Shown here one piece after another: positions 1 to 64,000 of a stretch of DNA of 64,000 nt (its first letter is position 1; the number at the start of each line of letters is the position of its first letter). The position numbers were made by a program, and so were the translations under genes. The notes below the pieces were generated by a model. That model saw nothing but the letters and a program-made list of their open reading frames with translations. It was not told where the DNA came from and made no database searches. The stretch is from Clostridiales bacterium. Its GTDB lineage: Bacteria > Bacillota > Clostridia > Christensenellales > CAG-138. The stretch spans positions 2,118 to 66,117 of the forward strand of contig SFIR01000002.1 of the NCBI GenBank assembly GCA_004556165.1, in the 5' to 3' direction.

Positions 1-485
1 ATTTTCTCGGTACAGGAGCTGTGCTCGAAAATCAAGACCATAACTGCAAACAGTCTATGCTTCTTGGACTCGGTGTGACATGCGTTATGGTGATTGCAAA
101 CCTGATAACCTGGCCTATAGACGCATACATCCTTGATAACGCCGCTTATCTTCAGCCGATAGTATTCGTTATTGTTATACTAATAATTGCTGAAGTGCTC
201 AAATCTGCTGTGAAAGGCAAAGCCGGGGATTTCTGCAATACGAATTTTGCGAAGTTTGCAATAAACGGGGCTATACTCGGCCTATGCATCCACAATACTG
301 CAAATGATTATCTGACTGCTGTTATCAATTCCGCCGCAGTCGGTATCGGCTTTGCAATCACTCTAACTGTCTTCGGCGAGCTTCGTCAGAGAATAGATGA
401 GGATGCGGTGCCGCGAGCATTCAGAGGTCTACCCATAAACATTCTCATTGCATGCTTCATGGCTTTGGCAATCCTGGCATTCTGA
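1..485 (+). CDS. rnfA: Rnf electron transport complex subunit A-like membrane protein, 5'-truncated by window edge
   Basis: The open frame runs from the window start. The C-terminus 'VPRAFRGLPINILIACFMALAILAF' matches the conserved RnfA/NqrE-family C-terminal motif (VPxPFRG...ITAGLMSLAFMGF). The protein is a polytopic hydrophobic sequence. Confidence 0.65.
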   Translation, partial: FLGTGAVLENQDHNCKQSMLLGLGVTCVMVIANLITWPIDAYILDNAAYLQPIVFVIVILIIAEVLKSAVKGKAGDFCNTNFAKFAINGAILGLCIHNTANDYLTAVINSAAVGIGFAITLTVFGELRQRIDEDAVPRAFRGLPINILIACFMALAILAF

Positions 486-837
486 TGAAGAAAAGGGATA
501 TTATCTTAATCGGCTCCATCCTTATTGCATCATTGGCGAGCATGTTAATCATCCTATGTTTCAGGAAAAAAGGCTTGTATGTTTCGGTCAAGGCGGACGG
601 GGAAGAGGTGGCAAGATATTCGCTGTCGGTAGACGCTGTTTATGAGCTGAACGGCGGAAAAAATATTCTCGTCATTGAAGGCGGAAAAGCTTATCTCAAG
701 GATGCGACTTGTCCTGATAAGCTTTGTGTGCGTCAGGAACCATATGTAAGGTTGGTGAAGTTATTACCTGTCTGCCGAATAAAATCACCGTTACGGTAAT
801 CGGCAGCGACAATAACGAAATCGACTTCGTAAGCTGA
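485..837 (+). pseudogene. NusG domain II-containing protein (DUF1312-like), apparent 1-nt frameshift near 734-738
   Basis: ATG 485 overlaps the rnfA stop (TGATG). The N-terminal TM segment and '...ATCPDKLCVRQ' are read in frame 2. The conserved family C-terminus 'GTICKVGEVITCLPNKITVTVIGSD...' continues in frame 1 to TGA 835-837. The listed ORF (452..799) ends instead in an unrelated tail. Confidence 0.6.
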
Positions 838-926
838 ATTATGCCGGTATCAGTAAAATACCGAACACATCTGACAAGTGTTATTCAGATGCGCTTGGCA
901 CGAAAATACCGAGAGGAGGTATACTC

Positions 927-1430
927 TTGAAGAAAATGTCTGTCAGCTCATTGGTAATGATAGGATTATGCATTGCATTCTCCATGGTTCTTTCCTTCAT
1001 AGAAAGTCAATTTCCTCCCTTTATCGCTATACCCGGAATCAAGATAGGCATGGCAAATATTGCTGTCGTTTTTATTCTGTACAAAATGGGCTGGAAGCAA
1101 GCGGTATTAGTTTCGATAATTCGCGTGATGCTGTCTTCTGTCCTTTTCGGACAAGCCGTGAGCCTCCTTTACAGCCTTGCCGGTGCAGTTTTAAGCTTAT
1201 CGGGAATGATCCTTATAAAGAAAACGGATAGGTTTTCATCAATTACGGTTAGCGTAGCGGGCGGCGTTCTGCATAATGTTGGGCAGATCGTTGCTGCATG
1301 CTTAATCACAGAAACCAAACAGCTCCTGCTTTACCTGCCGGTTCTGCTGATTACAGGTACAATCTCCGGAATCGTAATTGGGCTGACGGCCGGGCTTTTG
1401 AATAAAAGAATTGAAAAACTGAAAATATAG
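927..1430 (+). CDS. Gx transporter family protein (heptaprenyl diphosphate synthase component I-like, PF07456-type)
   Basis: 167 aa polytopic membrane protein. TTG start lies 7 nt after GAGGAGG. It is the usual partner of NusG-domain-II proteins. Confidence 0.7.
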   Translation: MKKMSVSSLVMIGLCIAFSMVLSFIESQFPPFIAIPGIKIGMANIAVVFILYKMGWKQAVLVSIIRVMLSSVLFGQAVSLLYSLAGAVLSLSGMILIKKTDRFSSITVSVAGGVLHNVGQIVAACLITETKQLLLYLPVLLITGTISGIVIGLTAGLLNKRIEKLKI

Positions 1431-1449
1431 CTTTCGCTTTCCAACAGAT

Positions 1450-2214
1450 TTAATCGGTTTTCTTTTCGCAGTATCTCCTATACCTATCTGCAATCCTGCT
1501 GATCGCGCCACAGTTATCGGGATCGATTATGTAGTCGGCATTCGAAATATATGTGGATAGCCTGTCTCTATAGAGCTTCAGAATGGAATCTGCACCGTTT
1601 CTTATTAACGGGCGATTATGTACCCTCTGCTGAAGGAGCTTTTCCGGATCGCGATTAAGAAAAACAATGTATCCGCTCCCGTGAAGAATTGAAAGATTAT
1701 CGGGATTTGTGATTATACCTCCGCCGGTTGCAACGATATAGCCTCCGCGTGCTGCAAGAAGCGCTAATGCCTTGTTCTCCGCTTTACGGAATTCGCCTTC
1801 ACCGTATTTGTCGAAAATTTCATCAATGCTCATGCCGCTTTCCTGCATGACAAGCTTATCGGTATCCGCAAACGGCATATTCAGTACTTTGCTGAGGATT
1901 TTTCCGCATTTGGTTTTGCCGCAGCCGGACATCCCTATCAGGTAGAGATTCATGGTTCTGTGCTGTATTCGTTTGGAAATTGATATAATCAGCGAGAATA
2001 CTTCGGAAATATAGTCCTGATAAGGCTTGCTTTTCTGCGCAATATCATTCAGATGCGCCCTTTCGCGTTCTCTGTCGAAAACAGGGATGTTATTGAGCCT
2101 TTTATACTGTGCAATACGTTCCGCAAGTTCAAATCTCTCGATAAGAAGCTCTATAATGTCAGAATCTATTTCATCAATATCTTTTCTGTAAAGCTGCAAT
2201 TCATCGTCTTCCAT
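1450..2214 (-). CDS. aroK: bifunctional chorismate mutase (AroQ-type) / shikimate kinase
   Basis: The N-terminus 'LYRKDIDEIDSDIIELLIERFELAERIAQYK' is an AroQ chorismate mutase helix. It is followed by the Walker A 'GMSGCGKTKCG' and the shikimate kinase core 'ATGGGII'. The ATG at 2214 is preceded by GAGGTG. Confidence 0.85.
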   Translation of the reverse strand: MEDDELQLYRKDIDEIDSDIIELLIERFELAERIAQYKRLNNIPVFDRERERAHLNDIAQKSKPYQDYISEVFSLIISISKRIQHRTMNLYLIGMSGCGKTKCGKILSKVLNMPFADTDKLVMQESGMSIDEIFDKYGEGEFRKAENKALALLAARGGYIVATGGGIITNPDNLSILHGSGYIVFLNRDPEKLLQQRVHNRPLIRNGADSILKLYRDRLSTYISNADYIIDPDNCGAISRIADRYRRYCEKKTD

Positions 2215-2222
2215 AAAACACC

Positions 2223-3281
2223 TCAATTTAACTTAGTCTGCAAAAGAAGATCGTAGATACATATTGCCGTAGCGCATTCAACAATTACGCATCCGCGCGG
2301 CAGGATACATGCATCGTGCCTTCCTTTTGCCGCAGCAAGTATCGGTTCGGAGGTTTCGAGATCAAGCATGCTTTGTTCGGTAAAAACAGTCGGTACGGGC
2401 CTGAAGGCCACTCTGAAAATAATCGGCATGCCGTTGGAGATGCCTCCGTTTATCCCACCGGAATTATTCGTTGATGTATTCCCGCCATACAGATATTGGT
2501 CATTTGCTTCACTGCCGCGCATACCTGAGAAAGCGAAGCCTGCGCCGAACTCGACGCCGTGTACTCCCGGTATTGAATAGAGTATGCTTGCAAGGCAGCT
2601 TTCAAAACCTCTGAAGTACGGCTCCCCGACTCCAACGGGAATGTTAACGGCAGCCGCTTCAACCGTTCCTCCTATGCTGTCCCTGGCTTCACGCACTGAT
2701 GTGAGCATCGCATCAAATTCACTGCGAAGACTATTGTCAACAAGCGGAAACGCAGGATCCAAGTCAGGGATTTCTTTCATCACAGGGTCGAATTTTGAGT
2801 CGGTTATATTACCGATAGAAGCGACATGGGAGATCACTTCAATGCCGCATTTTGATAGAAGCTGCTTTGCGATTGCTCCTGCAAAAACGAGAGCTGCCGT
2901 GAGCCTTCCGGAAAAAGCACCGCCGCCTCGCGGATCGTTGTACCCATGATATTTTCGGTATGCCGCAAAATCGGCATGCCCCGGCCTTGCGATATTATTT
3001 ATATACGGTGATGAATCAACATCGTTATTCGGGAAAATAACGGTAAGAGGCATACCGGTAGTTCTTCCGTTATACATACCGGAAATCACTTTATATTCAT
3101 CCCTTTCTCTGCGAGAGGTGCTGCCGATATATGCCCCGGGAGACCGCCTTTTGAGCTCCCTGCTAACAAAATCAAAGTCGGGAGCAAACCCTGCGGGAAG
3201 GCCGTCGATAGTGCAGCCGATACAGTATCCGTGGGATTCACCGAATATAGAAAATCTGAAGTTCTTACCGTAAGTATTCAT
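2223..3281 (-). CDS. aroC: chorismate synthase
   Basis: 'FRFSIFGESHGYCIGCTIDGLPAG' and 'GRHDACILPRG' are signature-like motifs. The gene sits in the aro operon. Confidence 0.95.
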   Translation of the reverse strand: MNTYGKNFRFSIFGESHGYCIGCTIDGLPAGFAPDFDFVSRELKRRSPGAYIGSTSRRERDEYKVISGMYNGRTTGMPLTVIFPNNDVDSSPYINNIARPGHADFAAYRKYHGYNDPRGGGAFSGRLTAALVFAGAIAKQLLSKCGIEVISHVASIGNITDSKFDPVMKEIPDLDPAFPLVDNSLRSEFDAMLTSVREARDSIGGTVEAAAVNIPVGVGEPYFRGFESCLASILYSIPGVHGVEFGAGFAFSGMRGSEANDQYLYGGNTSTNNSGGINGGISNGMPIIFRVAFRPVPTVFTEQSMLDLETSEPILAAAKGRHDACILPRGCVIVECATAICIYDLLLQTKLN

Positions 3282-3301
3282 GATTCATCCTTTCAAAAAA
3301 G

Positions 3302-4489
3302 CTAATCCTCGATGATTACGCCTCCGAGTGAAACAAAATCATCGAAAAACGAAGGGGCGCTTTTAGCCACGGCATCCGCGTTGATGATCCTGATAGGTCC
3401 ATCTGCGATGAGTGAGGCTATGGCAAATGCCATCACTATCCTATGATCATTGAATGAGTTAACCGTACCGCAGGATAAATGTCCATTGCCAAAAATCCTT
3501 ACCGAATTCTCAGCGACGCATATACTTCCTCCGAGGGAGGTTATCCCTGCCTGCATGGAAAAAACACGATCGCTCTCCTTCGTTGATAACCTTGCGGTAT
3601 TTTTTATCACAGTAAGACCGTTCCTTCCGCACGCAGCAATGCACAAAATCGGGAAGAGGTCAGGACAATCTGATATATCGATGACGTCGTTATGAATAAT
3701 GCTGTCAATCACGGTATCGGACTGCATAAAATCGGGATAGTTGGAAAATTTGACATCGGAGCCGAAGCTGTTTGCAACAATATAATTCGCAGCATACGAT
3801 CCATCACCGCTCAAACGGATATTCCCGGGGAATGAGTATTTCCCAGAAGCGGATAATACAACCGAGTCTTTCAAATGATCAGCCTCGAATTGAATTCCGA
3901 ACCTTTTCATCAATTCAAGCGTCAAATTGAAATACGGTTTTGAGACCAATTGAATATTCCCGTTCGCATATGGGAGAGACAGGGCAGCGCTTTTTACGAG
4001 CGGCAGCATCATAAGCATTCCGCTTGCATACTGGGAGCTTCTGGAGACGTCAACCGAATAGCGCATCGGCTTGATAATACCGGTTACAGTCAAAATGCCA
4101 TGCGTTTTTGAGAGCTGATTAAAGCTCAAGCTGCAATTAAGAGCTCTTACATACTCATCGAGACCTCTTTGCCAAAGCCTGATACTAATGATAAATTCGC
4201 ATTTATCGGAATATGCAAGGGAAATTGGAATCAAAAGCCGAAGAAGGGAGGCTGATCCATTAACGTAAATCGGCTCATTCCGTTCATGGGAAATCAAAGC
4301 GTGAAGAGATTCTGCCGCGCGTTTTGCCGCGATAAGATCATCGCCAAGTCTATCGGGCAGACGAACGACAGCAGTCGGACTAACACCCGACAGAGCGGAC
4401 ATGAGGAGAATGCGTATTGCTTCGCTTTTATAGGGCGGAAGAGTGATGGTACCGTTTAACTTGGTTGAAAAAAAACTAAGCTCGCTCAT
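3302..4489 (-). CDS. aroA: 3-phosphoshikimate 1-carboxyvinyltransferase (EPSP synthase)
   Basis: 'KESDRV', 'NDHRIVMAFAIASL' and 'AVAKSAPSFFDDF' motifs. I prefer the ATG at 4489 over the TTG at 4516; the start is uncertain. Confidence 0.9.
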   Translation of the reverse strand: MSELSFFSTKLNGTITLPPYKSEAIRILLMSALSGVSPTAVVRLPDRLGDDLIAAKRAAESLHALISHERNEPIYVNGSASLLRLLIPISLAYSDKCEFIISIRLWQRGLDEYVRALNCSLSFNQLSKTHGILTVTGIIKPMRYSVDVSRSSQYASGMLMMLPLVKSAALSLPYANGNIQLVSKPYFNLTLELMKRFGIQFEADHLKDSVVLSASGKYSFPGNIRLSGDGSYAANYIVANSFGSDVKFSNYPDFMQSDTVIDSIIHNDVIDISDCPDLFPILCIAACGRNGLTVIKNTARLSTKESDRVFSMQAGITSLGGSICVAENSVRIFGNGHLSCGTVNSFNDHRIVMAFAIASLIADGPIRIINADAVAKSAPSFFDDFVSLGGVIIED

Positions 4490-5516
4490 TTGATAAAAAC
4501 GCTTTGACCGTTTCAAGAGAACAAGACTTGATTACAGGCTCACCGATATGCCTAATAAAAACCATGTCGATATTTCCGCTGCTGTACTTTTTATCGTGGA
4601 CTAATTCACTGACCGCACCGTCTGTCAAATGGGAATAATCCGTTTTCATACCGAATAAATCAAGTTTTTGCTTAATCTCATTGAAACAATCCGCATCGGT
4701 AATCCCCAAGGCTTCACCAAAACGGCAGACCGCAAGCATACCGAGCCCAACCGCTTCTCCGTGAGAAACGGAAAAATTGCTTGCCGATTCAAATGCATGC
4801 CCGAAGGTATGACCGAAATTGAGAATCTTCCGCATCCCATTGTCATAACGATCGTTTAAAACAAATTCCTTTTTGATATTGCAGCACTGCATGATGAGCT
4901 GTGAAAAATCATCGGGAACAGAATTTGAAATATCAAATTTCCCCGAAACAGCATAGTATTTGATGATTTCGCCCATTCCGGATTTAATGTCATCGGCTTT
5001 CAGCGTATTCAGAAAATCAGGGCAGATTATCGTGGCGATAGGAAAATGAAATGCTCCCAACACATTTTTAATTCCACTGAAATCAACTGCGGTTTTGCCT
5101 CCGATGCTGCTGTCAACCATTCCGAGCAGCGTTGTCGGAATGTTTATGTAGTAAATACCGCGCATATAAATACTTGCCGCAAATCCGCCTATGTCGCTTA
5201 CCATGCCTCCGCCGAGGTTAATGACTATATCTTTGCGGCTTAATTCGCTTTCAATCATCGTGCTGCAGATTAACTGAAGGCTGTTCAAATCCTTACTGCC
5301 TTCTCCGTGCTTCAGAATCACCGTGCCGCAAATATCGAATCTATCAAGTGCCGAATTTTTAAATTTGTCCAAATACAGGGAAGCAACAGTATCATCGGTG
5401 ACTATGAAAGCCTTGCGGCGGCAGCAAAGAGAAGACAAGGACAGAATAACACCGTCAATATTTTTTTCATAAATCACGCTGCATATATCATGATCGCGCT
5501 CGGTATTGCCGTACAT
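4476..5516 (-). CDS. aroB: 3-dehydroquinate synthase
   Basis: 'GGGMVSDIGGFAASIYMRGIYYINIPTTLLGMVDSSIGGKTAVD' and 'LNFGHTFGHAFE' motifs. GGAGG lies 5 nt upstream of the ATG. Confidence 0.95.
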   Translation of the reverse strand: MYGNTERDHDICSVIYEKNIDGVILSLSSLCCRRKAFIVTDDTVASLYLDKFKNSALDRFDICGTVILKHGEGSKDLNSLQLICSTMIESELSRKDIVINLGGGMVSDIGGFAASIYMRGIYYINIPTTLLGMVDSSIGGKTAVDFSGIKNVLGAFHFPIATIICPDFLNTLKADDIKSGMGEIIKYYAVSGKFDISNSVPDDFSQLIMQCCNIKKEFVLNDRYDNGMRKILNFGHTFGHAFESASNFSVSHGEAVGLGMLAVCRFGEALGITDADCFNEIKQKLDLFGMKTDYSHLTDGAVSELVHDKKYSSGNIDMVFIRHIGEPVIKSCSLETVKAFLSNERA

Positions 5517-5669
5517 ATGAGCCTCCGTAAGAGATTAGACATAAATATAATAACCTATTTGCACGAATTTTGCAACCTGACAAAACTCGTATTTTTTCGA
5601 TAAAGGGTAAATTGTTCGGCATGTCCAATAGTTTATTGTTGAAATTTTGAAAACACGAGGAGACATAAT

Positions 5670-6002
5670 ATGAACGTGGAGATTAAGCGCAGCGGGAATA
5701 GATTGACAGCCTTTCTCTCAGGCGAAATCGATCACCACTCGGCAGTTTCAATCAGAACTGCGATAGACAAGGAGCTTGATATGGGGAACGCAACAGCATT
5801 GATCCTTGATTTTGGTGCTGTCAATTTCATGGATAGTTCCGGGTTGGGAATGATTTTCGGGCGGTACAAAAAGATGAATTCATCCGGAGGCACCCTAAAG
5901 CTTCAAAACGTACCGAAACCAATCGAAAGAATACTTCGCATGGCAGGCGTTTACACAATTATCGGAATCAGCGGAGGCGGTAAAAATGAAAAACTATCTT
6001 AA
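5670..6002 (+). CDS. spoIIAA: anti-sigma F factor antagonist SpoIIAA (STAS domain)
   Basis: 110 aa STAS protein with the phospho-serine motif 'FMDSSGLGMIFG'. It is the first gene of the spoIIA operon. Confidence 0.9.
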   Translation: MNVEIKRSGNRLTAFLSGEIDHHSAVSIRTAIDKELDMGNATALILDFGAVNFMDSSGLGMIFGRYKKMNSSGGTLKLQNVPKPIERILRMAGVYTIIGISGGGKNEKLS

Positions 6003-6441
6003 AATGAGCTTTATGGGGATTTCGGAGAACGAGGCAACGGCAAGGACCGCAGCTGCAGCGGTCTTCTCCGAACTTAATCCGACGATAGAACAGATAGCCG
6101 ATGTCAGGACGGCTGTGAGCGAAGCTGTCACAAATGCGATAGTGCATGGTTATCGCGGCACAAGCGGAATGGTTGAAATGGAATGCAGCATAATGGGCGA
6201 TATATTTACCGTAATCGTCTCCGATAAGGGATGCGGAATTGAGAATCTTGAGCTTGCCATGCAGCCGTTTTATACGACTGCAAAGGGGGAAGAGCGCACC
6301 GGCATCGGATTTGCCGTCATGCAGGCATTTATGGATAATCTTGAGGTTACGTCGGAAATCGGAAAAGGTACGAAGGTCACCATGAAAAAGAGAGTAAAGG
6401 CTTTTGACGATGTCAGTGAATTATCCGCCGTCAGATGCTGA
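5986..6441 (+). CDS. spoIIAB: anti-sigma F factor SpoIIAB (serine protein kinase)
   Basis: HATPase_c motifs 'AVSEAVTNAIVHGY', 'DKGCGI' and 'GIGFAVM'. It overlaps spoIIAA. Confidence 0.9.
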   Translation: MKNYLKMSFMGISENEATARTAAAAVFSELNPTIEQIADVRTAVSEAVTNAIVHGYRGTSGMVEMECSIMGDIFTVIVSDKGCGIENLELAMQPFYTTAKGEERTGIGFAVMQAFMDNLEVTSEIGKGTKVTMKKRVKAFDDVSELSAVRC

Positions 6442-6961
6442 TGAAGCCGCATATGATAAGCTTGTTGCCGCCGTTGCAAGACGGTTCACCGGACGTGGAA
6501 CTGAATATGAGGAATTATATCAGGCAGGTTATTTAGGCCTTTTGACGGCGCTGAATAGATACGATTCCGAAAAAGGTACTCCGTTTGCAGCATTTGCTTT
6601 TAGCTTCATAGAGGGAGAAATTCGCAGATTCATTCGTGAAAACAGCAATATAAGAGTCACAAAATATGCAGTGGCTTGCCGCAAAACTCTCCCCTTTACA
6701 GTTTCATTAGATTCGGAGGATGCGGATATCGGCGAAAGCAAAATAGAATATTCCGAGCCGTCTTTTGAAAATGATGTAATACGCAGAATTGATTTCAAAA
6801 AGCTGCTGAATGCATTGGATGATACGGAGCGCAGAATAATTGAGCTTAGATATATTGGAGGCTTTACCCAGGAAGAAACAGGCAAAATCATGAATATCAG
6901 CCAGTCACGGGTTTCAAGGATAGAAAAAAATGCGTTGATGAAACTTCGCGATGCAATCTGA
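6410..6961 (+). CDS. sigF: sporulation sigma factor SigF-like (compact, region 3 largely absent)
   Basis: Region 2 'LYQAGYLGLLTALNRYD...FAAFAFSFIEGEIRRFIRE' and the region 4 HTH 'ELRYIGGFTQEETGKIMNISQSRVSRIEKNAL'. It lies directly after spoIIAB. Confidence 0.8.
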   Translation: MSVNYPPSDADEAAYDKLVAAVARRFTGRGTEYEELYQAGYLGLLTALNRYDSEKGTPFAAFAFSFIEGEIRRFIRENSNIRVTKYAVACRKTLPFTVSLDSEDADIGESKIEYSEPSFENDVIRRIDFKKLLNALDDTERRIIELRYIGGFTQEETGKIMNISQSRVSRIEKNALMKLRDAI

Positions 6962-7042
6962 ATATTCGTACTTCACAATTCGCATAATAGATTATGAGAA
7001 AACAGAAAGCTGTTTTATAAGCTGATTGTGAGGTGAGATAAA

Positions 7043-7183
7043 TTGACGAAAACAACACGCATAGCAATAATACTCATCGCCTTTATGATGCTGGTATTGG
7101 GAACTGTCATGCTGAATACTGACGGGAAAAAGGCAGAATCAATATATTACGGAGCAAGCATGGTGATGTCCGATGGAAAGTAG
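7043..7183 (+). CDS. hypothetical small single-TM protein (46 aa), not in ORF track
   Basis: TTG start lies 6 nt after GAGGTGA. The translation is 'TKTTRIAIILIAFMMLVLGTVMLNTDGKK...'. It sits between sigF and spoVAC. Confidence 0.3.
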   Translation: MTKTTRIAIILIAFMMLVLGTVMLNTDGKKAESIYYGASMVMSDGK

Positions 7184-7299
7184 GCAAACAAATAGGCAAA
7201 TCAAATTCTTGTTCGGAGAATCCGACTACGATAAGCGCGGTATAAACGATTCGGAAACATGCAATAAAGCAATAGGAATCAGTGAAGAAAAGGCATAAG

Positions 7300-7779
7300 A
7301 TGGGTAAGGTTGGCAGAAAATTAACTTATTCGGAAAAGGTCAAGCATGAGCAGTACAGGAACATGGTGAATGCCCGAGTCCCGAGAAGCAAAACGGGTTT
7401 GAATTGTCTTCTGGCTTTTGCCGTCGGCGGAGCCATATGCTGCATCGGTCAGCTGATAGGAGATTTCGGGACAATGATTTGGAATCTGGATGAAAAAACG
7501 AGAGGTGCGTTCGTATCAATATGCATGATATTTCTGGGAGCACTGTTCACAGGAATAGGATGGTACGATATGCTCGGCTCCTTTGCAGGCGCAGGATCGG
7601 TTGTTCCTATCACGGGATTTGCCAATTCGATAGTCGCTCCCGCCATGGAACATAAGCGAGAAGGTCTTGTAATGGGCGTCGGTGCAGAGCTGTTCAGCTA
7701 TGCAGGTCCGGTACTCGTATACGGAATAACCTCGAGTATAATCTGCGGAATAATTTATTGGATAATTTCATTATTCTGA
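7300..7779 (+). CDS. spoVAC: stage V sporulation protein AC
   Basis: 'LLAFAVGGAICCIGQLIGD' and 'GAGSVVPITGFANSIVAPAMEHKREG' are typical SpoVAC motifs. The start could be ATG 7300 or GTG 7282. Confidence 0.9.
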   Translation: MGKVGRKLTYSEKVKHEQYRNMVNARVPRSKTGLNCLLAFAVGGAICCIGQLIGDFGTMIWNLDEKTRGAFVSICMIFLGALFTGIGWYDMLGSFAGAGSVVPITGFANSIVAPAMEHKREGLVMGVGAELFSYAGPVLVYGITSSIICGIIYWIISLF

Positions 7780-7782
7780 AAT

Positions 7783-7830
7783 GCGGCGCATACATACGAA
7801 AATATGCATGCGCCGTATTATCATTTTATC
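7783..7830. terminator. bidirectional stem-loop between convergent spoVAC and rsmA
   Basis: The arm CGGCGCAT (7784-7791) pairs with ATGCGCCG (7808-7815), followed by TATTATCATTTT. Confidence 0.55.
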
Positions 7831-8678
7831 AGTTCATCGTATGCTTTGGATAAGGATACAAAATCTGATGGGGACAAGCTTTCCGCCCGTACGGACGGCG
7901 AAAGACCGGCTGATTCGATAATATGCAGTACTGCGGCTTTGTCGGCAATACTTTGCAGATTGTTGAATAAAGTTTTACGACGCATTGCAAATGCCGCTTT
8001 TACTACCTTTGAAAAGTCTTTAGGAGTGAAGCGGTTGCTGCGTTCAAATACTAAAACAACAGAGTTCACTTCGGGCGCAGGATAGTAGGAAGCGGGGGAG
8101 AGCTTCAAGCCAACGCTGATGTCAAACAGCTGCTGTGCGATAACGGATAGCGGCACATAATTTTTTGCACCGGGAGCGGCAGTAAACCTATCTGCGGCTT
8201 CTTCCTGCATCATGAGCACCATGCGGCTTATATTCAATTCACTGTCAAACAATCTCTGACATATCGGAGCGGTGATATAGTAGGGGAGATTGGCGGCAAC
8301 AATAAATGATCCGCATGAAAATTCCTCTTTTATTCTTTCGACAGGATACTTCAAAAAGTCACAATTCACAAGGGACAGCTTAGGATTATTTCCCAGATTT
8401 GCCGAAATAAGCTGAACCATATTTGCGTCGATCTCTACAGCGCATACTTTCTGAGCATGCTTCAAAAGCTCTTCGGTTAATGCACCAAGCCCCGGCCCTA
8501 TTTCGAGCACGGGTGAATCATCGCATCGGCACAGCTCGACAATTTTTTTTATTGCCGTTTCGTCAATAAGAAAGTTTTGCCCCAATGCTTTGTTGGGATT
8601 GAGCCCATTATTCGCGATTATAGCTTTAGAATCTAACATGATATGGATTCTATCGTTAATTTCTTCTGTTGTCAACAT
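7821..8678 (-). CDS. rsmA: 16S rRNA (adenine1518/1519-N6)-dimethyltransferase
   Basis: 'LGQNFLIDETAIKKIVE', 'VLEIGPGLGALTEEL' and 'ANLPYYITAPI' motifs. Confidence 0.95.
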   Translation of the reverse strand: MLTTEEINDRIHIMLDSKAIIANNGLNPNKALGQNFLIDETAIKKIVELCRCDDSPVLEIGPGLGALTEELLKHAQKVCAVEIDANMVQLISANLGNNPKLSLVNCDFLKYPVERIKEEFSCGSFIVAANLPYYITAPICQRLFDSELNISRMVLMMQEEAADRFTAAPGAKNYVPLSVIAQQLFDISVGLKLSPASYYPAPEVNSVVLVFERSNRFTPKDFSKVVKAAFAMRRKTLFNNLQSIADKAAVLHIIESAGLSPSVRAESLSPSDFVSLSKAYDELIK

Positions 8679-8724
8679 TATTTTGCTGCATTGGTGCCGA
8701 ATGGCAGAAAATGCTATTCGGTCA

Positions 8725-8753
8725 TTTACATGAATAGCGATTTAAGGTATAAT
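8725..8753 (+). promoter_or_regulatory. sigma-A type promoter for the PBP gene
   Basis: TTTACA, 17 nt spacer, TATAAT, about 40 nt upstream of ATG 8792. Confidence 0.55.
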
Positions 8754-8791
8754 ACAATACAAGATAATTTCAGTACAAAAAGAGGAAATTC

Positions 8792-11251
8792 ATGCATATA
8801 TTTACAAAAGATAATAAAAATATTGCCGATAAAACCGTAACGAGGATGAATAGCTTACGCGCGATAGCATTAGCAATGTCAGCGCTGCTGTTTCTATTCT
8901 GCTTCAGCGGATGTTCGGGGGAAGAAGAGGCTTCCAGAGAGGCTGATACAAATGTTTTCAACCTGTTTATGGAAGCAATAAGACAAAGACAGTATATAGA
9001 AGCATATTCGTTTATCAATGACAGTATTGCTTTGGATAGAGGAGAATTATCATTTTCCTCCAAAAGCAGCAATGCGTTGACTACCCAAGAATTTGCCGAA
9101 AGATATGATGAAGTGTATGATATTCTCGGCATCACTTCAATGAGCTATTCAATAATCAGCGATACAAGAAACGGGTCAAAACGGACGATAGAATACACTC
9201 AGGTTTATGAATCCGAGAGCCTCGGTTCATTCGACGCGAGCGGAACGGCTACGCTTGTTCTCGAGAATAACGCATGGAAAGTATCTTGGTCGCCTGCGCT
9301 CATTTTTTCCGAGATGGGTTGGGATGATACTGTCGCTTATTCAAGGCTCAATGCTAAGCGCGGTGATATCCTTGCAGGAAACGAGATCGTGGCTGAAACT
9401 GTCGATCTCGTAACGGTGTATGCACTGTTATCTGAATTTGCGGATAAAGATACCCTTTACGCTCGCATAATTGAGCTTGAAGATCTCTATTCGGAAGCGG
9501 AGAATCAGCTTTCGGCTTTTTCGGATTGGAATGAACTCGGCGAATCCGAAAAGCAGGGTAAAATTTCTTCCCTCGCTAATGAATTGGCCGCCGATAGGCT
9601 GCCTTCATACATGAAGGATTATTCGCTGTTTAAGCAGATATGTGCAGATGGAATCGAAACGACATTCACCGCATTAAATGACGCTGTCGGTATGGACAGG
9701 GAAACCTTTGATAAAAAGCTTGAACATGTTTATGGCAGCGATGGTTCATGCACTCTTGCGCAGTACTATCCCGATGAAATAGACGGGGATACGCTTGAGA
9801 AGCTCGATAGCATCACAGGAATTCATGTTGCAATGAAAAATTACGGAACGGCAAGGTACTATCCGTACGGTACGACCCTTTCTCACATTATCGGCTATGT
9901 ATCTCATGCTGATGAAAGCGATGTCGAGATATTCAACACCGACAGAGATCCGCTTGACGGCTTGTATACCTTGGATAGTATCGTAGGCAAATCCGGAATC
10001 GAACGCAAATACGAAACCACTTTGCGCGGCAAGGATGGATATAAGTATTTTATTAAGGGCAGTGACGGACGCAATATCAGAACCCTCTGCGTAAAAGAAA
10101 AAGAAGATGGCCTCGATGTCAACCTGACTATTGATCTTGAGCTTCAGCAATACACCGAAAAACTGCTTGAACTGGTGATTTACGGGGAAGACTTTACCGG
10201 AGCAGTTGTCGTTATGAATCCGGTGACCGGCGCAGTTGAAGCTATTGCCTCATATCCCGATTACGATCTCAACAGCATTACACGGGGAGAATCCGGGTAT
10301 TATTCCTCGCTGATTGAGGATTCAAGGACACCTTTGGTCAATAAAGCCGTTAACGGCAGTTATCCGCCGGGATCAACTTTTAAGGCTTTTGTTGCAGCCG
10401 CCGCATTGGATCAGAATGTTGTTTCTGCTGACTATGTGTTTACCGGTGAGATTATAAATGACTATTGGACTCCGACGGGATACGGACGTTGGATCTGGCC
10501 CGCAATAAAGAGGAGCAGGGTGTTCAACCGAACTCAGCCTACAAACATGACAAATGCCATGCTTCATTCCGATAACATCTATTTTGCGGATCTTGCATTG
10601 AAAACGGGTGCCGACCGCTTTCTCAGCTATATGAGCGGAATCGGAATGGGTGAAAGAGCACCGTTTGAGCTTACAACATCGAAATCTCAGATAATAGGTG
10701 CGAACACCGCAATGAATTATAAGCTCCTTGCGGATTCGGGGTACGGTCAGGGGGAAGTGCTGATTTCACCCTTGCAGCTTGCCACGATGTTCTGCGCATT
10801 CAGAAATGAGGGCAATATTCCCACCCCATACATAACCGACTCAATCTATAGGACTGAAGGAATCAAACATATCTGTGTCGAGACTGTTTCGCCATCGGTT
10901 TGGATTCCGAATGCCATCAGCGAAAGCACGGTCAATCAAATCGTTCCTATGCTTGAGGGAGTAATGGATCCGGAAAAGAACGGCACCGGCAGAAAGCTCA
11001 GAGTGCCTGATTGCGTTATCGCCGGAAAAACGGGTACTGCCGAGCTCGATGCTGCAAAAACAAGAGCGATTTCTTGGTTTGTCGGCTTCAGGATGGGAAT
11101 GGAAAATGTCGAAGACGAAAGATTGGTGCTTGTCATGTTCGATGTTCCTTATACGGATGAGTACACTTCGCTCAAATTCGATGTTGCGAGGGAGCTGTTA
11201 AAATTGGAGACCTTCGGAGATCCAAATGAACTGTTTTCGGGAGAGGAATGA
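8792..11251 (+). CDS. class B penicillin-binding protein (transpeptidase) with NTF2/MecA_N-like N-terminal region and lipoprotein-type signal
   Basis: Active-site triad motifs 'GSTFK', 'HSDN' and 'KTGTAE'. N-terminal 'LLFLFCFSGC' lipobox-like signal. AAGAGGA ribosome-binding site. Confidence 0.9.
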   Translation: MHIFTKDNKNIADKTVTRMNSLRAIALAMSALLFLFCFSGCSGEEEASREADTNVFNLFMEAIRQRQYIEAYSFINDSIALDRGELSFSSKSSNALTTQEFAERYDEVYDILGITSMSYSIISDTRNGSKRTIEYTQVYESESLGSFDASGTATLVLENNAWKVSWSPALIFSEMGWDDTVAYSRLNAKRGDILAGNEIVAETVDLVTVYALLSEFADKDTLYARIIELEDLYSEAENQLSAFSDWNELGESEKQGKISSLANELAADRLPSYMKDYSLFKQICADGIETTFTALNDAVGMDRETFDKKLEHVYGSDGSCTLAQYYPDEIDGDTLEKLDSITGIHVAMKNYGTARYYPYGTTLSHIIGYVSHADESDVEIFNTDRDPLDGLYTLDSIVGKSGIERKYETTLRGKDGYKYFIKGSDGRNIRTLCVKEKEDGLDVNLTIDLELQQYTEKLLELVIYGEDFTGAVVVMNPVTGAVEAIASYPDYDLNSITRGESGYYSSLIEDSRTPLVNKAVNGSYPPGSTFKAFVAAAALDQNVVSADYVFTGEIINDYWTPTGYGRWIWPAIKRSRVFNRTQPTNMTNAMLHSDNIYFADLALKTGADRFLSYMSGIGMGERAPFELTTSKSQIIGANTAMNYKLLADSGYGQGEVLISPLQLATMFCAFRNEGNIPTPYITDSIYRTEGIKHICVETVSPSVWIPNAISESTVNQIVPMLEGVMDPEKNGTGRKLRVPDCVIAGKTGTAELDAAKTRAISWFVGFRMGMENVEDERLVLVMFDVPYTDEYTSLKFDVARELLKLETFGDPNELFSGEE

Positions 11252-11266
11252 GTTCCGGAGGATGAT

Positions 11267-12118
11267 ATGTACCTGCGCAGTTTTACTTTTCCGTCATCCG
11301 ATACCGAATTCGATTTCATACTATCGGTCAAACGCACCTGCTATGCTTCATACTATCCGTTCCGCGTGCTGGATAAGGACGATCCGACCTGCCTTGAATT
11401 TGAGCCAATAACGTTTTTGTACGGCGGCAACGGCTCGGGGAAAAGCACCGCACTTAATGTAATTGCCGAAGCTCTAAAACTCGATAGGGATACTCTGTTT
11501 AACAGAGGCTCGTTTTTTGAGGACTATATAGACTTATGCAGCTTTGAAACCTCGCTTGAAATTCCGGATAATCGCAGGATTATAACGAGCGATGATGTAT
11601 TTGACTATATGCTCAATATGCGTATGATAAATGACGGAATATCGACGCAGCGTGAACTATTGTTTAAGGATTATATTGATAGAAAGTATTCGTCATTCAA
11701 GGTGAATTCGATACAGGATTATGAGAGCTTGAAGCTGTCAAACAGCGCAAAGAGCAGAACACAGTCAAAATATGTTAAGTCAAATTTAATGCTGAATGTC
11801 AGAGAACATTCCAACGGAGAAAGCGCGCTGAAATATTTTACGGAGAAGATCGAAGATAATGGATTGTATCTTCTTGATGAACCGGAAAACAGTCTTTCTC
11901 CCGAAAGGCAGCTTGATCTGAAAAAGTATATCGAAGACGCGGCGAGATTCTTTTCCTGTCAATTCATAATCGCTACACATTCGCCGTTTTTATTGTCAAT
12001 AAAACATGCTAAAATCTACGATATGGAGGGCCGAAACGTATCGGTCAAAAAATGGACCGAGCTTAGTAATGTGCGCATATATCAGGAATTTTTTAAGGAA
12101 CACTCAAATGAATTTTGA
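11267..12118 (+). CDS. AAA/ABC-type ATPase (AAA_21-like), stand-alone
   Basis: Walker A 'GGNGSGKST', Walker B 'LYLLDEPENSLSP' and H-loop 'IIATHSP'. It starts 16 nt after the PBP stop and has a GGAGGA ribosome-binding site. Confidence 0.8.
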   Translation: MYLRSFTFPSSDTEFDFILSVKRTCYASYYPFRVLDKDDPTCLEFEPITFLYGGNGSGKSTALNVIAEALKLDRDTLFNRGSFFEDYIDLCSFETSLEIPDNRRIITSDDVFDYMLNMRMINDGISTQRELLFKDYIDRKYSSFKVNSIQDYESLKLSNSAKSRTQSKYVKSNLMLNVREHSNGESALKYFTEKIEDNGLYLLDEPENSLSPERQLDLKKYIEDAARFFSCQFIIATHSPFLLSIKHAKIYDMEGRNVSVKKWTELSNVRIYQEFFKEHSNEF

Positions 12119-12128
12119 GCAAATAAAC

Positions 12129-12164
12129 AAGGCTTCGGAAGCTGTCCCGAAGCCTAATTTTTAT
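12129..12164. terminator. bidirectional rho-independent terminator between the ATPase and SDR genes
   Basis: GGCTTCGG (12131-12138) pairs with CCGAAGCC (12147-12154), followed by TAATTTTTA. Confidence 0.65.
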
Positions 12165-12168
12165 CTTG

Positions 12169-12963
12169 TCAGCATGCGTAAATCCTGCCGACTATCAGGT
12201 TTGCAAGCCTTATCGGGAGGAGCCTTATAAGCAAGCAGCATGCTTTATACTTTATACCCACCGTGGATAATGGTTTTGGATGCTTCTTAACGGAGAGCGA
12301 ATACATTTTTTTTGCAATCGCAATCGGCATCATTCCGGTACGCTCATCGCGTTCCATTGTTTCAACAGACCTCCGCATTGCAGAATAGCAATCCTCGCCG
12401 TTAGTAATCTTATCCCTCGCCGCGGTGAATTCGGTCTGAATATCTCCGGGCATAACAGCCGAAAGCTTTATACCGAAAGGCTTGACCTCGTTCGCTAATG
12501 AAAGCACCAATGAATTCAAAGCGGCTTTTGTAGCTGAATAATAGGCCTGGAAGGGTATTGCAATAACACCGGCTACGGAGCTTGTAACGATGATCCTTCC
12601 TGCCGTCTGCGTGCGCATATACGGAAGCACTGCATGAATGCAGCGCACAGCGCCGAAGAAATTCACATCAAATTGCTTTACTGCGGAATCGACATCAGTA
12701 AATTCAACGGATCCAGATATGCCGAATCCGGCATTACAGATAAGTACATCAATCCGACCTGATTGGCTGATGATTTCTTTAATACTCGACTGAACTGCGG
12801 AATCATCAGTAATATCACAAGCTATACTGATTACATTTTCGATGGGGCAGCTGCGGCGACTGAGGCAATATACCTTATCGCCGTTATCGAGGAACAGCTT
12901 TGCGGCTGCAAGCCCAATACCGCTCGATGCGCCGGTTATTACAGTTACACGGCGATCAGTCAT
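12169..12963 (-). CDS. classical short-chain dehydrogenase/reductase (candidate 3-keto-amine reductase)
   Basis: 'VITGASSGIGLAAA' (TGxxxGxG), 'NAG' and the 'YSATKAAL' catalytic YxxxK. Its ATG overlaps the upstream gene's stop (ATGACTGA). Confidence 0.85.
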   Translation of the reverse strand: MTDRRVTVITGASSGIGLAAAKLFLDNGDKVYCLSRRSCPIENVISIACDITDDSAVQSSIKEIISQSGRIDVLICNAGFGISGSVEFTDVDSAVKQFDVNFFGAVRCIHAVLPYMRTQTAGRIIVTSSVAGVIAIPFQAYYSATKAALNSLVLSLANEVKPFGIKLSAVMPGDIQTEFTAARDKITNGEDCYSAMRRSVETMERDERTGMMPIAIAKKMYSLSVKKHPKPLSTVGIKYKACCLLIRLLPIRLANLIVGRIYAC

Positions 12964-14125
12964 TTTTAAGCACGCTTTCGATTATATCAATAGCTTCATC
13001 AAGCAGATCGGTGGTGAGGGTCGCCATATAGCTGGTTCTAAGCAGACATTCGGCAGGCGGCGCAGCAGGAGGAAGCACGGGATTGACATATACACCGGCA
13101 TCAAAGAGCTCCTTTGCCTTGCAAAGGGTACGCATTTCCTCATAGGTGTAGATAGGAATGATCGGAGTAATGCTGTCTCTGATCTTGATATCGCGTTTAC
13201 GCAGTCCGTTGCGCATGTATTCCGCCAGCTTCAGGAGATGCGCGGACATCTCGGGATGCTCCTTGAGAATGTGCAGTGACTCTATCGCGGTCGCGCAGCT
13301 TGCAGGGGGAAGCGATGCACAAAAGATAAACGGACGGGAAGTGTGACGGATGAAATCAATGACCTTGTGATTTCCGGCAACGAATCCTCCGAGAGAAGCA
13401 AGGGACTTACTGAAAGTACCGGTTATCAGGTCAACCTTATCGGTGAGCCCGAAATAATCAGCGGTGCCACGCCCTCCGTTTCCGATAACGCCGAGACCGT
13501 GCGCATCGTCGATCATTACGCGTGCGTTATATTTTTCTGCGAGAGCAACTATCTCGGGCAGCTTACAGATATCGCCGCCCATGCTGAACACGCCATCGCT
13601 GACGATCAGTTTACCGCTTTCAATAGGAACGCTTTTCAGTGCGGATTCAAGATGATCCATATCCGAATGATTGAAACGGATAGTCTTTGCATAGCTTAAC
13701 TTGCAACCATCGTAGATGCTTGCGTGATTATCCTTATCACAGAAGATATAGTCGCTTCTGCCGGCAATCGCACTGATAACACCGAGATTTGTCTGGAACC
13801 CGGTGGAAAAGGTCATAACTGAATCTTTGCCGAGAAAATCTGCAAGCTCCGATTCCAATTGAACATGAAGGTCGAGCGTTCCGTTCAGAAAACGCGAACC
13901 GGAGCATCCTGAACCGTATTTCTCTAATGCATGGATACCGGCTTCGATTACACGCGGATTTGAAGTTAATCCGAGATAGTTGTTTGATCCCAACATAATC
14001 TTGCGCTTGCCTTCCATGATAACTTCAGGAGCCTGCCGTGATTCGAGTTCATGAAAATAAGGGTAGATCTTAGCTTCACGAGCTCTATCGACAAGTTCGA
14101 CCTTGCATTTATCAAATAAATCCAT
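12956..14125 (-). CDS. alpha-oxoamine synthase family PLP enzyme, serine palmitoyltransferase-like
   Basis: 'GSNNYLGL', 'HASIYDGC', the PLP-lysine motif 'GTFSKSLASLGGFV', 'RPFIFCASLPP' and 'PPAAPPAECLLRTS'. As I recall them, these resemble bacterial SPT more than BioF or Kbl. Confidence 0.8.
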   Translation of the reverse strand: MDLFDKCKVELVDRAREAKIYPYFHELESRQAPEVIMEGKRKIMLGSNNYLGLTSNPRVIEAGIHALEKYGSGCSGSRFLNGTLDLHVQLESELADFLGKDSVMTFSTGFQTNLGVISAIAGRSDYIFCDKDNHASIYDGCKLSYAKTIRFNHSDMDHLESALKSVPIESGKLIVSDGVFSMGGDICKLPEIVALAEKYNARVMIDDAHGLGVIGNGGRGTADYFGLTDKVDLITGTFSKSLASLGGFVAGNHKVIDFIRHTSRPFIFCASLPPASCATAIESLHILKEHPEMSAHLLKLAEYMRNGLRKRDIKIRDSITPIIPIYTYEEMRTLCKAKELFDAGVYVNPVLPPAAPPAECLLRTSYMATLTTDLLDEAIDIIESVLKND

Positions 14126-14253
14126 AATCCGCCTCCGTGGTGTAGGGTTTCAAATCCGAAATCGAATTCATATAAATTATACCAACCATATGCACCCTTG
14201 TCAAGTTCAAACGCTTATTTACACCGCATTGACAAAATCGGCAAGGACTGGCT

Positions 14254-14673
14254 TTATTGATCGCAGTTCAGTGAAAGAGCCTTTTTACTGTTCTTTTTTT
14301 CAAAATACTGCTTAATCAAGTTGGAAAAGAAGTTGCCGCGTTCTTCTTCGTAAATCATGAGACCGATTCCGCAAATGAATTCCTGAATAAGTGGGGGATA
14401 TTGCTCATGACATGCCGGGAAAATATCGTGAAGCTTTGTATTATTGGGTCTGAACCATGCGCATTGAATTGCATATTGCATACACCGTGACGATTTCATC
14501 CTTGAAACACCGAAGCACTCATCGATCATGATAAATAAAGATCTTTTGCCGTTATAGTATTGCAGCGGATCCATAATGAACAATTGGATGCAGTATTCAA
14601 GATACCCGAATCCAAGCAGAGAAGGGTTTAATCCGAGCTCAATTAAACGCTCAGATACTGATTGTGATTTCAT
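14254..14673 (-). CDS. Spo0A C-terminal (DNA-binding) domain-only protein, no receiver domain
   Basis: 'LGFGYLEYCIQL' and 'SSRCMQYAIQCAWFRPN...IQEFI' align with Spo0A_C ('KGYLYLREAI', 'RVERAIRHAIEVAWSRGN', 'NSEFIA'). The ATG at 14673 lies 8 nt after AGGAGG. Confidence 0.7.
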   Translation of the reverse strand: MKSQSVSERLIELGLNPSLLGFGYLEYCIQLFIMDPLQYYNGKRSLFIMIDECFGVSRMKSSRCMQYAIQCAWFRPNNTKLHDIFPACHEQYPPLIQEFICGIGLMIYEEERGNFFSNLIKQYFEKKNSKKALSLNCDQ

Positions 14674-15011
14674 TATTCTGTTCCTCCTAATCATGGCTTG
14701 ACGCTTAATCGTCGCAAATATCATAACACAGACAAAAATTATTTACAAATCTGAAAATTATTCTCACGACATCCCTTAATGTTTAATGATTCTCAGAATT
14801 TCGACATAGAAAAAACTTTATTTTGAAAGTAAAAACGGTTCTCATATTGTAATCAGACAATAATATGCATTAGTTCAAACTCGGATAATCTATCTATTTG
14901 GACTAACTAATAAATAAATATATTTTGAAATGTTTGGATTCAGGCTGCCGGTAAACCGAGAAATCAAGGTTTTCTATAAGCGCTTGAAATCGCTTTTTAC
15001 ATAAAATCCCT

Positions 15012-15090
15012 ATGCATCAGAAATGATGCATACAGGCCGCTGACATGACTTTGTCAGCGGCCTGAGCCTTGAAAATCAAGACTTTTTTTA
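15012..15090. terminator. cluster of stem-loops (strong 12-bp GC-rich hairpin plus flanking small hairpins and T-run)
   Basis: ATGCATCA/TGATGCAT (15012-15031). AGGCCGCTGACA (15034-15045) pairs with TGTCAGCGGCCT (15052-15063). CTTGA-AAA-TCAAG is followed by ACTTTTTTT. The cluster lies about 170-245 nt downstream of the 15257 stop on the minus strand. Confidence 0.45.
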
Positions 15091-15256
15091 ATCCATGGTA
15101 CGAGTAGAATTATAGGACTTCAAGAAAAACGCTCATATCAATGGCTTGCGAGCAGTCAGCAAGAAGTATTTGCAATTTGATTACCAATTATTTTAACCCA
15201 AACTCAGTTCGGACACTGAAAAGCATTAAATTTCTTTAGCAGATAATCACTGAGAT

Positions 15257-16498
15257 TTACTGCAACCGAATAAGACGAGCCTTTAACGGACTGACTTTTT
15301 CCAATCGGCGCATATATGATTCAAATACTTCTGAATCAGCGGGATCAGTAGATTCTTTGAGCAATTCACATACCAACGCCAAATGATCTGCATCATCGTT
15401 AGTAGAAAGTTCAACAGCCCGTTTTGCTTTACTGAGCGCTAAAGGTATTTCCCCTAAATGCCTCAAAACAGTTGCATAATTATATAAATATGCCGGCTCC
15501 TCATCATCTAACTCTGTTGTTTGTTTTGCAACTCCTTGTGCTTCTTCAAACATCCTTGCGCCAGCAAGGAGACGTTGCTTTTGATTCAGGATTGAGGCAC
15601 GTTCCTTATTGGTTTGCGCTCTGCTAAGCGCTTTATCCATGATTTTTCCCATGGACTCCATGTGTGCCTGTTCTGAGCCTTGACGATTATAACATGTTAC
15701 TAAACATCCAATCGCTTCAAGAATTTTTGTAAAAGATTCTGTACCTATGGAATCATTTAGATATGATTCCAATTCAAACGAACCCTTTTCAGACCCAAGA
15801 GTTGTTAGTGCACAGAGTTTATCGAAAAAATATTCAAATGGTTGGTTTCTACAATACTCAAGCAATTCTTCTGCCAACTTAACTTGGTTTGTCGAATAGG
15901 CATAATGAAATGCTTCAGATGGTTCAAGTTGACGTAACAAATCATCAACCCCATCTGTCATGTTGTTGCTATTGCTTGTAAATGCTGATGTTATGTTAAA
16001 GCTATCTAACTTTTCAATAATTGTTTGTAGCATACTGTATAAGTCTTTAGAAGAAATTGTTTCTGCAGATTGATAATCATTACCTTCAAAAACAGTTATA
16101 AAAGAGCGGATTTGTTTTTTTGCTTCTCGACATTCAGAAGCATAATTTAAATCACCATAAAAGATAGTCCTACGTGAAATTGTATCAAAAGGAAGATCTG
16201 TCTTATGTTTTGCACACACAATGTATGGCAGACCAGTTTGATATCTCATTCCAAATTCATACATAACATTAGGATTTAATCCAGTTAAATCAATTATACA
16301 TAAATCAGCATTTTGTATCTTATCAATAACATCAGCATTTATATCGCTTGTCCCCACTATTTCGTCTGCTCGCTTAACGTCTAAGTTGTGAAGTTCTCCG
16401 ATTTCTTTTATCAGGGCAAGAAAGTTGTCTGCATGCTTGCGTTCTGGAGAATCTTGTTCTCCAATCGGGGAAACTACAAAACAAAAACGAGTATCCAT
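15257..16498 (-). CDS. orphan protein: N-terminal nucleoside 2-deoxyribosyltransferase-like Rossmann domain + C-terminal TPR-like helical domain
   Basis: 413 aa. The N-terminus 'CFVVSPIGE...ADLCIIDLTGLNPNVMYEFGMRYQTGLPYIV' matches the NDT-like pattern (ADLVIADLTG.NPNVFYELG...KP) as I recall it. The C-terminus 'PAYLYNYATVLRHLGEIPLALSKAKRAVEL' is TPR-like. It has its own promoter and ribosome-binding site. Confidence 0.6.
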   Translation of the reverse strand: MDTRFCFVVSPIGEQDSPERKHADNFLALIKEIGELHNLDVKRADEIVGTSDINADVIDKIQNADLCIIDLTGLNPNVMYEFGMRYQTGLPYIVCAKHKTDLPFDTISRRTIFYGDLNYASECREAKKQIRSFITVFEGNDYQSAETISSKDLYSMLQTIIEKLDSFNITSAFTSNSNNMTDGVDDLLRQLEPSEAFHYAYSTNQVKLAEELLEYCRNQPFEYFFDKLCALTTLGSEKGSFELESYLNDSIGTESFTKILEAIGCLVTCYNRQGSEQAHMESMGKIMDKALSRAQTNKERASILNQKQRLLAGARMFEEAQGVAKQTTELDDEEPAYLYNYATVLRHLGEIPLALSKAKRAVELSTNDDADHLALVCELLKESTDPADSEVFESYMRRLEKVSPLKARLIRLQ

Positions 16499-16531
16499 AC
16501 TGCATTTTTCCTTTCATTAGAGTCTTTTTAA

Positions 16532-16560
16532 TTGTAGTACTGAGATTCTATAATGTCAAT
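16532..16560 (-). promoter_or_regulatory. sigma-A consensus promoter of the islet gene
   Basis: On the minus strand: TTGACA (16560-16555), 17 nt spacer, TACAAT (16537-16532), about 30 nt upstream of ATG 16498. Confidence 0.6.
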
Positions 16561-16607
16561 AAGAAAAAAATCGAAAAAGTCGGTTTCTTATGATATTAAC
16601 CAATATG

Positions 16608-16640
16608 TTAAAAGAGGGTGAGCCCTATAAGAACTCACCC
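16608..16640 (-). terminator. rho-independent terminator of tRNA-Leu
   Basis: On the minus strand: GGGTGAG-11 nt loop-CTCACCC (16640-16616), followed by TCTTTT. Confidence 0.65.
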
Positions 16641-16641
16641 A

Positions 16642-16724
16642 TGGTGCGAATGGGGGGATTTGAACCCCCAAGCTTTCGCCGGCGGATTTTAAGTCCGCTG
16701 TGTATGCCGTTCCACCACATTCGC
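16642..16724 (-). tRNA. tRNA-Leu (anticodon UAA), CCA encoded
   Basis: The reverse complement reads GCGAATG-TG-GTG..CAC-A-GCGGA-CTTAAAA-TCCGC-(13 nt variable arm)-GGGGG-TTCAAAT-CCCCC-CATTCGC-ACCA. This is a full cloverleaf with a long variable arm. Confidence 0.93.
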
Positions 16725-16760
16725 ATAAAAAATATTTAACCCTTGCCGGCAGCGAAGAAT

Positions 16761-16789
16761 ATTATAATTCACTGTGAACTTAAAGTCAA
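16761..16789 (-). promoter_or_regulatory. sigma-A consensus promoter of tRNA-Leu
   Basis: On the minus strand: TTGACT (16789-16784), 17 nt spacer, TATAAT (16766-16761), about 35 nt upstream of the tRNA 5' end. Confidence 0.65.
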
Positions 16790-16900
16790 TAATGAAATAC
16801 GGTTAATGCTTGAATTGCAGGTTTCAGCTCAAACGTCCGCATTTTAAACACTTATGATCAAGTGTCCCCGTCTCTTGCCTCGGGAAAGAACCGCGCCGTC

Positions 16901-16930
16901 AAAAAAGCCCACATTATAGTGAGCTTTTTT
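16901..16930. terminator. A/T-flanked stem-loop downstream of the aminotransferase gene
   Basis: AAAAAAGCCCAC-ATTATA-GTGAGCTTTTTT, with one mismatch in the stem and U-runs on both strands. Confidence 0.5.
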
Positions 16931-16977
16931 AACAGCATAGACAGCACTTCTGCGGTGCCATTACGCGTATGGTATTA

Positions 16978-18171
16978 TCAGTGGGTTTCGTTATACTTTT
17001 TGATTGCGATAGCGAGTACGTCCATAGCCCTTTCAAGGTCTTCCTGCTTGAGGACGTAAGCAATACGTACTTCGTTAAGACCGCGGCCGGGAGTTGCATA
17101 GAAGCCTTCGCCGGGAGCGAACATTACCGTATCGCCGTTATCGTCGAAATCGGTGAGCAACCACTTCTGGAAGGTGTCGGCATTGTCAACGGGGAGAGCT
17201 GCCATCATGTAGAATGCACCCTGGGGAGCGGAAGCGATGACGCCGGGGATTTGCATGAGCTTTGCATAGCAGGTATCCCTGCGGCGCTTATATTCCTCGC
17301 GGACTGCTTCGAAATACTCGGGACCGACGGAATAGAGCGCAGTGGATGCGACCTGATCGAGAGTTGCAACGGAAAGCCTTGCCTGGCAGAACTTCAAAAG
17401 CTGTTGCTGGAGAAGCTTGTTGCGGGTGATGATGGTGCCGATACGCGCGCCGCAGGCGGAGAAGCGCTTGGAAACGGAATCAATGATGATAGCATTTTCG
17501 TTGATATCTTCGAATGCGCCGATGGTTGCGAGCTTTTCACCGCCGTAAACAAACTCACGGTACACCTCATCGCCGATAACGTAGAGGTCATGCTCCTTTG
17601 CAAAATCTGCAATAATGCGGAGCTCTTCGGGAGTGAGGACGACGCCGGTGGGGTTGCCGGGATTGGTGAACATTATAGCACGGGTCTTATCGTTTACAAG
17701 AGCTTCGAGCTTCTCACGGACGGCATAACGATAGCCTTCCTCAGGCGTGGTGGTAAGGGGACGAATGACGCCGCCGGCTGACTTGACGAAGGTGTTGTAA
17801 TTGGGATAGAAGGGTTCGGGGATGATGATTTCATCACCGGGATCGAGAATGCTGAGCATGAGCATCTGCAGCGCTTCGCTACCGCCGGTGGTTATGAGGA
17901 TATCGCTCTCTTCGTAATGAATGCCGAGATTATCATAATAATGCTGAATCGCCTTGATCAGCTCGGGGATACCGGGGGAAGCGGCATATGCCAGAACGGG
18001 AAGCTCAAAATTTTTGACTGCGTCAAAATACGCGGTGGGTGTTGCAATATCGGGCTGACCGATATTAAGGGAATAAATCTTCTTTCCCTGCTGCTTCGCT
18101 GCAACAGAATAGGGGTAGAATTTACGCATCGGCGAGAGATTGCACGCCAGTGCCTTCTGAGAAACCTTCAT
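16978..18171 (-). CDS. PLP-dependent aminotransferase class I (aspartate aminotransferase-like)
   Basis: 'NIGQPD', 'NPGNPTG' and the PLP lysine motif 'DSVSKRFSACGARIG'. The ATG at 18171 lies 7 nt after GGAGG, so the listed 18240 start is probably too long. Confidence 0.9.
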   Translation of the reverse strand: MKVSQKALACNLSPMRKFYPYSVAAKQQGKKIYSLNIGQPDIATPTAYFDAVKNFELPVLAYAASPGIPELIKAIQHYYDNLGIHYEESDILITTGGSEALQMLMLSILDPGDEIIIPEPFYPNYNTFVKSAGGVIRPLTTTPEEGYRYAVREKLEALVNDKTRAIMFTNPGNPTGVVLTPEELRIIADFAKEHDLYVIGDEVYREFVYGGEKLATIGAFEDINENAIIIDSVSKRFSACGARIGTIITRNKLLQQQLLKFCQARLSVATLDQVASTALYSVGPEYFEAVREEYKRRRDTCYAKLMQIPGVIASAPQGAFYMMAALPVDNADTFQKWLLTDFDDNGDTVMFAPGEGFYATPGRGLNEVRIAYVLKQEDLERAMDVLAIAIKKYNETH

Positions 18172-18616
18172 AGTAATCCTCCGATTATTTTCAGTTTTAG
18201 CTCGTATTCTTGTGCTTATTATCCAATGAAGCACTTCCATATAAAACCAAATTATTCTAACATTAAACTATACGTTATTCAATCTTATTCAAGGAAAAAT
18301 ATAGATATATTGTCGCGTTGGGAGGCTTGTGGAGTACATATGTTCGGGGGAGTGCAGGGGTTATAAATAGGCTCGGCAATGAACGGCGAGGGATTTACGC
18401 CTCATCGAGATTACTAACATTGACATTAAGCTTTGAGAATCATGCTGATATAGAGTTTTTTTCTATCACTGCATGAACTTGTGTTCTATCGATCGGTACA
18501 TGGAAGGAATCTCATAATAATATATTGCAGGTCGGTCGTGATGCAATAAGCAATTTATGGTATCATAATAAGGATCTCGCTTCTACGGGAGCATCTGATT
18601 CAACAGGAGGTAAATT

Positions 18617-21007
18617 ATGAAGAGATTGATATGCATTATCGTTTCAATCGCAATGCTTGTTATGCTTATTCCGATAAGCGCAGAAGTTAATGTTGACCTT
18701 ATCAACACGGGCTCACTTGAAATTGACGATGACGGCAGCGACGGCTATTCCGGAGATTATGTTGTCATCTATAATCCCGGTGCATCTACGTCCGGTGCAA
18801 GCACGGGCAATATGACGGGACTTATCGAAACCCAGGTCGGGGATTCGTCCGTAAAAGGGGAAATTGATTCTGACCCGAGAGGCTACGTCATTGATGTTGA
18901 CGATATCATTGCCGAAGCGGATAAAGCTCTTGACCTTGCATCCGATGCCATAGGGGAGACCCTTTCCTTTGAGGTCGGCGACACCCACACCTTCAGCCTG
19001 TATTCAAGCTATTGTCCCTTGCCCAACTCAAGTGTTCAGTTTGAGGTGCTTGCAAAGGGTGAACACTGCTATATCTGGACTCCGACTTCTACTGCGGATA
19101 ACGTATATCCGCTTGATGAGATCGATGAAAGCTTCGCTCAGATCTGTGCGGACGAATTCGATTCGAAGTTTGACCTTATGCAGTCGTCCTTCGGCAACCA
19201 TACCAACGGCAGTCAGGGCGACGGCAGGCTGAATATTCTTTACTATAATATTGATGACGGCTGGACTCCCGGAAACGGCTATGTTGCCGGTTTCTTCTCC
19301 GCCTCGGATATTTATTCCAACGGCATGCCGATACTGAATATTGATACATATCCCGGAGTTTATTATGTGACTACCGGCAACGAGGTCATTATTGATATCG
19401 AAGATACCTACGGCACCATGGTGCATGAGTATCAGCATCTCATCAATTATTCCGTAGGCAGCTATAATATTGATACATGGCTCAATGAGTGCATGAGCGC
19501 AGCAGCCGAGGAGATTTGCTATCCCGGCAGCAGCGTATCGTACCGCATTCAGTCGTGGCAGAACTACAAGTTCAGCGTAAATCAGGATTGGCTCAATCCT
19601 CCGGCGGAGTATGAGTACCAGCCCTCATGGTCGCTGCACAATGGGTATTCGATGTATGATTGGAGCAATTACCTTGAAATGTCGGACCGGCTTGCACTCT
19701 ATGCGCAGGTTTCGCTCTATGCACAGTACATCTATTCTCAATACGGCAATTCAACCTTCAGGACTTTGCTTGAAAGCATGGCAGGCGGACGTTCCTTTAC
19801 GAGTGCATTCGAACAGACAACGGGCCAATCCGCATCCGATTTTACTAAGAATTTCAGGATTGCACTGACTGCCAATGACCCGAATTACGAAGACGGCATC
19901 TATGGCTTCAGGCTTCAGGAGGGATATGATCCCGAAGAGTATTACGGAGTTGAGAATATATATAACTGGCTTTCTCCCGTCGTATTCACGGGCAGCAGCT
20001 GTTCTGTAAAAGGCGGCGGCGCAATAACGGTTAAGCCCGTAGGCGGAGTCTATTACCCGCCCACCGGTGCTTCTTCTTCGCTCAGGTATTACGGCATTAC
20101 CCTTGATGCGGAGGAACCCGAACCCGTAGCTCTTACGGGAATAAGCCTGAATCCTGCTATTGCAGAGGTATATGCGGGAGGTTCCGTCAGAATAAGTGCT
20201 GTCCGCGAACCTGAGAACGCTAATAATTACGAGCTCACTTGGGAGAGCAGCAATACCTCCGTTGCTACCGTCAGCGGAAGCAAAAAGGCTGCAACCGTCA
20301 CCGGCGTAAGCGCAGGAACTGCAACTATCAGCGTTACTGCGCATGATCTCTTGAATGATCTGTATTATTACGCTTCCGCAGTTGTGACCGTTAAACCGAT
20401 GCCGACTCTGAATGAAGCACTGAATATTCAGAATGGCACTCTGGAATTCACCTCCACGGGCGCATATCCATGGAACGTTGTTATCTCGGGCGAACGGGCA
20501 TATGCAAAGAGCACAAATGAGGAAGTAAGCAGTTCGACTTCCGTGGTTTCGCTCACTGTTAATATGAATGCAGGCGATACGATGAGCTTTGACTGGTTCG
20601 TCAGCAGTGAGTCAAATTATGATAAGCTTATCTTTAAGGTGAACGGCAGCGAGCAGGAGTCCATTTCCGGTCAGGTGGATTGGACGACGGTTTCATACAC
20701 TGCCGCAACAACACGAAGCTATACATTTACTTGGACTTATTCCAAGGATGGCAGCGTAAACAGCAATTCAGACTGCGGCGGACTTGATAACGTTTATGTT
20801 CCCGGATATGAGGGTATGCCGTATCAGAAGGGCGACGTGGATATGAACGGCGTAGTCGATTCGATCGACGTTGTGCTGATTATCCGCTTCACTCTCGGGC
20901 TTGTGCCGCTTAACCAAACTCAGCAGTACCTTGCAGATATGGATGACAGCGGCGCCGTTGATAATATCGACGCGGTACTGGCACTCCGCTGCGTACTCAA
21001 TCCCTGA
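18617..21007 (+). CDS. secreted HExxH zinc metallopeptidase with Big_2 Ig-like domain and C-terminal type I dockerin
   Basis: Signal peptide 'MKRLICIIVSIAMLVMLIPISAEV'. 'MVHEYQHLINY' contains HExxH. Big_2-like 'TWESSNTSVATVSG...GTATISVTA'. The dockerin has duplicated 'DVDMNGVVDSIDV' / 'DMDDSGAVDNIDA' Ca-binding loops. Confidence 0.8.
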   Translation: MKRLICIIVSIAMLVMLIPISAEVNVDLINTGSLEIDDDGSDGYSGDYVVIYNPGASTSGASTGNMTGLIETQVGDSSVKGEIDSDPRGYVIDVDDIIAEADKALDLASDAIGETLSFEVGDTHTFSLYSSYCPLPNSSVQFEVLAKGEHCYIWTPTSTADNVYPLDEIDESFAQICADEFDSKFDLMQSSFGNHTNGSQGDGRLNILYYNIDDGWTPGNGYVAGFFSASDIYSNGMPILNIDTYPGVYYVTTGNEVIIDIEDTYGTMVHEYQHLINYSVGSYNIDTWLNECMSAAAEEICYPGSSVSYRIQSWQNYKFSVNQDWLNPPAEYEYQPSWSLHNGYSMYDWSNYLEMSDRLALYAQVSLYAQYIYSQYGNSTFRTLLESMAGGRSFTSAFEQTTGQSASDFTKNFRIALTANDPNYEDGIYGFRLQEGYDPEEYYGVENIYNWLSPVVFTGSSCSVKGGGAITVKPVGGVYYPPTGASSSLRYYGITLDAEEPEPVALTGISLNPAIAEVYAGGSVRISAVREPENANNYELTWESSNTSVATVSGSKKAATVTGVSAGTATISVTAHDLLNDLYYYASAVVTVKPMPTLNEALNIQNGTLEFTSTGAYPWNVVISGERAYAKSTNEEVSSSTSVVSLTVNMNAGDTMSFDWFVSSESNYDKLIFKVNGSEQESISGQVDWTTVSYTAATTRSYTFTWTYSKDGSVNSNSDCGGLDNVYVPGYEGMPYQKGDVDMNGVVDSIDVVLIIRFTLGLVPLNQTQQYLADMDDSGAVDNIDAVLALRCVLNP

Positions 21008-21065
21008 CGCAAACAAATACGGGACGGATGAATTCATCCGCCCCGGAAATATTATCATGCATTCA

Positions 21066-21093
21066 GCACCCGGTTTCCCGGGTGCATTTTGTG
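21066..21093 (+). terminator. rho-independent terminator after the peptidase gene
   Basis: GCACCCGG-TTTC-CCGGGTGC followed by ATTTTGTGTT. Confidence 0.6.
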
Positions 21094-21744
21094 TTATTTA
21101 TCGTCAATGATCTTATTGATGGCTCCGCTTTCGGCGACAACAAGGATATGATCGTTGTGGTTAAAGACATATCCGGGGCCTGCCATTACGACCTTGCCGT
21201 CTGGAGACTTAACGGCAACAACGTTGATCCCATAGCGCTTGCGCACATCAATTTCAAGGATGCTCTTGCCGTTCCATTTACTCGGCGCAGATATTTCATA
21301 CATTGAGCAGTCGCCGGAGATATTAAAATAATCAAAGATGGAATCGCTGCTTGCGGTGATAGCAAGCCTTCTGGACAGATCCTTCTCGGGGAAAATTATT
21401 CGGTCAGCTCCGTTCTTCCTAAGGAATTTTGCCTGAACCTCGGTTGAAGCAACGGCAATGACCTTAGGACAGTTAAGCTCCTTCAAAAGGTCAACTATCT
21501 GTAAGCTGTCCTGAAAATCCTCCGGAAGGCAAACGATCGCGGCATCGAAGGCTTCGACACCGAAGGTTGCAAGTACATTCCGCTTGGTGCAGTCTCCAAT
21601 ACGGGAAGCGGAGGCATACTCCAATAGGTCGGACATCTTTTCTTCGCTTTCGTCCGCGATAAGGACATCGCAGCCGATCGAGTATAAATCTTTGCACAGA
21701 AAATGACCGAATTTTCCTGCACCTATAACTAAAAATGATTTCAT
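21094..21744 (-). CDS. trkA: Trk/Ktr potassium uptake system NAD-binding subunit
   Basis: 'FLVIGAGKFGHFLCKDL' Rossmann RCK_N motif plus an RCK_C domain. It lies downstream of trkH. Confidence 0.9.
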   Translation of the reverse strand: MKSFLVIGAGKFGHFLCKDLYSIGCDVLIADESEEKMSDLLEYASASRIGDCTKRNVLATFGVEAFDAAIVCLPEDFQDSLQIVDLLKELNCPKVIAVASTEVQAKFLRKNGADRIIFPEKDLSRRLAITASSDSIFDYFNISGDCSMYEISAPSKWNGKSILEIDVRKRYGINVVAVKSPDGKVVMAGPGYVFNHNDHILVVAESGAINKIIDDK

Positions 21745-21785
21745 TGTCCTATTGCCTTACGAATAAAATCGTCCTTTCTTTAGTC

Positions 21786-23156
21786 TTATCCTATGGTGAT
21801 CTTTTCGACCGGAGGCATAACGGGCGGTGGAGCTTTGCGCTCGGCGAGCGCACCGGCAAAGCTCAGACTTCCGACTCTGCCGCAGTACATGAGGAAAATG
21901 ATTGTTATGCGTGATACTGTTGACAGGCTCCTTGTTATGCCCGTGGACATGCCGACGGTCGCAACGGCGGAGGTGGTTTCAAATATGACGTCGGCGACCG
22001 GCAAGGCGTCCGCTGCGCATATGATTACGGAAGAAACAAGCAGCAATGAGAGATTGGTTACGAATACAGCGGTAGCCTTTTCGAGCATATCGGCACCGAT
22101 GCGCCTTCCGAACATACCGAAGCTGTTGTTCTTTCGGATGTATGAAAATCCGAAGAGCAAAAGGGTAATGAAGGTCGTGGTCTTTATGCCGCCTGCGGTT
22201 GAACCGGGACTGCCTCCGATGAACATCAGAACGGTAGTGAGTATCTTTCCGGCAGGGGAGAGCGAGGCAGTGTCAACGGTATTGAATCCTGCTGTCCTTG
22301 CGGTTACGGAACCGAATAATGATGCAAGAATCCTTTCACCGATGCCAAAACCCGAATTAGAATAATCCTTTTCGGTGAAAAACAGAATAACGGCACCGCC
22401 GAATACAAGGATTGCAGAAATGAAAAGCACTATCTTGCTGTGCAGGCGGTATTTCCGAAGCTTAATTCCGTAGTTCAGTACATCATCCCAAACGAGGAAG
22501 CCAAGTCCGCCGATGATGATGAGGCACATGATAACGATATTGACGAGCACATCGCCGACGAAAGGCGTAAGCGAGGAAAACGCTCCGTACGAACCGAAAA
22601 GATCAAAGCCTGCATTGCAGAACGCAGATACGGAATGGAAAATCCCATAGAATATGCCTTTAGCAGGCCCAAAGAGCTTGCAGAATCTTATGGATAACAG
22701 CGCCGCTCCCGTTCCCTCGATGACAGCGGTAACGGCTATGATGCGCTTCGCCAGCTGAAGTATGCCTCCGATCTCCGGAGTATTGATGCTCTCAGAAAGC
22801 ACCTGACGCTCCCTAAGCCCCAGTTTTTTCTTAATAAGAATAAAGAAGAAGGTTGCGATCGTCATAAAGCCGAGGCCGCCGATCTGTATCATAACAAGGA
22901 TGACGCATTGGCCGAATAAAGACCAATTCTGATATGTGTCAACAGTGACGAGCCCCGTGACGCAGGATGCGGATGTTGCTGTGAACAGGCAATCGAGGAA
23001 AGGAGTTACCTGCCGGCTTCGTGAAGAAATAGGGAGCGACAGCAGCAGAGCCCCGATAATAATTATAAGAAAAAAGCCCAAGGAAATAATCTGAGTCTGG
23101 CTCATTCCCTTTTTTCGATGCCTTACCTTATGATCATTTCTCTGAACTGTTTTCAT
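21786..23156 (-). CDS. trkH: TrkH/KtrB family potassium transporter
   Basis: 456 aa polytopic protein with repeated selectivity-filter-like motifs 'TATSASCVTGL', 'SAFCNAGF', 'TARTAGFN' and 'VATVGMSTG'. Confidence 0.9.
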   Translation of the reverse strand: MKTVQRNDHKVRHRKKGMSQTQIISLGFFLIIIIGALLLSLPISSRSRQVTPFLDCLFTATSASCVTGLVTVDTYQNWSLFGQCVILVMIQIGGLGFMTIATFFFILIKKKLGLRERQVLSESINTPEIGGILQLAKRIIAVTAVIEGTGAALLSIRFCKLFGPAKGIFYGIFHSVSAFCNAGFDLFGSYGAFSSLTPFVGDVLVNIVIMCLIIIGGLGFLVWDDVLNYGIKLRKYRLHSKIVLFISAILVFGGAVILFFTEKDYSNSGFGIGERILASLFGSVTARTAGFNTVDTASLSPAGKILTTVLMFIGGSPGSTAGGIKTTTFITLLLFGFSYIRKNNSFGMFGRRIGADMLEKATAVFVTNLSLLLVSSVIICAADALPVADVIFETTSAVATVGMSTGITRSLSTVSRITIIFLMYCGRVGSLSFAGALAERKAPPPVMPPVEKITIG

Positions 23157-23161
23157 AGCAT

Positions 23162-23728
23162 TCAGTACTGTGCTCTTTCACCGCCGATGAGCTTCGGACG
23201 GGTGCGAGCCATAGTGATGTTAGCACAGCCAATGGAGGTGTGCTCATTGTGGACGGGGACGCAGACGGGGCGCATATGCATTCCGATGAATACACCGCCT
23301 ATGTCGATGCCTGCACGAGCACGCATCTTTATATCTTCAACGACAACGGGGTCGGTGAACTGTGCCATAGCCTGCACGCTCCATGCTCCGCCCGCATGCA
23401 GGACGGGACGCACGGAAACCTGAGTAAAATCGTATTTTTCCATGCATTCGCGTTCAACAACAAGTGCGCGGTTAAGATGCTCACAGCATTGACATGCAAG
23501 GAACAGTCCTCTTTCACGAACTACCGGAAGCACGGCTTCCATAATCGCTTTTGCAACATCCTCTGTCGAATGTGAACCCATGTGATAGCCCATGACCTTG
23601 CTGGTGCTGCAGCCGACCACAATAATATCTGCCGGGTTGAGTTTATAGTACCCTTCGCTGCAATTCAGAAGCAGCTCATCAAGCACTTCTCGGGTCTGAT
23701 TTTTAATATCTTCAATGGTGAATTCCAT
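23162..23728 (-). CDS. TIGR01440 (UPF0340/DUF436) family protein
   Basis: 'IIVVGCSTSKVMGYHMGS' and 'LACQCCEHLNRALVVERE' family motifs. The ATG at 23728 lies after AGGAAG. Confidence 0.8.
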   Translation of the reverse strand: MEFTIEDIKNQTREVLDELLLNCSEGYYKLNPADIIVVGCSTSKVMGYHMGSHSTEDVAKAIMEAVLPVVRERGLFLACQCCEHLNRALVVERECMEKYDFTQVSVRPVLHAGGAWSVQAMAQFTDPVVVEDIKMRARAGIDIGGVFIGMHMRPVCVPVHNEHTSIGCANITMARTRPKLIGGERAQY

Positions 23729-23805
23729 AATATCGCTTCCTGTTCTGAATAAATTCGATGGATCTATTATAGTATAGTATCGGCGCAAATTCAAGCGTGA
23801 ATTAA

Positions 23806-24681
23806 TCAATCGTCAATTTCCTTAAAACCTTCGCCATATGCGGTATCCACAGAGGAAACGATAACGAAGGCCTTTGAATCTGCTTTATATGCAATGCGCT
23901 TGATCTTGAATACCTCTGCTTTTGAGCATGCACACATCAGTATCTTCTTTGCGTTGCCGGTATAGGCTCCCACTCCGTTAGCTATGGTAACGCCTCTTTC
24001 AATCTCATCTCCGACAGCTTTTGCAATATCCTTTCCTTTTTCGGAAATGACAACAACAAGCTTGCTTGAATTGAAGCCGTACATGAGCTTGTCGATAATA
24101 ATGCTGTAGATGATAGTCATAATGAAACCGTAGAGCGTTGCGTTGATATTTTTGTAAACGAAAGCACCGAGCACGATGATAATGCCGTCAACAGCCATAG
24201 ATATATTGCCGATTGTGAGATGGGGATGTTTCTTCCGTATAGCCATAATGACAAAATCAGAGCCGCCGGTTGAGGAATCGCGCATATAGATGAATACGAG
24301 CCCGGCGCCTGCAAGAATGCCGCCGAAGATGGCCGCAAGCATGGGATCTCCGGCGTATTTCGGCACAAGAGGCACCAAGTAGTCGGTGATCGGCCATGAT
24401 ATTAGAATGGTTTTAACAGAACGCATGAAAAAACGCCTGCCGAGGGTCTTGTAGGTCAGAAGAATAATCGGGATATTTATCAACACGGTTGCAAGACCGA
24501 TGGGAAGTACTCCTTTTGTGATGAAGTTCAGCAGAATGGAAATACCCGAAACTCCGCCGGGGGCGAAGTTCGAGGCGGAAGCAAAGGTGACCATACCGAT
24601 GCCGTACAGAATGCTGCCTAAAATATCGTAAACGATATCGACAAGGAAAGTTTTAACCTGTGTAGCAGTGGGTTTTTTCAT
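23806..24681 (-). CDS. YitT family membrane protein (DUF2179 C-terminal domain)
   Basis: 291 aa with multiple TM segments and a C-terminal soluble domain, 'VVISEKGKDIAKAV...RGVTIANGVGAYTG...'. Confidence 0.85.
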   Translation of the reverse strand: MKKPTATQVKTFLVDIVYDILGSILYGIGMVTFASASNFAPGGVSGISILLNFITKGVLPIGLATVLINIPIILLTYKTLGRRFFMRSVKTILISWPITDYLVPLVPKYAGDPMLAAIFGGILAGAGLVFIYMRDSSTGGSDFVIMAIRKKHPHLTIGNISMAVDGIIIVLGAFVYKNINATLYGFIMTIIYSIIIDKLMYGFNSSKLVVVISEKGKDIAKAVGDEIERGVTIANGVGAYTGNAKKILMCACSKAEVFKIKRIAYKADSKAFVIVSSVDTAYGEGFKEIDD

Positions 24682-24881
24682 AGGTAATCTCCTTTATAAA
24701 CGGTAAAATCATTTTGTCCGAACAGCAATCATAGCATTGCATTCAGGGCATTACAACCCCTTTTCAAAAATATAATCCTTATGCGAATAATTGACGGAAC
24801 GGCATATAGCTCCCTTGACAAATACAGTATTCTGCGTAAAATATCCTATAAATACACGGAGGCAGAGAAAGGAAACGCAAC

Positions 24882-25841
24882 ATGAATATATTGGTTGCAA
24901 TGCCTACATACGAAGAACATGAAATAAGACTGAAAAAAGCCTGCCCGGAGGCTGCTTTTACATTCTTGCACGGAAACAGACCGGAAAGAGAACAGCTTGA
25001 GAATGCGGAGATTATCATCGGAAACATTCCATCAGGCGACCTTCAATACTGCAGGAACCTCAAATTTCTTCAGCTCAGCATGGCAGGCTCGGATACCTTT
25101 GCAGGAAAGGTTCCTGAGAATGTTCTGCTCGCAAATTCGAGCGGTGCATACGGTCTTGCGATAAGCGAGCACATGCTCGGAATGCTGCTCATGCTTACAA
25201 AAAAGCTGTATCTGTATCGCGATAATCAAAATGGAGCCGTCTGGCATGATGAAGGGAATGTGACAAGCATTTTCGGTTCAAGAGTACTGACGGTAGGTCT
25301 CGGCGATATAGGCGGTGAATTCGCCAAAAGATGTAAGGGCCTCGGAGCATACAATATAGGCATCAGAAGGACAATGCGATCCTGCCCTGAATTCATGGAC
25401 GAAATGCACACGCTCGACGAGCTTGATTCGCTGCTTCCGAGTGCTGATGTGGTCGCACTTGCGCTGCCTAACAGCGAAGCAAGCCGGCATCTCATGAATG
25501 AAGCAAGGCTGCGCAGCATGAAAAGAGGAGCAATCCTGCTGAATGTCGGCAGAGGTTCTGCTGTTGATACAGATGCACTCGTGAAGGTTTTGAATGAAGG
25601 GCTTATTATGGCCGGCATTGACGTAACCGATCCGGAACCGCTGCCCAAGGAACATCCTCTTTGGCATTGCCCTGGAATAATCATTACTCCGCATATTTCA
25701 GGCTATTATCATCTTCGTCATACGCAGGATACGATAATTGAAATTGCCGCCTGCAATATCGAAAACTATATGAACGGAAGACCGATAGGGAATCTCGTGG
25801 ACCGCATTACCGGATACAGAGCCGTGGAAAACAGATATTGA
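24882..25841 (+). CDS. D-isomer-specific 2-hydroxyacid dehydrogenase family protein
   Basis: 'VLTVGLGDIGGEFAKR' NAD-binding motif, 'LLNVGRGSAVD' and 'ITPHISG'. Confidence 0.85.
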   Translation: MNILVAMPTYEEHEIRLKKACPEAAFTFLHGNRPEREQLENAEIIIGNIPSGDLQYCRNLKFLQLSMAGSDTFAGKVPENVLLANSSGAYGLAISEHMLGMLLMLTKKLYLYRDNQNGAVWHDEGNVTSIFGSRVLTVGLGDIGGEFAKRCKGLGAYNIGIRRTMRSCPEFMDEMHTLDELDSLLPSADVVALALPNSEASRHLMNEARLRSMKRGAILLNVGRGSAVDTDALVKVLNEGLIMAGIDVTDPEPLPKEHPLWHCPGIIITPHISGYYHLRHTQDTIIEIAACNIENYMNGRPIGNLVDRITGYRAVENRY

Positions 25842-25948
25842 ATACTGCATTTTGCTAATGACGGCCGCTTTTTTGCGAAGCAATTAAGCATGTTGTAAAT
25901 AAAGCTAAAATGTGCTATAATAAATAAGATAATAATTCGGAGGACACT

Positions 25949-27778
25949 ATGAAAAGAATCATTTCTGTTATTCTTGCGGTATTGCTGCTGATACCGCTTG
26001 CCGCATGCAAAAAGAACGTTGAATCCCCAACGGAACAACCGACGGCTGACCCGACTGTTCAGCCCACAGCCGAAATAACCGAACAGCCAACGGTTGCACC
26101 GACCGATGCTCCTGATCTTTCGGAAGCAGATATTACGTTTAATGAGATAGATTTGGAATTGTTTATCAGCGTTGTAACGTCGGATGGCATGACTTACCAT
26201 CAGTTCGTTAAGGATCCTGCGTCCTTCGGCATTGATGAAGTGGATGTTGAGAGAGGCTGGGGAGAGCTTTCATATGAGAACTATCTTGAAGGTGCGCAAG
26301 AGGATGCCGAACTCAAGGCAAGGCTGCTTGCTTTGGATTATGATAGCCTTTCGGACTATAATAAGCTTGCTTATGATAACCTGATGATGCTGATCGAAGC
26401 AGGCGAAGCCGAGGGAGACACATATTATTACAGTGAACCTCTGAAACCCTTAAACGGCGAACACAGCATGATGCCGCTTATGCTGACTCTATATGAGATA
26501 AGCGATCGCAGCGATCTCGATAATTTCATTCTGCTTCTTGAGGATTCGGCAAATTATCTTATGAAGATTGAGCAGTTTGAGCGCGAAAAGGCCGATAAAG
26601 GTCTGTTCATGACAGAGAATGCTCTTGACCAGGTGCTCAAAACCTGCAGGGATTATGTAAATGCAGGTGAGGATTTCTATCTTATTGAGTTTTGCAATGA
26701 GGTTTTGGAGGATGATGCGCTTGGGCTCACGGATGCCGAAAAGCAGGAATACGGAAATAGGTGCAGGTCTTTTATCATAGACACACTTCTTCCGGAGTAC
26801 GGTCACCTTGCTGATACGCTTGAGTCGCTTCGTGATCAGTGCAATGAAATGGTGGGTGTTTGCGAGAAGGGCGATGCTGCAATCAAATGGTTTTCGGATT
26901 CGATAGGCAGCCAGAGTGGGTGCTACTATTCGCCTGATGTGATAATGCAGCATTTGGAACAGTTCATCACCGAAAAATACGACCTAATGTATTCCATTCT
27001 ATATTCGGATTTTAATGGTATTTACTCCGACTACTTCAACGATGTTACCAGCGGGAGCGCTGAGGGCGATGTAGCTTATCTTGAGGGCCTGATTGTTTCG
27101 CTTTATCCGGAGCTTCCGAAGCAGCAGATAGAGTATGTGACTGTGCCCGATGCGGTTGCCGATGATTTCAGCCCTGCGGCCTATCTCATCTCGGCATTTG
27201 ATGATCCGACGCGGAATGTTGTTATGTTCAACCCAAGCTCCGATGATTCGACCCTGCTGTTTACCCTTGCGCATGAGTGCTTCCCGGGACATCTCTATCA
27301 GACTCAGTATTTCCGTCAGCTGGACGGTCTCAGCTTGACACAGCAGCTTATCGCACCTAGCGGTTATACAGAGGGTTGGGCAGTTTTTACGGAAACTCAT
27401 ATTGCCGGCTATTGCGATAGATACAATGCCGATTGCTGCACCGTAAGGCAGCTTGAAAGCAGCCTGTTCAATATTCTTATTCCTGCTTATGTCAGCCTTA
27501 ACGTCAATCTTAACGGATGGACTGAGGATGAGGTCGGAGAATATCTTGAGGAATTCGGAGTAAATCAGTCCGGCTATCGCAGTATTCTGTACGAGTATTC
27601 CGTTGATATGCCTCTGTATTTCTTTGATTATGCACTCGGCTATATGTGCACAGATATGATTTACAGTCAGGCTGCTCCGTCAAATAATGATGAAAACCTC
27701 GCATTCTTCACTGAGTATCTCGGTTACGGTCCATGCGTGTTCAATATTTTGTTTGAAAAGTTTAATATTGATTTCTGA
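25949..27778 (+). CDS. DUF885 family lipoprotein
   Basis: Lipobox 'LIPLAAC', a Pro/Thr-rich linker, and the DUF885 signature-like 'HECFPGHLYQ'. Confidence 0.8.
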   Translation: MKRIISVILAVLLLIPLAACKKNVESPTEQPTADPTVQPTAEITEQPTVAPTDAPDLSEADITFNEIDLELFISVVTSDGMTYHQFVKDPASFGIDEVDVERGWGELSYENYLEGAQEDAELKARLLALDYDSLSDYNKLAYDNLMMLIEAGEAEGDTYYYSEPLKPLNGEHSMMPLMLTLYEISDRSDLDNFILLLEDSANYLMKIEQFEREKADKGLFMTENALDQVLKTCRDYVNAGEDFYLIEFCNEVLEDDALGLTDAEKQEYGNRCRSFIIDTLLPEYGHLADTLESLRDQCNEMVGVCEKGDAAIKWFSDSIGSQSGCYYSPDVIMQHLEQFITEKYDLMYSILYSDFNGIYSDYFNDVTSGSAEGDVAYLEGLIVSLYPELPKQQIEYVTVPDAVADDFSPAAYLISAFDDPTRNVVMFNPSSDDSTLLFTLAHECFPGHLYQTQYFRQLDGLSLTQQLIAPSGYTEGWAVFTETHIAGYCDRYNADCCTVRQLESSLFNILIPAYVSLNVNLNGWTEDEVGEYLEEFGVNQSGYRSILYEYSVDMPLYFFDYALGYMCTDMIYSQAAPSNNDENLAFFTEYLGYGPCVFNILFEKFNIDF

Positions 27779-27783
27779 TATTT

Positions 27784-27817
27784 TGCCGAGCCGCGCTGCG
27801 TCTCGGCATTTTGATTT
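27784..27817 (+). terminator. rho-independent terminator after the DUF885 gene
   Basis: TGCCGAG-11 nt loop-CTCGGCA followed by TTTTGATTT. Confidence 0.65.
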
Positions 27818-27838
27818 AAGCCAAACATGTGAGGAGCT

Positions 27839-29209
27839 ATGCTAAAGAATATTGATATATATTTTACATATGGGAATCAAGCCGAAAAAGAAGAAACAGA
27901 AAGAGCGCTTACAGACTATGCAAAAAGGATCGGCAGACGCATAAATGGGACTTATTCCGACTGCCGAAGGGATATGCCGGTAATGCTTTACTATGTTCTT
28001 CAACGAATAAAGAAGGGGTATGTCTCGGCGCTGTTAATCAAAACAGAATTCGATCTCGGGGCAAATGAAGTCATTCGGCGGGATAACATAATCACAATTT
28101 CGCACTATAATGTAAAATTGTACAAGCTGATTCGGAAAGATACCATATGCCATTATTATCGAATTCTGTCCGGAATCAAGCGGTATAACAGCATCGGGTC
28201 ATCCTGGGAGCGAGAATACGGATTGATACCTCGCAGGGAAGGCTACGCGATACAGGCAGGGGTCTGCCCGATAGGTTATGAAAGGGTGAACAGCCTAAAA
28301 GTTAAAGTGTCGGAAACCACTGCTCCTATCGTGCGATGCATCTATGATCTTTATCTGCAAGGCTATCAGCCAAAGGACATCACTTCTGAAATCATGAAGA
28401 ACTACGGGATGGAACTGTCACGGACATCTATTACTTCGATCATCTCCAATCCTCGTTATCGTGGCTTGAGCAGCGGAACATTCGATTCGTTTCCTGCTAT
28501 CGTCACTAATAGGGTGTGGCTGAGAGCAAACGGTATTCTTCACGCCCGTTCACGTTCGGATAAGGAGCATGAATACTACTTGCTGTACTCTTTGACGCTT
28601 AGAAGATCAAGGGTGAAAATGCGTCCCGAGCGTTCTTATTTATCATGCAGTAATGTATATGCAGCGGAGCGGAAAGGCGTAAGGATTGAAGCTGACGCAA
28701 GCAGGATAGATGCTGAGGTTATGAGAACGGTTGCTGAATTTATTAAAGCGAACGGAAATTCTCTGCGTTCTTCAGTAAAGTCTTATCAGGCTGAGCATGC
28801 CGGGAAGATCATGGATGAATACAGATACTATGTTGAAGAAGCGTTTGATACCGGCAGCGCATTCAGCAATCTTGTATTCTCGGATCTTGATGCAGAAAGC
28901 TGCTGCGAAGAATTGCCGGATTCGTCCGAGCTGGATATGCTGTGGGTAAGGTTCAATCAATCGCTGAGATACAGGCATAGTGCCGAGATGGATTTACAGC
29001 TTTGCTGTATACCCGAAGCGGATGTGGATGACTACTTTGATCGTATGATGCAGTTTGCTTCGCTTGGGCTTCCGGAAAAACGCTATTATGTATACACGCT
29101 TGTAAATAACCTGACTGTAAGTGAATTCGCTTTGCATTTTATCTTTATAGACGGCAGCGAAAGGACTGCACATTTTAAGAATGCAATTCTCAAAAAGTAT
29201 GCTGTTTAG
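27839..29209 (+). CDS. large serine recombinase homologue with degenerate catalytic domain (probable pseudo-recombinase)
   Basis: Recombinase-domain motif 'PIGYERVN...APIVRCIYDLYLQGYQPKDITSEIMKNYG...ITSIISNPRYRGL'. The N-terminal resolvase-like fold 'IDIYFTYGNQAE' lacks the YxRxSxxxQ Arg and Ser, and 'FDLGAN' replaces DRLxR. Confidence 0.65.
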   Translation: MLKNIDIYFTYGNQAEKEETERALTDYAKRIGRRINGTYSDCRRDMPVMLYYVLQRIKKGYVSALLIKTEFDLGANEVIRRDNIITISHYNVKLYKLIRKDTICHYYRILSGIKRYNSIGSSWEREYGLIPRREGYAIQAGVCPIGYERVNSLKVKVSETTAPIVRCIYDLYLQGYQPKDITSEIMKNYGMELSRTSITSIISNPRYRGLSSGTFDSFPAIVTNRVWLRANGILHARSRSDKEHEYYLLYSLTLRRSRVKMRPERSYLSCSNVYAAERKGVRIEADASRIDAEVMRTVAEFIKANGNSLRSSVKSYQAEHAGKIMDEYRYYVEEAFDTGSAFSNLVFSDLDAESCCEELPDSSELDMLWVRFNQSLRYRHSAEMDLQLCCIPEADVDDYFDRMMQFASLGLPEKRYYVYTLVNNLTVSEFALHFIFIDGSERTAHFKNAILKKYAV

Positions 29210-29268
29210 CCATGGCAATACGAAAGGAAATATGCTATAATCAATGAATCAAAAACCGAGAGGAAGCT

Positions 29269-29754
29269 ATGACAAGAATCAGACAGGGAAGATCAGCATA
29301 CGATACTGCGCTTGACTACTTAACATCAAAGGATCGCACGGTGAGAGAAATAGAGAACAGGCTTGATGAGGGTAATTTTTCGGAAACTGAGATTTCGGAT
29401 ACCGTAGAAAAACTGAAAAAATGCGGTCTTATCGATGATGCAAGATACGCACATAACTTTGTTGAATCGCGCCTTAACACCAAGCCCGTCAGCAAACAAA
29501 AGCTGAGGATGCAGCTTGCGGAGCATTTTATTGATGCATCGCTGATAGACGAAGCGCTGCAGGAAGTCAGCGATGAAACGGAATACGGAAATGCTGCTGC
29601 GGTTGCCGATAAATACTATCGGCAGTTCTCCAATCTTGACGAGGAAGAGAGGATACGGCGTGTCGGAAAAAGACTGATTTCTCGCGGATATACATATGAC
29701 TGTATTAAAAAGATACTGGAGGAGCTTCCGGTAAGAAACGAAGACAATGGCTGA
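29269..29754 (+). CDS. recX: recombination regulator RecX
   Basis: 'ALDYLTSKDRTVREIENRL' and 'LIDDARYAHNFVESRL' three-repeat RecX pattern. Confidence 0.85.
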   Translation: MTRIRQGRSAYDTALDYLTSKDRTVREIENRLDEGNFSETEISDTVEKLKKCGLIDDARYAHNFVESRLNTKPVSKQKLRMQLAEHFIDASLIDEALQEVSDETEYGNAAAVADKYYRQFSNLDEEERIRRVGKRLISRGYTYDCIKKILEELPVRNEDNG

Positions 29755-30532
29755 TTATGCATTTGAAAGAATAAATACGGTTGATTCCACAAATACGGAG
29801 CTGAAACGGCGAATAAATGCCTCGTTTGGCATGAAAACGTCTGTTCTGATCGCGGACGAACAGACGGCCGGCAGGGGAAGGCGCGGAAGAGTATGGCTCA
29901 ATACCGATGGGGCGCTGCTAATGAGCATATGTATTCCGCTTAAAGGCATAAACCCGGACTTGATACCTCTTATCAGCCTGACAGCCGCAATTGCAGCAAA
30001 TGAAGCAATCACCGATCTCAGGGCGGATGAACATAAAATGACGCGGAACACCGGAATAAAATGGCCGAATGATATTCTTATTTCCGGTTTCAAGGTCGCC
30101 GGGATTTTGTCCGAGGCCGCGAATGACCTCAGCGGCGGAAGCTATGCGGTGGTCGGTATAGGCATCAACGTCAATGCCGCCGACATACCGTATGGGCTGA
30201 ATCAGCCTGCTTCATCACTCCGGCTGCTGTACAATAGGGATTTTGACAGGATTTCGCTCGGTCTGAGGATCGCCGATTGCTTGACGGAGCTTGCGGATAT
30301 GCTTAAGGCCGGGTGTGATAAAACCATTATCAAGCTATATTCGGATAATTGCATCACTCTCGGACGAGCTGTTGAGGTGATACGGAACGACGGCAGCAGA
30401 TATGAAGCTGAAGCTGTTGAGATTGACAGCATAGGTAGGCTCATCGTATCGCATGAAGACGGAAACATCGAGGCCATCGACTCGGCAGACGTGTCGATCA
30501 GATGGCTGACTGAAGAAAGGCAAGAAAATTGA
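29747..30532 (+). CDS. birA: biotin--[acetyl-CoA-carboxylase] ligase (group I, no HTH)
   Basis: 'QTAGRGRRGRVW' and 'IKWPNDI' motifs. It overlaps recX by 8 nt. Confidence 0.9.
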   Translation: MADYAFERINTVDSTNTELKRRINASFGMKTSVLIADEQTAGRGRRGRVWLNTDGALLMSICIPLKGINPDLIPLISLTAAIAANEAITDLRADEHKMTRNTGIKWPNDILISGFKVAGILSEAANDLSGGSYAVVGIGINVNAADIPYGLNQPASSLRLLYNRDFDRISLGLRIADCLTELADMLKAGCDKTIIKLYSDNCITLGRAVEVIRNDGSRYEAEAVEIDSIGRLIVSHEDGNIEAIDSADVSIRWLTEERQEN

Positions 30533-31995
30533 TTACTGTTGCAACAAATGAAACATGTAGGGCAATTGACCGATACTTGATGACGGAGCAGGGAATACCC
30601 GGCTGCATACTGATGGATACGGCAGCAAGGGGAGTTGCCGATGCCGTTTTGAATTCTCCGCGCAAAGGAAAAACCGCAGTTTTGATTGGCGGCGGAAATA
30701 ACGGCGGTGACGGTCTGGCACTAATGAGGATACTGAAACTCAAAGGAATTGAGTCAATCGGTATCCTGTGCTGTGATCCTGAAAGGTTCAAAGGCGATGC
30801 GCTCCTGAATTATCGAATAGCAGCCAATATGCGTCTTTCCATGACTGAGGAGCTTTCCGAGATCAGCAGTGCAGAAATAATTGTCGATGGTCTTTTCGGA
30901 ACCGGTCTTGACCGAAAGATAGAGGGCAGGGCGTTTGATGCCATTGAGCTTGCAAATGCCTGTTCAGCTTACCGCATAGCGATTGATATTCCTTCCGGCA
31001 TGAGCGGTGATACGGGCGAGATATTCGGAACTGTTTTCAAAGCTGATGAGACTGTAACAGTCCAGTGCATCAAGCGTGGTCTCATAGTTACCAAATATCG
31101 TGAGTGTGTCGGAAAGATAACGGCTTGTCCGATCGGGTATATGGATGAGGACATAGAGACGGGATTTTCAAAAGAACAACTGATCGATGATGAATTTGTG
31201 AGATCGTGTCTTCCCGATAGAAAAATTGTTTCAAACAAGGGTAATTTCGGAAGAACGCTCATTTTTGCGGGCAGTCCGGGGATGAGCGGCGCCGCAGTAA
31301 TGGCATCAACTGCCGCGCTTCGCGTCGGTTCGGGTCTCGTAAATGCCGTGGTACCGGATTCCATAGTGCAGGCATTTGGCATAAGACCGGAGATTATGGT
31401 AAATGCGGATTCCGATTCGGATATTAGGTCTAATATATCTAAAGCTTCGGCAGTCGGTATAGGCTGCGGAAGCGGTAATGACGTAAAAATCAAGAAAAAA
31501 CTGTATGAAGTTTTGATGAGCCGTAAGCCGTGCGTTGTTGATGCCGATGCCATAAACATTATGGATTCTGAGCTGCTTTCACTTCTGCATGAAAATTGCG
31601 TTTTGACGCCGCATCCGGGCGAGATGTCAAGGCTCATCCATACCGATATTAAATCCGTGATTGAGCATCCCGTTGAAACCGCAAAAAGCTTTTCTGAAGA
31701 GTACGGCGCAGTGCTGCTTCTAAAATCCGCTGCAAGCGTTATTGCGGCACCTGATGGACGCATTCGCTATAACATCTCGGGAAATCCGGGATTAGCTAAA
31801 GGCGGCAGTGGGGATGTTCTGACAGGTATCATATCGGGTCTGCTTGCTCAGGGACTAACTGCCTTTGATGCTGCAAGCTGCGGAGCTTACTTACTCGGTC
31901 AATCGGCTGATACTGCTTTATCGCTTTTGAAAAACCGTGCGCTTATAGCAGGAGATGTGTTAGATTCAATAGCGGAAACCATGAAAACATTGTAA
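30529..31995 (+). CDS. nnr: bifunctional NAD(P)H-hydrate epimerase / ADP-dependent dehydratase
   Basis: YjeF_N 'GGGNNGGDGLA' plus a carbohydrate-kinase C-terminus 'LTPHPGEM' and 'GGSGDVLTGII'. Confidence 0.9.
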   Translation: MITVATNETCRAIDRYLMTEQGIPGCILMDTAARGVADAVLNSPRKGKTAVLIGGGNNGGDGLALMRILKLKGIESIGILCCDPERFKGDALLNYRIAANMRLSMTEELSEISSAEIIVDGLFGTGLDRKIEGRAFDAIELANACSAYRIAIDIPSGMSGDTGEIFGTVFKADETVTVQCIKRGLIVTKYRECVGKITACPIGYMDEDIETGFSKEQLIDDEFVRSCLPDRKIVSNKGNFGRTLIFAGSPGMSGAAVMASTAALRVGSGLVNAVVPDSIVQAFGIRPEIMVNADSDSDIRSNISKASAVGIGCGSGNDVKIKKKLYEVLMSRKPCVVDADAINIMDSELLSLLHENCVLTPHPGEMSRLIHTDIKSVIEHPVETAKSFSEEYGAVLLLKSAASVIAAPDGRIRYNISGNPGLAKGGSGDVLTGIISGLLAQGLTAFDAASCGAYLLGQSADTALSLLKNRALIAGDVLDSIAETMKTL

Positions 31996-32010
31996 TATTG
32001 GAGGTAAAAA

Positions 32011-33174
32011 ATGAAAGTACTGAAACACGGAAAAATCATACCGATCGTCGGCGATGAATTCACGGGCGATATTGCTTTTGAAGACGGAAAAATCGTTGCA
32101 CTCGGTGCAGATCTTGAGTACCCCGATGCGGAGTACATAAATGTAGACGGCTGTGTTGTGACCCCGGGCTTTATTGACGCGCATTGTCATATAGGCATGT
32201 TTGAAGACGGAATGGGTTTTGAAGGCGATGACGGAAATGAGTATTCAAACCCGGTAACTCCGGAGCTTCGTGCGATTGATGCAATCAATCCTTTTGACAG
32301 ATGCTTTGAAGAAGCCTGCAGGGGCGGCGTGACATCGGTAGTGACCGGTCCCGGCAGTGCCAATGTGATAGGAGGTCAGTTCGTCGCAATGAAGACCGCC
32401 GGCAGCAGGGTTGAGGACATGATAATCCGTGAACCTATTGCCATGAAAGCGGCTTTCGGAGAGAACCCAAAGCGTGTATACACGGACAGCAAGACCTTCT
32501 ATACAAGGATGACCGTTGCTTCCACGCTCAGAAAGACCTTGCTCGATACCTTGGAGTATGACAGAAAACTGACTGCTGCAAAGAATAATGCTGAGAAGAA
32601 GCCGGATTACGATTTCAAACTTGCATCAATGCTTCCCGTTATTCGCAGGGAGCTCCCGCTGAAGATACATGCGCACCGTGCCGATGATATTCTTACAGCT
32701 ATTAGAATTGCAAAGGAATTCAATATCAGAATAACACTGGACCATTTTACTGAGGGTTATCTGATTATCGACCGCATCAAGGAGGATCTGAAACAGCTTG
32801 ATGCAGGAATCATTATCGGACCGCTCCTTTCCGACAGAAGCAAGATAGAGCTGAGAAATCTCAGCATGACAGCGCCGCGCATTCTCTATGAGAACGGCAT
32901 TAAGTTTGCCATGATGACGGATCATCCCGTTATCCCCGAGCAATATCTTCCCGTATGCGCAGCGCTTGCGGTTCGAGAAGGATTACCTGAGAAGGCTGCG
33001 CTTGAGGCCATAACGATAAATGCTGCCGAAATCGTCGGTATTGCTGATAGAGTTGGCTCGCTTGAAGTAGGTAAGGACGCCGATATTGCAGTGTTCTGCG
33101 GCGATCCTCTGGACGCAAGAACCAAATGTGTTATGACCATCGTCAACGGCAAGACAGTACACGATAATTTATAA
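32011..33174 (+). CDS. amidohydrolase family metallo-hydrolase
   Basis: 'VTPGFIDAHCHIGM' (HxH metal site), 'MTDHP' and 'GSLEVGKDADI'. Confidence 0.8.
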   Translation: MKVLKHGKIIPIVGDEFTGDIAFEDGKIVALGADLEYPDAEYINVDGCVVTPGFIDAHCHIGMFEDGMGFEGDDGNEYSNPVTPELRAIDAINPFDRCFEEACRGGVTSVVTGPGSANVIGGQFVAMKTAGSRVEDMIIREPIAMKAAFGENPKRVYTDSKTFYTRMTVASTLRKTLLDTLEYDRKLTAAKNNAEKKPDYDFKLASMLPVIRRELPLKIHAHRADDILTAIRIAKEFNIRITLDHFTEGYLIIDRIKEDLKQLDAGIIIGPLLSDRSKIELRNLSMTAPRILYENGIKFAMMTDHPVIPEQYLPVCAALAVREGLPEKAALEAITINAAEIVGIADRVGSLEVGKDADIAVFCGDPLDARTKCVMTIVNGKTVHDNL

Positions 33175-33182
33175 AACTCGAT

Positions 33183-33758
33183 ATGACAATAGCAGAGCAA
33201 AAAGCCGAAATACGCAAAAAACTCCGCAGTATGCGGAGAGAACAGGATCGTTATGCCGCTGCCGAAGCTTCCGATTTGATCTGCAAAAGGGTCATGGCAT
33301 TGGATGAATACAAAAATGCCGGCGTAATTCTTGCATATATGGCGGCAAGAGGAGAGGTTGATGTCGGAGAACTCGTGCGCGATGCTGTTTCGTCAGGGAA
33401 AAAGGCTGCATTTCCATTGTGCATCGAAAACGGAGGACTGAAGCTTCTTATTCCGGAATCTCTTGATTCGTTTACCGTAGGAGCATACGGAATTCTTGAG
33501 CCGGACCCCGATAAATCCACGGAAATCTCTCCGAAAGAGCTTGACCTTATTATCGTACCCGCTGTTGCTTATACGGAATGCTGCGCAAGACTCGGACAGG
33601 GCGGTGGGTATTACGATAGGCTGCTGGCAAAAACCGATGCATGCTCAGTCGGTGTAGGCTTTGATTTTCAGCTTTTACCGTCCCTCCCGACAGAATCTCA
33701 CGATAGACCTCTTGACTACGTTGTGCTGCCATCAAACGTTTTTAAACACGCAGAATAA
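33183..33758 (+). CDS. 5-formyltetrahydrofolate cyclo-ligase
   Basis: 'EIRKKLRSMRRE' and 'RLGQGGGYYDR' family motifs. Confidence 0.85.
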   Translation: MTIAEQKAEIRKKLRSMRREQDRYAAAEASDLICKRVMALDEYKNAGVILAYMAARGEVDVGELVRDAVSSGKKAAFPLCIENGGLKLLIPESLDSFTVGAYGILEPDPDKSTEISPKELDLIIVPAVAYTECCARLGQGGGYYDRLLAKTDACSVGVGFDFQLLPSLPTESHDRPLDYVVLPSNVFKHAE

Positions 33759-33873
33759 TATATACATGATGAACGCTGCGCAAACCTTGAAATGACAATA
33801 TAATAGGTGTTAGAATTAAATGAGTAGACGTACATTGTGCTTTTGTAAGCTTTGACAGAAGGAGTATGAGAAG

Positions 33874-34449
33874 TTGCGTATTATTTCCGGAAGCCGCAAG
33901 GGAAGAAGGTTTGACGCCCCGGACGGAAGAGAAACCCGTCCCACGCTTGACTGGGTGAAGGAAGCAATGTTCGGTATGCTCCAGTTTGATATTGAGGATC
34001 GGATCGTTCTCGACCTTTTTGCCGGGAGCGGAAATCTCGGGCTTGAAGCGCTTTCACGCGGCGCAGCATACGCCGTGTTTTGCGATAAGAGCAGGACGGC
34101 TGCAAAGCTTGTTGAGAAGAATCTCGACGCACTTGGGTTTTCCGAATGTGCCGAAGTTCATTGCGCTGATTGTTTTTTGCTTCTTGATAGGCTGGCAGCA
34201 GGAAAAAAACGGTTTTCACTCGTACTTCTTGATCCGCCGTATGCCGCAGGGTTGACCGAAAAAGTACTTGATAAACTTGTCAGCGGCGGAATGCTGAGTA
34301 CAGGCTGCATTATTATTTCTGAGCATTCATGGAGCATGCCTCCGGATATTTCACTTTTGAGTGAGCGGACGAAAAGCTCACTGGTTTTCCGCGAACCAAG
34401 ACGCTACGGCGACGTCGGAGTGACCTATATTTACTACAAAGGAGAGTAA
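33874..34449 (+). CDS. rsmD: 16S rRNA (guanine966-N2)-methyltransferase
   Basis: 'RIISGSRKGRRF...TRPTLDWVKEAMFGML', 'DLFAGSGNLGLEALSRGA' and 'DPPY'. TTG start lies after GAAGGAG. Confidence 0.9.
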   Translation: MRIISGSRKGRRFDAPDGRETRPTLDWVKEAMFGMLQFDIEDRIVLDLFAGSGNLGLEALSRGAAYAVFCDKSRTAAKLVEKNLDALGFSECAEVHCADCFLLLDRLAAGKKRFSLVLLDPPYAAGLTEKVLDKLVSGGMLSTGCIIISEHSWSMPPDISLLSERTKSSLVFREPRRYGDVGVTYIYYKGE

Positions 34450-34451
34450 AT

Positions 34452-34943
34452 ATGAAAGCAATATTTGCAGGTACATTTGACCCGTTCACATTGGGGCATC
34501 TTGACATTGTCAATCGTGCCGCAAAGGTTTTTGATTTCGTCCATATCTCGATTTTGTATAATCCCGGGAAGGATGGCGAATTGTTCACGGTTAGCGAGCG
34601 TGAAGACCTTATCCGTGATGCAGTATCCGGAATAGAAAATGTTGACGTCATGAGCTTTGACGGCTTGCTGACGGAGCAGGCAAAGCAGCTCGGCGCAGGC
34701 TGTATCATACGGGGAATAAGGAACGGTTCCGATGTCGATTACGAGAGCATGCTCGAACAGGTCAACAATCGTCTCGCTCCGGAGATACAGACGCTCTATA
34801 TGATTTCCGATCCAAAGCTTGCATACATAAGCTCGAGCTTGGTTCGGCAGCTGATCTCAATAGGGATCGATATTTCGGAACTGGTCCCGAATGCCGCTCA
34901 TCAGGCATACAGGAATCATAATATTTTAGCTGAAAGGAAGTAA
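34452..34943 (+). CDS. coaD: pantetheine-phosphate adenylyltransferase
   Basis: 'AIFAGTFDPFTLGHLDIV' and 'ISSSLVRQL' motifs. Confidence 0.95.
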   Translation: MKAIFAGTFDPFTLGHLDIVNRAAKVFDFVHISILYNPGKDGELFTVSEREDLIRDAVSGIENVDVMSFDGLLTEQAKQLGAGCIIRGIRNGSDVDYESMLEQVNNRLAPEIQTLYMISDPKLAYISSSLVRQLISIGIDISELVPNAAHQAYRNHNILAERK

Positions 34944-34949
34944 ATCAAA

Positions 34950-35888
34950 ATGCCTAACGACAGAAACAATGACTGCAAACAGATAATCGAGGATTTTATT
35001 GAGGAGATCTCCGATTATGTTCAGCGACAGAATACTCCTTTCCTCGGGAATAACAGGAGCAGAGTTGTCGATGCTGATAAAATAGATGATCTTTTGAATG
35101 ATCTAAGGACAAGCCTCCCCGAGAATATTCGCCTCGCGAACAGCATACTGCGTGAGGAAGCAAGGATAAAGGATCTGGCTCATGATGAAGCAGACAGGAT
35201 CGTAGATGATGCTTCCCGTCTTGCCGATAAGATGGTTGCAGATGCAAGGACAACTGCTGCCAATACTATTGATGATGCAAACAATTATCATGACAGGATA
35301 ACCTCGGAAGCCGATCAGTATTTCCAGGATCAGCACATTTCCGCGGACGATTATTACGATGCCAGAGTACGCGAGGGCGACGAGTATTCCGAATCAAGGC
35401 ATGCCGATGCCGACGGATATTACGAAAATAAGGTCGCAATGGCGGAGGAAGACGCAAAGAAGATTATTGCCGATGCCAATGCCGAGGCCGAGAGGCTGAT
35501 AAGCGAGAGTGAAATAACCAGACAGGCAAACGAACGAGCGGAGAACCTTCGCCGTTCTACGATAATCAGATCCAATAAGGTTTATAATAATGCAAGGCAG
35601 CTTGCAGATGATGTGCTTGAAGAGCTCATGAATTCACTTGTTAAGTATTATAACCTCGCGGATGATGAGAGATCAAATATCGGTATTAGAGAAGAAAAAC
35701 GAGACGAAGAGCAATCTTCAGAGCCTGTTGAATCGGAGCAGCCCGAGGAAGAGTATGTTCAGGAAGAACAGGAGCAGGATGAGTTTGACGATTCCGACGA
35801 TAGGAACAATCACAAGGGCAGATTTTCAAAGTTCAGCGAATTCTTTAGAGGCATGCGTCAGCAGGATGACGAGGAAGAGGATTACTGA
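34950..35888 (+). CDS. acidic coiled-coil protein of unknown function (ATPase subunit b/H-like low complexity)
   Basis: 312 aa, Asp/Glu/Ala-rich helical sequence. It has internal roughly 11-residue repeats (ADQYF / ADDYY / GDEYS / ADGYY) and a poly-acidic tail. Confidence 0.6.
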   Translation: MPNDRNNDCKQIIEDFIEEISDYVQRQNTPFLGNNRSRVVDADKIDDLLNDLRTSLPENIRLANSILREEARIKDLAHDEADRIVDDASRLADKMVADARTTAANTIDDANNYHDRITSEADQYFQDQHISADDYYDARVREGDEYSESRHADADGYYENKVAMAEEDAKKIIADANAEAERLISESEITRQANERAENLRRSTIIRSNKVYNNARQLADDVLEELMNSLVKYYNLADDERSNIGIREEKRDEEQSSEPVESEQPEEEYVQEEQEQDEFDDSDDRNNHKGRFSKFSEFFRGMRQQDDEEEDY

Positions 35889-35968
35889 TATTGTATGCGT
35901 TGAAGAGCAGAACTCCGATTCTGCTCTTTTTGCATGTATGTAATCCGATTCAATACATGCGGTTACCG

Positions 35969-37012
35969 CTATGCTCGCGTTTTCCCTGTAAAAAGTATCG
36001 CAATTATTGTTGCTGCAGCCGATGTCAGCGCAGCGCAGGCAGCTATTTCACCGATCGCTATTGCGTTTCGAGTCAATAACACGGAATCAAGCCCGTTAAT
36101 GACCGCATTTGCTCCGCTGTAGAATAACGGAAAAAGCACAAAGCAAACGAGTGCCGAAATAAGCCCTTGGACGAGCTTTGTAAATAGATACGGCAGAATC
36201 TGAGTTTTAGCCACGCTCATAGACTGAACGGCGATACAGATACCGCCGAACGAGAGCATGAAGCTTATCAAAGCACAGCTGCTTCTGAGGTCCGTGCCTG
36301 AAGCAGCGGCCCTTGATATCCCGTTAGTCATTTCCAATAAACCGCAGAGCATGGTTTTGAGCTTTGGGCTAATAATGGCTGAAATATACTGTCCGTCAAG
36401 CATACCGGTAATTACACTGAAAAAGACGATCGCACCTCCGATTTTCATTACAACCGCAACAGCATTTTCGATAGCTGCCGGCAAAACCTCGGAGAGCCTG
36501 CAGCCATCAATAGCTTTGGAATACTGGCAGGAACAGTTTTTCTTATTGAATAATGTAAAGAGGAGTACAAGTATACTCGCAGTTCCGTAATGTGAAACAA
36601 GGAAAAGAAGAGCAAGCTTTGCTCTTCCGAGCATACTCCCTGCAACGGTTCCGATAATGAAAACAGGATTTGAGAGATTACAGAGCGCAGACAGGATGCT
36701 GCGCTTATTTTTGGAAAGCTTCGGCGTGCTTCCTCCAAAGCCTGCTTCTACAAGAAATGAACCCGTCGGCGAACCGGCGGCTGCTGATAAGAGGAAAATC
36801 TTTGCCGTATTTACAAGCATGCTATTTGAATTTACTTCGAATATGCCGAGCAGTTTCATCGCTTGGACACATACGGTAAACGGGAACAGGGCGGGGAAGA
36901 CATTTGTAATAAAAAGCTCAAAACCCCTTGCCGCACCTATCATCGACTGCGAGCTGAAGAACAGAAGTATAATGCATAGTATTATCACTATTACTGTAAA
37001 AACATGCCTCAT
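35969..37012 (-). CDS. ylbJ: sporulation integral membrane protein YlbJ-like (nucleoside recognition domain)
   Basis: 347 aa polytopic protein. The N-terminus 'GFELFITNVFPALFPFTVCVQAMKLLG' resembles YlbJ. It is syntenic with B. subtilis rsmD-coaD-ylbJ. Confidence 0.7.
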   Translation of the reverse strand: MRHVFTVIVIILCIILLFFSSQSMIGAARGFELFITNVFPALFPFTVCVQAMKLLGIFEVNSNSMLVNTAKIFLLSAAAGSPTGSFLVEAGFGGSTPKLSKNKRSILSALCNLSNPVFIIGTVAGSMLGRAKLALLFLVSHYGTASILVLLFTLFNKKNCSCQYSKAIDGCRLSEVLPAAIENAVAVVMKIGGAIVFFSVITGMLDGQYISAIISPKLKTMLCGLLEMTNGISRAAASGTDLRSSCALISFMLSFGGICIAVQSMSVAKTQILPYLFTKLVQGLISALVCFVLFPLFYSGANAVINGLDSVLLTRNAIAIGEIAACAALTSAAATIIAILFTGKTRA

Positions 37013-37054
37013 GACAAAAACTATGTCATGAGGCAGATTTTTATGAAGGCAGCA

Positions 37055-38245
37055 TTACAGAACGATCAGCGGTGCTGAAAAAGGATCGCTCGCGCTTATG
37101 TCTCCGGGATTCGCGAGCGCATGAATACGCGATGCGAGCGAAGAATGCTCGAAAACGAGCCTGGCATTTTCAGATAAGCCGTCTAAATCCGAATGCCTTG
37201 TGATGATGGGAAGCATTGCCGACGTTCCGAGCGCGGAGAGCAGCCCTGAATCCTTGCGTACTCCGAGAACACGTATATAGAGAGCGTCGGAAGCGTTCAG
37301 CGCCATATCCTGAAGCTCCGCAGTTGTACCGAGAAGTGCATTTATCAGTATTCTTTTGATCCTTGCCATCGTGTATCGCTTCGATTTGATACCGAAAATC
37401 AAATCCCGATAGCTTTTTTCTTCACATGCAGAGCGGAAGATAGTATTTTCAAGCCCTTCAGATACTTCCGCAAGCTGAGCAATGCCCGATGGCCCAAGCC
37501 TGCGAAGTGAATAGAAGATTGCAGAGGTCAGGTGTTCGGAGGCAGCAGGGAACCGACCCGATGCAATAGACTGTGCAATATCGCTTGAAACATCCTCGGG
37601 CAGCGAAGAAGAACAGATACCCGATGATACCGAAAAGGAAGCCCGTATGGCCGCTGCTGACGCGAACGGAGTGTTCGGTGAATTGTCATTATATCCCGAG
37701 CCAACCCGCTTTACGGTATAAGAATTCAATTCGGGATTTATCCTTTTGATTGCTCTTAGATACTCAATGCCAAGCAGATTATTCGGGGAAGCTAAAAGGC
37801 TTTCCGAACCTTGAGAGGCAGCGGCAAGGCTCATTGCTGCGGAATACGGTTTCCCCTCAGCAAGATGAGACCTCAAAATATCGGTATCCGGTACGGCTTC
37901 GGAAGCATGCTTCAGCATCGCAATGTCACCGCATTCGCTCCCGAAGCAGATGCCGGAAACAAGCCCGGTCGCATTAAGAAGCTTAATGCCGCTGAAAGCG
38001 AAACGCTCTGCACAGGATACAGAAAGCACATCGGGGAGCTCAATAACCATGTCGGCACCGTTTCGGATTGCCCATCGTGCTCTCGTATATTTATCAACGC
38101 ATGCCGGTTCGCCCCTTTGAACGAAGCTTGCGCTCATGCAGACAACTGCAAAGTCGGCCCCGGAAATCCGTTTGGCTTCCGCAATGTGATATGCATGTCC
38201 GTTATGGAAGGGATTGTATTCGGCAATTATTCCTATGCAGTTCAA
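37055..38245 (-). CDS. tmcAL: tRNA(Met) cytidine acetate ligase (YlbM family nucleotidyltransferase)
   Basis: 'IIAEYNPFHNGHAYHI' (HxGH) and 'MSASFVQRGEPA...KYTRA'. It occupies the ylbM position in the synteny. Confidence 0.85.
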   Translation of the reverse strand: MNCIGIIAEYNPFHNGHAYHIAEAKRISGADFAVVCMSASFVQRGEPACVDKYTRARWAIRNGADMVIELPDVLSVSCAERFAFSGIKLLNATGLVSGICFGSECGDIAMLKHASEAVPDTDILRSHLAEGKPYSAAMSLAAASQGSESLLASPNNLLGIEYLRAIKRINPELNSYTVKRVGSGYNDNSPNTPFASAAAIRASFSVSSGICSSSLPEDVSSDIAQSIASGRFPAASEHLTSAIFYSLRRLGPSGIAQLAEVSEGLENTIFRSACEEKSYRDLIFGIKSKRYTMARIKRILINALLGTTAELQDMALNASDALYIRVLGVRKDSGLLSALGTSAMLPIITRHSDLDGLSENARLVFEHSSLASRIHALANPGDISASDPFSAPLIVL

Positions 38246-38389
38246 GATAAAACTCCATTTTATATTTTAATCCGTGCTACAAAAGCATGCACAATTATGT
38301 TATAATACAAAAGGATTCATTCGTCAATGGTTTTTGACGTCAAATGCTATTACAACTGCTTCTGCAGCGAATTTGAAAGGATAGGAAAA

Positions 38390-39595
38390 ATGAAAGTTCT
38401 CGTAATCAATGCCGGAAGTTCTTCCCTTAAGTATCAGCTGATCGATGTTGATACCAAGGATGTTATCGCAAAGGGCCTCGTAGATCGTATCGGCATCAGC
38501 GACTCAAACGTTATTTATAAGCCTGCTATGGGCAAGACCGGCTTTGCTGTCGTTCGCGATGTTAAGGATCATACCGAAGCTATCCGCCTCGTTATTGATG
38601 CAATGCTCGATCCCGTAAACGGCGTTATCAAGAGCATGGATGAGATCGATGCAGTCGGTCACCGCGTTGTACACGGCGGCGAAAAGTTCACAGCCCCCGT
38701 CCTTATCAATGATGCCGTAATGGAGACCATCGAGACACTCACCGATCTTGCACCGCTCCATAATCCTGCAAACATGATGGGTATCCGTGCCTGCCGCGAG
38801 ATCATGCCAAACGCTCCCATGGTTGCAGTATTCGATACCGCATTCCATCAGACCATGCCTGCGGAAGCTTATATCTACGCGCTGCCCTATGAAGCATATA
38901 CCGATAACATGGTTCGCCGCTACGGCTTCCACGGGACTTCGCATAACTACGTTTCCAAGGTCGCTGTCGAAATGCTCGGCAAGCCTGCTGAGGAGACCAA
39001 GATTGTCACCTGCCATCTCGGCAACGGTTCTTCCATCGCTGCTGTAAAGGGCGGCAAGTGCATTGATACCAGCATGGGCCTGACTCCCCTTGAAGGCGTT
39101 CCAATGGGTACGCGCTGTGGAGACATAGATCCTGCGATCGTCCTCTATCTGATGAAGAAGCTCAATCTCAATGTCAATGAGATGGATGCTTATTTAAACA
39201 AAAAGAGCGGTGTGCTCGGCATCAGCGGCGTATCAAGCGACATGCGTGATATTGAGGCTGCCGCAAAGCAGGGGAACGAGCGCGCAGAGCTTGCTCTTGC
39301 GACCCTTGCATACAAGGTCAAGAAGTACATCGGCGCATATGTTGCCGCAATGGACGGCGTTGACGCCATCGTATTCACCGCAGGTGTGGGCGAGAATGCA
39401 GCCAACATCCGCGAACGCATCATTAGCGGTCTTGGCTATCTCGGCGTTGTTCCCGATTATGAGCTCAACAGCAATTGCCCCAGGGGTCAAAATGTTGAGA
39501 TCAGCAAGCCGGAGAGCAGCGTAAAGGTCTTTGTCATCCCCACTGATGAAGAAATGATGATCGCCACCCAGACCGCTGAGCTTGTAAAGGCATAA
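38390..39595 (+). CDS. ackA: acetate kinase
   Basis: 'MKVLVINAGSSSLKYQL', 'GHRVVHGG', 'FDTAFHQTMP' and 'RYGFHGTSH'. The true start is probably the ATG at 38390. Confidence 0.95.
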   Translation: MKVLVINAGSSSLKYQLIDVDTKDVIAKGLVDRIGISDSNVIYKPAMGKTGFAVVRDVKDHTEAIRLVIDAMLDPVNGVIKSMDEIDAVGHRVVHGGEKFTAPVLINDAVMETIETLTDLAPLHNPANMMGIRACREIMPNAPMVAVFDTAFHQTMPAEAYIYALPYEAYTDNMVRRYGFHGTSHNYVSKVAVEMLGKPAEETKIVTCHLGNGSSIAAVKGGKCIDTSMGLTPLEGVPMGTRCGDIDPAIVLYLMKKLNLNVNEMDAYLNKKSGVLGISGVSSDMRDIEAAAKQGNERAELALATLAYKVKKYIGAYVAAMDGVDAIVFTAGVGENAANIRERIISGLGYLGVVPDYELNSNCPRGQNVEISKPESSVKVFVIPTDEEMMIATQTAELVKA

Positions 39596-39632
39596 TTTAT
39601 TCATTATATTTTCAAAAAACACGGTTTAGCTG

Positions 39633-39661
39633 TTGACAAGACAACCCGATGCATATAAAAT
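39633..39661 (+). promoter_or_regulatory. sigma-A promoter of the yceD(ylbN)-rpmF operon
   Basis: TTGACA, 17 nt spacer, TAAAAT, about 40 nt upstream of GTG 39702. Confidence 0.6.
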
Positions 39662-39701
39662 ATGAAAGGTTGTATTGTACAACTTTGGATAGGAGCATTG
39701 T

Positions 39702-40226
39702 GTGGAACTGAATGTTGCTGCAGAGTTAAAGCTTGCGGGGAGACCTTCAAGCAGGCATTTTGAGGAGAATATGCAGCCGATTGATTTCGGCGGACATAAG
39801 CTCGTATTCACTATGCCGGTGTCAGTCGACCTGACCTATGTTTTTGATGGGGAAGGATTCAACGTGGCAGGCGTGCTCAGCTCAAGGCTCATGATGAACT
39901 GCACAAAGTGTAATGAGGAATTCGAACAGGATTTCAGTGTTGATTTTTCGGAAAGGTTCATTAAGACCTCTGAAAATGAAGCGGAAGAGCTTGAATGCTA
40001 TCCCTTCAATGGTGAAACATTGGATCTGAATAAGATGGTGTTTGATCTTATCATCCTCAATGCTCCGTTATACGGCTTATGCAAGCCGGACTGCAAGGGG
40101 CTTTGCCCCGTTTGCGGCTGTAATTTGAATACAATGCAGTGTTCGTGTTCAAAATCGGTGAAGAATGCCAACTTCTCCTCCTTGGAAGAACTCGCGCAAC
40201 TGCTCAATGATGAAGAGGAGGTGTAG
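39702..40226 (+). CDS. yceD: YceD/YlbN (DUF177) family protein
   Basis: C-terminal Cys cluster 'CKPDCKGLCPVCGCNLN...CSC'. It lies immediately upstream of rpmF, as is usual. Confidence 0.85.
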   Translation: MELNVAAELKLAGRPSSRHFEENMQPIDFGGHKLVFTMPVSVDLTYVFDGEGFNVAGVLSSRLMMNCTKCNEEFEQDFSVDFSERFIKTSENEAEELECYPFNGETLDLNKMVFDLIILNAPLYGLCKPDCKGLCPVCGCNLNTMQCSCSKSVKNANFSSLEELAQLLNDEEEV

Positions 40227-40229
40227 AAA

Positions 40230-40421
40230 ATGGCAGTACCTAAGAGAAAAACATCGAAAGCAAGGCGTGACAAGCGTAGAGCTAACTGGAAGCTGACCGT
40301 CCCCGCTATCGTTGAATGCCCCCAGTGCCACGAGAAGAAGCTGGCTCACAGGGTTTGCAGGCATTGCGGTTACTATGATGGCGAGCAGGTCATCAAGATG
40401 GACGAAGAAGAGAACAAGTAA
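40230..40421 (+). CDS. rpmF: 50S ribosomal protein L32
   Basis: '[18 protein letters not shown]' and the zinc-ribbon '[18 protein letters not shown]'. Confidence 0.95.
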
Positions 40422-40448
40422 TCCGTCTGTCAGCAATTTGAGTTATTA

Positions 40449-40482
40449 TTAGGGTATGCCTTTTGTATACCCTAATTTGTGT
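40449..40482 (+). terminator. rho-independent terminator after rpmF
   Basis: TTAGGGTAT (40449-40457) pairs with ATACCCTAA (40467-40475), followed by TTTGTGTT. Confidence 0.65.
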
Positions 40483-40511
40483 TATCTAAAATGATTATGT
40501 GTAATCACTGA

Positions 40512-40544
40512 AATACTCCGCAGAATCTTCTTCTGCGGAGTATT
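40512..40544 (-). terminator. stem-loop terminator downstream of ftsY
   Basis: Perfect 14-bp stem AATACTCCGCAGAA / TTCTGCGGAGTATT with a 5-nt loop, 10 nt beyond the ftsY stop. Confidence 0.65.
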
Positions 40545-40553
40545 CTCAAAATA

Positions 40554-41474
40554 TCACATCAACGCTTCTGCAAAAGCCTCGGCATCAAATGGCTGGAGAT
40601 CATCAATTCCTTCGCCGACCCCGACAAACCGCACGGGAAGTCCGAGCTCATCCTTGACTGCGACCGCAACGCCTCCCTTGGCGGTACCGTCGAGCTTAGT
40701 CAAAATTATACCGGTTAACCCTGCGCTTGCTCCGAAGACCTGAGCCTGAGCAATGGCATTCTGACCGGTGGTTGCATCGAGAACGAGCAATACTTCCACA
40801 GGCACTCCGGGAAGATCGCGATCGATTATTCTGCGCATCTTTGAAAGCTCGTTCATAAGGTTGACCTTGTTATGAAGCCTTCCTGCGGTGTCACAGATAA
40901 GAACATTGCATTTCTTAGCCTTGAATGAAGCGATTGCATCATAAACTACCGCTGCCGGATCGGCACCTTCATTATGCTTCACGATGGGTACACCTGCCCG
41001 TTCAGCCCAAATAGTCAGCTGTTCGGCAGCAGCTGCGCGGAAAGTGTCGGCAGCTGCAAGCATAACGGATTTGCCTTCGGACTTATACATTGCTGCAAGC
41101 TTGCCTATGGAAGTCGTCTTTCCGACGCCGTTGACACCAACGACCATTATCACAGCCTGATCGGTATCGGTCAGGAAATCAGTATCGGGCTGCATTCTGT
41201 CCGCCAAAAGACGAACCAAAACACGCTTCGCCTCCGATCTGGTATGGATTTTGTTCTCTTTTAGCTCGTTACGCAATGAATCCAATACTTTCTGAGTCGT
41301 TGCCATACCCATATCCGAGATGATCATCGCTTCTTCGAGATCATCATAGAATTCAGAATTGATCTTCTCGTCAGTCTCAACAAACAGACTTCCGAAAAGC
41401 GTATCACGGGTCTTTTTAAGGCCGTCCTTTAATTTTGAAAAAAGCCCTTTCTTCTTTTCAGGTGATTTATCCAT
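40554..41474 (-). CDS. ftsY: signal recognition particle receptor FtsY
   Basis: SRP54-type GTPase motifs '[15 protein letters not shown]', 'DTAGR' and '[10 protein letters not shown]'. Confidence 0.95.
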
Positions 41475-41488
41475 TGATTGTCTCCTTA

Positions 41489-44400
41489 TTACTTTGTAAA
41501 TTTAGCAGATACGAGCGAGGAAACGCCTCTTTCCTCCATTGATACGCCGTAAAGCGTATTGCATACCGCCATTGCACCTTTTCTGTGCGTGATTATTATG
41601 AACTGCGTTCCCGTAGAGTATTTCTTGAGGTATTCGGCAAAATTATCAACGTTTGCTTCATCGAGCGAAGTGTCTATCTCGTCAAGAATACAGAATGCCG
41701 CAGGCTTCAGCTTGAGAATGGCAAACAGCAGAGCTATTGCGGTCAATGCCTGCTCGCCGCCGGAAAGCAGGGAAAGAAGCTGTAATTTCTTTCCCGGAGG
41801 CTGCGCAATGATGTCAATATTGCAGTTAAGCACATCGTTGGTATCGGAAAGCACAAGCTCGGCTCGACCGCCGCCGAACAGTTCAAGGAAGGTGGAACTG
41901 AAATTTTTTTGTATCAATGCAAACTGTTCCTTAAACTCCTTTTCCATCGTTGCAGTGAGCTTCGAAATGAGCTCATTCAGATCAGCCTCCGCCTGTTTCA
42001 GGTCACTGCACTGCGCCGATAGCTCATTATAGCGAGTGCTAACATCGCGATAGTCTTCAATAGCGGCGGTATTGACCGTTCCGAGAGCTTTAATACTCTT
42101 TTTCAGTTCATCCGCACGAATATGTGACGGAGTGATCTGAATATCGTGACGGAAGGGGAGTGCATTTTCGTATGTGAGCTCATATTCGCTCCAGAGACGG
42201 TCGGTGGCTGCCTGCATATCGATCTGGGCGCGGTTCAGGTTAAGCTCGAAACGATGCTTGCGGTCGCGCATTTCAACGAGCTGCTGAGTAATATGCTCAC
42301 GCGATGCTCTCTTTTCATCAAGAGCCTTGAGCCGCTCCGCACGTTCGCTTTCAAGATGCTTCAGCTCTTCGTTCAGCTTTTCAAATCTATCCCTATCCGA
42401 ATTCAATTCATAAACGAGAGAATTCCTTTCGGCTTCAATCTCGGAAATTGCTGAAAATGCACTGCTGCAAGCTCTTTCACATGACTGCACGGAAGAATTA
42501 AGCTCGGAAATCTCCTTTTCAAGACGCTTTGCCTCAGCTTCCGATGCACTGAGCTCTTTATCGGATGCCGTCAGCCGGACACGGACATCGGTAAGAGCAT
42601 TATTTGCTTTTTGCAGCTCGCCTCGAAGCAGCGAGATCTCCTGCTGCACGGAACGAATATCATCATTTGTAACGGCATTGCCGTCGGAAAGACCCGTTGC
42701 ATCGGCAAGTGCCTTTTCGCGTTCCGCCTCAATATCGGCTAACGAATCACGAATCTTTTCGGCTTCATCATCAAGCTTTGCGATTAGATCTATGTTCTTC
42801 TGAACATATTTATTGACGATATCCGCTTTTTCTTTGAATGACGCGACTTGCACTTCCAGCGCTCTGAGGGAATCGACCGCCTGCGAAACATCTGTATTCG
42901 CTTTTTCAAGCTCGTCATTAAGTCCGAAAATCTTAGCAGAAATATCGGTGATACTGCTTTCGGTTTGCTTTATCGTGCGGTTCAGCTCTTCGATCTCGCG
43001 CTCACGCCCGAGAAGACTGAATTCACGCTTCTGTATGCTTCCGCCGGTCATACTGCCGCCGGGATTCAGAATATCGCCCTTAAGAGTGGCAATACGGAAA
43101 GACGAGTGAGCGCGCTTATTGATTGCAATACCGACATCAATATCACGAACTATGACGACACGGCCCAGCAGGTTTTCAATAACGCTGCGGTAGGCAGGGG
43201 AGTAACTGATGAGATCCGATGCAACCCCATAGCAGCCGTCCATGTTGATAAACGAACGCTCCTCGCTCGTAAGCAAACGTGGCTTCATTGCGTTTACGGG
43301 AAGAAGGGTAGCTCTGCCGTAATCGTTTTTTCTGAGATATTCGATTATGAATTTCGCATCCTGCTCATTTGGGACAACAATATTTTGAAGAGCAGTGCCG
43401 AGTGCCATTTCAACAGCATCCACATATTCCGGCGGAACGGAAATGAGCTCCGCTACGACTCCGTGTATGCAGGATTTGAGCCGTGTATTGCGCTCGGCAT
43501 CGTTAAGCAGCCTGCGGACGCTTGAATAATACCCCTCATGAGCTCGCTTCATTTCGGTCAGTACTTTGATGCGCGAGCGCATGGAGTTGACGGAATCTTC
43601 GCTCTCTCTTTGCTTACGGGATAAAGAGAAAATCTGCTCGTTTACGGCGTTCACTCTGTCAGTGGCTTTAGTCAGTGCATCGTTGCAAAGCACTTTCTCT
43701 GATGCGACGGAATCAAGGGCAACATTTGCTTCATTCAGCTCAGTACTCAGCTTTTGACCCTCCGATTCATATTCGCTTCGCTCCGAAATGATTGCGGAAA
43801 GCCTGTCCGACAGCGAAGACCGCATGGCATCGAATCGGGAAATCCTGCTTTTGGTATCCGCAATGCGGTTCATCGCGTCCATCATGGCCTGCTTGCGGTT
43901 CTCAAGCAAGGCCTCTTTTTCGGTTATCTTATCTTCGATTTCGCGCAGCTTGGCTTCCGCAGCGGAGAACTCCTTATTCAGCAGCGCATAATTCCTGTTT
44001 TCTTTTTCGCATGCATCTTTACAGCATCGAAGCATTTCTTCGGCAGCATTGATCTTAGCTCGGTATTCTTCGGATTGTGCATTCAGCCGCTGTATCTCGG
44101 CTTCAAGCGCACGTTTTTTCTCAAGCAGCAGATTCTCGCGTCCGGCAGCCGATTCAACATCTGAGGACATGGATACAAGTTTTTGCGAAACCTCACTTAT
44201 TGTGACGGAAAGCCCGCGTTCGCGTTCCTCTTCCTCATTGCAAGCCGCAGCGATCAACGATTCTTCGATGACAGTATTATCTATAGCAGACGCTAATGCA
44301 TCGGCGGACTCGGTCAGCTGTGCAGCTTTTTCCGCCGCTCGGTCGTACTGATACAGAAGCAGGTTGATCTCAAGATCACGCAGCTCCTCACGGTATTTGA

Positions 44401-45046
44401 AATATTCGGTTGCTTTTTCGCTGTCCAGCCTAAGCGGTTCAAGCCGTGATTCAAGCTCGAAAATTATATCGTCAAGGCGAATTAGATTTTTCTTTGTGTT
44501 ATCGAGCTTGCGCTCGGCTTCTTCCTTGCGCGCACGGTATTTCATGACTCCGGCGGCTTCCTCGAATACGTCCCTTCTGTCACCGGATCTATCGGAAAGA
44601 ATCTCACCGACACGTCCCTGACCTATTATGGAATAACCGTCCTTGCCGATTCCCGTATCGCGGAAAAGCTCATGTATGTCCTTCAATCGGCAGGGAGTTT
44701 TGTTGATGAAGTATTCGCTTTCGCCGGAACGATAGGCATGACGGGAAACAACGACTTCGGAGAAGGGGGAAGCAAGGGTACCGTCGGAATTATCAAAATA
44801 CATCGAGACCTGACAATATGACATAGCCTTACGCTTTTCGGTACCGCCGAAGATGAAGTCCTCAACCTTTTTGCCTCGGAGCGCTCTCGCGCTCTGCTCA
44901 CCGAGAACGAAACGAAATGCATCTGCAATATTGCTTTTACCGCAGCCGTTAGGCCCGAGAATACCGGTAATACCGGGCTCAAATATGAGCTCGGTACGTT
45001 TGGCAAATGATTTAAATCCGTTTATTTCAAGCTTAGTTAACTGCAT
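41489..45046 (-). CDS. smc: chromosome segregation protein SMC
   Basis: 1185 aa. N-terminal 'GPNGCGKSN', long coiled coils, a hinge, and C-terminal 'LSGGE' and 'LDEIDTSLD'. Confidence 0.95.
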   Translation of the reverse strand: MQLTKLEINGFKSFAKRTELIFEPGITGILGPNGCGKSNIADAFRFVLGEQSARALRGKKVEDFIFGGTEKRKAMSYCQVSMYFDNSDGTLASPFSEVVVSRHAYRSGESEYFINKTPCRLKDIHELFRDTGIGKDGYSIIGQGRVGEILSDRSGDRRDVFEEAAGVMKYRARKEEAERKLDNTKKNLIRLDDIIFELESRLEPLRLDSEKATEYFKYREELRDLEINLLLYQYDRAAEKAAQLTESADALASAIDNTVIEESLIAAACNEEEERERGLSVTISEVSQKLVSMSSDVESAAGRENLLLEKKRALEAEIQRLNAQSEEYRAKINAAEEMLRCCKDACEKENRNYALLNKEFSAAEAKLREIEDKITEKEALLENRKQAMMDAMNRIADTKSRISRFDAMRSSLSDRLSAIISERSEYESEGQKLSTELNEANVALDSVASEKVLCNDALTKATDRVNAVNEQIFSLSRKQRESEDSVNSMRSRIKVLTEMKRAHEGYYSSVRRLLNDAERNTRLKSCIHGVVAELISVPPEYVDAVEMALGTALQNIVVPNEQDAKFIIEYLRKNDYGRATLLPVNAMKPRLLTSEERSFINMDGCYGVASDLISYSPAYRSVIENLLGRVVIVRDIDVGIAINKRAHSSFRIATLKGDILNPGGSMTGGSIQKREFSLLGREREIEELNRTIKQTESSITDISAKIFGLNDELEKANTDVSQAVDSLRALEVQVASFKEKADIVNKYVQKNIDLIAKLDDEAEKIRDSLADIEAEREKALADATGLSDGNAVTNDDIRSVQQEISLLRGELQKANNALTDVRVRLTASDKELSASEAEAKRLEKEISELNSSVQSCERACSSAFSAISEIEAERNSLVYELNSDRDRFEKLNEELKHLESERAERLKALDEKRASREHITQQLVEMRDRKHRFELNLNRAQIDMQAATDRLWSEYELTYENALPFRHDIQITPSHIRADELKKSIKALGTVNTAAIEDYRDVSTRYNELSAQCSDLKQAEADLNELISKLTATMEKEFKEQFALIQKNFSSTFLELFGGGRAELVLSDTNDVLNCNIDIIAQPPGKKLQLLSLLSGGEQALTAIALLFAILKLKPAAFCILDEIDTSLDEANVDNFAEYLKKYSTGTQFIIITHRKGAMAVCNTLYGVSMEERGVSSLVSAKFTK

Positions 45047-45054
45047 TTATAACC

Positions 45055-45765
45055 TTATGTGGGTTGGCTGAGCAGCTCAAGAGTTGCTTTTGCTGCGTTC
45101 TGACCTGCTTCCTGCTTTGTTCTGCCGTCGCCGAAACCATAGACGGTATCGCCTATGCTGACCTGCATGGTGAATACACGCATATGGTCGGGACCGGAAA
45201 TACCAATAACGGTATATGCAAGCTCGCCGAGATGATTTCTCTGCACGTATTCCTGCAGCAAGGTCTTATAGTCCTTGACACTTACGCTCTTGATAGCATC
45301 TTCGATGCTTGTCTTTACGAAGCTCAGGATGAATCTTTTAGCAGGCGCAAAGCCTCCGTCGAGATATATGGCTCCGATAACCGCTTCAAGCGCATCAGAG
45401 AGGATGGACGGCTTATCGCGTCCGCCGGTATTCTCCTCACCATGGCTCAAAAGCAAATAATCACCGAGATTCAGCTGTTCTGCGACCTGATAAAGAGCGG
45501 GCTCATATACTGCCCTTGATCTCGTGCGGGTCATTAAGCCTTCATTCATCTTGGGATAATTAAGATACAGGTATTCGCTTACGCAAAGCTCAAGTACAGC
45601 ATCACCCAGAAACTCCATGCGCTCATTATGCTTACGCGCTTTGTTCTCGCCATTTACATAGGAAGAATGGGTAAGCGCAGTGTTAAGAGTGTCAATATCA
45701 GTGAAGCTGTAGCTGAGCTTTGCGGAGAATTCATTAAGCTGTTCAATGCGTTCCTTCTGAAGCAT
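45055..45765 (-). CDS. rnc: ribonuclease III
   Basis: 'ERMEFLGDAVLE' signature plus a C-terminal dsRBD 'GDGRTKQEAGQNAA'. The ATG at 45765 lies 6 nt after GGAGG. Confidence 0.9.
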   Translation of the reverse strand: MLQKERIEQLNEFSAKLSYSFTDIDTLNTALTHSSYVNGENKARKHNERMEFLGDAVLELCVSEYLYLNYPKMNEGLMTRTRSRAVYEPALYQVAEQLNLGDYLLLSHGEENTGGRDKPSILSDALEAVIGAIYLDGGFAPAKRFILSFVKTSIEDAIKSVSVKDYKTLLQEYVQRNHLGELAYTVIGISGPDHMRVFTMQVSIGDTVYGFGDGRTKQEAGQNAAKATLELLSQPT

Positions 45766-45841
45766 TATTTCCTCCGCAATCATTACGAGATAAGCCATAC
45801 CTCATCAATGCACTTTGACGAGGTATGGACAAAAAAACTAT

Positions 45842-46066
45842 TTACTTTGCAGCTTCGATGTAGCTGATAATATCACCAATGGTCTTGATCTTGGGAAGAT
45901 CTTCATCGGGTATCTCAATTCCGTAGTTTTCTTCGAGACCCATTACGAGTTCCACGATGTCAAGTGAATCGGCTTTCAGGTCCTCAATAAGCCTTGAATC
46001 GATCTTGATACTGTCAACAGGAATGTTGAGCTGAGCAGCAATGCTCTCGCGAATTTCATTAAGCAT
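45842..46066 (-). CDS. acpP: acyl carrier protein
   Basis: 74 aa with the phosphopantetheine site 'LKADSLDIVELVMGLEE'. Confidence 0.95.
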   Translation of the reverse strand: MLNEIRESIAAQLNIPVDSIKIDSRLIEDLKADSLDIVELVMGLEENYGIEIPDEDLPKIKTIGDIISYIEAAK

Positions 46067-46153
46067 AATTCTTTCTCCTTTAAAGTTTTGCTGATAGTCA
46101 TTTTACTCTAAAACGAGCACGAAGTCAAACCTCAATTCGTTTCTTACGTCCGA

Positions 46154-47176
46154 TTATTGCTCGTTTTCCGTCTTATTGTGCACATAACGCTCTATCTCGC
46201 CGGTAATGTTGCCGAGAACAAGCTTTCTTGCCTGATTGATTGCGGATGCAATGGCCGTAGAATCGCTGCTGCCATGTGCCTTGATAATTCCTCCGTTGAT
46301 GCCGAGCAGAGGTGCTCCGCCGTGTTCTTTATAGTCCATTCTGCTCTTCAGCGTCTTAAAAGCAGACTTGCTCATTGCTGCGCCGAGCTTGGATATTGTC
46401 GAACTCATAAGCTCGGATTTGAGCATCTTAAGAAGCGCCGATACAGTGCCTTCCATTGATTTCAGTATGGCATTGCCGACAAAACCATCACAAACCACAA
46501 CATCATAGTCGCCGGTCATGACATCTCGGAACTCACAATTCCCGACAAAATTCAGCCCCTTCTCGTCTTTGAGAAGGGCATATGCCGCTTTGGTGAGCTC
46601 ATTTCCCTTGCCTTCTTCGGTTCCGTTGCTGACGATAGCAACGCGAGGGGATTCAATGCCAAGCACTGCTTTAAAGTATGCGGTTCCCATGTGAGCAAAC
46701 TGGACAAGGTATTCGGGCTTACAATCGGCATTGGCGCCGCAGTCGATCAGCATGACAGGATCCTTGAGTGTGGGAATGAGCGGAGCAAGCGCAGGGCGAA
46801 GAACTCCGGGAATTCTTTTAACGAGCAGCGTAGCGCCTGCAAGCACGGCACCGGAGCTTCCTGCGGATATAAAGCAGTCGGCTTCATTGTCGGCTACAAG
46901 CCTGAGCGCTTTAACAAGGGAACTCTCTTTTTTGCGCTTAATGGCGACTGTGGGCTGATCTTCACATGTGATTATGTCGGGAGCGTGTACGATTTCGATG
47001 CGAGCTCGATGCTTTGTGTAATCAGAACCGTGTTTTTCAAGCTCACCTTTTATTGCGGCTTCATCACCGGTCAATATGACATCAAAATCGGAATAATGCT
47101 CCATTGCCAGTAATACACCTTCAATTATTGCTTCCGGAGCGTGGTCTCCGCCGAAAGCATCTATAGCAAATCTCAT
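46154..47176 (-). CDS. plsX: phosphate acyltransferase PlsX
   Basis: 'MRFAIDAFGGDHAP' and 'GFVGNAILK' motifs. The ATG at 47176 lies 5 nt after GGAGG. Confidence 0.95.
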   Translation of the reverse strand: MRFAIDAFGGDHAPEAIIEGVLLAMEHYSDFDVILTGDEAAIKGELEKHGSDYTKHRARIEIVHAPDIITCEDQPTVAIKRKKESSLVKALRLVADNEADCFISAGSSGAVLAGATLLVKRIPGVLRPALAPLIPTLKDPVMLIDCGANADCKPEYLVQFAHMGTAYFKAVLGIESPRVAIVSNGTEEGKGNELTKAAYALLKDEKGLNFVGNCEFRDVMTGDYDVVVCDGFVGNAILKSMEGTVSALLKMLKSELMSSTISKLGAAMSKSAFKTLKSRMDYKEHGGAPLLGINGGIIKAHGSSDSTAIASAINQARKLVLGNITGEIERYVHNKTENEQ

Positions 47177-47425
47177 GCTTACCTCCGCTTTTACTGACAG
47201 CTGATTCCGCAGCATAAAAAGATCATGAGAAGAATAGCAGCTGAAATAGAGTATGCACTATTATAAGTTATTCTGTTCGAAATTTCAACTTTTTTGTATA
47301 AAGCTGCCGCAGGGGCTCTTGCTGCTGCCGACAAGAGTTGTATATTTTTACTTTTCTGTTGCTGTTTCTTGATTTGTGTACTATAATGCAAATTATGGAA
47401 TTACTATAACCTTATGGAGGTAATT

Positions 47426-48670
47426 ATGATTCAGTTTGATGTAATTCGTGCTCATGACCCCGAACTTTGCGGCTATATGGAAGAGGAGCTTGCCCGCCAG
47501 CGCAGCCACCTCGAGCTTATTGCTTCGGAGAACTTTGTGAGTGAGACTGTTATGGCAGCTATGGGCAGCCACCTTACAAACAAGTATGCAGAAGGTTATC
47601 CCGGAAAGCGCTACTACGGCGGATGCGAATGCGTTGATAAGGTTGAGAACCTCGCTCGTGAACGCGTTAAGAAGCTCTTCGGTGCAGAGCATGCAAATGT
47701 TCAGCCTCATTCCGGCGCACAGGCAAACCTGTCCGTATACTTTGCGTTGCTCAACCCCGGTGATACAATTCTCGGCATGAACCTCAGCCACGGCGGTCAT
47801 CTTACCCACGGCAGCCCCGTCAATATGAGCGGTAAGTATTTCAATGTCGTTCCTTACGGCGTAAGCGAGAAGGATGAGCAGATAGATTATGATGAGTTCC
47901 GCCGCATTGCAAATGAATGCAAGCCTAAGCTCATCGTTGCCGGTGCAAGCGCATATCCCAGAGCTATTCGCTTCGATATCATCGCTGATATCGCACATGA
48001 AGTCGGCGCTATCTTCATGGTAGATATGGCTCATATCGCCGGCCTTGTTGCAGCCGGTCTTCATATGAACCCCGTAGAATACGCAGATGTCGTAACCAGC
48101 ACCACTCATAAGACCCTTCGCGGCCCCCGCGGCGGCCTCATCCTCTGCAAGGAAGAATATGCCAAGGCTATCGACAAGGGTATTTTCCCGGGTACTCAGG
48201 GCGGTCCTCTCATGCATACCATCGCTGCAAAGGCAGCATGCTTCAATGAAGCGCTTCAGCCCGAGTTCAAAGAGTATCAGACCCAGGTCGTCAAGAATGC
48301 TAAGGTTCTTGCTGCTGAGCTGCAGAATGCAGGCCTTAGGATCGTCTCCGGCGGCACCGACAATCACCTTATGCTCGTGGACCTGACCGCAAGCGGCAGG
48401 ACGGGCAAGGAGGTTGAGGCTCTGCTTGATCAGGCCAATATTACCGTTAATAAGAATACCATTCCTTTTGAGACTCGCAGCCCCTTCGTCACCAGCGGCA
48501 TCCGCATCGGTACTCCAGCACTGACCACTCGCGGCTTCAAAGAGGACGACATGAAGGTAATTGCAGGTCTTATCGCAAAGATCGTCTTCAACGGCGAAGA
48601 TGCGGTCGAAGAGGTCAAGGCAGAGGTTGCTAAGCTCACCGCAAAGTATCCCCTTTATCCCGAAGACTGA
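47426..48670 (+). CDS. glyA: serine hydroxymethyltransferase
   Basis: 'LELIASENF', '[13 protein letters not shown]' and the PLP site '[15 protein letters not shown]'. The ATG at 47426 lies after GGAGG. Confidence 0.95.
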
Positions 48671-48689
48671 TCGAATTCTATCCATACCG

Positions 48690-48720
48690 AAAGGCACGGC
48701 TGATGTCGTGCCTTTTTTGT
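48690..48720 (+). terminator. rho-independent terminator after glyA
   Basis: AAGGCACG-8 nt loop-CGTGCCTT followed by TTTTGT. Confidence 0.7.
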
Positions 48721-48764
48721 ATTCTCGAGATGGAATGTGATGGAATCACGGATATGCTTCTTAA

Positions 48765-49613
48765 TCAGTTTGCAGGCTTTTGTACGCCGTTCACATCAAT
48801 AATCGTTGTGCCATCGAGCAAAAGCTCTCCTATGGTTACAAATTCATATCCCTGCCCGAGGGCAGTTTCAATTAAAGTCGGAAGGTACTGCTCAATCTTG
48901 AATCCGTTATTATGCGAGAGAATGATCGAGCCGGGTTTGAGCTTGGGCAGTACAGAATTCAGGATAGTTTCTGCACTTCTCTCTTCACGCCAGTCAACCG
49001 TGTCGATATCCCACTGAATGACCTCATAGCCTGCATTACGAACTGTTGTGATAACATTATCGTTGTATTCACCGTAAGGTGCTCGGAACAGGGTGGAGCG
49101 CTTTCCGATTATCGACTCAAGAATGTCATCATATTTCTTGAGTTCGTCAAGTATCTGCTGAGAAGACAGCTTATTCATATGCGGATGAGTCGCCGTATGG
49201 TTACCTATCTGATGGCCTTCTGCGTCGATCCTTTTTACAATATCGGGGTACTTTTCTGCCCAGAAGCCGCAAAGGAAGAAGGTTGCTTTGATATTGTATT
49301 TGTTAAGCGTTTCCAAAATAAATTCCGTCTTATCATCTGCCCATGCCGCGTCGATGGTCAGAGCGATTTTTTTATCCTCCCTTGAAACGCTGTACACCGG
49401 CAGCTCCTTTTGAAGCCCGGCAAATACCGCAAGCTCATAGCTTTCAACTTCGTTTCCGATCTGTGCATTGGGATCGGGGGAAGGATCGGTACCGACATTA
49501 GGTTCAGTGCTTCTATCGCTGCATACAATCGCGAGAACGACCGCAAGAATTATTACTGCAAGTATAAGACCTGCGGCGATCAAATTCTTTTTTGTTAAGA
49601 CAAACACCTTCAT
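48765..49613 (-). CDS. polysaccharide deacetylase (NodB homology) family protein, PdaA/PdaB-like, membrane anchored
   Basis: N-terminal TM segment. 'ALTIDAAW...NIKATFFLCGFW', 'GHQIGNHTATHPHM' and 'LFRAPYGEYN' NodB motifs. Confidence 0.8.
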   Translation of the reverse strand: MKVFVLTKKNLIAAGLILAVIILAVVLAIVCSDRSTEPNVGTDPSPDPNAQIGNEVESYELAVFAGLQKELPVYSVSREDKKIALTIDAAWADDKTEFILETLNKYNIKATFFLCGFWAEKYPDIVKRIDAEGHQIGNHTATHPHMNKLSSQQILDELKKYDDILESIIGKRSTLFRAPYGEYNDNVITTVRNAGYEVIQWDIDTVDWREERSAETILNSVLPKLKPGSIILSHNNGFKIEQYLPTLIETALGQGYEFVTIGELLLDGTTIIDVNGVQKPAN

Positions 49614-49741
49614 ATAATCGTTTCCTCTCTATTTAATTCGATAAAGCATATGTAAGCAGATTGTCCGAAAATGCATATTGCATTAAATCAACTCACCGAG
49701 CCGATAATAAGTTCAGACTCTGATTTTGAAGGTGAAAAAAT

Positions 49742-51355
49742 ATGTCTTTTTGGAAACATATTAAGGATAAGGTCGCATTCGATCAACCTGATATGCGATT
49801 TGAATTATTGGAGCGCGAATCGGGCGAACCCCGGCATCTGTTCGGCTGGGAGGATGTTCCTGCACAGCAAGAAGAAGCATATGACCCCTGCCCCGATACT
49901 TTAGCTGAAGTAAAAGATAAGCTCGGAAAAACGTTCAGAACGGATATAAACAAGGACGTAATATTCAAGAGATTTACGGCCGGAGCAGAAAAGATAATGC
50001 TCGTGTATATGAACGGCATGGCTGATGCCGATCTCATAAGTGACTTTATTATAAAGCCATTACTCAAAATTGATGAAACAGAGGATGTCGGGCTGAACGA
50101 TCTGCGCGAACACTATGTTGAGATATCGGAGGATGAAACATCCGATGATCTTACAAAGATTAAGCAGGCGATAATGGACGGTATGACGATCCTTTTCATG
50201 GAGGGAGAGAATCAAGCCCTCATTTTGGAAACGCGTGGATACGAAAAAAGATCGGTTTCGAGCGCAGAAAACGAAAAGGTAGTAAGGGGACCGAAGGAGG
50301 GCTTTGTCGAAAGCATTCGCACGAATATTACCCTTGTGAGAAGGATAATCAAGTCGAATGACCTTGTGGTAGAGAGACGCTCTTCCGGCGGAGACAACAA
50401 TACCCAAATCGCTATACTGTATAGGGACGGAGTAACAAACAGAAGCCTGATCGAAGAGGTCAAGAGGAGATTGGCGAAGATAAATATTCGTTCAATGTTC
50501 AGCACGGGAGTTCTGGAGCAGCTGATAGAGGACTGCCCGAGCTCTCCGCTTCCGCAGACGCTTGCAACGGAGCGCCCGGATCGGACTGCGAACTACATTA
50601 TGAGGGGCAGCGTAGCTCTGATTGCGGACGGCAGCCCGTTTGCAATAATCGTTCCTATCACGCTTGCGAGCCTGATGAGCTCACCGGAGGATGTTTATCT
50701 CAGAAAACCGCTTGGCGATGTAATTCGAATTGTGAGATACATCGGAGTACTGCTTTCGCTTCTGCTTCCGGGATATTTTATTGCTCTGGCACTTTATCAT
50801 CAGGGATTGCTGTCCAATGAAGTGCTCAACACCGTAATTCAATCGCGGCAGATGGTTTTTCTTCCGATCGCGGCGGAAATGGTTATGCTGCTTTTGGTTT
50901 TCCAGCTAATCCGTGAAGCAGGCATGCGCGTACCTGGGAGCATAGGTCAGGCAATCGGCATAATAGGAGGTCTGATATTGGGTCAGGCTGCCGTTGCGGC
51001 TAACCTTGCAAGCTCGGTAATACTGATCGTGGTCGCTATTTCAGGCCTCGGCAATTTCTGCATTCCGGATCATTCATCACAGATTGCCGCTTCGTACTTC
51101 AGAATTGCTTTTGTGATTGCTGCCTGGCTTGCAGGGCTTCTCGGGCTCACATGCGCTTTTGTGATATTCATTGCATATTTGGCGAATCTGAAGTCATTCG
51201 GTGTTCCGTTCTTGGCACCTTATGCTCCGAAAACTTATAATAAGCGTCCGTTTATTCTCCGCGGGAGGATAGGTATGCATCATCGCGCCGAGGACTATAT
51301 GAACACGCACAGCGATACGCTGAAAAAGAAAAAAGATTATTCGGCGAAAGCCTAA
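49742..51355 (+). CDS. spore germinant receptor A subunit (GerA/GerK family)
   Basis: 'VRGPKEGFVESIRTNITLVRRII' and 'TERPDRTANYIMRGSVALIADGSPFAIIVP' are GerA-family motifs. The C-terminal region is a membrane domain. Confidence 0.9.
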   Translation: MSFWKHIKDKVAFDQPDMRFELLERESGEPRHLFGWEDVPAQQEEAYDPCPDTLAEVKDKLGKTFRTDINKDVIFKRFTAGAEKIMLVYMNGMADADLISDFIIKPLLKIDETEDVGLNDLREHYVEISEDETSDDLTKIKQAIMDGMTILFMEGENQALILETRGYEKRSVSSAENEKVVRGPKEGFVESIRTNITLVRRIIKSNDLVVERRSSGGDNNTQIAILYRDGVTNRSLIEEVKRRLAKINIRSMFSTGVLEQLIEDCPSSPLPQTLATERPDRTANYIMRGSVALIADGSPFAIIVPITLASLMSSPEDVYLRKPLGDVIRIVRYIGVLLSLLLPGYFIALALYHQGLLSNEVLNTVIQSRQMVFLPIAAEMVMLLLVFQLIREAGMRVPGSIGQAIGIIGGLILGQAAVAANLASSVILIVVAISGLGNFCIPDHSSQIAASYFRIAFVIAAWLAGLLGLTCAFVIFIAYLANLKSFGVPFLAPYAPKTYNKRPFILRGRIGMHHRAEDYMNTHSDTLKKKKDYSAKA

Positions 51356-51380
51356 AAACATCGGACAGGAGATGGTAAGA

Positions 51381-52496
51381 ATGAATTTGAGAGAAGGCAG
51401 AATGGGCATGCTGGAGGGCATAAGCCTCGCAGCGATTTCCATGTGCATTACGAGTTTATTCACTTTGGATCCGGAATCAACGTACAGTGGCGGAAATGCC
51501 ACTTATATCACACTTCCGCTTGCGGCATTTATTGCGCTTTTGCTTTTTTGCCTTATTACGGAAGTGATGAAGCGTAACGGTTATGATAATTTTTCGGATA
51601 TGCTCGACAACTGCTTCGGTGCCTTGGGAAGCAACATCGTTTCCATAATATTATTGATAGGGTTTTCTTTTTCCGCGTATGCGCCGCTCATGCGGTTCGT
51701 TCAAATAATGCACGGACTCTTTTTTGCCGGAGTAAGCTATCGACAGATACTTCTGTTCATGCTTCCGGCCTCTGTGGTGCTTGCCTGGCTCGGCTTTGAG
51801 GCTCTCGGCCGCACAGCCAAGTGCTATTCTGTCGTAATACTGGTTGTTACAGCGGTATCCTTCATTGTTTCGTGGAATGAAATTGATTCGTACAGACTGT
51901 ATCCGTTAGTCGGTTGTTCAGCCGAACGGGTCGTAACCATGACGATTTCACAGACTGTATCATTCCTGCCTGCATTGATGGGGCTATTGATATCATCATC
52001 CGGCCTTAACGGCAGAAAAACGATGCGTTATGTCGGAGTACGTTCAGCAGTTATCTCAGCTCTCATCTGCTTTGTCGTTCAGCTTTTACTCGGCATGATC
52101 TACTCATACTCCGACCTGAGCAATCTTATTGCACCCCTTTGCAGAATAAATCATCTCAGGTTCGGCGATACAAGCTATCTGAGGCTTGACAAGCTTGCTC
52201 AGATGATATGGATGAACGGAGGAGTAATAACGGGAGCATTCTACATCTATTCAGGAGCTTCACTTTTTGCGCGAAGCTTCAAAATATCCGATATAAGGCC
52301 GGTCACCGCGCCAATTACGCTTTTGGTCACGGCAATGATTCTAATGGAGTTTGACGGCATCTTTACAAAGTACGAGTGGCTGGTTGATACATGGAATAAC
52401 CTTGGGTTTGTAGTATTTGCAGTTCCGATTTTGGCGGTGTCGTTAGCAGCTTTGCTGAAAAAGAGACCGAAGGGTAAGGAGAAAAGTATTGCGTAG
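51381..52496 (+). CDS. spore germinant receptor B subunit (GerAB/APC-type permease)
   Basis: About 370 aa polytopic permease between the A and C subunits. The start could be ATG 51381 or ATG 51372. Confidence 0.85.
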   Translation: MNLREGRMGMLEGISLAAISMCITSLFTLDPESTYSGGNATYITLPLAAFIALLLFCLITEVMKRNGYDNFSDMLDNCFGALGSNIVSIILLIGFSFSAYAPLMRFVQIMHGLFFAGVSYRQILLFMLPASVVLAWLGFEALGRTAKCYSVVILVVTAVSFIVSWNEIDSYRLYPLVGCSAERVVTMTISQTVSFLPALMGLLISSSGLNGRKTMRYVGVRSAVISALICFVVQLLLGMIYSYSDLSNLIAPLCRINHLRFGDTSYLRLDKLAQMIWMNGGVITGAFYIYSGASLFARSFKISDIRPVTAPITLLVTAMILMEFDGIFTKYEWLVDTWNNLGFVVFAVPILAVSLAALLKKRPKGKEKSIA

Positions 52497-53697
52497 TAAA
52501 CTAAGATTGACTTTTGCGAACATATTGGCAGCTGCATCACTATTGGTATTTTCTTCATGCTTGAATCCGGTTAGCCTGGATAACTATGCCTATGTTGCGA
52601 CCATAGGAGTTGATCCGGGAAAGGAATACAAATATGATATCACGCTTGAACTTCAGGGCGAGAACTTCAGCAATGCCGATGAAATATCGAGCGGAGCATC
52701 AATACTGTCGGATGAAGGGGATACGCTGTTTGAGGTGATAAACAAACTGTACCAGAGACTCCCGACCGAACTGAACTTCTCAAGGACAAATGTATTCGTA
52801 TTCAATAAGGAGATTGCGGAAAGCGGAGCGATAGAGGAGTTCTTTACACTGTCGCTCGACAAGCTGCGGATAAGGTCGTCTTCCATGGTAGTTATCAGCG
52901 ACTGCAGCGCAAGGGAATTCCTCGGAGGCAGGATGGCGAACAACGATCAGAATATCAATAGGGTTCACGAAAATATTTACCGTGATGCTTTGATCTCGGG
53001 AAATGTTGCGGTGGACAGCGTTGCTTCACTATATGAAGCATGCAGCGGCGGAAGATTTGATGTGGGCCTTTCGTACTGTTTCTTTGATTCTGAAATAATT
53101 ACAGATGCAAAGCAGCGCGATGAAGCATCTCAGGGGAATAACCCGATCGGCGATTCAAAATCGGAAAGGATCGGAGGTATGCAGATATATGTCGGAGGCG
53201 CAGCAATATTTGACGGATGGAAAATGGTCGGAACGTTTGATTTTGTTGATACGCAGTATCTGAGCCTTGCTTCAGGGGAGTTCCGTACAGGAAGTATTGC
53301 CGTTCCGCTCGATGAAGGAAAAACGGTTGTCTTTGCGGAGCTGGATGAACATAAAATCAGCGTAGATATAAAAGATGACAAGGTAACGGGGGAGATCAGT
53401 ATTACTTTGAGCATCAGCCTTGAGCAGGACACGACCGGAAATATGGGCGCCCAGTGGGATGGAAAATACAAAGATGAGATGGAAAAATTCTTTGAAACGG
53501 AGCTTAAAAGGGTGTTTAGCCGCTGCAGGGATGTGAACAGCGATGCTATCGGCATCGGCAAGGAGGTATCAAAAAAATTCACATCCGCTGCGGAATGGGA
53601 AGCTTTTGATTGGAAGAATAAATATCAGGACTGCGAATTGACCTTCGATGTTGAACTCATCTTATCCGACTATTATATTGCCGTAACGAGGGAATAG
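52489..53697 (+). CDS. spore germinant receptor C subunit (Ger(x)C lipoprotein)
   Basis: Lipobox 'LLVFSSC', and 'YVATIGVDPG' typical of the GerAC N-terminus. TTG start lies 7 nt after AAGGAG. Confidence 0.85.
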   Translation: MRSKLRLTFANILAAASLLVFSSCLNPVSLDNYAYVATIGVDPGKEYKYDITLELQGENFSNADEISSGASILSDEGDTLFEVINKLYQRLPTELNFSRTNVFVFNKEIAESGAIEEFFTLSLDKLRIRSSSMVVISDCSAREFLGGRMANNDQNINRVHENIYRDALISGNVAVDSVASLYEACSGGRFDVGLSYCFFDSEIITDAKQRDEASQGNNPIGDSKSERIGGMQIYVGGAAIFDGWKMVGTFDFVDTQYLSLASGEFRTGSIAVPLDEGKTVVFAELDEHKISVDIKDDKVTGEISITLSISLEQDTTGNMGAQWDGKYKDEMEKFFETELKRVFSRCRDVNSDAIGIGKEVSKKFTSAAEWEAFDWKNKYQDCELTFDVELILSDYYIAVTRE

Positions 53698-53698
53698 C

Positions 53699-53869
53699 AT
53701 GCTTGATACGATATTGATACCATTAGCGGCAATAATATGCTTCGGCTATGACATTGCTTATATAATTCATTCGGGCAAACGGAAAAACATCTATGCAGTC
53801 TTCGGCACCGCAATTCTTCTGCTTGCTGCAATTGCATGCTGCCTGATCGTAGAAATACAATATTGGTAA
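53699..53869 (+). CDS. small 2-TM membrane protein (56 aa), candidate germinant-receptor D-type subunit; not in ORF track
   Basis: The ATG lies 1 nt after the gerC stop and 5 nt after GAGGGA. The translation is 'MLDTILIPLAAIICFGYDIAYIIHSGKRKNIYAVFGTAILLLAAIACCLIVEIQYW', a two-helix hairpin with a basic loop. Confidence 0.4.
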   Translation: MLDTILIPLAAIICFGYDIAYIIHSGKRKNIYAVFGTAILLLAAIACCLIVEIQYW

Positions 53870-53876
53870 CAGAAAA

Positions 53877-53910
53877 GGAACAAATGCACATGCATTTGTT
53901 CCAGTCTTTT
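53877..53910. terminator. stem-loop between the ger operon and convergent rpsU
   Basis: GGAACAAATGCA (53877-53888) pairs with TGCATTTGTTCC (53891-53902), followed by AGTCTTTTT. Confidence 0.55.
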
Positions 53911-53928
53911 TCAAGCCAAATTCAAAGA

Positions 53929-54099
53929 TCAATACTTACGCTTTCTGGCAGCTTCAGCTTTCTTTTTACGCTTTACGCTGGGCTTTTCGTAATGTTCACG
54001 CTTTCTTGCATCAGCAAGGATACCCGAACGAGCGCATTTACGCTTCCAACGCTTGATTGCACTCTCCAAGGATTCGTTTTCACCAACGCGGATTTCCAC
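53929..54099 (-). CDS. rpsU: 30S ribosomal protein S21 (missed by ORF track, <60 aa, GTG start)
   Basis: The reverse-strand translation is '[55 protein letters not shown]'. This closely matches the S21 consensus (compare B. subtilis '...RKNESLEDALRRFKR...[26 protein letters not shown]'). GAGGGGGG lies 9 nt upstream. Confidence 0.9.
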
Positions 54100-54199
54100 T
54101 ATCAATTTCCCCCCTCTCTCATGCGGGACATTGCTGATTCACGGATTTACATCCGTAGGAACGATGTTATAAGGTGTGTTCACCTCTAAACACCAAATC

Positions 54200-54228
54200 A
54201 TTATACACAGCGGTAAACAATTAGTCAA
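54200..54228 (-). promoter_or_regulatory. sigma-A consensus promoter of rpsU
   Basis: On the minus strand: TTGACT (54228-54223), 17 nt spacer, TATAAT (54205-54200). This gives a leader of about 95 nt. Confidence 0.65.
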
Positions 54229-54287
54229 CCTGATTTTCAGCTAAATCCGCCGAAACTAAAAATATAATTTCTGCGGATGCGTTTCTG

Positions 54288-55946
54288 CTATTGCTTGGAA
54301 GGGTTATAGCTGTCCTTCAAACCGACGGTTCGGTTGAAAATGAGATTATTTTCGCTCGAATCGGGATCGGTGCAGAAATAACCGATGCGCATAAACTGGA
54401 ATTTATCGCCGGGCTTTGATGCAGCAAGATAGGGCTCAACAAACCCATGAACGACCTTCTTGGATTCCGGATTCAGCTTGTCGATAAAATCATCTGCGCT
54501 TACATCTTCACTGGTCATCAAGGCGTCGTAAAGCCTGAATTCTGCAGGAACAGCATCAGCAACAGGTACCCATTGTATCGTGCCCTTTACCTTGCGCTCG
54601 CATTCTCCACTTCTGGTATCGGGGTCATAGGTGCAATGAATCTCCTTAATGCTGCCGTCGTCGTTCAGGATGAATGAATTGCATTTGATTATGTATGCAC
54701 CCTTTAGCCTGACCTCTCCGTCGGGCTTCAGCCTGAAGAACTTTTTGGGAGGTTCGACCATAAAATCATCATTCTCTATATAGATTTCACGGCCGAAGCG
54801 CACAATATGTGTCTTGCCGAATTTTTCGTCGCCTTCTTCGGCTATGGGAAGGTTTTCAATCTCGATTTCCTCAAATTGATCGGCAGGATAATTATCGATA
54901 ATGACCTTAACGGGATTAAGCACAGCCATTACGCGGTCGCAGTGTGCGTTCAGATCCTCTCTGACGCAGTGCTCGAGCATAGCGGAATCTATCAGAGAAT
55001 CGGATTTCGCCACGCCTGCACGCTCAAGAAAATCCTTGATAGCCTCGGGCGTATAGCCCTTTCTGCGCATTCCGCAAAGGGTTGGCATCCTCGGATCATC
55101 CCAGCCGTCAACATAATGCCCCTCAACAAGGGCGCGCAGGAAACGCTTGCTCATGATAGTATTTGATAAATTGAGCCTCGCAAATTCGATCTGACGGGGC
55201 TTATGCTCGAAACCGCAGTTATCTATGACCCAGTTATAAAGGGGTCTGTGAGCCTCATATTCGAGCGAACAGAGTGAGTGCGTTATTCCTTCAATTGCGT
55301 CCTGAATCGGATGAGCGAAGTCATACATCGGATAGATGCACCATTTGTCGCCGAGATGGTGATGCGTCTTATGAAGTATCCTGTAAAGCGCAGGATCGCG
55401 CATGTTTATATTGGGCGAAGCCATATCTATCTTTGCACGAAGTGTGCGGCTGCCGTCGGGGAATTCGCCGTTTTTCATGCGTTCGAATAGGTCGAGGTTT
55501 TCTTCGACGCTGCGGTCGCGGTAGGGGCTGTTGATGCCGGGCTCGGTAAGCGTTCCGCGGTATTCCCTAATCTGATTCTTGTCGAGATCACAAACGTAGG
55601 CCTTGCCCTCTTTTATCAGCTTAACGGCCAACTCATAGCAGGTATCAAAATAATCGCTGCCGTAGCAGACCTTATTCCATTTGAAACCGAGCCAGCGGAT
55701 ATCCTTTTCAATTGCATCGACGTATTCGACATCCTCCTTAGTTGGATTGGTGTCGTCAAAGCGAAGATTACATTTACCGCCGAAGCGTTCAGCAGTAGAA
55801 AAGTTTATCCATAAAGCTTTTGCGTGTCCGATATGAAGATAACCGTTGGGTTCCGGTGGGAACCTTGTCATTACGGTTGGATTTGCTTTAGTATCCTGAA
55901 CGATGAATTCTTCTATAAAATTACGGGGCTCGAAATTGCTTTCCAT
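54288..55946 (-). CDS. glnS: glutamine--tRNA ligase
   Basis: Class I '[17 protein letters not shown]' (HIGH) and 'IMSKR' (KMSKS). At 552 aa it has the GlnRS-type beta-barrel anticodon-binding C-terminus. Confidence 0.93.
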
Positions 55947-56004
55947 ATTATGAACCTTTCTTTAGGGAAACAAAAAAACACTTCCCTTTATAATCAGCAT
56001 AGTT

Positions 56005-56033
56005 ATTATGCCGCTCCGAACGTAAATTGTCAA
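56005..56033 (-). promoter_or_regulatory. sigma-A promoter of glnS
   Basis: On the minus strand: TTGACA (56033-56028), 17 nt spacer, CATAAT (56010-56005). Confidence 0.6.
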
Positions 56034-56203
56034 TACCCGAGTGAACTTTATGATAGTGTTTGCGTTGAAAAGATTGGTATTTGCGGACTATTTTTGAAAA
56101 AAGAGAAGAAAATTTGGACTTCAGCATATACAAAAGGCGTTTTTAGTGCTATGATATAAACGGACATAAACAGAAAGTGAATTTTGACACAAGGAGGAAT
56201 AAT

Positions 56204-56821
56204 ATGAAATGCATTAAATGCGATAATGAGGCTATGGAGAATGAAGTCCTTTGCGCCGAATGCGCCGCAAAGGAAAGAAACATCAATAATGAAGAACAAA
56301 TGGAGACTGAAAAGCTGACTGAAGAAGTGAAGGTTGAGATAACATCAACCGAAGTCGAGAATTCGGAAGATAACCATGTTATCACAGAGCAGGATGTTCC
56401 TCAGGCTGCTAACTCCGTCCCTGCATATGTCCCCACGGCAAGCCCTGCCTACGATGGATTTTCTATGAATCAGGATGCTGCACCGCATGAGGAAAAGAAA
56501 AAGGAAAAGGAAAAGGGTTACGATCCGGCTCTTGTCAAGAAAATGCAGGCGCAGCTTAAGCCGTTAAGCACTTGGGGCTTCTTCTGGCGCGAAGCAATAT
56601 GCTTCATACCCATAATCAATCTTGCTTTCCTGTTCGTTTTTGCCTTCGCTGACGGCATTAACCTTAACAGCCGAGCGTTTGCGAGATCAAAGCTCATCAG
56701 GTATTTGATATATACCGTGATTCTGCTTGCGGCACTTGTATTGTACTTTATATTCCAAGAAGAAATCATGAATGTTATACATGCAGTAATAGATAATCTG
56801 TATAAATACATTCATTATTGA
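56204..56821 (+). CDS. zinc-ribbon / membrane protein of unknown function
   Basis: The ATG lies 7 nt after AGGAGG. N-terminal 'CIKCDNEAMENEVLCAEC' zinc ribbon, an acidic linker, then two or three TM helices. Confidence 0.6.
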   Translation: MKCIKCDNEAMENEVLCAECAAKERNINNEEQMETEKLTEEVKVEITSTEVENSEDNHVITEQDVPQAANSVPAYVPTASPAYDGFSMNQDAAPHEEKKKEKEKGYDPALVKKMQAQLKPLSTWGFFWREAICFIPIINLAFLFVFAFADGINLNSRAFARSKLIRYLIYTVILLAALVLYFIFQEEIMNVIHAVIDNLYKYIHY

Positions 56822-56938
56822 TCAATTCTGTTTTGGCACAATAATCCGGAATTGTATACTCAAAATGGGTTCCAATTCCGGTTTTGTTATGTTATAATAA
56901 GTAGAATCGAATCTACTCTCTGTATTTGGAGGATTGTT

Positions 56939-58162
56939 GTGAACGAATTTATAAATGTCAAGTCTGAGATTGGCCGTCTGCGCAGGGTCATGCTTCATCG
57001 TCCCGGGATCGAGCTCGCAAATCTGATGCCGGATTATCTTGAACGCATGCTTGCAGAGGATACTCCCGATGTCCGAAGGGCAGGCGAAGAACATGATGTA
57101 TTTGCGAATATTCTTCGCTCAAACGGAGTCGATGTCGTGTACATCGAGGATATGTTCACCGATGTTGTGCGAGATGAAGCGGTCAAAAAGAGTTTTATTC
57201 ATGACTTCGTTGAAATAGGTGTCCATGGAATAAGCCTGAAGAAGGCCGTTGCCGAATATCTCGATGCGATTCCATATGATAAGCTGTTTGATACGGTAGC
57301 AAAGGGCATTACCCGTGACGATTTGAAGGACATAAAGGAAAAACCCATTCAGTTTTACGTTAAGGATGATTATCCGTTCCTTACCGATCCGCTCCCCAAC
57401 ATCTATTTCACAAGAGATATCAGCTTCAGCATCGGTACGGGCATTGCCATATCCGCAATGAGTATGCCTGCAAGAATGCGCGAGACGCTTTTCGTTCGCT
57501 ACATTCATAAATACCATCCTTTGTTTGGCGCAGGAAGCGTTGATCTTCTTTACGACTATAATTGCGGCTGCGGCATTGAAGGCGGTGACGTGCTGTCGCT
57601 GTCTGATCGCTGCGTAGCGATAGGCTGCGGCGAAAGGACAAGCTCCGCCGCTATCGAGAGGCTGGCTGGGACATTGTTTGAGAGGGGCTATGAAAAAGTA
57701 CTTTTATTCAAAAATCCCAGCTCAAGAACCTATATGCACCTTGATGTGCTGATGACTCATATTGATTACGATAAATTCCTTGCACATCCCTGCATTGCCC
57801 ATAAATGGTTCGATATTTATGAGCTTACTCCCGGGAACAACGGCGAACTGAACATTAGCTGCACCACGGACGGCACAGAGCATGTGCTTGAGAGGGCTTT
57901 GGGTCTCGATAAGGTCAGCTTTGTCGAGATTGCGGGCGGTGATCCTATACAGTACAGACGCGAACACTGGAACATGGGTGCTAATTCGCTTGCGATGGCA
58001 CCGGGCTCCATTATCACCTATGACAGGAATACTATCACTAATGAACTCATCGACAAAGCAGGCGTTAAGGTCAGCCCGATCCCCGGCGGCGAACTCAGCC
58101 GCGGCAGAGGCGGTCCCCGCTGCATGAGCATGCCCATGCTTAGGGATGAGATCCGGAAATAA
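56939..58162 (+). CDS. arcA: arginine deiminase
   Basis: 'VKSEIGRLRRVMLHRPG', 'NIYFTRD' and the C-terminal catalytic Cys 'GGPRCMSMPMLRD'. GTG start lies 6 nt after GGAGG. Confidence 0.9.
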   Translation: MNEFINVKSEIGRLRRVMLHRPGIELANLMPDYLERMLAEDTPDVRRAGEEHDVFANILRSNGVDVVYIEDMFTDVVRDEAVKKSFIHDFVEIGVHGISLKKAVAEYLDAIPYDKLFDTVAKGITRDDLKDIKEKPIQFYVKDDYPFLTDPLPNIYFTRDISFSIGTGIAISAMSMPARMRETLFVRYIHKYHPLFGAGSVDLLYDYNCGCGIEGGDVLSLSDRCVAIGCGERTSSAAIERLAGTLFERGYEKVLLFKNPSSRTYMHLDVLMTHIDYDKFLAHPCIAHKWFDIYELTPGNNGELNISCTTDGTEHVLERALGLDKVSFVEIAGGDPIQYRREHWNMGANSLAMAPGSIITYDRNTITNELIDKAGVKVSPIPGGELSRGRGGPRCMSMPMLRDEIRK

Positions 58163-58213
58163 TATTTTCCGGAATAAAACATAGTATTATTGATCGATTC
58201 GTATCATTACCTG

Positions 58214-58254
58214 AGGAATATGTTCAATATCGGATAAAGAACATATTCCTTTTT
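58214..58254 (+). terminator. rho-independent terminator after arcA
   Basis: AGGAATATGTTC (58214-58225) pairs with GAACATATTCCT (58239-58250), followed by TTTT. Confidence 0.65.
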
Positions 58255-58277
58255 ATAAGCAGAAAGGACTTTAACGA

Positions 58278-59813
58278 ATGAACCAACAATTGCTCGAAAA
58301 ACTTAAAGAAGCCCTTTCATCGGTGCTGCCGGTTACGCTCATCGTAGTCGTGCTTCAATTCTTCTTCAGAATGCCGACAAATACTTTTATAGCATTTCTG
58401 ATAGGCGCATTTCTTCTTATTGTAGGTATGTGCCTGTTCACGCTCGGCGCAGATACGGCTATGATGCCGATGGGCGAAAGGGTCGGCTCGCATCTTGTAA
58501 AATCGGGGAGCTACAAAGTGCTCATTCCGATTGTATTGGCTATCGGCGCAATCATCACAATTGCCGAACCGGATCTTCAGGTACTTGCAAATCAATTCAG
58601 CTCAATCAATAAGTGGGTGGTAATTCTCACTGTTGCAGCCGGAGTCGGTGTTTCGCTCGTACTTGCGTTCGTAAGGGTTATAAAGAATGTGGAGCTAACG
58701 AAAGTTCTCCTTGCGATGTATGTACTCATGTTTGCGATGGCAGGTACTGTTGCCGTATCAAACCCAAATATCGTACCGGTAGCATTTGACTCCGGCGGCG
58801 TCACGACGGGCCCCATAACCGTTCCGTTCATTATGGCATTGGGTCTCGGCTTTGCAACGGTTCGCGGCGGCAAGCATGCCCAGGATGACAGCTTCGGCTT
58901 AGTTGCCCTCTGCTCTGTCGGACCGATACTTGCAATGCTGACGCTTGGAATTGTAACAGGTGTTTCCGAAGTGACAAGCGATATTGGCACGGCACCCGAA
59001 TATATGAACTTTGCCGATATACTCGGCGGCTTCGGGAGAGGCATGATCAGCTGCATAAAGGAAGTCGCGCTTGCGCTGCTTCCGATAATCGCTTTGTTCC
59101 TTCTCTTCCAGGTGATTTTTATGCATCTGCCGAAGAAGAATCTTGCAAGGATAGGTATCGGCCTTGTTTACACCTTTGTCGGTCTTGTTCTCTTCCTCAC
59201 GGGCGTAAATGTCGGCTTCATGCCGGCAGGCCTGTATCTCGGCAATGCGATAGCCGCCTCATCCGTATCATGGATACTCGTTCCCATCGGCATGATTCTC
59301 GGCTTCTTTGTCGTTATGGCTGAGCCTGCGGTACGGGTGCTTAATAAACAGGTTGAGGAACTGACTGTCGGCGCTATCTCTCAGCGTGCAATGCTTTTGA
59401 GCCTGTCAATCGGTGTCGCAATTTCCATAGGAATATCCATGCTTCGCGTACTCACCGGAATTTCAATCTGGTATTTCCTCATACCGGGTTACGCACTGGC
59501 AATAGAGCTTTCGTTTTTCTCACCTAAGATTTTTACCGTTATTGCTTTTGACTCGGGCGGCGTTGCCTCGGGCCCAATGACTGCAACCTTCATGCTGCCG
59601 CTTGCTCTCGGTGCCTGCGCAGCGCTTGGAGGCAACCTTTCTACCGATGCGTATGGTCTTGTTGCGATGGTTGCATTAACGCCTCTTATTACTATCCAAA
59701 TTATGGGTGTTGCTTATAAGGCGAAGCTCCGCCGCGCCAATAAGGCAACGAGCATCAGCGATAATAATGACGTAACAATTATCGAATTCGACCTTGACTT
59801 GGAGGATATCTGA
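58278..59813 (+). CDS. DUF1538 family membrane protein, internally duplicated (two DUF1538 repeats)
   Basis: 511 aa polytopic protein. Both halves carry 'LFTLGADTAMMPMG' / 'LFLTGVNVGFMPAG' and 'AFDSGGVTTGPITVPF' / 'AFDSGGVASGPMTATF'. Confidence 0.8.
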   Translation: MNQQLLEKLKEALSSVLPVTLIVVVLQFFFRMPTNTFIAFLIGAFLLIVGMCLFTLGADTAMMPMGERVGSHLVKSGSYKVLIPIVLAIGAIITIAEPDLQVLANQFSSINKWVVILTVAAGVGVSLVLAFVRVIKNVELTKVLLAMYVLMFAMAGTVAVSNPNIVPVAFDSGGVTTGPITVPFIMALGLGFATVRGGKHAQDDSFGLVALCSVGPILAMLTLGIVTGVSEVTSDIGTAPEYMNFADILGGFGRGMISCIKEVALALLPIIALFLLFQVIFMHLPKKNLARIGIGLVYTFVGLVLFLTGVNVGFMPAGLYLGNAIAASSVSWILVPIGMILGFFVVMAEPAVRVLNKQVEELTVGAISQRAMLLSLSIGVAISIGISMLRVLTGISIWYFLIPGYALAIELSFFSPKIFTVIAFDSGGVASGPMTATFMLPLALGACAALGGNLSTDAYGLVAMVALTPLITIQIMGVAYKAKLRRANKATSISDNNDVTIIEFDLDLEDI

Positions 59814-59814
59814 T

Positions 59815-60192
59815 ATGAGCGTATTAGGCAGTGAACGTATCGAATTCATTACATGCATTGTGGCAAGAGGCAAAGGAAAGCAGGTAATCGAGCTTGCAAA
59901 AGAAGAGGGAATATCATATAGCTTGATAATGCTCGGAAGAGGCACTGCGGATAGTGAAACCTTATCGCTGCTCGGTCTCGGCGAGACGGAGAAAGATATT
60001 GTCATGCTGACGGTTGCATTTTCACAGCGAGATTTGATAATGAATAAAATATCGGAGCGCATGCATCTTGACGAACCGGGTCACGGGATTGCATTTTCAA
60101 TTCCGTTATCAGCAATGGCGCTTCAGCAGGATACTTTTGATCTTTTGTCAGGCATGCTGAATAAGATAAACCAAGAACATCAGGAGGCTTAA
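59815..60192 (+). CDS. PII-like signal transduction protein (divergent)
   Basis: The ATG lies 1 nt after the DUF1538 stop and follows GGAGGA. The roughly 125 aa beta-alpha-beta pattern 'IEFITCIVARGKGKQVIELAKEEG...LGRGTADSE...EKDIVMLTV' looks PII-like with a T-loop-like 'GRGT'. Confidence 0.65.
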   Translation: MSVLGSERIEFITCIVARGKGKQVIELAKEEGISYSLIMLGRGTADSETLSLLGLGETEKDIVMLTVAFSQRDLIMNKISERMHLDEPGHGIAFSIPLSAMALQQDTFDLLSGMLNKINQEHQEA

Positions 60193-60546
60193 ATGATAAA
60201 GTACGATTTGATACTGACCGTTGTAAACCGCGGATATGCTGATGAAGTTATGAAAGCTGCGAAGAAGGCAGGCGCATTCGGAGGTACGGTTTTGAACGCA
60301 AGGGGAACCGGAACAAATGAATTGCAGGAGTTCTTCGGTGCGCTTATTCAGCCTGAAAAGGATCTCATAATGATTTTAACGGAACGTGAAAAGCGCAATG
60401 ATATAATGACTGCGATAAGTATTGATGCAGGATTGGCTCAGAAGGGCAAGGGCATTAGCTTTTCGCTTCCTGTGGATGCAGTAACCGGTATCAGTGCGCT
60501 TGCCGAAAAGGAATCCGAAGAGAAAATTACCGAAAAAAACGCTTGA
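60193..60546 (+). CDS. PII-like signal transduction protein
   Basis: The ATG abuts the upstream stop. 'YDLILTVVNRGYADEVMKAAKKAGAFGGTVLNARGTGTNE...EKDLIMILTE' has PII fold periodicity. Confidence 0.7.
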   Translation: MIKYDLILTVVNRGYADEVMKAAKKAGAFGGTVLNARGTGTNELQEFFGALIQPEKDLIMILTEREKRNDIMTAISIDAGLAQKGKGISFSLPVDAVTGISALAEKESEEKITEKNA

Positions 60547-60571
60547 CAAGCAAATCAAATGAGGCTATAAT
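60543..60571 (+). promoter_or_regulatory. perfect-consensus sigma-A promoter of the pheST T-box leader
   Basis: TTGACA (60543-60548), 17 nt spacer, TATAAT (60566-60571). Confidence 0.75.
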
Positions 60572-60577
60572 ACGCGT

Positions 60578-60880
60578 AATTTGACGCCGATAGTGATGTC
60601 GGTTTGTCAACAGCTGATTCAGTTTGATGAATGGCATTGATGGAGAAAAGATTATCACACCGTCCAAAGAGAGGCTTGCGTTTGCTGGGAGCAGGCCGGC
60701 GGAGGATGATCACAAAGTTCGCTCCGGAGCTGTGAGGGTGAAGCCTGTTTGGGTGCGTAGTCCCCACCGTGTAAGCACGTTACAGCTTATCTATGAGGCC
60801 GTAGTTCTCTGCGGCGAATTAGGGTGGTACCACGAGAAAAGCACACTCGTCCCTTGGGACGAGTGTGCTTATATTTTTAT
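60578..60880 (+). promoter_or_regulatory. T-box riboswitch leader, Phe (UUC) specifier, with terminator/antiterminator
   Basis: Stem I has the AGAGAG bulge (60667-60672), helices GATTATC/GATGATC and GGAG/CTCC, and a specifier loop 'ACAAAGUUCG' with UUC at 60718-60720. An F-box-like CGTTAC is present. The T-box core AATTAGGGTGGTACCACG lies at 60817-60834. The terminator AAGCACACTCGTCCC / GGGACGAGTGTGCTT is followed by ATATTTTT. Confidence 0.88.
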
Positions 60881-60935
60881 AATGCATATTTTGAAATGCA
60901 CATAGTAATAGTGCATTGGAATAGGAGTAATAATC

Positions 60936-61958
60936 ATGCTTGAAGAACTTGCAAAAATTCGCGAGAACGCTCTGGCAAGACTGAAAGAGGTTAAGTCCGA
61001 GGCCGAGCTTAACGAACTTAACATCGAGATATTGGGCAGAAACGGAGCATTAACGGGTATTCTTCGCTCAATGGGCAAGCTTTCGCCGGAAGAACGCGCG
61101 GAGCTTGGAAAGTCTGCAAATGCCGCGAAACAGGCCCTTGCCGAGGCATTCGGCGCCCGCAAGGCTGCAATGGTTGAGCTGGCTGAAAAACGCAGGAACG
61201 AGAAGGAAGCTTTGGACGTTACTCTTCCCGGAATTCAGACCGTTCCTCTCGGCAAACTAAATCCGCTTACTGTCGTGTATCGTGAGATACGCGATGCGCT
61301 CATAGGCCTTGGCTTTACGACATTTGAAGGCCCGGAGATAGAGTATGATGATTATAACTTCACAAAGCTCAATCTTCCGCTTGATCACCCGGCACGCGAT
61401 ATGCAGGATACATTCTATATCGACGACAAGACTTTGCTGCGTACTCATACATCGCCCTGTGAAGCAAGGGCTCTGATGACGATGAAGCCACCGTTCCGCC
61501 TTGTTATCCCGGGCAGGGTGTTCCGCGTTGATGAACCCGATGCCAGCCACAGCCCCGTCTTTATGCAGATTGAAGGACTCGTTGTTGATAAGGATCTGAC
61601 GCTTGCGGATCTTAAGGGTACGATTGATACTTTCGTAAAGGCTGTCTTTGGCGAAAACGTGAAATCAAGGCTTCGCCCCAGTTATTTCCCATTCACCGAA
61701 CCGTCTGCGGAGGTCGATATAAGCTGTACCATCTGCGGCGGCAAAGGCTGTAGCTCCTGTAAGGGAACGGGCTGGATGGAAATCATGGGATGCGGCATTA
61801 CAAATCCGCATGAGATCGAAAACTGCGGGCTCGATCCCAAGGAATGGAAGGCGTTCGCTTTCGGCGTCGGCGTTGACAGAGTTGCATGCCTCAAATACGG
61901 AATCAACGATGTCCGTTTGATCTATGAGGGCGATGCGCGTTTTCTGAAACAGCTTTGA
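60936..61958 (+). CDS. pheS: phenylalanine--tRNA ligase alpha subunit
   Basis: 'HPARDMQDTFY', 'LLRTHTSP' and 'FPFTEPSAEVD' class II motifs. Confidence 0.95.
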   Translation: MLEELAKIRENALARLKEVKSEAELNELNIEILGRNGALTGILRSMGKLSPEERAELGKSANAAKQALAEAFGARKAAMVELAEKRRNEKEALDVTLPGIQTVPLGKLNPLTVVYREIRDALIGLGFTTFEGPEIEYDDYNFTKLNLPLDHPARDMQDTFYIDDKTLLRTHTSPCEARALMTMKPPFRLVIPGRVFRVDEPDASHSPVFMQIEGLVVDKDLTLADLKGTIDTFVKAVFGENVKSRLRPSYFPFTEPSAEVDISCTICGGKGCSSCKGTGWMEIMGCGITNPHEIENCGLDPKEWKAFAFGVGVDRVACLKYGINDVRLIYEGDARFLKQL

Positions 61959-61973
61959 TCGGAGGGCAAAACT

Positions 61974-64000
61974 ATGAAACTACCGCTTAAATGGCTTAAA
62001 GACTATGTTGATTATAATGTAACTCACGAGGAATTCGCAAACAGAATGCTTCTTCGAGGCTTCGAGGTCGCCGAGATAATTCCTGAAATGCCCGGGATCA
62101 AGAATGTTTATGTTTGCACTATTACCGGTATCGAGCAGCATCCAAACGCCGAGAGGCTTCGCATTTGTGATGTCGATGTGGGCAGGGAAGAACCGCTCAA
62201 GATAGTTACCAATGCAACCAATGTAACTGTCGGCTGTCAGGTCCCCGTTGCATTGGATGGTGCGGTGCTCGCCGACGGTATGGAGATAAAGCCGACCAAA
62301 ATGCGCGGCGTCATGAGCTACGGCATGTTCTGCGGCGGAGCTGAGCTTGGTATTACCGATGCAGAATACGAGGGAGCAAGCAATGACAGCGTTCTTATCC
62401 TCAACGAACAACACGAGAACGGTCAGCGCATACAGGAAGCTCTTGATCTTGACGATGTTATTTTTATTATTGAATTGACTCCGAACAGACCGGACTGCCA
62501 GAGTATCATCGGTATTTGCCGCGAGGCCGCAAGTGCGCTCGGGCAGAAATTCCATGAACCGGTAATCGAAGCTATAACCGGGGAAGGCGATGCTTCCGAC
62601 TATGCTTCGGTTACGATATTAAATCCGGAGCTTTGCCCCAGATACTGTGCAAGGGTAGTTACAGATCTGAAGATCGAACCTTCACCTCGTTGGATGCAGC
62701 AAAGGCTTCGCCTTGTCGGGCTTCGTCCCATCAACAATATCGTCGATATTACCAACTATGTTTTGGTTGAATACGGTCATCCAATGCATGCTTTTGACCT
62801 TGCCTGTGTAGAAGACGGGCATATTATCGTCCGTAACGCATATGAGGGCGAGCATGTCACAACGCTTGACGGCAAAGAACGCATCATGAGCGAAGATATG
62901 CTTCTGATTGCAGATCCCAATAAGGGCGTAGGCATTGCAGGTGTAATGGGCGGAGAAAACTCCGAGATTACCGCGAATACTAAAGCAACGCTATTTGAAA
63001 GTGCGGTATTTATCCCTGCAAACATTCGTCATACGACTAAGAAACTGCATCATTCCACGGATTCTTCGGCACGCTTTGTTAAGGGCGTTGAAGCAGTCAA
63101 TGCTGAAGCTGCTGTCAATAGAGCAATTGAACTCGTACATAAGCTCAATGCAGGGCGCGTGATCGGAGGCATGATAGATGTATGCTCGGCGGATATCTCC
63201 GAAAGGAAGGTATCGGCTGATTATGCACATGTAAATCGCATCCTTGATACCGATCTTAGCCCCGAGAAGATGTGTGAACTCCTTTCAAGCATAAATATTC
63301 CCTGCAAAATTGATGGGGATAAGCTCAATATAACGGTACCCCATTTCCGTACGGATATCGAATCCGGTATTGAAACCGATTGGGATATTGCAGAGGAGAT
63401 CGGAAGGCTGTACGGCTATGAGAATATTCCTGCAACGCTGATGAATGGCGATACATTCCAAGGAAAGATCGGCAAACGCTTTGCTTTTGAGGACCTTATA
63501 AAGGATACTTTGGTTTCACTCGGCTTCATGGAGACCTATAATTTCAATTTTACTTCTCCTCAGGAATACGATAACCTTCTCATCCCGGAGAATGATGAAA
63601 AGAGGCAGACGGTAAGGCTTCGCAATCCGTTCGGAGAGGATCAGAGCTTAATGCGTACTACTCTGATAGGCGGAGCATTGCGGACAGCACTCGTCAACTG
63701 CAACCGTAAATCAGGCTGCGGCAGGTTCTTTGAAGTCGGTAACGTTCATTTCAACAACAATCCAGACGGCTTGCCAGAGGAACGTAAACTTGTTAATTTC
63801 ATGTGCTTTGGGCCTGTTGAAAGCTTTTATTCAGCGAAGGGCGCAATTGAACAGCTCTTCGGCGTACTTGGCATTGAGAATGCACGTTTTGAAGTCGGCG
63901 GAGGCGAGTATCTGCATCCGGGCAAAAAGGCGATCATAAAGGTTGATTCCGATGTGCTCGGTGAGATTGGTGCCGTAAACTCAAAGGTTCAGAAAGCCTT
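61974..64000 (+). CDS. pheT: phenylalanine--tRNA ligase beta subunit, 3'-truncated by window edge (absent from ORF track because no stop is reached)
   Basis: The ATG lies after GGAGGG. 'MKLPLKWLKDYVDY', the tRNA-binding domain 'HPNAERLRICDVDVG' and 'ELTPNRPDC'. The frame stays open to the window end. Confidence 0.93.
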   Translation, partial: MKLPLKWLKDYVDYNVTHEEFANRMLLRGFEVAEIIPEMPGIKNVYVCTITGIEQHPNAERLRICDVDVGREEPLKIVTNATNVTVGCQVPVALDGAVLADGMEIKPTKMRGVMSYGMFCGGAELGITDAEYEGASNDSVLILNEQHENGQRIQEALDLDDVIFIIELTPNRPDCQSIIGICREAASALGQKFHEPVIEAITGEGDASDYASVTILNPELCPRYCARVVTDLKIEPSPRWMQQRLRLVGLRPINNIVDITNYVLVEYGHPMHAFDLACVEDGHIIVRNAYEGEHVTTLDGKERIMSEDMLLIADPNKGVGIAGVMGGENSEITANTKATLFESAVFIPANIRHTTKKLHHSTDSSARFVKGVEAVNAEAAVNRAIELVHKLNAGRVIGGMIDVCSADISERKVSADYAHVNRILDTDLSPEKMCELLSSINIPCKIDGDKLNITVPHFRTDIESGIETDWDIAEEIGRLYGYENIPATLMNGDTFQGKIGKRFAFEDLIKDTLVSLGFMETYNFNFTSPQEYDNLLIPENDEKRQTVRLRNPFGEDQSLMRTTLIGGALRTALVNCNRKSGCGRFFEVGNVHFNNNPDGLPEERKLVNFMCFGPVESFYSAKGAIEQLFGVLGIENARFEVGGGEYLHPGKKAIIKVDSDVLGEIGAVNSKVQKA

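Follow-up and report, generated by a model that had tools for sequence, protein, structure and literature searches.

Overlapping serine palmitoyltransferase-like and ketoreductase-like genes in a Christensenellales-type bacterium: a predicted route to a sphinganine-type long-chain base

Two overlapping genes in a 64,000-nucleotide stretch of DNA (hereafter, the window) raise the question of whether their host, a monoderm, spore-forming, Christensenellales-type bacterium, has the means to make a sphingoid base. The sequence-only reading of the window had described a PLP enzyme resembling serine palmitoyltransferase (SPT) that overlaps a classical SDR; the list of open reading frames agrees with it in the coordinates of both genes and the length of the PLP enzyme (389 aa), and places both on the minus strand. 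The features of the locus are as follows:

14176..14204, minus strand: promoter-like site (TTGACA, 17 nt, TG-extended TATAAT), from a consensus scan and reading of the sequence
14132..14136, minus strand: Shine-Dalgarno sequence GGAGG, 6 nt 5' of the ATG of the AOS gene, read from the sequence
12956..14125, minus strand: SPT-like alpha-oxoamine synthase (AOS), 389 aa, PLP lysine K240
12956..12963, minus strand: 8-nt overlap of the AOS and SDR genes, ATGACTGA, containing the SDR start and the AOS stop
12169..12963, minus strand: KdsR-like classical SDR, 264 aa
12130..12155, no strand assigned: bidirectional terminator hairpin with a T-run on either strand

The AOS stop codon (TGA, 12958-12956) and the SDR start codon (ATG, 12963-12961) both lie inside ATGACTGA, as had been claimed, and this 8-nt overlap suggests that the translation of the two genes is coupled. 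The promoter-like site upstream of AOS agrees with the consensus at 12/12 positions, which is a consensus match only, and the terminator hairpin is common to the operon and to the convergent gene of an AAA ATPase (11267-12118, plus strand). The operon's neighbours encode a PBP, the AAA ATPase, a protein with Spo0A_C as its only domain, a TPR protein and an aminotransferase. The earlier remark that genes for an ACP, an acyl-ACP synthetase or a ceramide-synthase-like protein do not adjoin the operon holds. With its own promoter, spt-like gene, kdsR-like gene and terminator, the pair looks like a self-contained bicistronic operon.

All four of the motifs on which the comparison with bacterial SPT had initially been based are found in the AOS translation: HASIYDGC at 134-141, GTFSKSLASLGGFV at 236-249, RPFIFCASLPP at 264-274 and PPAAPPAECLLRTS at 352-365. 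The protein belongs to Pfam PF00155, i.e., it is a fold-type I alpha-oxoamine synthase. In the family-model search, its best NCBIfam model was NF047600, the Bacteroidota-type SPT (522 bits), which led the next-best model by 126 bits; the beta-proteobacterial SPT, BioF and Kbl models scored 396, 373 and 372 bits, respectively. The best solved structure was that of the S. multivorum SPT (SmSPT; 3A2B/8GUH) with 410 bits over 378 gap-free residues, followed by the Sphingomonas SPTs (~300 bits), Kbl (~250 bits), the cysteate fatty acyltransferase (CFAT) 28eh (219 bits) and BioF (~200 bits). AOS is ~50% identical to a solved SPT. Its likeness to SmSPT is full-length, both enzymes are soluble, stand-alone proteins of ~390 aa, and the residues that serve as the PLP lysine, the PLP and serine contacts and the acyl wall are the same. 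Specifically, K240, H134, D206 and H209 of AOS align with K244, H138, D210 and H213 of SmSPT, which are the Schiff-base lysine and PLP contacts. Across 21 SmSPT residues that contact PLP or L-serine, line the acyl site or form the hydrophobic cores (PMC10196870), AOS was identical at 20, the sole difference being Met271, a main-chain contact that is replaced by the Ile that is usual in the sister SPT clade. The network around the serine hydroxyl and carboxylate (SmSPT Asn52, Gly80, Ser81, His138 and Ser243, together with the PLP-phosphate contacts) and the acyl-wall residues Tyr27 and Phe83 are kept in AOS, and these residues vary little or not at all within the 92-sequence clade to which it belongs.

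That clade, which was recovered with an SH-aLRT of 91 and is dominated by monoderm Clostridia, was sister to the clade with the S. multivorum SPT, and the Sphingomonas SPT fell outside both. The tree was rooted on a single Kbl outgroup lineage; BioF, ALAS and CFAT sequences are set further from AOS by score ranks only. AOS was ~46-53% identical to the proteins of the Bacteroidota SPT clade, which is sister to and separate from its own, and it scored below the curated equivalog cut-off of NF047600 (522 vs 640 bits). Of 81 sampled Bacteroidota genomes, 60 gave a match, and only one of these reached that cut-off. The best family model and the best structure place AOS with the SPTs rather than with Kbl or BioF, as had been proposed from its motifs, and in the Kbl-rooted tree it likewise appears to belong with the SPTs. 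Judged from its sequence, AOS is SPT-like rather than a Kbl, a BioF or a cysteate acyltransferase.

The most ordinary reading of AOS would be that of a housekeeping enzyme, either Kbl of threonine degradation or BioF of biotin synthesis, with the SDR as an unrelated neighbour. Some naming practice points this way, as JGI and NCBI call some members of the wider clade '8-amino-7-oxononanoate synthase', and the BioF and Kbl models still give AOS ~370 bits. Public records label the AOS clade 'aminotransferase' or 'BioF', and the curated models give it no name. Against Kbl, the same genome has a separate kbl on contig C9 (C9:10094-11275, 37% identity) beside a Zn-ADH-type gene that was read as tdh (C9:11297-12340), the pair for which the sequence-only reading had proposed a genome-wide search, and this Kbl deviates from SmSPT, and from AOS, in at least nine of the active-site positions. 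Against BioF, AOS is universal in the genus (16/16 genomes), where BioB was not found in the host or its 15 relatives (16/16; best score 82 bits vs a cut-off of 225 bits). The conserved, co-evolving linkage that is described below speaks against an unrelated SDR. Based on these comparisons, the housekeeping reading is largely refuted, and we give it almost no credence.

The sequence-only reading had also raised CapB and CapC of capnine or sulfonolipid synthesis, in which AOS would be a CFAT that, together with the reductase, yields capnine or sulfonolipid bases. The reaction logic is the same as that of Spt plus a reductase, and the CFATs (SulA/CapB; PDB 7U7H, 28EH) share both the AOS fold and the logic of a long-chain-base synthase with our protein. 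However, they are far less similar to it in sequence, as is evident from the scores against the CFAT and SPT structures (219 vs 410 bits). In CFAT, cysteate is surrounded by Ala82 and the trans-subunit Lys280 (PMC13692747), in place of which AOS has the SPT-type Ser77 and Ala270. With a pocket of this type and so weak a match to the CFAT structure, the capnine or sulfonolipid alternative fared poorly and is very improbable.

For the SDR, the best family model was NF049977, the 3-ketodihydrosphingosine reductase KdsR of Bacteroides (224 bits), which is in line with the earlier proposal of a keto-reducing SDR that follows the logic of Spt plus 3-ketodihydrosphingosine reductase. The reference protein, BT_0972, is the 3-ketosphinganine reductase KdsR of Bacteroides thetaiotaomicron (PMC9278070). 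It and the SDR are both classical NADPH-type proteins of ~265 aa for which the same reaction is predicted, but the SDR does not reach the curated cut-off of the model (224 vs 400 bits). None of the 14 genomes that were scored with NF049977 reached 400 bits, and the model also finds matches in B. subtilis and Lactococcus. The sequence motifs of the SDR comprise TGASSGIG (10-17), Arg36-Arg37, NAG (77-79), Ser129, Tyr142 and Lys146; across 38 AOS-linked SDRs, the Ser-Tyr-Lys triad was invariant, and most also retained the Gly-rich motif and an Arg following beta-2. The SDR is therefore best described as a predicted NADPH-dependent 3-ketosphinganine reductase. The locus tags of BT_0972 and the B. 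thetaiotaomicron spt are ~100 apart, and these two genes are presumably not adjacent, whereas the AOS and SDR genes overlap. In the Bacteroidota SPT clade, the gene adjoins a bCerS-like GNAT gene, whereas AOS adjoins the SDR.

It could be argued that AOS is an SPT and that the SDR acts on another lipid or metabolite, the 3-keto base being used directly or being N-acylated first in the manner of Caulobacter. In favour of this are the position of the SDR under the KdsR cut-off, its second-best model, a generic SDR subfamily only 15 bits lower, and the members of the AOS clade that stand without an SDR among housekeeping genes. The genomic comparison argues otherwise. The order AOS-then-SDR recurs in ~50 distinct loci across many lineages, so the pairing is not due to chance; the spacing ranged from -23 to +141 nt in these loci with a lone exception of +326 nt, and -8 was frequent. 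A divergent arrangement, in which AOS adjoins a KdsR-like SDR of 288 bits, occurs in two other families of Clostridia; hence, the adjacency is found in two arrangements across distant lineages, and the SDR tree is congruent with that of AOS. An SDR homologue was present in 25 of the 26 AOS-positive relatives, and the AOS-positive genomes without an adjoining SDR have a full-length homologue at another site. The SDR family is broad, and weaker homologues were also found in 5/15 AOS-negative relatives. No neighbour besides the SDR was conserved across the compared loci. In two loci (L056, L057), a 1075-aa protein that adjoins AOS and SDR was considered as a fused partner and was rejected, as its sequence, on direct reading, appears to be that of the large subunit of carbamoyl-phosphate synthase. 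Judged from these loci and trees, the AOS and SDR pair is conserved and co-evolving, and it was transferred jointly into Paludibacteraceae. A separate role for the SDR is unlikely.

Taken with the SDR as its reductase, AOS would condense L-serine with a long-chain acyl thioester, with the loss of CO2, to give 3-ketosphinganine, and the translationally coupled SDR would use NADPH to reduce the 3-keto group, which would yield a sphinganine-type long-chain base. That the PLP enzyme and the coupled SDR make such a base is, in our view, probable, and it is the most likely product of the two. From sequence only, we infer which substrates and cofactor are used, whether CoA or ACP serves as the acyl donor, and the length and branching of the chain. 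The same chemistry could be applied to other amino acids, such as alanine, glycine or threonine, or to a medium-chain or unusual acyl thioester, giving a deoxy-sphingoid or another 2-amino-3-hydroxy lipid or signal. No assayed SPT falls within the AOS clade, AOS lies under the curated SPT cut-off, no ceramide synthase was found in the host genome, and SPTs are described as also using Ala and Gly, with low efficiency (PMC10196870). Set against this is the near-invariance of the SmSPT serine-binding network and the Tyr27/Phe83 acyl wall throughout the 92-sequence clade, and we regard other substrates as a lesser, though real, possibility.

The sphinganine-type base might remain free or acquire an N-acyl, phosphate or glycosyl group. 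In the order implied here, which resembles that of eukaryotes and Bacteroides, N-acylation would come after reduction. The profile for the acylating enzyme was built on cluster c25 (alignment A1), a group of 367-374-aa GNAT-like genes located after SPT in Desulfurella, Zixibacteria and Ignavibacteria, which no Pfam or NCBIfam model names; because they also adjoin SPT in five Bacteroidota genomes, they are probably bCerS. With this profile, no bCerS-like gene was found in the host genome, which is 91% complete (best match, 16.7 bits), and the gene was missing from 9/17 genus genomes (the host and eight others), which thus give no sign of a full ceramide pathway. In the window's order, the family was present in 17/26 AOS-positive and 8/15 AOS-negative genomes and thus does not track the pathway; as it is also missing in the host, it was rejected as the partner of AOS.

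The Caulobacter-type ceramide pathway comprises Spt, an ACP, an ACP synthetase, bCerS and CerR. Its first step is carried out by a member of the SPT family, as is predicted for AOS, but neither an ACP nor an ACP synthetase dedicated to the pathway lies near the operon, and its genome has no bCerS-like gene. Moreover, reduction follows acylation in the Caulobacter-type pathway, whereas the AOS and SDR operon implies that reduction comes first. The cell envelope also differs: LpxC was not found in the host genome, from which the lack of an LPS outer membrane would follow.

The sequence-only reading had described such lipids as best known from groups other than spore-forming Clostridia. The gene turned out not to be rare in Clostridia, as SPT-like AOS genes were present in 52 of the 399 sampled species (~13%, about one in eight). 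Among cultured carriers of the clade, Caldicoprobacter guelmensis, C. faecalis and C. oshimai have close homologues. Within the assembly index, an identical protein occurs in 72 blocks, of which those listed stem from several different metagenome samples. In the literature that was searched, we found no report of Spt or of sphingolipids in Christensenellales or Clostridia.

Gut bacterial sphingolipids have been studied as products of Bacteroidota that pass into the ceramide pools of the host and modulate its immune responses. Work on the gut microbiome assigns sphingolipid synthesis almost only to Bacteroidota. Metagenome surveys either restrict their counts to the Bacteroides-type spt or rely on a catch-all orthologous group, for instance COG0156. 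We tentatively suggest, while considering it more doubtful than the product of the operon itself, that a large and so far overlooked group of monoderm Clostridia, with gut, rumen and thermophilic members and corresponding to the ~13% of sampled species, makes sphinganine-type bases via spt-kdsR, that these bases are free or enter an undescribed bacterial lipid class or N-acylation route, and that the sphingoid lipids of the gut are partly derived from Clostridia. If the pair does work as proposed, the score cut-offs used to annotate Spt and KdsR would have to be revised, sphingolipids would no longer be limited to diderm outer membranes, and abundant gut and rumen Clostridia would be a second source of sphingoid bases.

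Both open reading frames of the sequence-only reading were recovered on the minus strand at exactly its coordinates, and all four motifs that it quoted were present in the translation of the alpha-oxoamine synthase (AOS). The AOS and the classical short-chain dehydrogenase/reductase (SDR) are arranged as follows:

12956-14125, minus strand: AOS gene, open reading frame of 389 aa
12169-12963, minus strand: SDR gene, open reading frame of 264 aa
14204-14176, minus strand: perfect consensus promoter match, TTGACA-17-TG-TATAAT
6 nt 5' of the AOS ATG, minus strand: GGAGG
12130-12155, both strands: GC-rich hairpin, followed on each strand by a T-run, just beyond the SDR stop

The octamer ATGACTGA holds both the SDR ATG (12963-12961) and the AOS TGA (12958-12956), while the hairpin is common to the SDR gene and a convergent AAA-ATPase gene. 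With its own promoter match, GGAGG and hairpin, the unit is predicted to be self-contained; its G+C content is not unusual. In the assembly index, 72 blocks contain the exact AOS protein, and the index places listed came from several different metagenome samples with identical neighbours. Directly upstream, a 156-aa protein (14254-14724, minus strand) that has only the Spo0A C-terminal DNA-binding domain, without a receiver domain, accompanies the operon on independent metagenome contigs. Elsewhere in the window, a 796-aa protein with a Big_2 domain and a C-terminal type I dockerin (18617-21007, plus strand) points to a putative cellulosome-like surface system in the source organism.

The AOS has a class I/II aminotransferase fold (Pfam), and its best NCBIfam model was the Bacteroidota-type serine palmitoyltransferase (SPT) model NF047600, at 522 bits and below the curated cut-off of 640, followed by beta-proteobacterial SPT (396 bits), BioF (373), Kbl (372), ALAS (260) and the CqsA/LqsA type (208). 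Among the solved structures, the Sphingobacterium multivorum SPT (SmSPT) scored 410 bits over 378 residues without gaps, compared to about 300 bits for the Sphingomonas SPTs, 230-258 for the Thermus AOS and Kbl, 219 for cysteate fatty acyltransferase (CFAT) and about 200 for BioF. Crystallography of SmSPT identified three kinds of residue: those that hold PLP, those in direct or water-mediated contact with the serine carboxylate and hydroxyl, and those that form the wall of the acyl site (PMC10196870). When 21 of these were mapped onto the AOS (query number equals the published number minus 4), 20 were identical; the only change, Met271 to Ile267, falls at a residue that makes its contact through the main chain, and the sister SPT clade usually has Ile there. 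Within the AOS clade (92 sequences), all 21 positions are invariant or nearly so, and at least nine of them differ in the source genome's own Kbl. In the CFAT structure published in 2026, Ala82 and the trans-subunit Lys280 surround cysteate (PMC13692747), whereas the AOS has the SPT-type Ser77 and Ala270 at these positions.

A housekeeping role as Kbl or BioF was another candidate reading. Besides the query, the source genome (1.72 Mb, 91% complete) encodes a single AOS (C9:10094-11275; 37% identity), whose gene directly adjoins a 347-aa zinc alcohol-dehydrogenase-type gene that we read as L-threonine 3-dehydrogenase. C9:10094-12340 is thus the true kbl-tdh pair of this genome, in the classical arrangement (393-aa Kbl and 347-aa Zn-dependent Tdh); it adjoins a further aminotransferase gene and trpS. 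Biotin synthase was not found in the source genome or in any of 15 genus relatives (best score 82 bits, cut-off 225), and the SPT-like AOS was present in all 17 genus genomes. Therefore, the grounds that the sequence-only reading gave for rejecting the SPT assignment, a firm grouping with Kbl or BioF and a matching threonine-degradation or biotin context, are not borne out.

The second protein was assigned to the classical SDRs by family search and carries TGASSGIG, Arg36-Arg37 after beta-2, NAG, Ser129, Tyr142 and Lys146. Ser129, Tyr142 and Lys146, the catalytic residues, do not vary among 38 AOS-linked SDRs, most of which also keep the remaining motifs; under the standard SDR classification, the Arg pair suggests a preference for NADPH. 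Its best NCBIfam model was the Bacteroides 3-ketodihydrosphingosine reductase (KdsR; NF049977), with a score of 224 bits (cut-off 400), and because this model leads a generic SDR subfamily by only 15 bits, the SDR alone is not diagnostic. Its linkage to the AOS is stronger evidence for a reductase role than this score. The AOS-then-SDR order on the same strand was found at about 50 distinct loci, with frequent overlap; one locus has a spacing of +326 nt, and the others lie between -23 and +141 nt. In two other Clostridia families (genomes G295 and G192), a 288-bit KdsR-like SDR adjoins the AOS divergently. A full-length SDR homologue was present in 25 of 26 AOS-positive relatives, compared to weaker ones in 5 of 15 AOS-negative genomes, and the trees of the two proteins are congruent, down to where the Bacteroidales copies fall. 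Scores, active site and linkage thus uphold the proposed SPT-like AOS and SDR pairing at the sequence level, and we consider it fairly likely that the pair performs the two-step SPT and KdsR-type chemistry.

The named relatives of the AOS, at 74-83% identity, come from gut MAGs (pig, human and ruminant) assigned to Christensenellaceae, Christensenellales and Clostridia. In a maximum-likelihood tree of 133 sequences rooted on the source genome's Kbl, the query falls in a 92-sequence clade (SH-aLRT 91) of mostly Clostridia and other Bacillota, in which 15 Paludibacteraceae or Bacteroidales copies and copies from Muribaculaceae, Sphaerochaeta, Izemoplasmatales and Bacilli are nested. The sister clade comprises the S. 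multivorum SPT, two copies that at 674 and 638 bits reach or nearly reach the curated SPT cut-off, copies from Desulfurella, Zixibacteria and related groups, and most of the Bacteroidota sampled; neither clade includes the Sphingomonas SPT. When the class Clostridia was sampled evenly, 52 of 399 species genomes had an AOS at 510-597 bits on the SPT model and none reached 640. The cut-off is narrow: only one of 81 Bacteroidota genomes exceeded it, with about 58 at 443-517 bits, several of which adjoin a bacterial ceramide synthase (bCerS)-like gene. None of 14 tested genomes reached the KdsR cut-off. For annotation purposes both curated cut-offs seem set too high, and most bacterial Spt and KdsR genes therefore keep generic names. 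The wider clade also has carriers in culture, among them Caldicoprobacter guelmensis, C. faecalis and C. oshimai, whose genes are annotated as BioF or generic aminotransferase.

Twenty non-Clostridia genomes had the Clostridia-type AOS: 14 Bacteroidales/Paludibacteraceae and Muribaculaceae, spirochaete, Izemoplasmatales and Bacilli MAGs; no second SPT-like gene was found in them, only a Kbl-like one. In rumen MAGs of Paludibacteraceae and Bacteroidales, the AOS-SDR pair (loci L044, L050, L051, L060, L068, L072-L074, L076, L079, L080, L083, L084 and L090) lies inside Clostridia in both gene trees. The operon was apparently transferred from Clostridia to Bacteroidales and may substitute there for the native spt. 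LpxC was not found in any of 25 relatives tested, which fits a monoderm envelope.

Concerning downstream steps, the gene immediately after spt in Desulfurella, Zixibacteria and Ignavibacteria encodes a GNAT-like protein of about 370 aa, and this gene also adjoins spt in five Bacteroidota genomes (examples on G475:C5, G517:C1, G465:C1, G528:C9 and G520:C1; loci L098-L102 and L105). It probably encodes bCerS, and no NCBIfam model, nor any Pfam model above threshold, matches it. Its profile had no match in the source genome (91% complete) or eight other genus genomes, and within the order it was about equally frequent in AOS-positive (17/26) and AOS-negative (8/15) genomes. Since its occurrence does not follow that of the AOS, and no conserved neighbour besides the SDR was found across the AOS loci compared, the predicted conserved product of the unit is the long-chain base itself. 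Some order relatives encode a fusion protein (1079-1111 aa) of AMP-binding (fatty-acyl-AMP-ligase-like), PP-binding (ACP) and AOS domains (L177 2204-6355, G032:C9; L178 4641-7880, G026:C1). An SDR gene precedes the G032 fusion by 7 nt, in a genome without a stand-alone SPT-like gene, and a DegV fatty-acid-binding protein gene comes after that of G026. The fusion would appear to provide a second route, self-loading in kind, to long-chain amino ketones or alcohols.

Full-text searches of the available literature returned no account of Spt or sphingolipids from Christensenellales or Clostridia. Judging from sequence, the pair is a new clade of the SPT and KDSR kinds of enzyme, in an unexpected host group in which it is widespread.

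Follow-up and report, generated by a model that had tools for sequence, protein, structure and literature searches.

A solitary gene inserted at a tRNA-Leu hotspot in gut Clostridia, encoding a predicted MilB/NDT-like N-glycosidase fused to a TPR-like array, is a credible candidate anti-phage gene

Described glycosidase-TPR proteins and their relatives

The effector of Retron-Eco1 (Ec86) is an NDT-like N-glycosidase that acts by abortive infection and is kept in check by the reverse transcriptase and msDNA. An architecture named 'core Tpr', in which a MilB-like N-glycosidase domain is fused to a TPR domain, was predicted by Burroughs and Aravind (2020); in their catalogue, as cited, 28 of 78 loci, mostly in Firmicutes, have an adjacent TIR gene and 29 are solitary. 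This architecture has been tested experimentally as BcTir/Tpr of Bacillus cereus (unreviewed preprint, bioRxiv 10.1101/2023.05.26.542521). The BcTpr mutations N82A and E86A led to the loss of NADase activity, cADPR-isomer production and defence, and BcTpr gave E. coli no protection by itself, the TIR partner being needed (bioRxiv 10.1101/2023.05.26.542521). TIR and TPR are also combined in a single protein in E. coli TIR-II, which defends against phage and is also found in phages (Nat Commun 2024, PMC11350192).

Here we analyse a gene for a 413 aa protein, together with the 64-kb stretch of DNA in which it lies (the window). A preliminary description had proposed it as an undescribed single-gene system. 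The word 'undescribed' fails, because the N-terminal domain is homologous to the one in TIR-adjacent Tpr proteins of L. plantarum and Vibrio plasmids (hhalign probability 99.3%), and a MilB-like N-glycosidase followed by TPRs is the core Tpr architecture, already catalogued and tested as BcTpr. Judged from its sequence, the gene is a variant of this described glycosidase-TPR kind, with a TPR array of its own and no TIR partner found.

A strain-variable insert at the 3' end of tRNA-Leu

The features of the locus, all on the minus strand, are as follows.

16642..16724, minus strand: tRNA-Leu (anticodon UAA; ARAGORN), with the 3' CCA end forming the insert's left junction
16639..16650, minus strand: left att-like repeat TTCGCACCATGG, the last tRNA bases plus TGG
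15096..16641, minus strand: inserted cassette of 1,546 bp (terminator-like hairpin, promoter, gene, 3' UTR), 36.1% GC
16616..16640, minus strand: GC-rich hairpin and T-run (GGGTGAGTTCTTATAGGGCTCACCC TCTTTT) at the left end of the cassette (terminator scan)
16531..16559, minus strand: sigma-70-type promoter TTGACA-17-TACAAT, matching 11 of 12 consensus positions
16509..16514, minus strand: ribosome-binding site AAAGGA, about 10 nt before the ATG, read from the sequence
15257..16498, minus strand: coding sequence of 413 aa (MDY3308526.1, 'hypothetical protein', from an Eubacteriales MAG)
15093..15104, minus strand: right att-like repeat CTCGTACCATGG, identical to the left copy at 10 of 12 positions
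15033..15064, minus strand: hairpin with a perfect 13-bp stem, just past the right repeat

The cassette is missing from conspecific contigs with an empty site (BLAST of L021 against L022, L023, L025, L027 and L028, and junction sequences), and homology between filled and empty loci stops exactly at the tRNA 3' end. An imperfect direct repeat of 12 nt lies on either side of the cassette, and past the right copy comes a degenerate version of the terminator found downstream of the tRNA at the empty site; the hairpin at 15033..15064 marks the right edge of what is shared with contigs bearing other cargo downstream. We considered whether the hairpin after the tRNA was the tRNA's own terminator and rejected this: the same hairpin is found in L016 downstream of ThsB, that is, also when Thoeris genes lie upstream, and it therefore belongs to the cassette, where it would shield the gene from transcription that starts further upstream. 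The tRNA and the gene are on the same strand, with the tRNA 3' end 143 nt upstream of the ATG, and the consensus promoter claimed in the preliminary description is present at 16559..16531. The described AT-richness was also borne out, the gene having 36.8% GC and a GC3 of 25.6%, against 46.1% GC for the window and a GC3 of 45-61% for the neighbouring genes.

In conspecific strains the tRNA-Leu site is either empty, occupied by Thoeris plus the gene, or occupied by a nonsense allele with a stop at E125, so that the gene is polymorphic rather than universally conserved at this locus; it is missing or a pseudogene in many of these strains. A type I Thoeris operon lies directly upstream of the identical gene in some of them, the identical protein being encoded 199 nt downstream of ThsA and two ThsB genes in L014, L016 and L018, and a type III CRISPR-Cas module adjoins a decayed allele. 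The idea that the adjacent ThsB genes are dead TIRs similar to BcTir was rejected, as the Glu motif is retained in both. In JGI metagenomes, two exact-pattern scans gave no match to the junction at the left end of the cassette, and a full Thoeris-bearing island reaching up to the tRNA was not seen in them. The gene stands alone, was acquired horizontally and varies between strains; its insertion site, the tRNA-Leu 3' end, is a hotspot in which Thoeris and type III CRISPR-Cas are found as well. It moves within a cassette of 1.5 kb that includes its promoter and terminator, and sister strains have other immune systems at the site, a defence-island context which lends circumstantial support to an immune role.

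No partner gene had been seen in the preliminary description, and phmmer searches of the 64-kb window with ThsA, ThsB and TIR proteins likewise gave no match; ThsA and ThsB adjoin the identical gene only in other strains. Two neighbours were rejected as partners, namely a Spo0A_C-like gene (14254-14724), which also occurs in strains with empty sites, lacking the 413-aa gene, and an AAA_15/21 ATPase gene (11267-12118), also present at empty sites. Beyond the window, phmmer detected no TIR or ThsA ORF within 10 kb at 92 homologous loci, and clustering of every ORF up to 6 kb from the match at 80 genome loci revealed no conserved operon partner. The homologues have a patchy phyletic spread and lie in mobile or defence contexts, with recombinases, transposases and PemK, FRG and Abi_C genes as neighbours. 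Relatives of the N-terminal domain occur in prophage lysogeny modules ('moron' positions), and those in phages occupy lysogeny or opposite-strand positions and are not among the early anti-defence genes.

Short forms with a tail of about 150 aa are found in temperate phages of Streptococcus, Staphylococcus and Klebsiella and form a much larger family; phrog_3634/10872 is a prophage-borne family of predicted enzymes with tens of thousands of sequences. A full-text literature search by accessions and PHROG identifiers returned no paper on the phage homologues.

Domains of the 413-aa protein

The protein divides into three regions.

16079..16498, minus strand: residues 1-140, predicted NDT/MilB/TIR-like Rossmann-like N-glycosidase domain (AF2, Foldseek, profiles, PADLOC, phrog_3634)
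16256..16276, minus strand: predicted active-site motif N75-P76-N77-V78-M79-Y80-E81 (conservation; alignment with GYELG of Rcl)
15956..16078, minus strand: residues 141-181, linker with a helix at 150-168 and disorder at 168-181 (AF2 pLDDT below 50 at 168-181)
15260..15955, minus strand: residues 182-413, about 14 helices in a TPR-like array specific to the family (AF2, Foldseek, profiles)

The motifs quoted previously were all recovered in the translation, CFVVSPIGE at residues 6-14, RADEI at 43-47, ADLCIIDLTGLNPNVMYEFGMRYQTGLPYIV at 64-94 and PAYLYNYATVLRHLGEIPLALSKAKRAVEL in the C-terminal part. AF2 models had pLDDT values of 91.6 and 93.3, the latter for the N-terminal domain. Since a Foldseek search of the PDB with the full-length model returned TPR proteins only, the N-terminal domain was modelled separately. 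In this model five strands (residues 4-9, 39-43, 66-70, 92-97 and 111-114) alternate with helices, in agreement with the strand-helix periodicity noted earlier for the first 135 or so residues. Its top matches in the PDB were NDT (8pqr, E 5e-6), MilB (4jem, TM 0.71), BcmB, TIR-STING (9lmq, TM 0.65), DNPH1 and the TIR domain of SARM1, as anticipated by the earlier assignment to an NDT/TIR-related Rossmann-like fold, and NDT and CMP hydrolases were among the matches in BFVD, the best being a 'CMP/hydroxymethyl CMP hydrolase' (TM 0.86).

At the sequence level, a search of PDB sequences with the single protein gave nothing useful, and coiled-coil matches dominated the results of a profile in which the C-terminal tails remained (A2), so a trimmed N-domain profile (A3) was used. 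The best match of the N-domain profile was Rcl/DNPH1 (E 0.0024), with NVmYElg aligned on GVGYELG. Glu81, the residue of the MYEFG motif singled out in the preliminary description, aligns with the catalytic Glu of Rcl/DNPH1 and is predicted to be its counterpart; N77, V78, E81 and G83 are invariant among 109 full-length representatives, which have 23-55% identity to the 413-aa protein. The protein scored 15.6 bits against PF05014 (NDT), below the gathering cut-off of 28.8, and 37 of 68 family members also gave sub-threshold matches. No Pfam match to canonical TIR domains (PF01582, PF13676, PF08937) was found for the protein up to E 1. PADLOC, proposed earlier as a check, matched the sole-gene protein to PDLC00733 'Effector/TIR' (E 9e-10), as it did all 68 members tested (best E 2.8e-16).

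The N-terminal domain therefore resembles MilB/BcmB, DNPH1 (Rcl) and NDT (PF05014) both in its five-stranded Rossmann-like fold (TM up to 0.72) and in the placement of the predicted catalytic Glu, which follows strand 3 as part of a YE(L/F)G element. It differs from them in falling below the Pfam threshold, in an invariant set peculiar to the family (N75, N77, R20, R85 and D105), in its fusion to a TPR domain and in being encoded by a mobile accessory gene, theirs being metabolic. The fold may also be related to that of TIR NADase effectors (CBASS Cap12/TIR-STING, SARM1; TM 0.62-0.66), which rank below NDT and MilB, and in SARM1, too, an enzyme domain is combined with an autoinhibitory domain of helical repeats. 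However, the top structural and sequence neighbours of the domain are NDT, MilB and DNPH1 rather than TIR, and the protein has neither a Pfam TIR match nor a cyclase, STING or SAVED partner. TIR-II shares with it the joining of a TIR-clade enzyme and TPR repeats in one polypeptide, but was gathered via a canonical TIR annotation, which our protein lacks. As for Retron-Eco1, no retron is present here, and a TPR domain is fused to the enzyme domain instead.

The C-terminus had been described as all-helical and some 210 residues long; helices do run from residue 182 to 412 in the AF2 model, but the region comprises 232 residues. Its TPR-like nature was confirmed, as all 19 full-length Foldseek matches at E ≤0.001 were TPR or TPR-containing structures and Pfam TPR_12 was matched below threshold (E 2.6e-4); family members match TPR_8, TPR_17 and TPR_12 with E values down to 1e-7. 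Polar positions N305, Q306, R309, N340 and H372 are conserved in the array. No Pfam match to TPR-S (PF20308) or MAP3K_TRAF_bd was found in the protein, the C-terminal profile aligned with the Tir-Tpr proxy proteins at an hhalign probability below 1%, and PF20308 was matched by the proxies at 1e-17 to 1e-21 and by only two of 68 family members, at 0.005. By these profile comparisons, the array is not the TPR-S module.

The likeness to BcTpr, which was traced through proxies (Tir-Tpr pairs of L. plantarum and Vibrio plasmids) and published residue numbers, extends to length (415 aa in BcTpr, 413 aa here), to a layout of an N-terminal MilB-like glycosidase followed by about 230 aa of TPR helices, and to a mobile or defence context. 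Residues N80, P81, N82 and E86 of BcTpr have the spacing of N75, P76, N77 and E81, so that N77 and E81 correspond to the mutated N82 and E86. The two nevertheless differ in several respects: the C-terminal array is not of the TPR-S/MAP3K_TRAF_bd type, no TIR gene is adjacent either in the window or at the 92 homologous loci, identity in the N-terminal domain is just 25-30% or so, and the beta-1 motif is SPIG rather than IMG(F/Y)G. The C-terminal profile search recovered no B. cereus member.

Proposed function and alternative explanations

The protein has a MilB/NDT-like N-terminal domain with intact, invariant Asn77 and Glu81, a flexible linker and a family-specific TPR array, and its gene is a credible candidate anti-phage gene. 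We lean, by a small measure, towards a self-contained sensor-effector of the TIR/DrHyd(NDT)/SLOG clade, which would defend the cell through a TPR-controlled N-glycosidase. In the uninfected cell the TPR domain would keep the enzyme inactive, until it binds a cue of infection, be it a phage protein or a ligand derived from nucleotides, whereupon the enzyme is released or oligomerises. The active enzyme would then cleave the N-glycosidic bond of NAD+ or, less probably, of a mononucleotide, and depletion of the pool would abort phage replication. NAD+ is proposed by analogy with BcTpr, in which the equivalent mutants lose NADase activity; that MilB and DNPH1 act on mononucleotides, and not on NAD+, counts against this choice. 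As the tested system has a TPR-S module and this protein a different array, regulation may not be the same.

The dependence of BcTpr on its partner raises the possibility that this protein, too, works only with a TIR protein, or with a signal made by one, such as the cADPR isomers of Thoeris, supplied from elsewhere, in which case it would be an orphan in the window, inert or acting in trans. The adjacent TIR genes at 28 of 78 core Tpr loci, as cited, and the position of the identical gene directly after two ThsB TIR genes in three sister contigs are in keeping with this, and the conserved polar residues of the array (N305, N340) would fit a small-ligand site. However, the cassette boundary leaves out the Thoeris genes, the gene has its own hairpin and promoter and occurs without Thoeris, and the adjacent ThsB pair, with its catalytic Glu motifs kept and ThsA beside it, forms a complete Thoeris system of its own. 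Given also the lack of TIR or ThsA ORFs within 10 kb at the 92 homologous loci and of a conserved neighbour family at the 80 genome loci, and the 29 solitary loci among the 78 of the cited catalogue, we regard partner dependence as unlikely, if worth keeping in mind. We think it doubtful, to a somewhat greater degree, that the protein is a free-standing 'plug-in' effector in which the polar site of the array (N305, Q306, R309, N340 and H372) senses a nucleotide-derived alarm molecule rather than a phage protein, with NAD+ being depleted thereafter; the alarm molecule could be self-made or come from unlinked TIR systems, for example the Thoeris stacked beside the gene in sister strains.

A role in nucleotide metabolism, as a glycosidase of (d)NMPs or modified nucleotides of the DNPH1, MilB or BcmB type with the TPRs as scaffold and no immune function, would agree with the closest solved structures and sequence matches (DNPH1, MilB, NDT) and with the conserved R20, R85 and R110, which could bind a 5'-phosphate. 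It is made improbable by the absence or decay of the gene in many conspecific strains, its foreign base composition, its mobile and defence contexts, the patchy phyletic spread and the lack of conserved biosynthetic or salvage neighbours. We give just as little credence to a toxin, a selfish addiction element or a weapon against plasmids or bacteria, whose NADase or glycosidase activity would have no phage trigger: mobile DNA carries the gene, PemK toxin and recombinase genes lie near homologues, and the nonsense alleles suggest a fitness cost, but the cassette has no adjacent antitoxin-sized gene, the protein shows neither a secretion signal nor a polymorphic-toxin architecture, and the 'moron' positions of its prophage relatives are typical of superinfection defence. 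Finally, the protein might degrade or sequester cADPR-type signals and so damp or tune Thoeris-like systems, as its proximity to Thoeris in some strains and the abundance of relatives in phages could suggest. A faint Pfam match to the Thoeris inhibitor Tad5 (E 0.006) points the same way, but it is weak and confined to one family member; most loci have no Thoeris nearby and the phage relatives are placed outside the early anti-defence genes, making such antagonism very improbable indeed.

Should the gene defend alone, as in the self-contained sensor-effector that we favour, the TIR/DrHyd immune repertoire would gain a compact single-gene NADase/N-glycosidase system, and one from gut Clostridia, a group in which few systems have been tested. 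One enzymatic head would then be carried on at least three tails, namely TPR-S, the present TPR array and the tail of the prophage forms, and an interpretation of the short-form family of temperate phages would follow by extension. For comparison, one tRNA-Leu site already provides a natural series of alleles (empty, gene alone, Thoeris plus gene, nonsense). If, instead, the array does sense an alarm molecule, the gene would be a portable, integrase-less immune cassette of 1.5 kb that eavesdrops on the signals of other systems, and the tip of a very large prophage-borne family (phrog_3634/10872).

A single-gene insertion at tRNA-Leu

The preliminary description had placed the 413-aa gene beside tRNA-Leu, behind a consensus-like promoter and in DNA richer in AT than its housekeeping surroundings, and each of these elements was recovered in the window, as was every motif quoted from the translation:

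15257..16498, minus strand: open reading frame of 413 aa (translation)
16559..16531: consensus-like promoter, TTGACA-17-TACAAT
16642..16724, minus strand: tRNA-Leu(UAA), on the same strand as the 413-aa gene

GC content falls to 0.33-0.39 across window 14250-16750, against 0.46-0.53 in the flanks, and GC3 is 25.6% in the gene, compared with 45-61% in its neighbours. The remainder of the window encodes spore-forming Firmicute housekeeping functions (Rnf, acetate kinase, GerA, chorismate synthase, aminoacyl-tRNA synthetases, SMC and SRP54). An identical protein is deposited as MDY3308526.1, a 'hypothetical protein' of a Eubacteriales MAG.

We compared contigs (L-numbers) encoding an identical downstream neighbour, a 389-aa aminotransferase-family protein, retrieved by exact-identity look-up.

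State of the tRNA-Leu site in contigs with the identical downstream neighbour
Gene as in the window: L021, L026
Empty site: L022, L023, L025, L027, L028
Other cargo (E1-E2 ATPase): L024

When filled and empty sites were aligned, homology stopped exactly at the CCA end of the tRNA. The earlier view of the gene's context, alone and directly beside this 3' end, was right. The inserted cassette spans window 15096..16641 (1,546 bp), is edged by TTCGCACCATGG and CTCGTACCATGG, and contains a left-end hairpin with a T-run, the promoter, the gene and its 3' UTR, without an integrase; its right end carries a degenerate repeat of the terminator found downstream of the tRNA in empty loci. In other strains, a heavy-metal E1-E2 ATPase and an HMA protein replace the cassette at this hotspot (L024:327-2657), and an HTH and DUF6442 pair lies directly past the cassette 3' hairpin (L019:1640-2807).

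A decayed allele is found in at least 23 contigs, in which codon 125 has changed from GAA to TAA, the gene is split into ORFs of 124 and 244 aa (L200-L202:5536-6735; L199:381-7115; approximately window 15314-16498) and the last 57 nt have been lost to an insertion. The insertion in L199 brings in a UPF0236 transposase and, after it, type III CRISPR-Cas genes (MJ1673, Cas10-Cmr2, RAMPs).

Adjoining the cassette in AT-rich DNA (39% GC), window 14254-14724 (minus strand) encodes a 156-aa protein consisting of the Spo0A C-terminal DNA-binding domain alone (PF08769, 3e-11), without the receiver domain; empty-site strains also have this gene, which therefore lies outside the insert. An inverted near-copy (12/13) of the tRNA-Leu T-arm (16656-16668), GGGTTTCAAATCC, occurs where the AT-rich block reaches its far limit (14145-14157, plus strand); it could be coincidental or have been left by an earlier insertion that targeted a tRNA. 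Window 11267-12118 (plus strand) encodes an ABC-like ATPase (AAA_15/AAA_21, 283 aa) which matches defence-ATPase models for PtuA, AriA and MAD3 at E values as low as 5e-17, is far shorter than those proteins, and is kept beside a PBP gene in every strain examined, empty-site ones included.

Fold and conserved residues of the 413-aa protein

Pfam gave sub-threshold matches only (TPR_12, 2.6e-4; Nuc_deoxyrib_tr, 0.018, residues 45-99), and PADLOC a single match, to the model PDLC00733 'Effector/TIR' (9e-10). The AF2 model, built from a 120-sequence alignment, was confident (pLDDT 91.6) and comprised:

Residues 1-140: five-stranded alpha/beta domain
Linker, including a disordered stretch at residues 168-181
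Residues 182-413: all-helical array

The whole model retrieved TPR proteins only in Foldseek searches. The N-domain, modelled separately (pLDDT 93.3), matched a Chroococcidiopsis NDT (E 5e-6), MilB (TM 0.71-0.72), BcmB, TIR-STING (TM 0.65), DNPH1 and the SARM1 TIR domain, with flavodoxin-like azoreductases at lower TM. Among viral structure models, a member of the family with the annotation 'CMP/hydroxymethyl CMP hydrolase' ranked first (TM 0.86), ahead of a Cap12/Pycsar TIR protein and of NDTs. A trimmed N-domain profile searched against PDB sequences gave Rcl/DNPH1 as top matches (E 0.0024), aligning the family motif NVMYE(L/F)G with Rcl GVGYELG, the element which bears the catalytic Glu. 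These searches bear out the original structural assignment, an NDT-like domain joined to TPR-like repeats.

Residues C6, C67, N77, V78, E81 and G83 were invariant across 109 diverse full-length representatives, and 21 further positions were at least 90% conserved, including R20, R43, D45, N75, R85, D105 and R110 as well as G235, N305 and N340 in the TPR region. The two cysteines (C6, beta-1, window 16481-16483; C67, beta-3, 16298-16300; each 109/109) might serve a redox or structural function; in the short prophage forms Val mostly takes the place of the second.

Spread of the family and its genomic neighbours

An HMM run exhaustively against 1.84 billion representatives returned 58,920 matches at E <=1e-3, a number that may include some generic TPR proteins, and 5,718 at E <=1e-30; of the 150 best, about 130 were full-length (400-455 aa). 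Full-length forms are patchily distributed over Lachnospiraceae, Oscillospiraceae, Intestinimonas, Chitinophagaceae, Gamma- and Alphaproteobacteria, Actinobacteria and Verrucomicrobia. The N-domain alone is shared with a far more numerous group of ~250-330 aa proteins (including loci L040-L188), found at no fewer than 562 loci in species-representative genomes, at 288 in IMG/VR and in 57 GenBank temperate phages (Streptococcus, Staphylococcus, Klebsiella and others), which match the function-unassigned families phrog_3634 (3e-42) and phrog_10872. One common C-terminal tail occurs in 53 of the 77 focal proteins with tails long enough for comparison, all 53 being short forms; this tail is ~150 aa long and non-TPR. 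Short forms occupy lysogeny-module or opposite-strand 'moron' positions in temperate phages: SpyM3_0974 of S. pyogenes prophage 315.2 (L189:3968-4747) lies between repressor and cro in integrase orientation, and gp16 of S. aureus phage SA13 (L190:3992-4642) is an opposite-strand gene within the early region, positions typical of lysogen-expressed genes. We found no paper on this prophage family.

The other full-length homologues are likewise solitary. The P0006 homologue, 72% identical (L007:7548-9257), follows tRNA-Pro CGG on the same strand, ~380 nt before the ATG and with housekeeping flanks, which points to tRNA 3' ends as a site repeatedly used by this cassette type. Others lie among serine recombinases, DDE transposases, a tyrosine integrase and PemK; between transposases; beside DUF5677; or beside terminase, recombinase, FRG and Abi_C genes. 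Next to the P0069 homologue is a tyrosine integrase with an inovirus-like element (Zot, Rep_trans) inserted beside it (L005:13066-19335); the element is absent from the otherwise identical L001-L004 and L006. Clustering of every ORF lying up to 6 kb from the match at 80 loci revealed no conserved partner.

In three contigs of other strains, the gene for the identical 413-aa protein is preceded, at a distance of 199 nt, by a type I Thoeris operon composed of ThsA SIR2(_2)+STALD and two ThsB_TIR genes (165 and 197 aa), both of whose products keep the Glu motif (W..YEI/DEI):

L014:684-3223, L016:876-3424, L018:165-2734: Thoeris operon, directly upstream of the identical gene

The Thoeris-cassette junction is again ...GCCA|TGGGTGAG, so that the modules appear stacked at the tRNA-Leu site, on what would be a single CCATGG-containing core.

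Relation to BcTir/Tpr and proposed function

The preliminary description considered this architecture undescribed, a claim that did not survive comparison with 'core Tpr' proteins and the two-gene BcTir/Tpr system of Bacillus cereus, reported in a 2023 bioRxiv preprint (10.1101/2023.05.26.542521). According to this preprint, residues 1-189 of the 415-aa BcTpr are modelled as a MilB-like N-glycosidase (active site I10, M11, N80, P81, N82, E86) and residues 190-415 form a 12-helix TPR which modulates product formation; the protein depletes NAD+ and produces a cADPR isomer, N82A and E86A abolish activity and defence, and neither gene alone protects E. coli (10.1101/2023.05.26.542521). Of the 78 'core Tpr' loci of Burroughs and Aravind (2020), as the preprint cites them, 29 stand alone, 28 come with a TIR gene (mostly in Firmicutes) and the remainder with SLOG, patatin or calcineurin genes (10.1101/2023.05.26.542521). 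A functional analogue, TIR-II, unites TIR and TPR in one protein and has been shown to defend E. coli (PMC11350192).

We compared BcTpr through its published residues and through two plasmid Tir-Tpr pairs found by tblastn, used as stand-ins for its own sequence: L. plantarum pairs ThsB_TIR with a 423-aa 'TPR protein' and Vibrio pairs TIR_2 with a 412-aa 'TRAFs-binding domain protein', the TIR gene coming first in both. Both Tpr N-domains match the 413-aa family (hhalign probability 99.3%) and bear DITTLNPNAIYELGIRH and the strand CF(T/V)IMG(Y/F)G, which accounts for I10 and M11 of BcTpr; both BcTpr-essential residues (N82, E86) are conserved in the 413-aa protein. We assign the enzyme head, with high confidence, to the TIR/DrHyd clade as a homologue of the BcTpr glycosidase. 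The plasmid C-termini, in contrast, are Pfam TPR-S/MAP3K_TRAF_bd (1e-17 to 1e-21), a match lacking in the 413-aa protein, and did not align with the C-terminal profile of its family (hhalign probability <1%). Apart from a few short fragments and two weak matches to generic TPR proteins, a tail-only profile search retrieved essentially just proteins of ~410-440 aa with matching architecture. The tail is a different, family-specific TPR array.

We lean slightly towards a function in abortive-infection defence, in which the TPR array would gate a head that cleaves NAD+ or, with lower probability, a mononucleotide. The main alternative, that a TIR partner or a TIR-made signal is needed and supplied in trans, draws on the BcTpr data and on the Thoeris adjacency in L014, L016 and L018, but the cassette boundaries count against it, as does the general lack of TIR genes nearby (no ThsA, ThsB or TIR ORF was detected in 92 homologous loci), and we regard it as rather improbable. 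A metabolic, a toxin or an anti-Thoeris role is less likely still.

The 413-aa family is a sizeable stand-alone subfamily, a candidate for defence with a distinct putative sensor module, which has no Pfam coverage and is seen by PADLOC v2 solely through a CBASS effector model. The gene itself is a solid, well-delimited defence candidate, if unsurprising to a specialist; the natural allelic series at the tRNA-Leu site is useful, and the gene ties to a very large unexplored prophage family.
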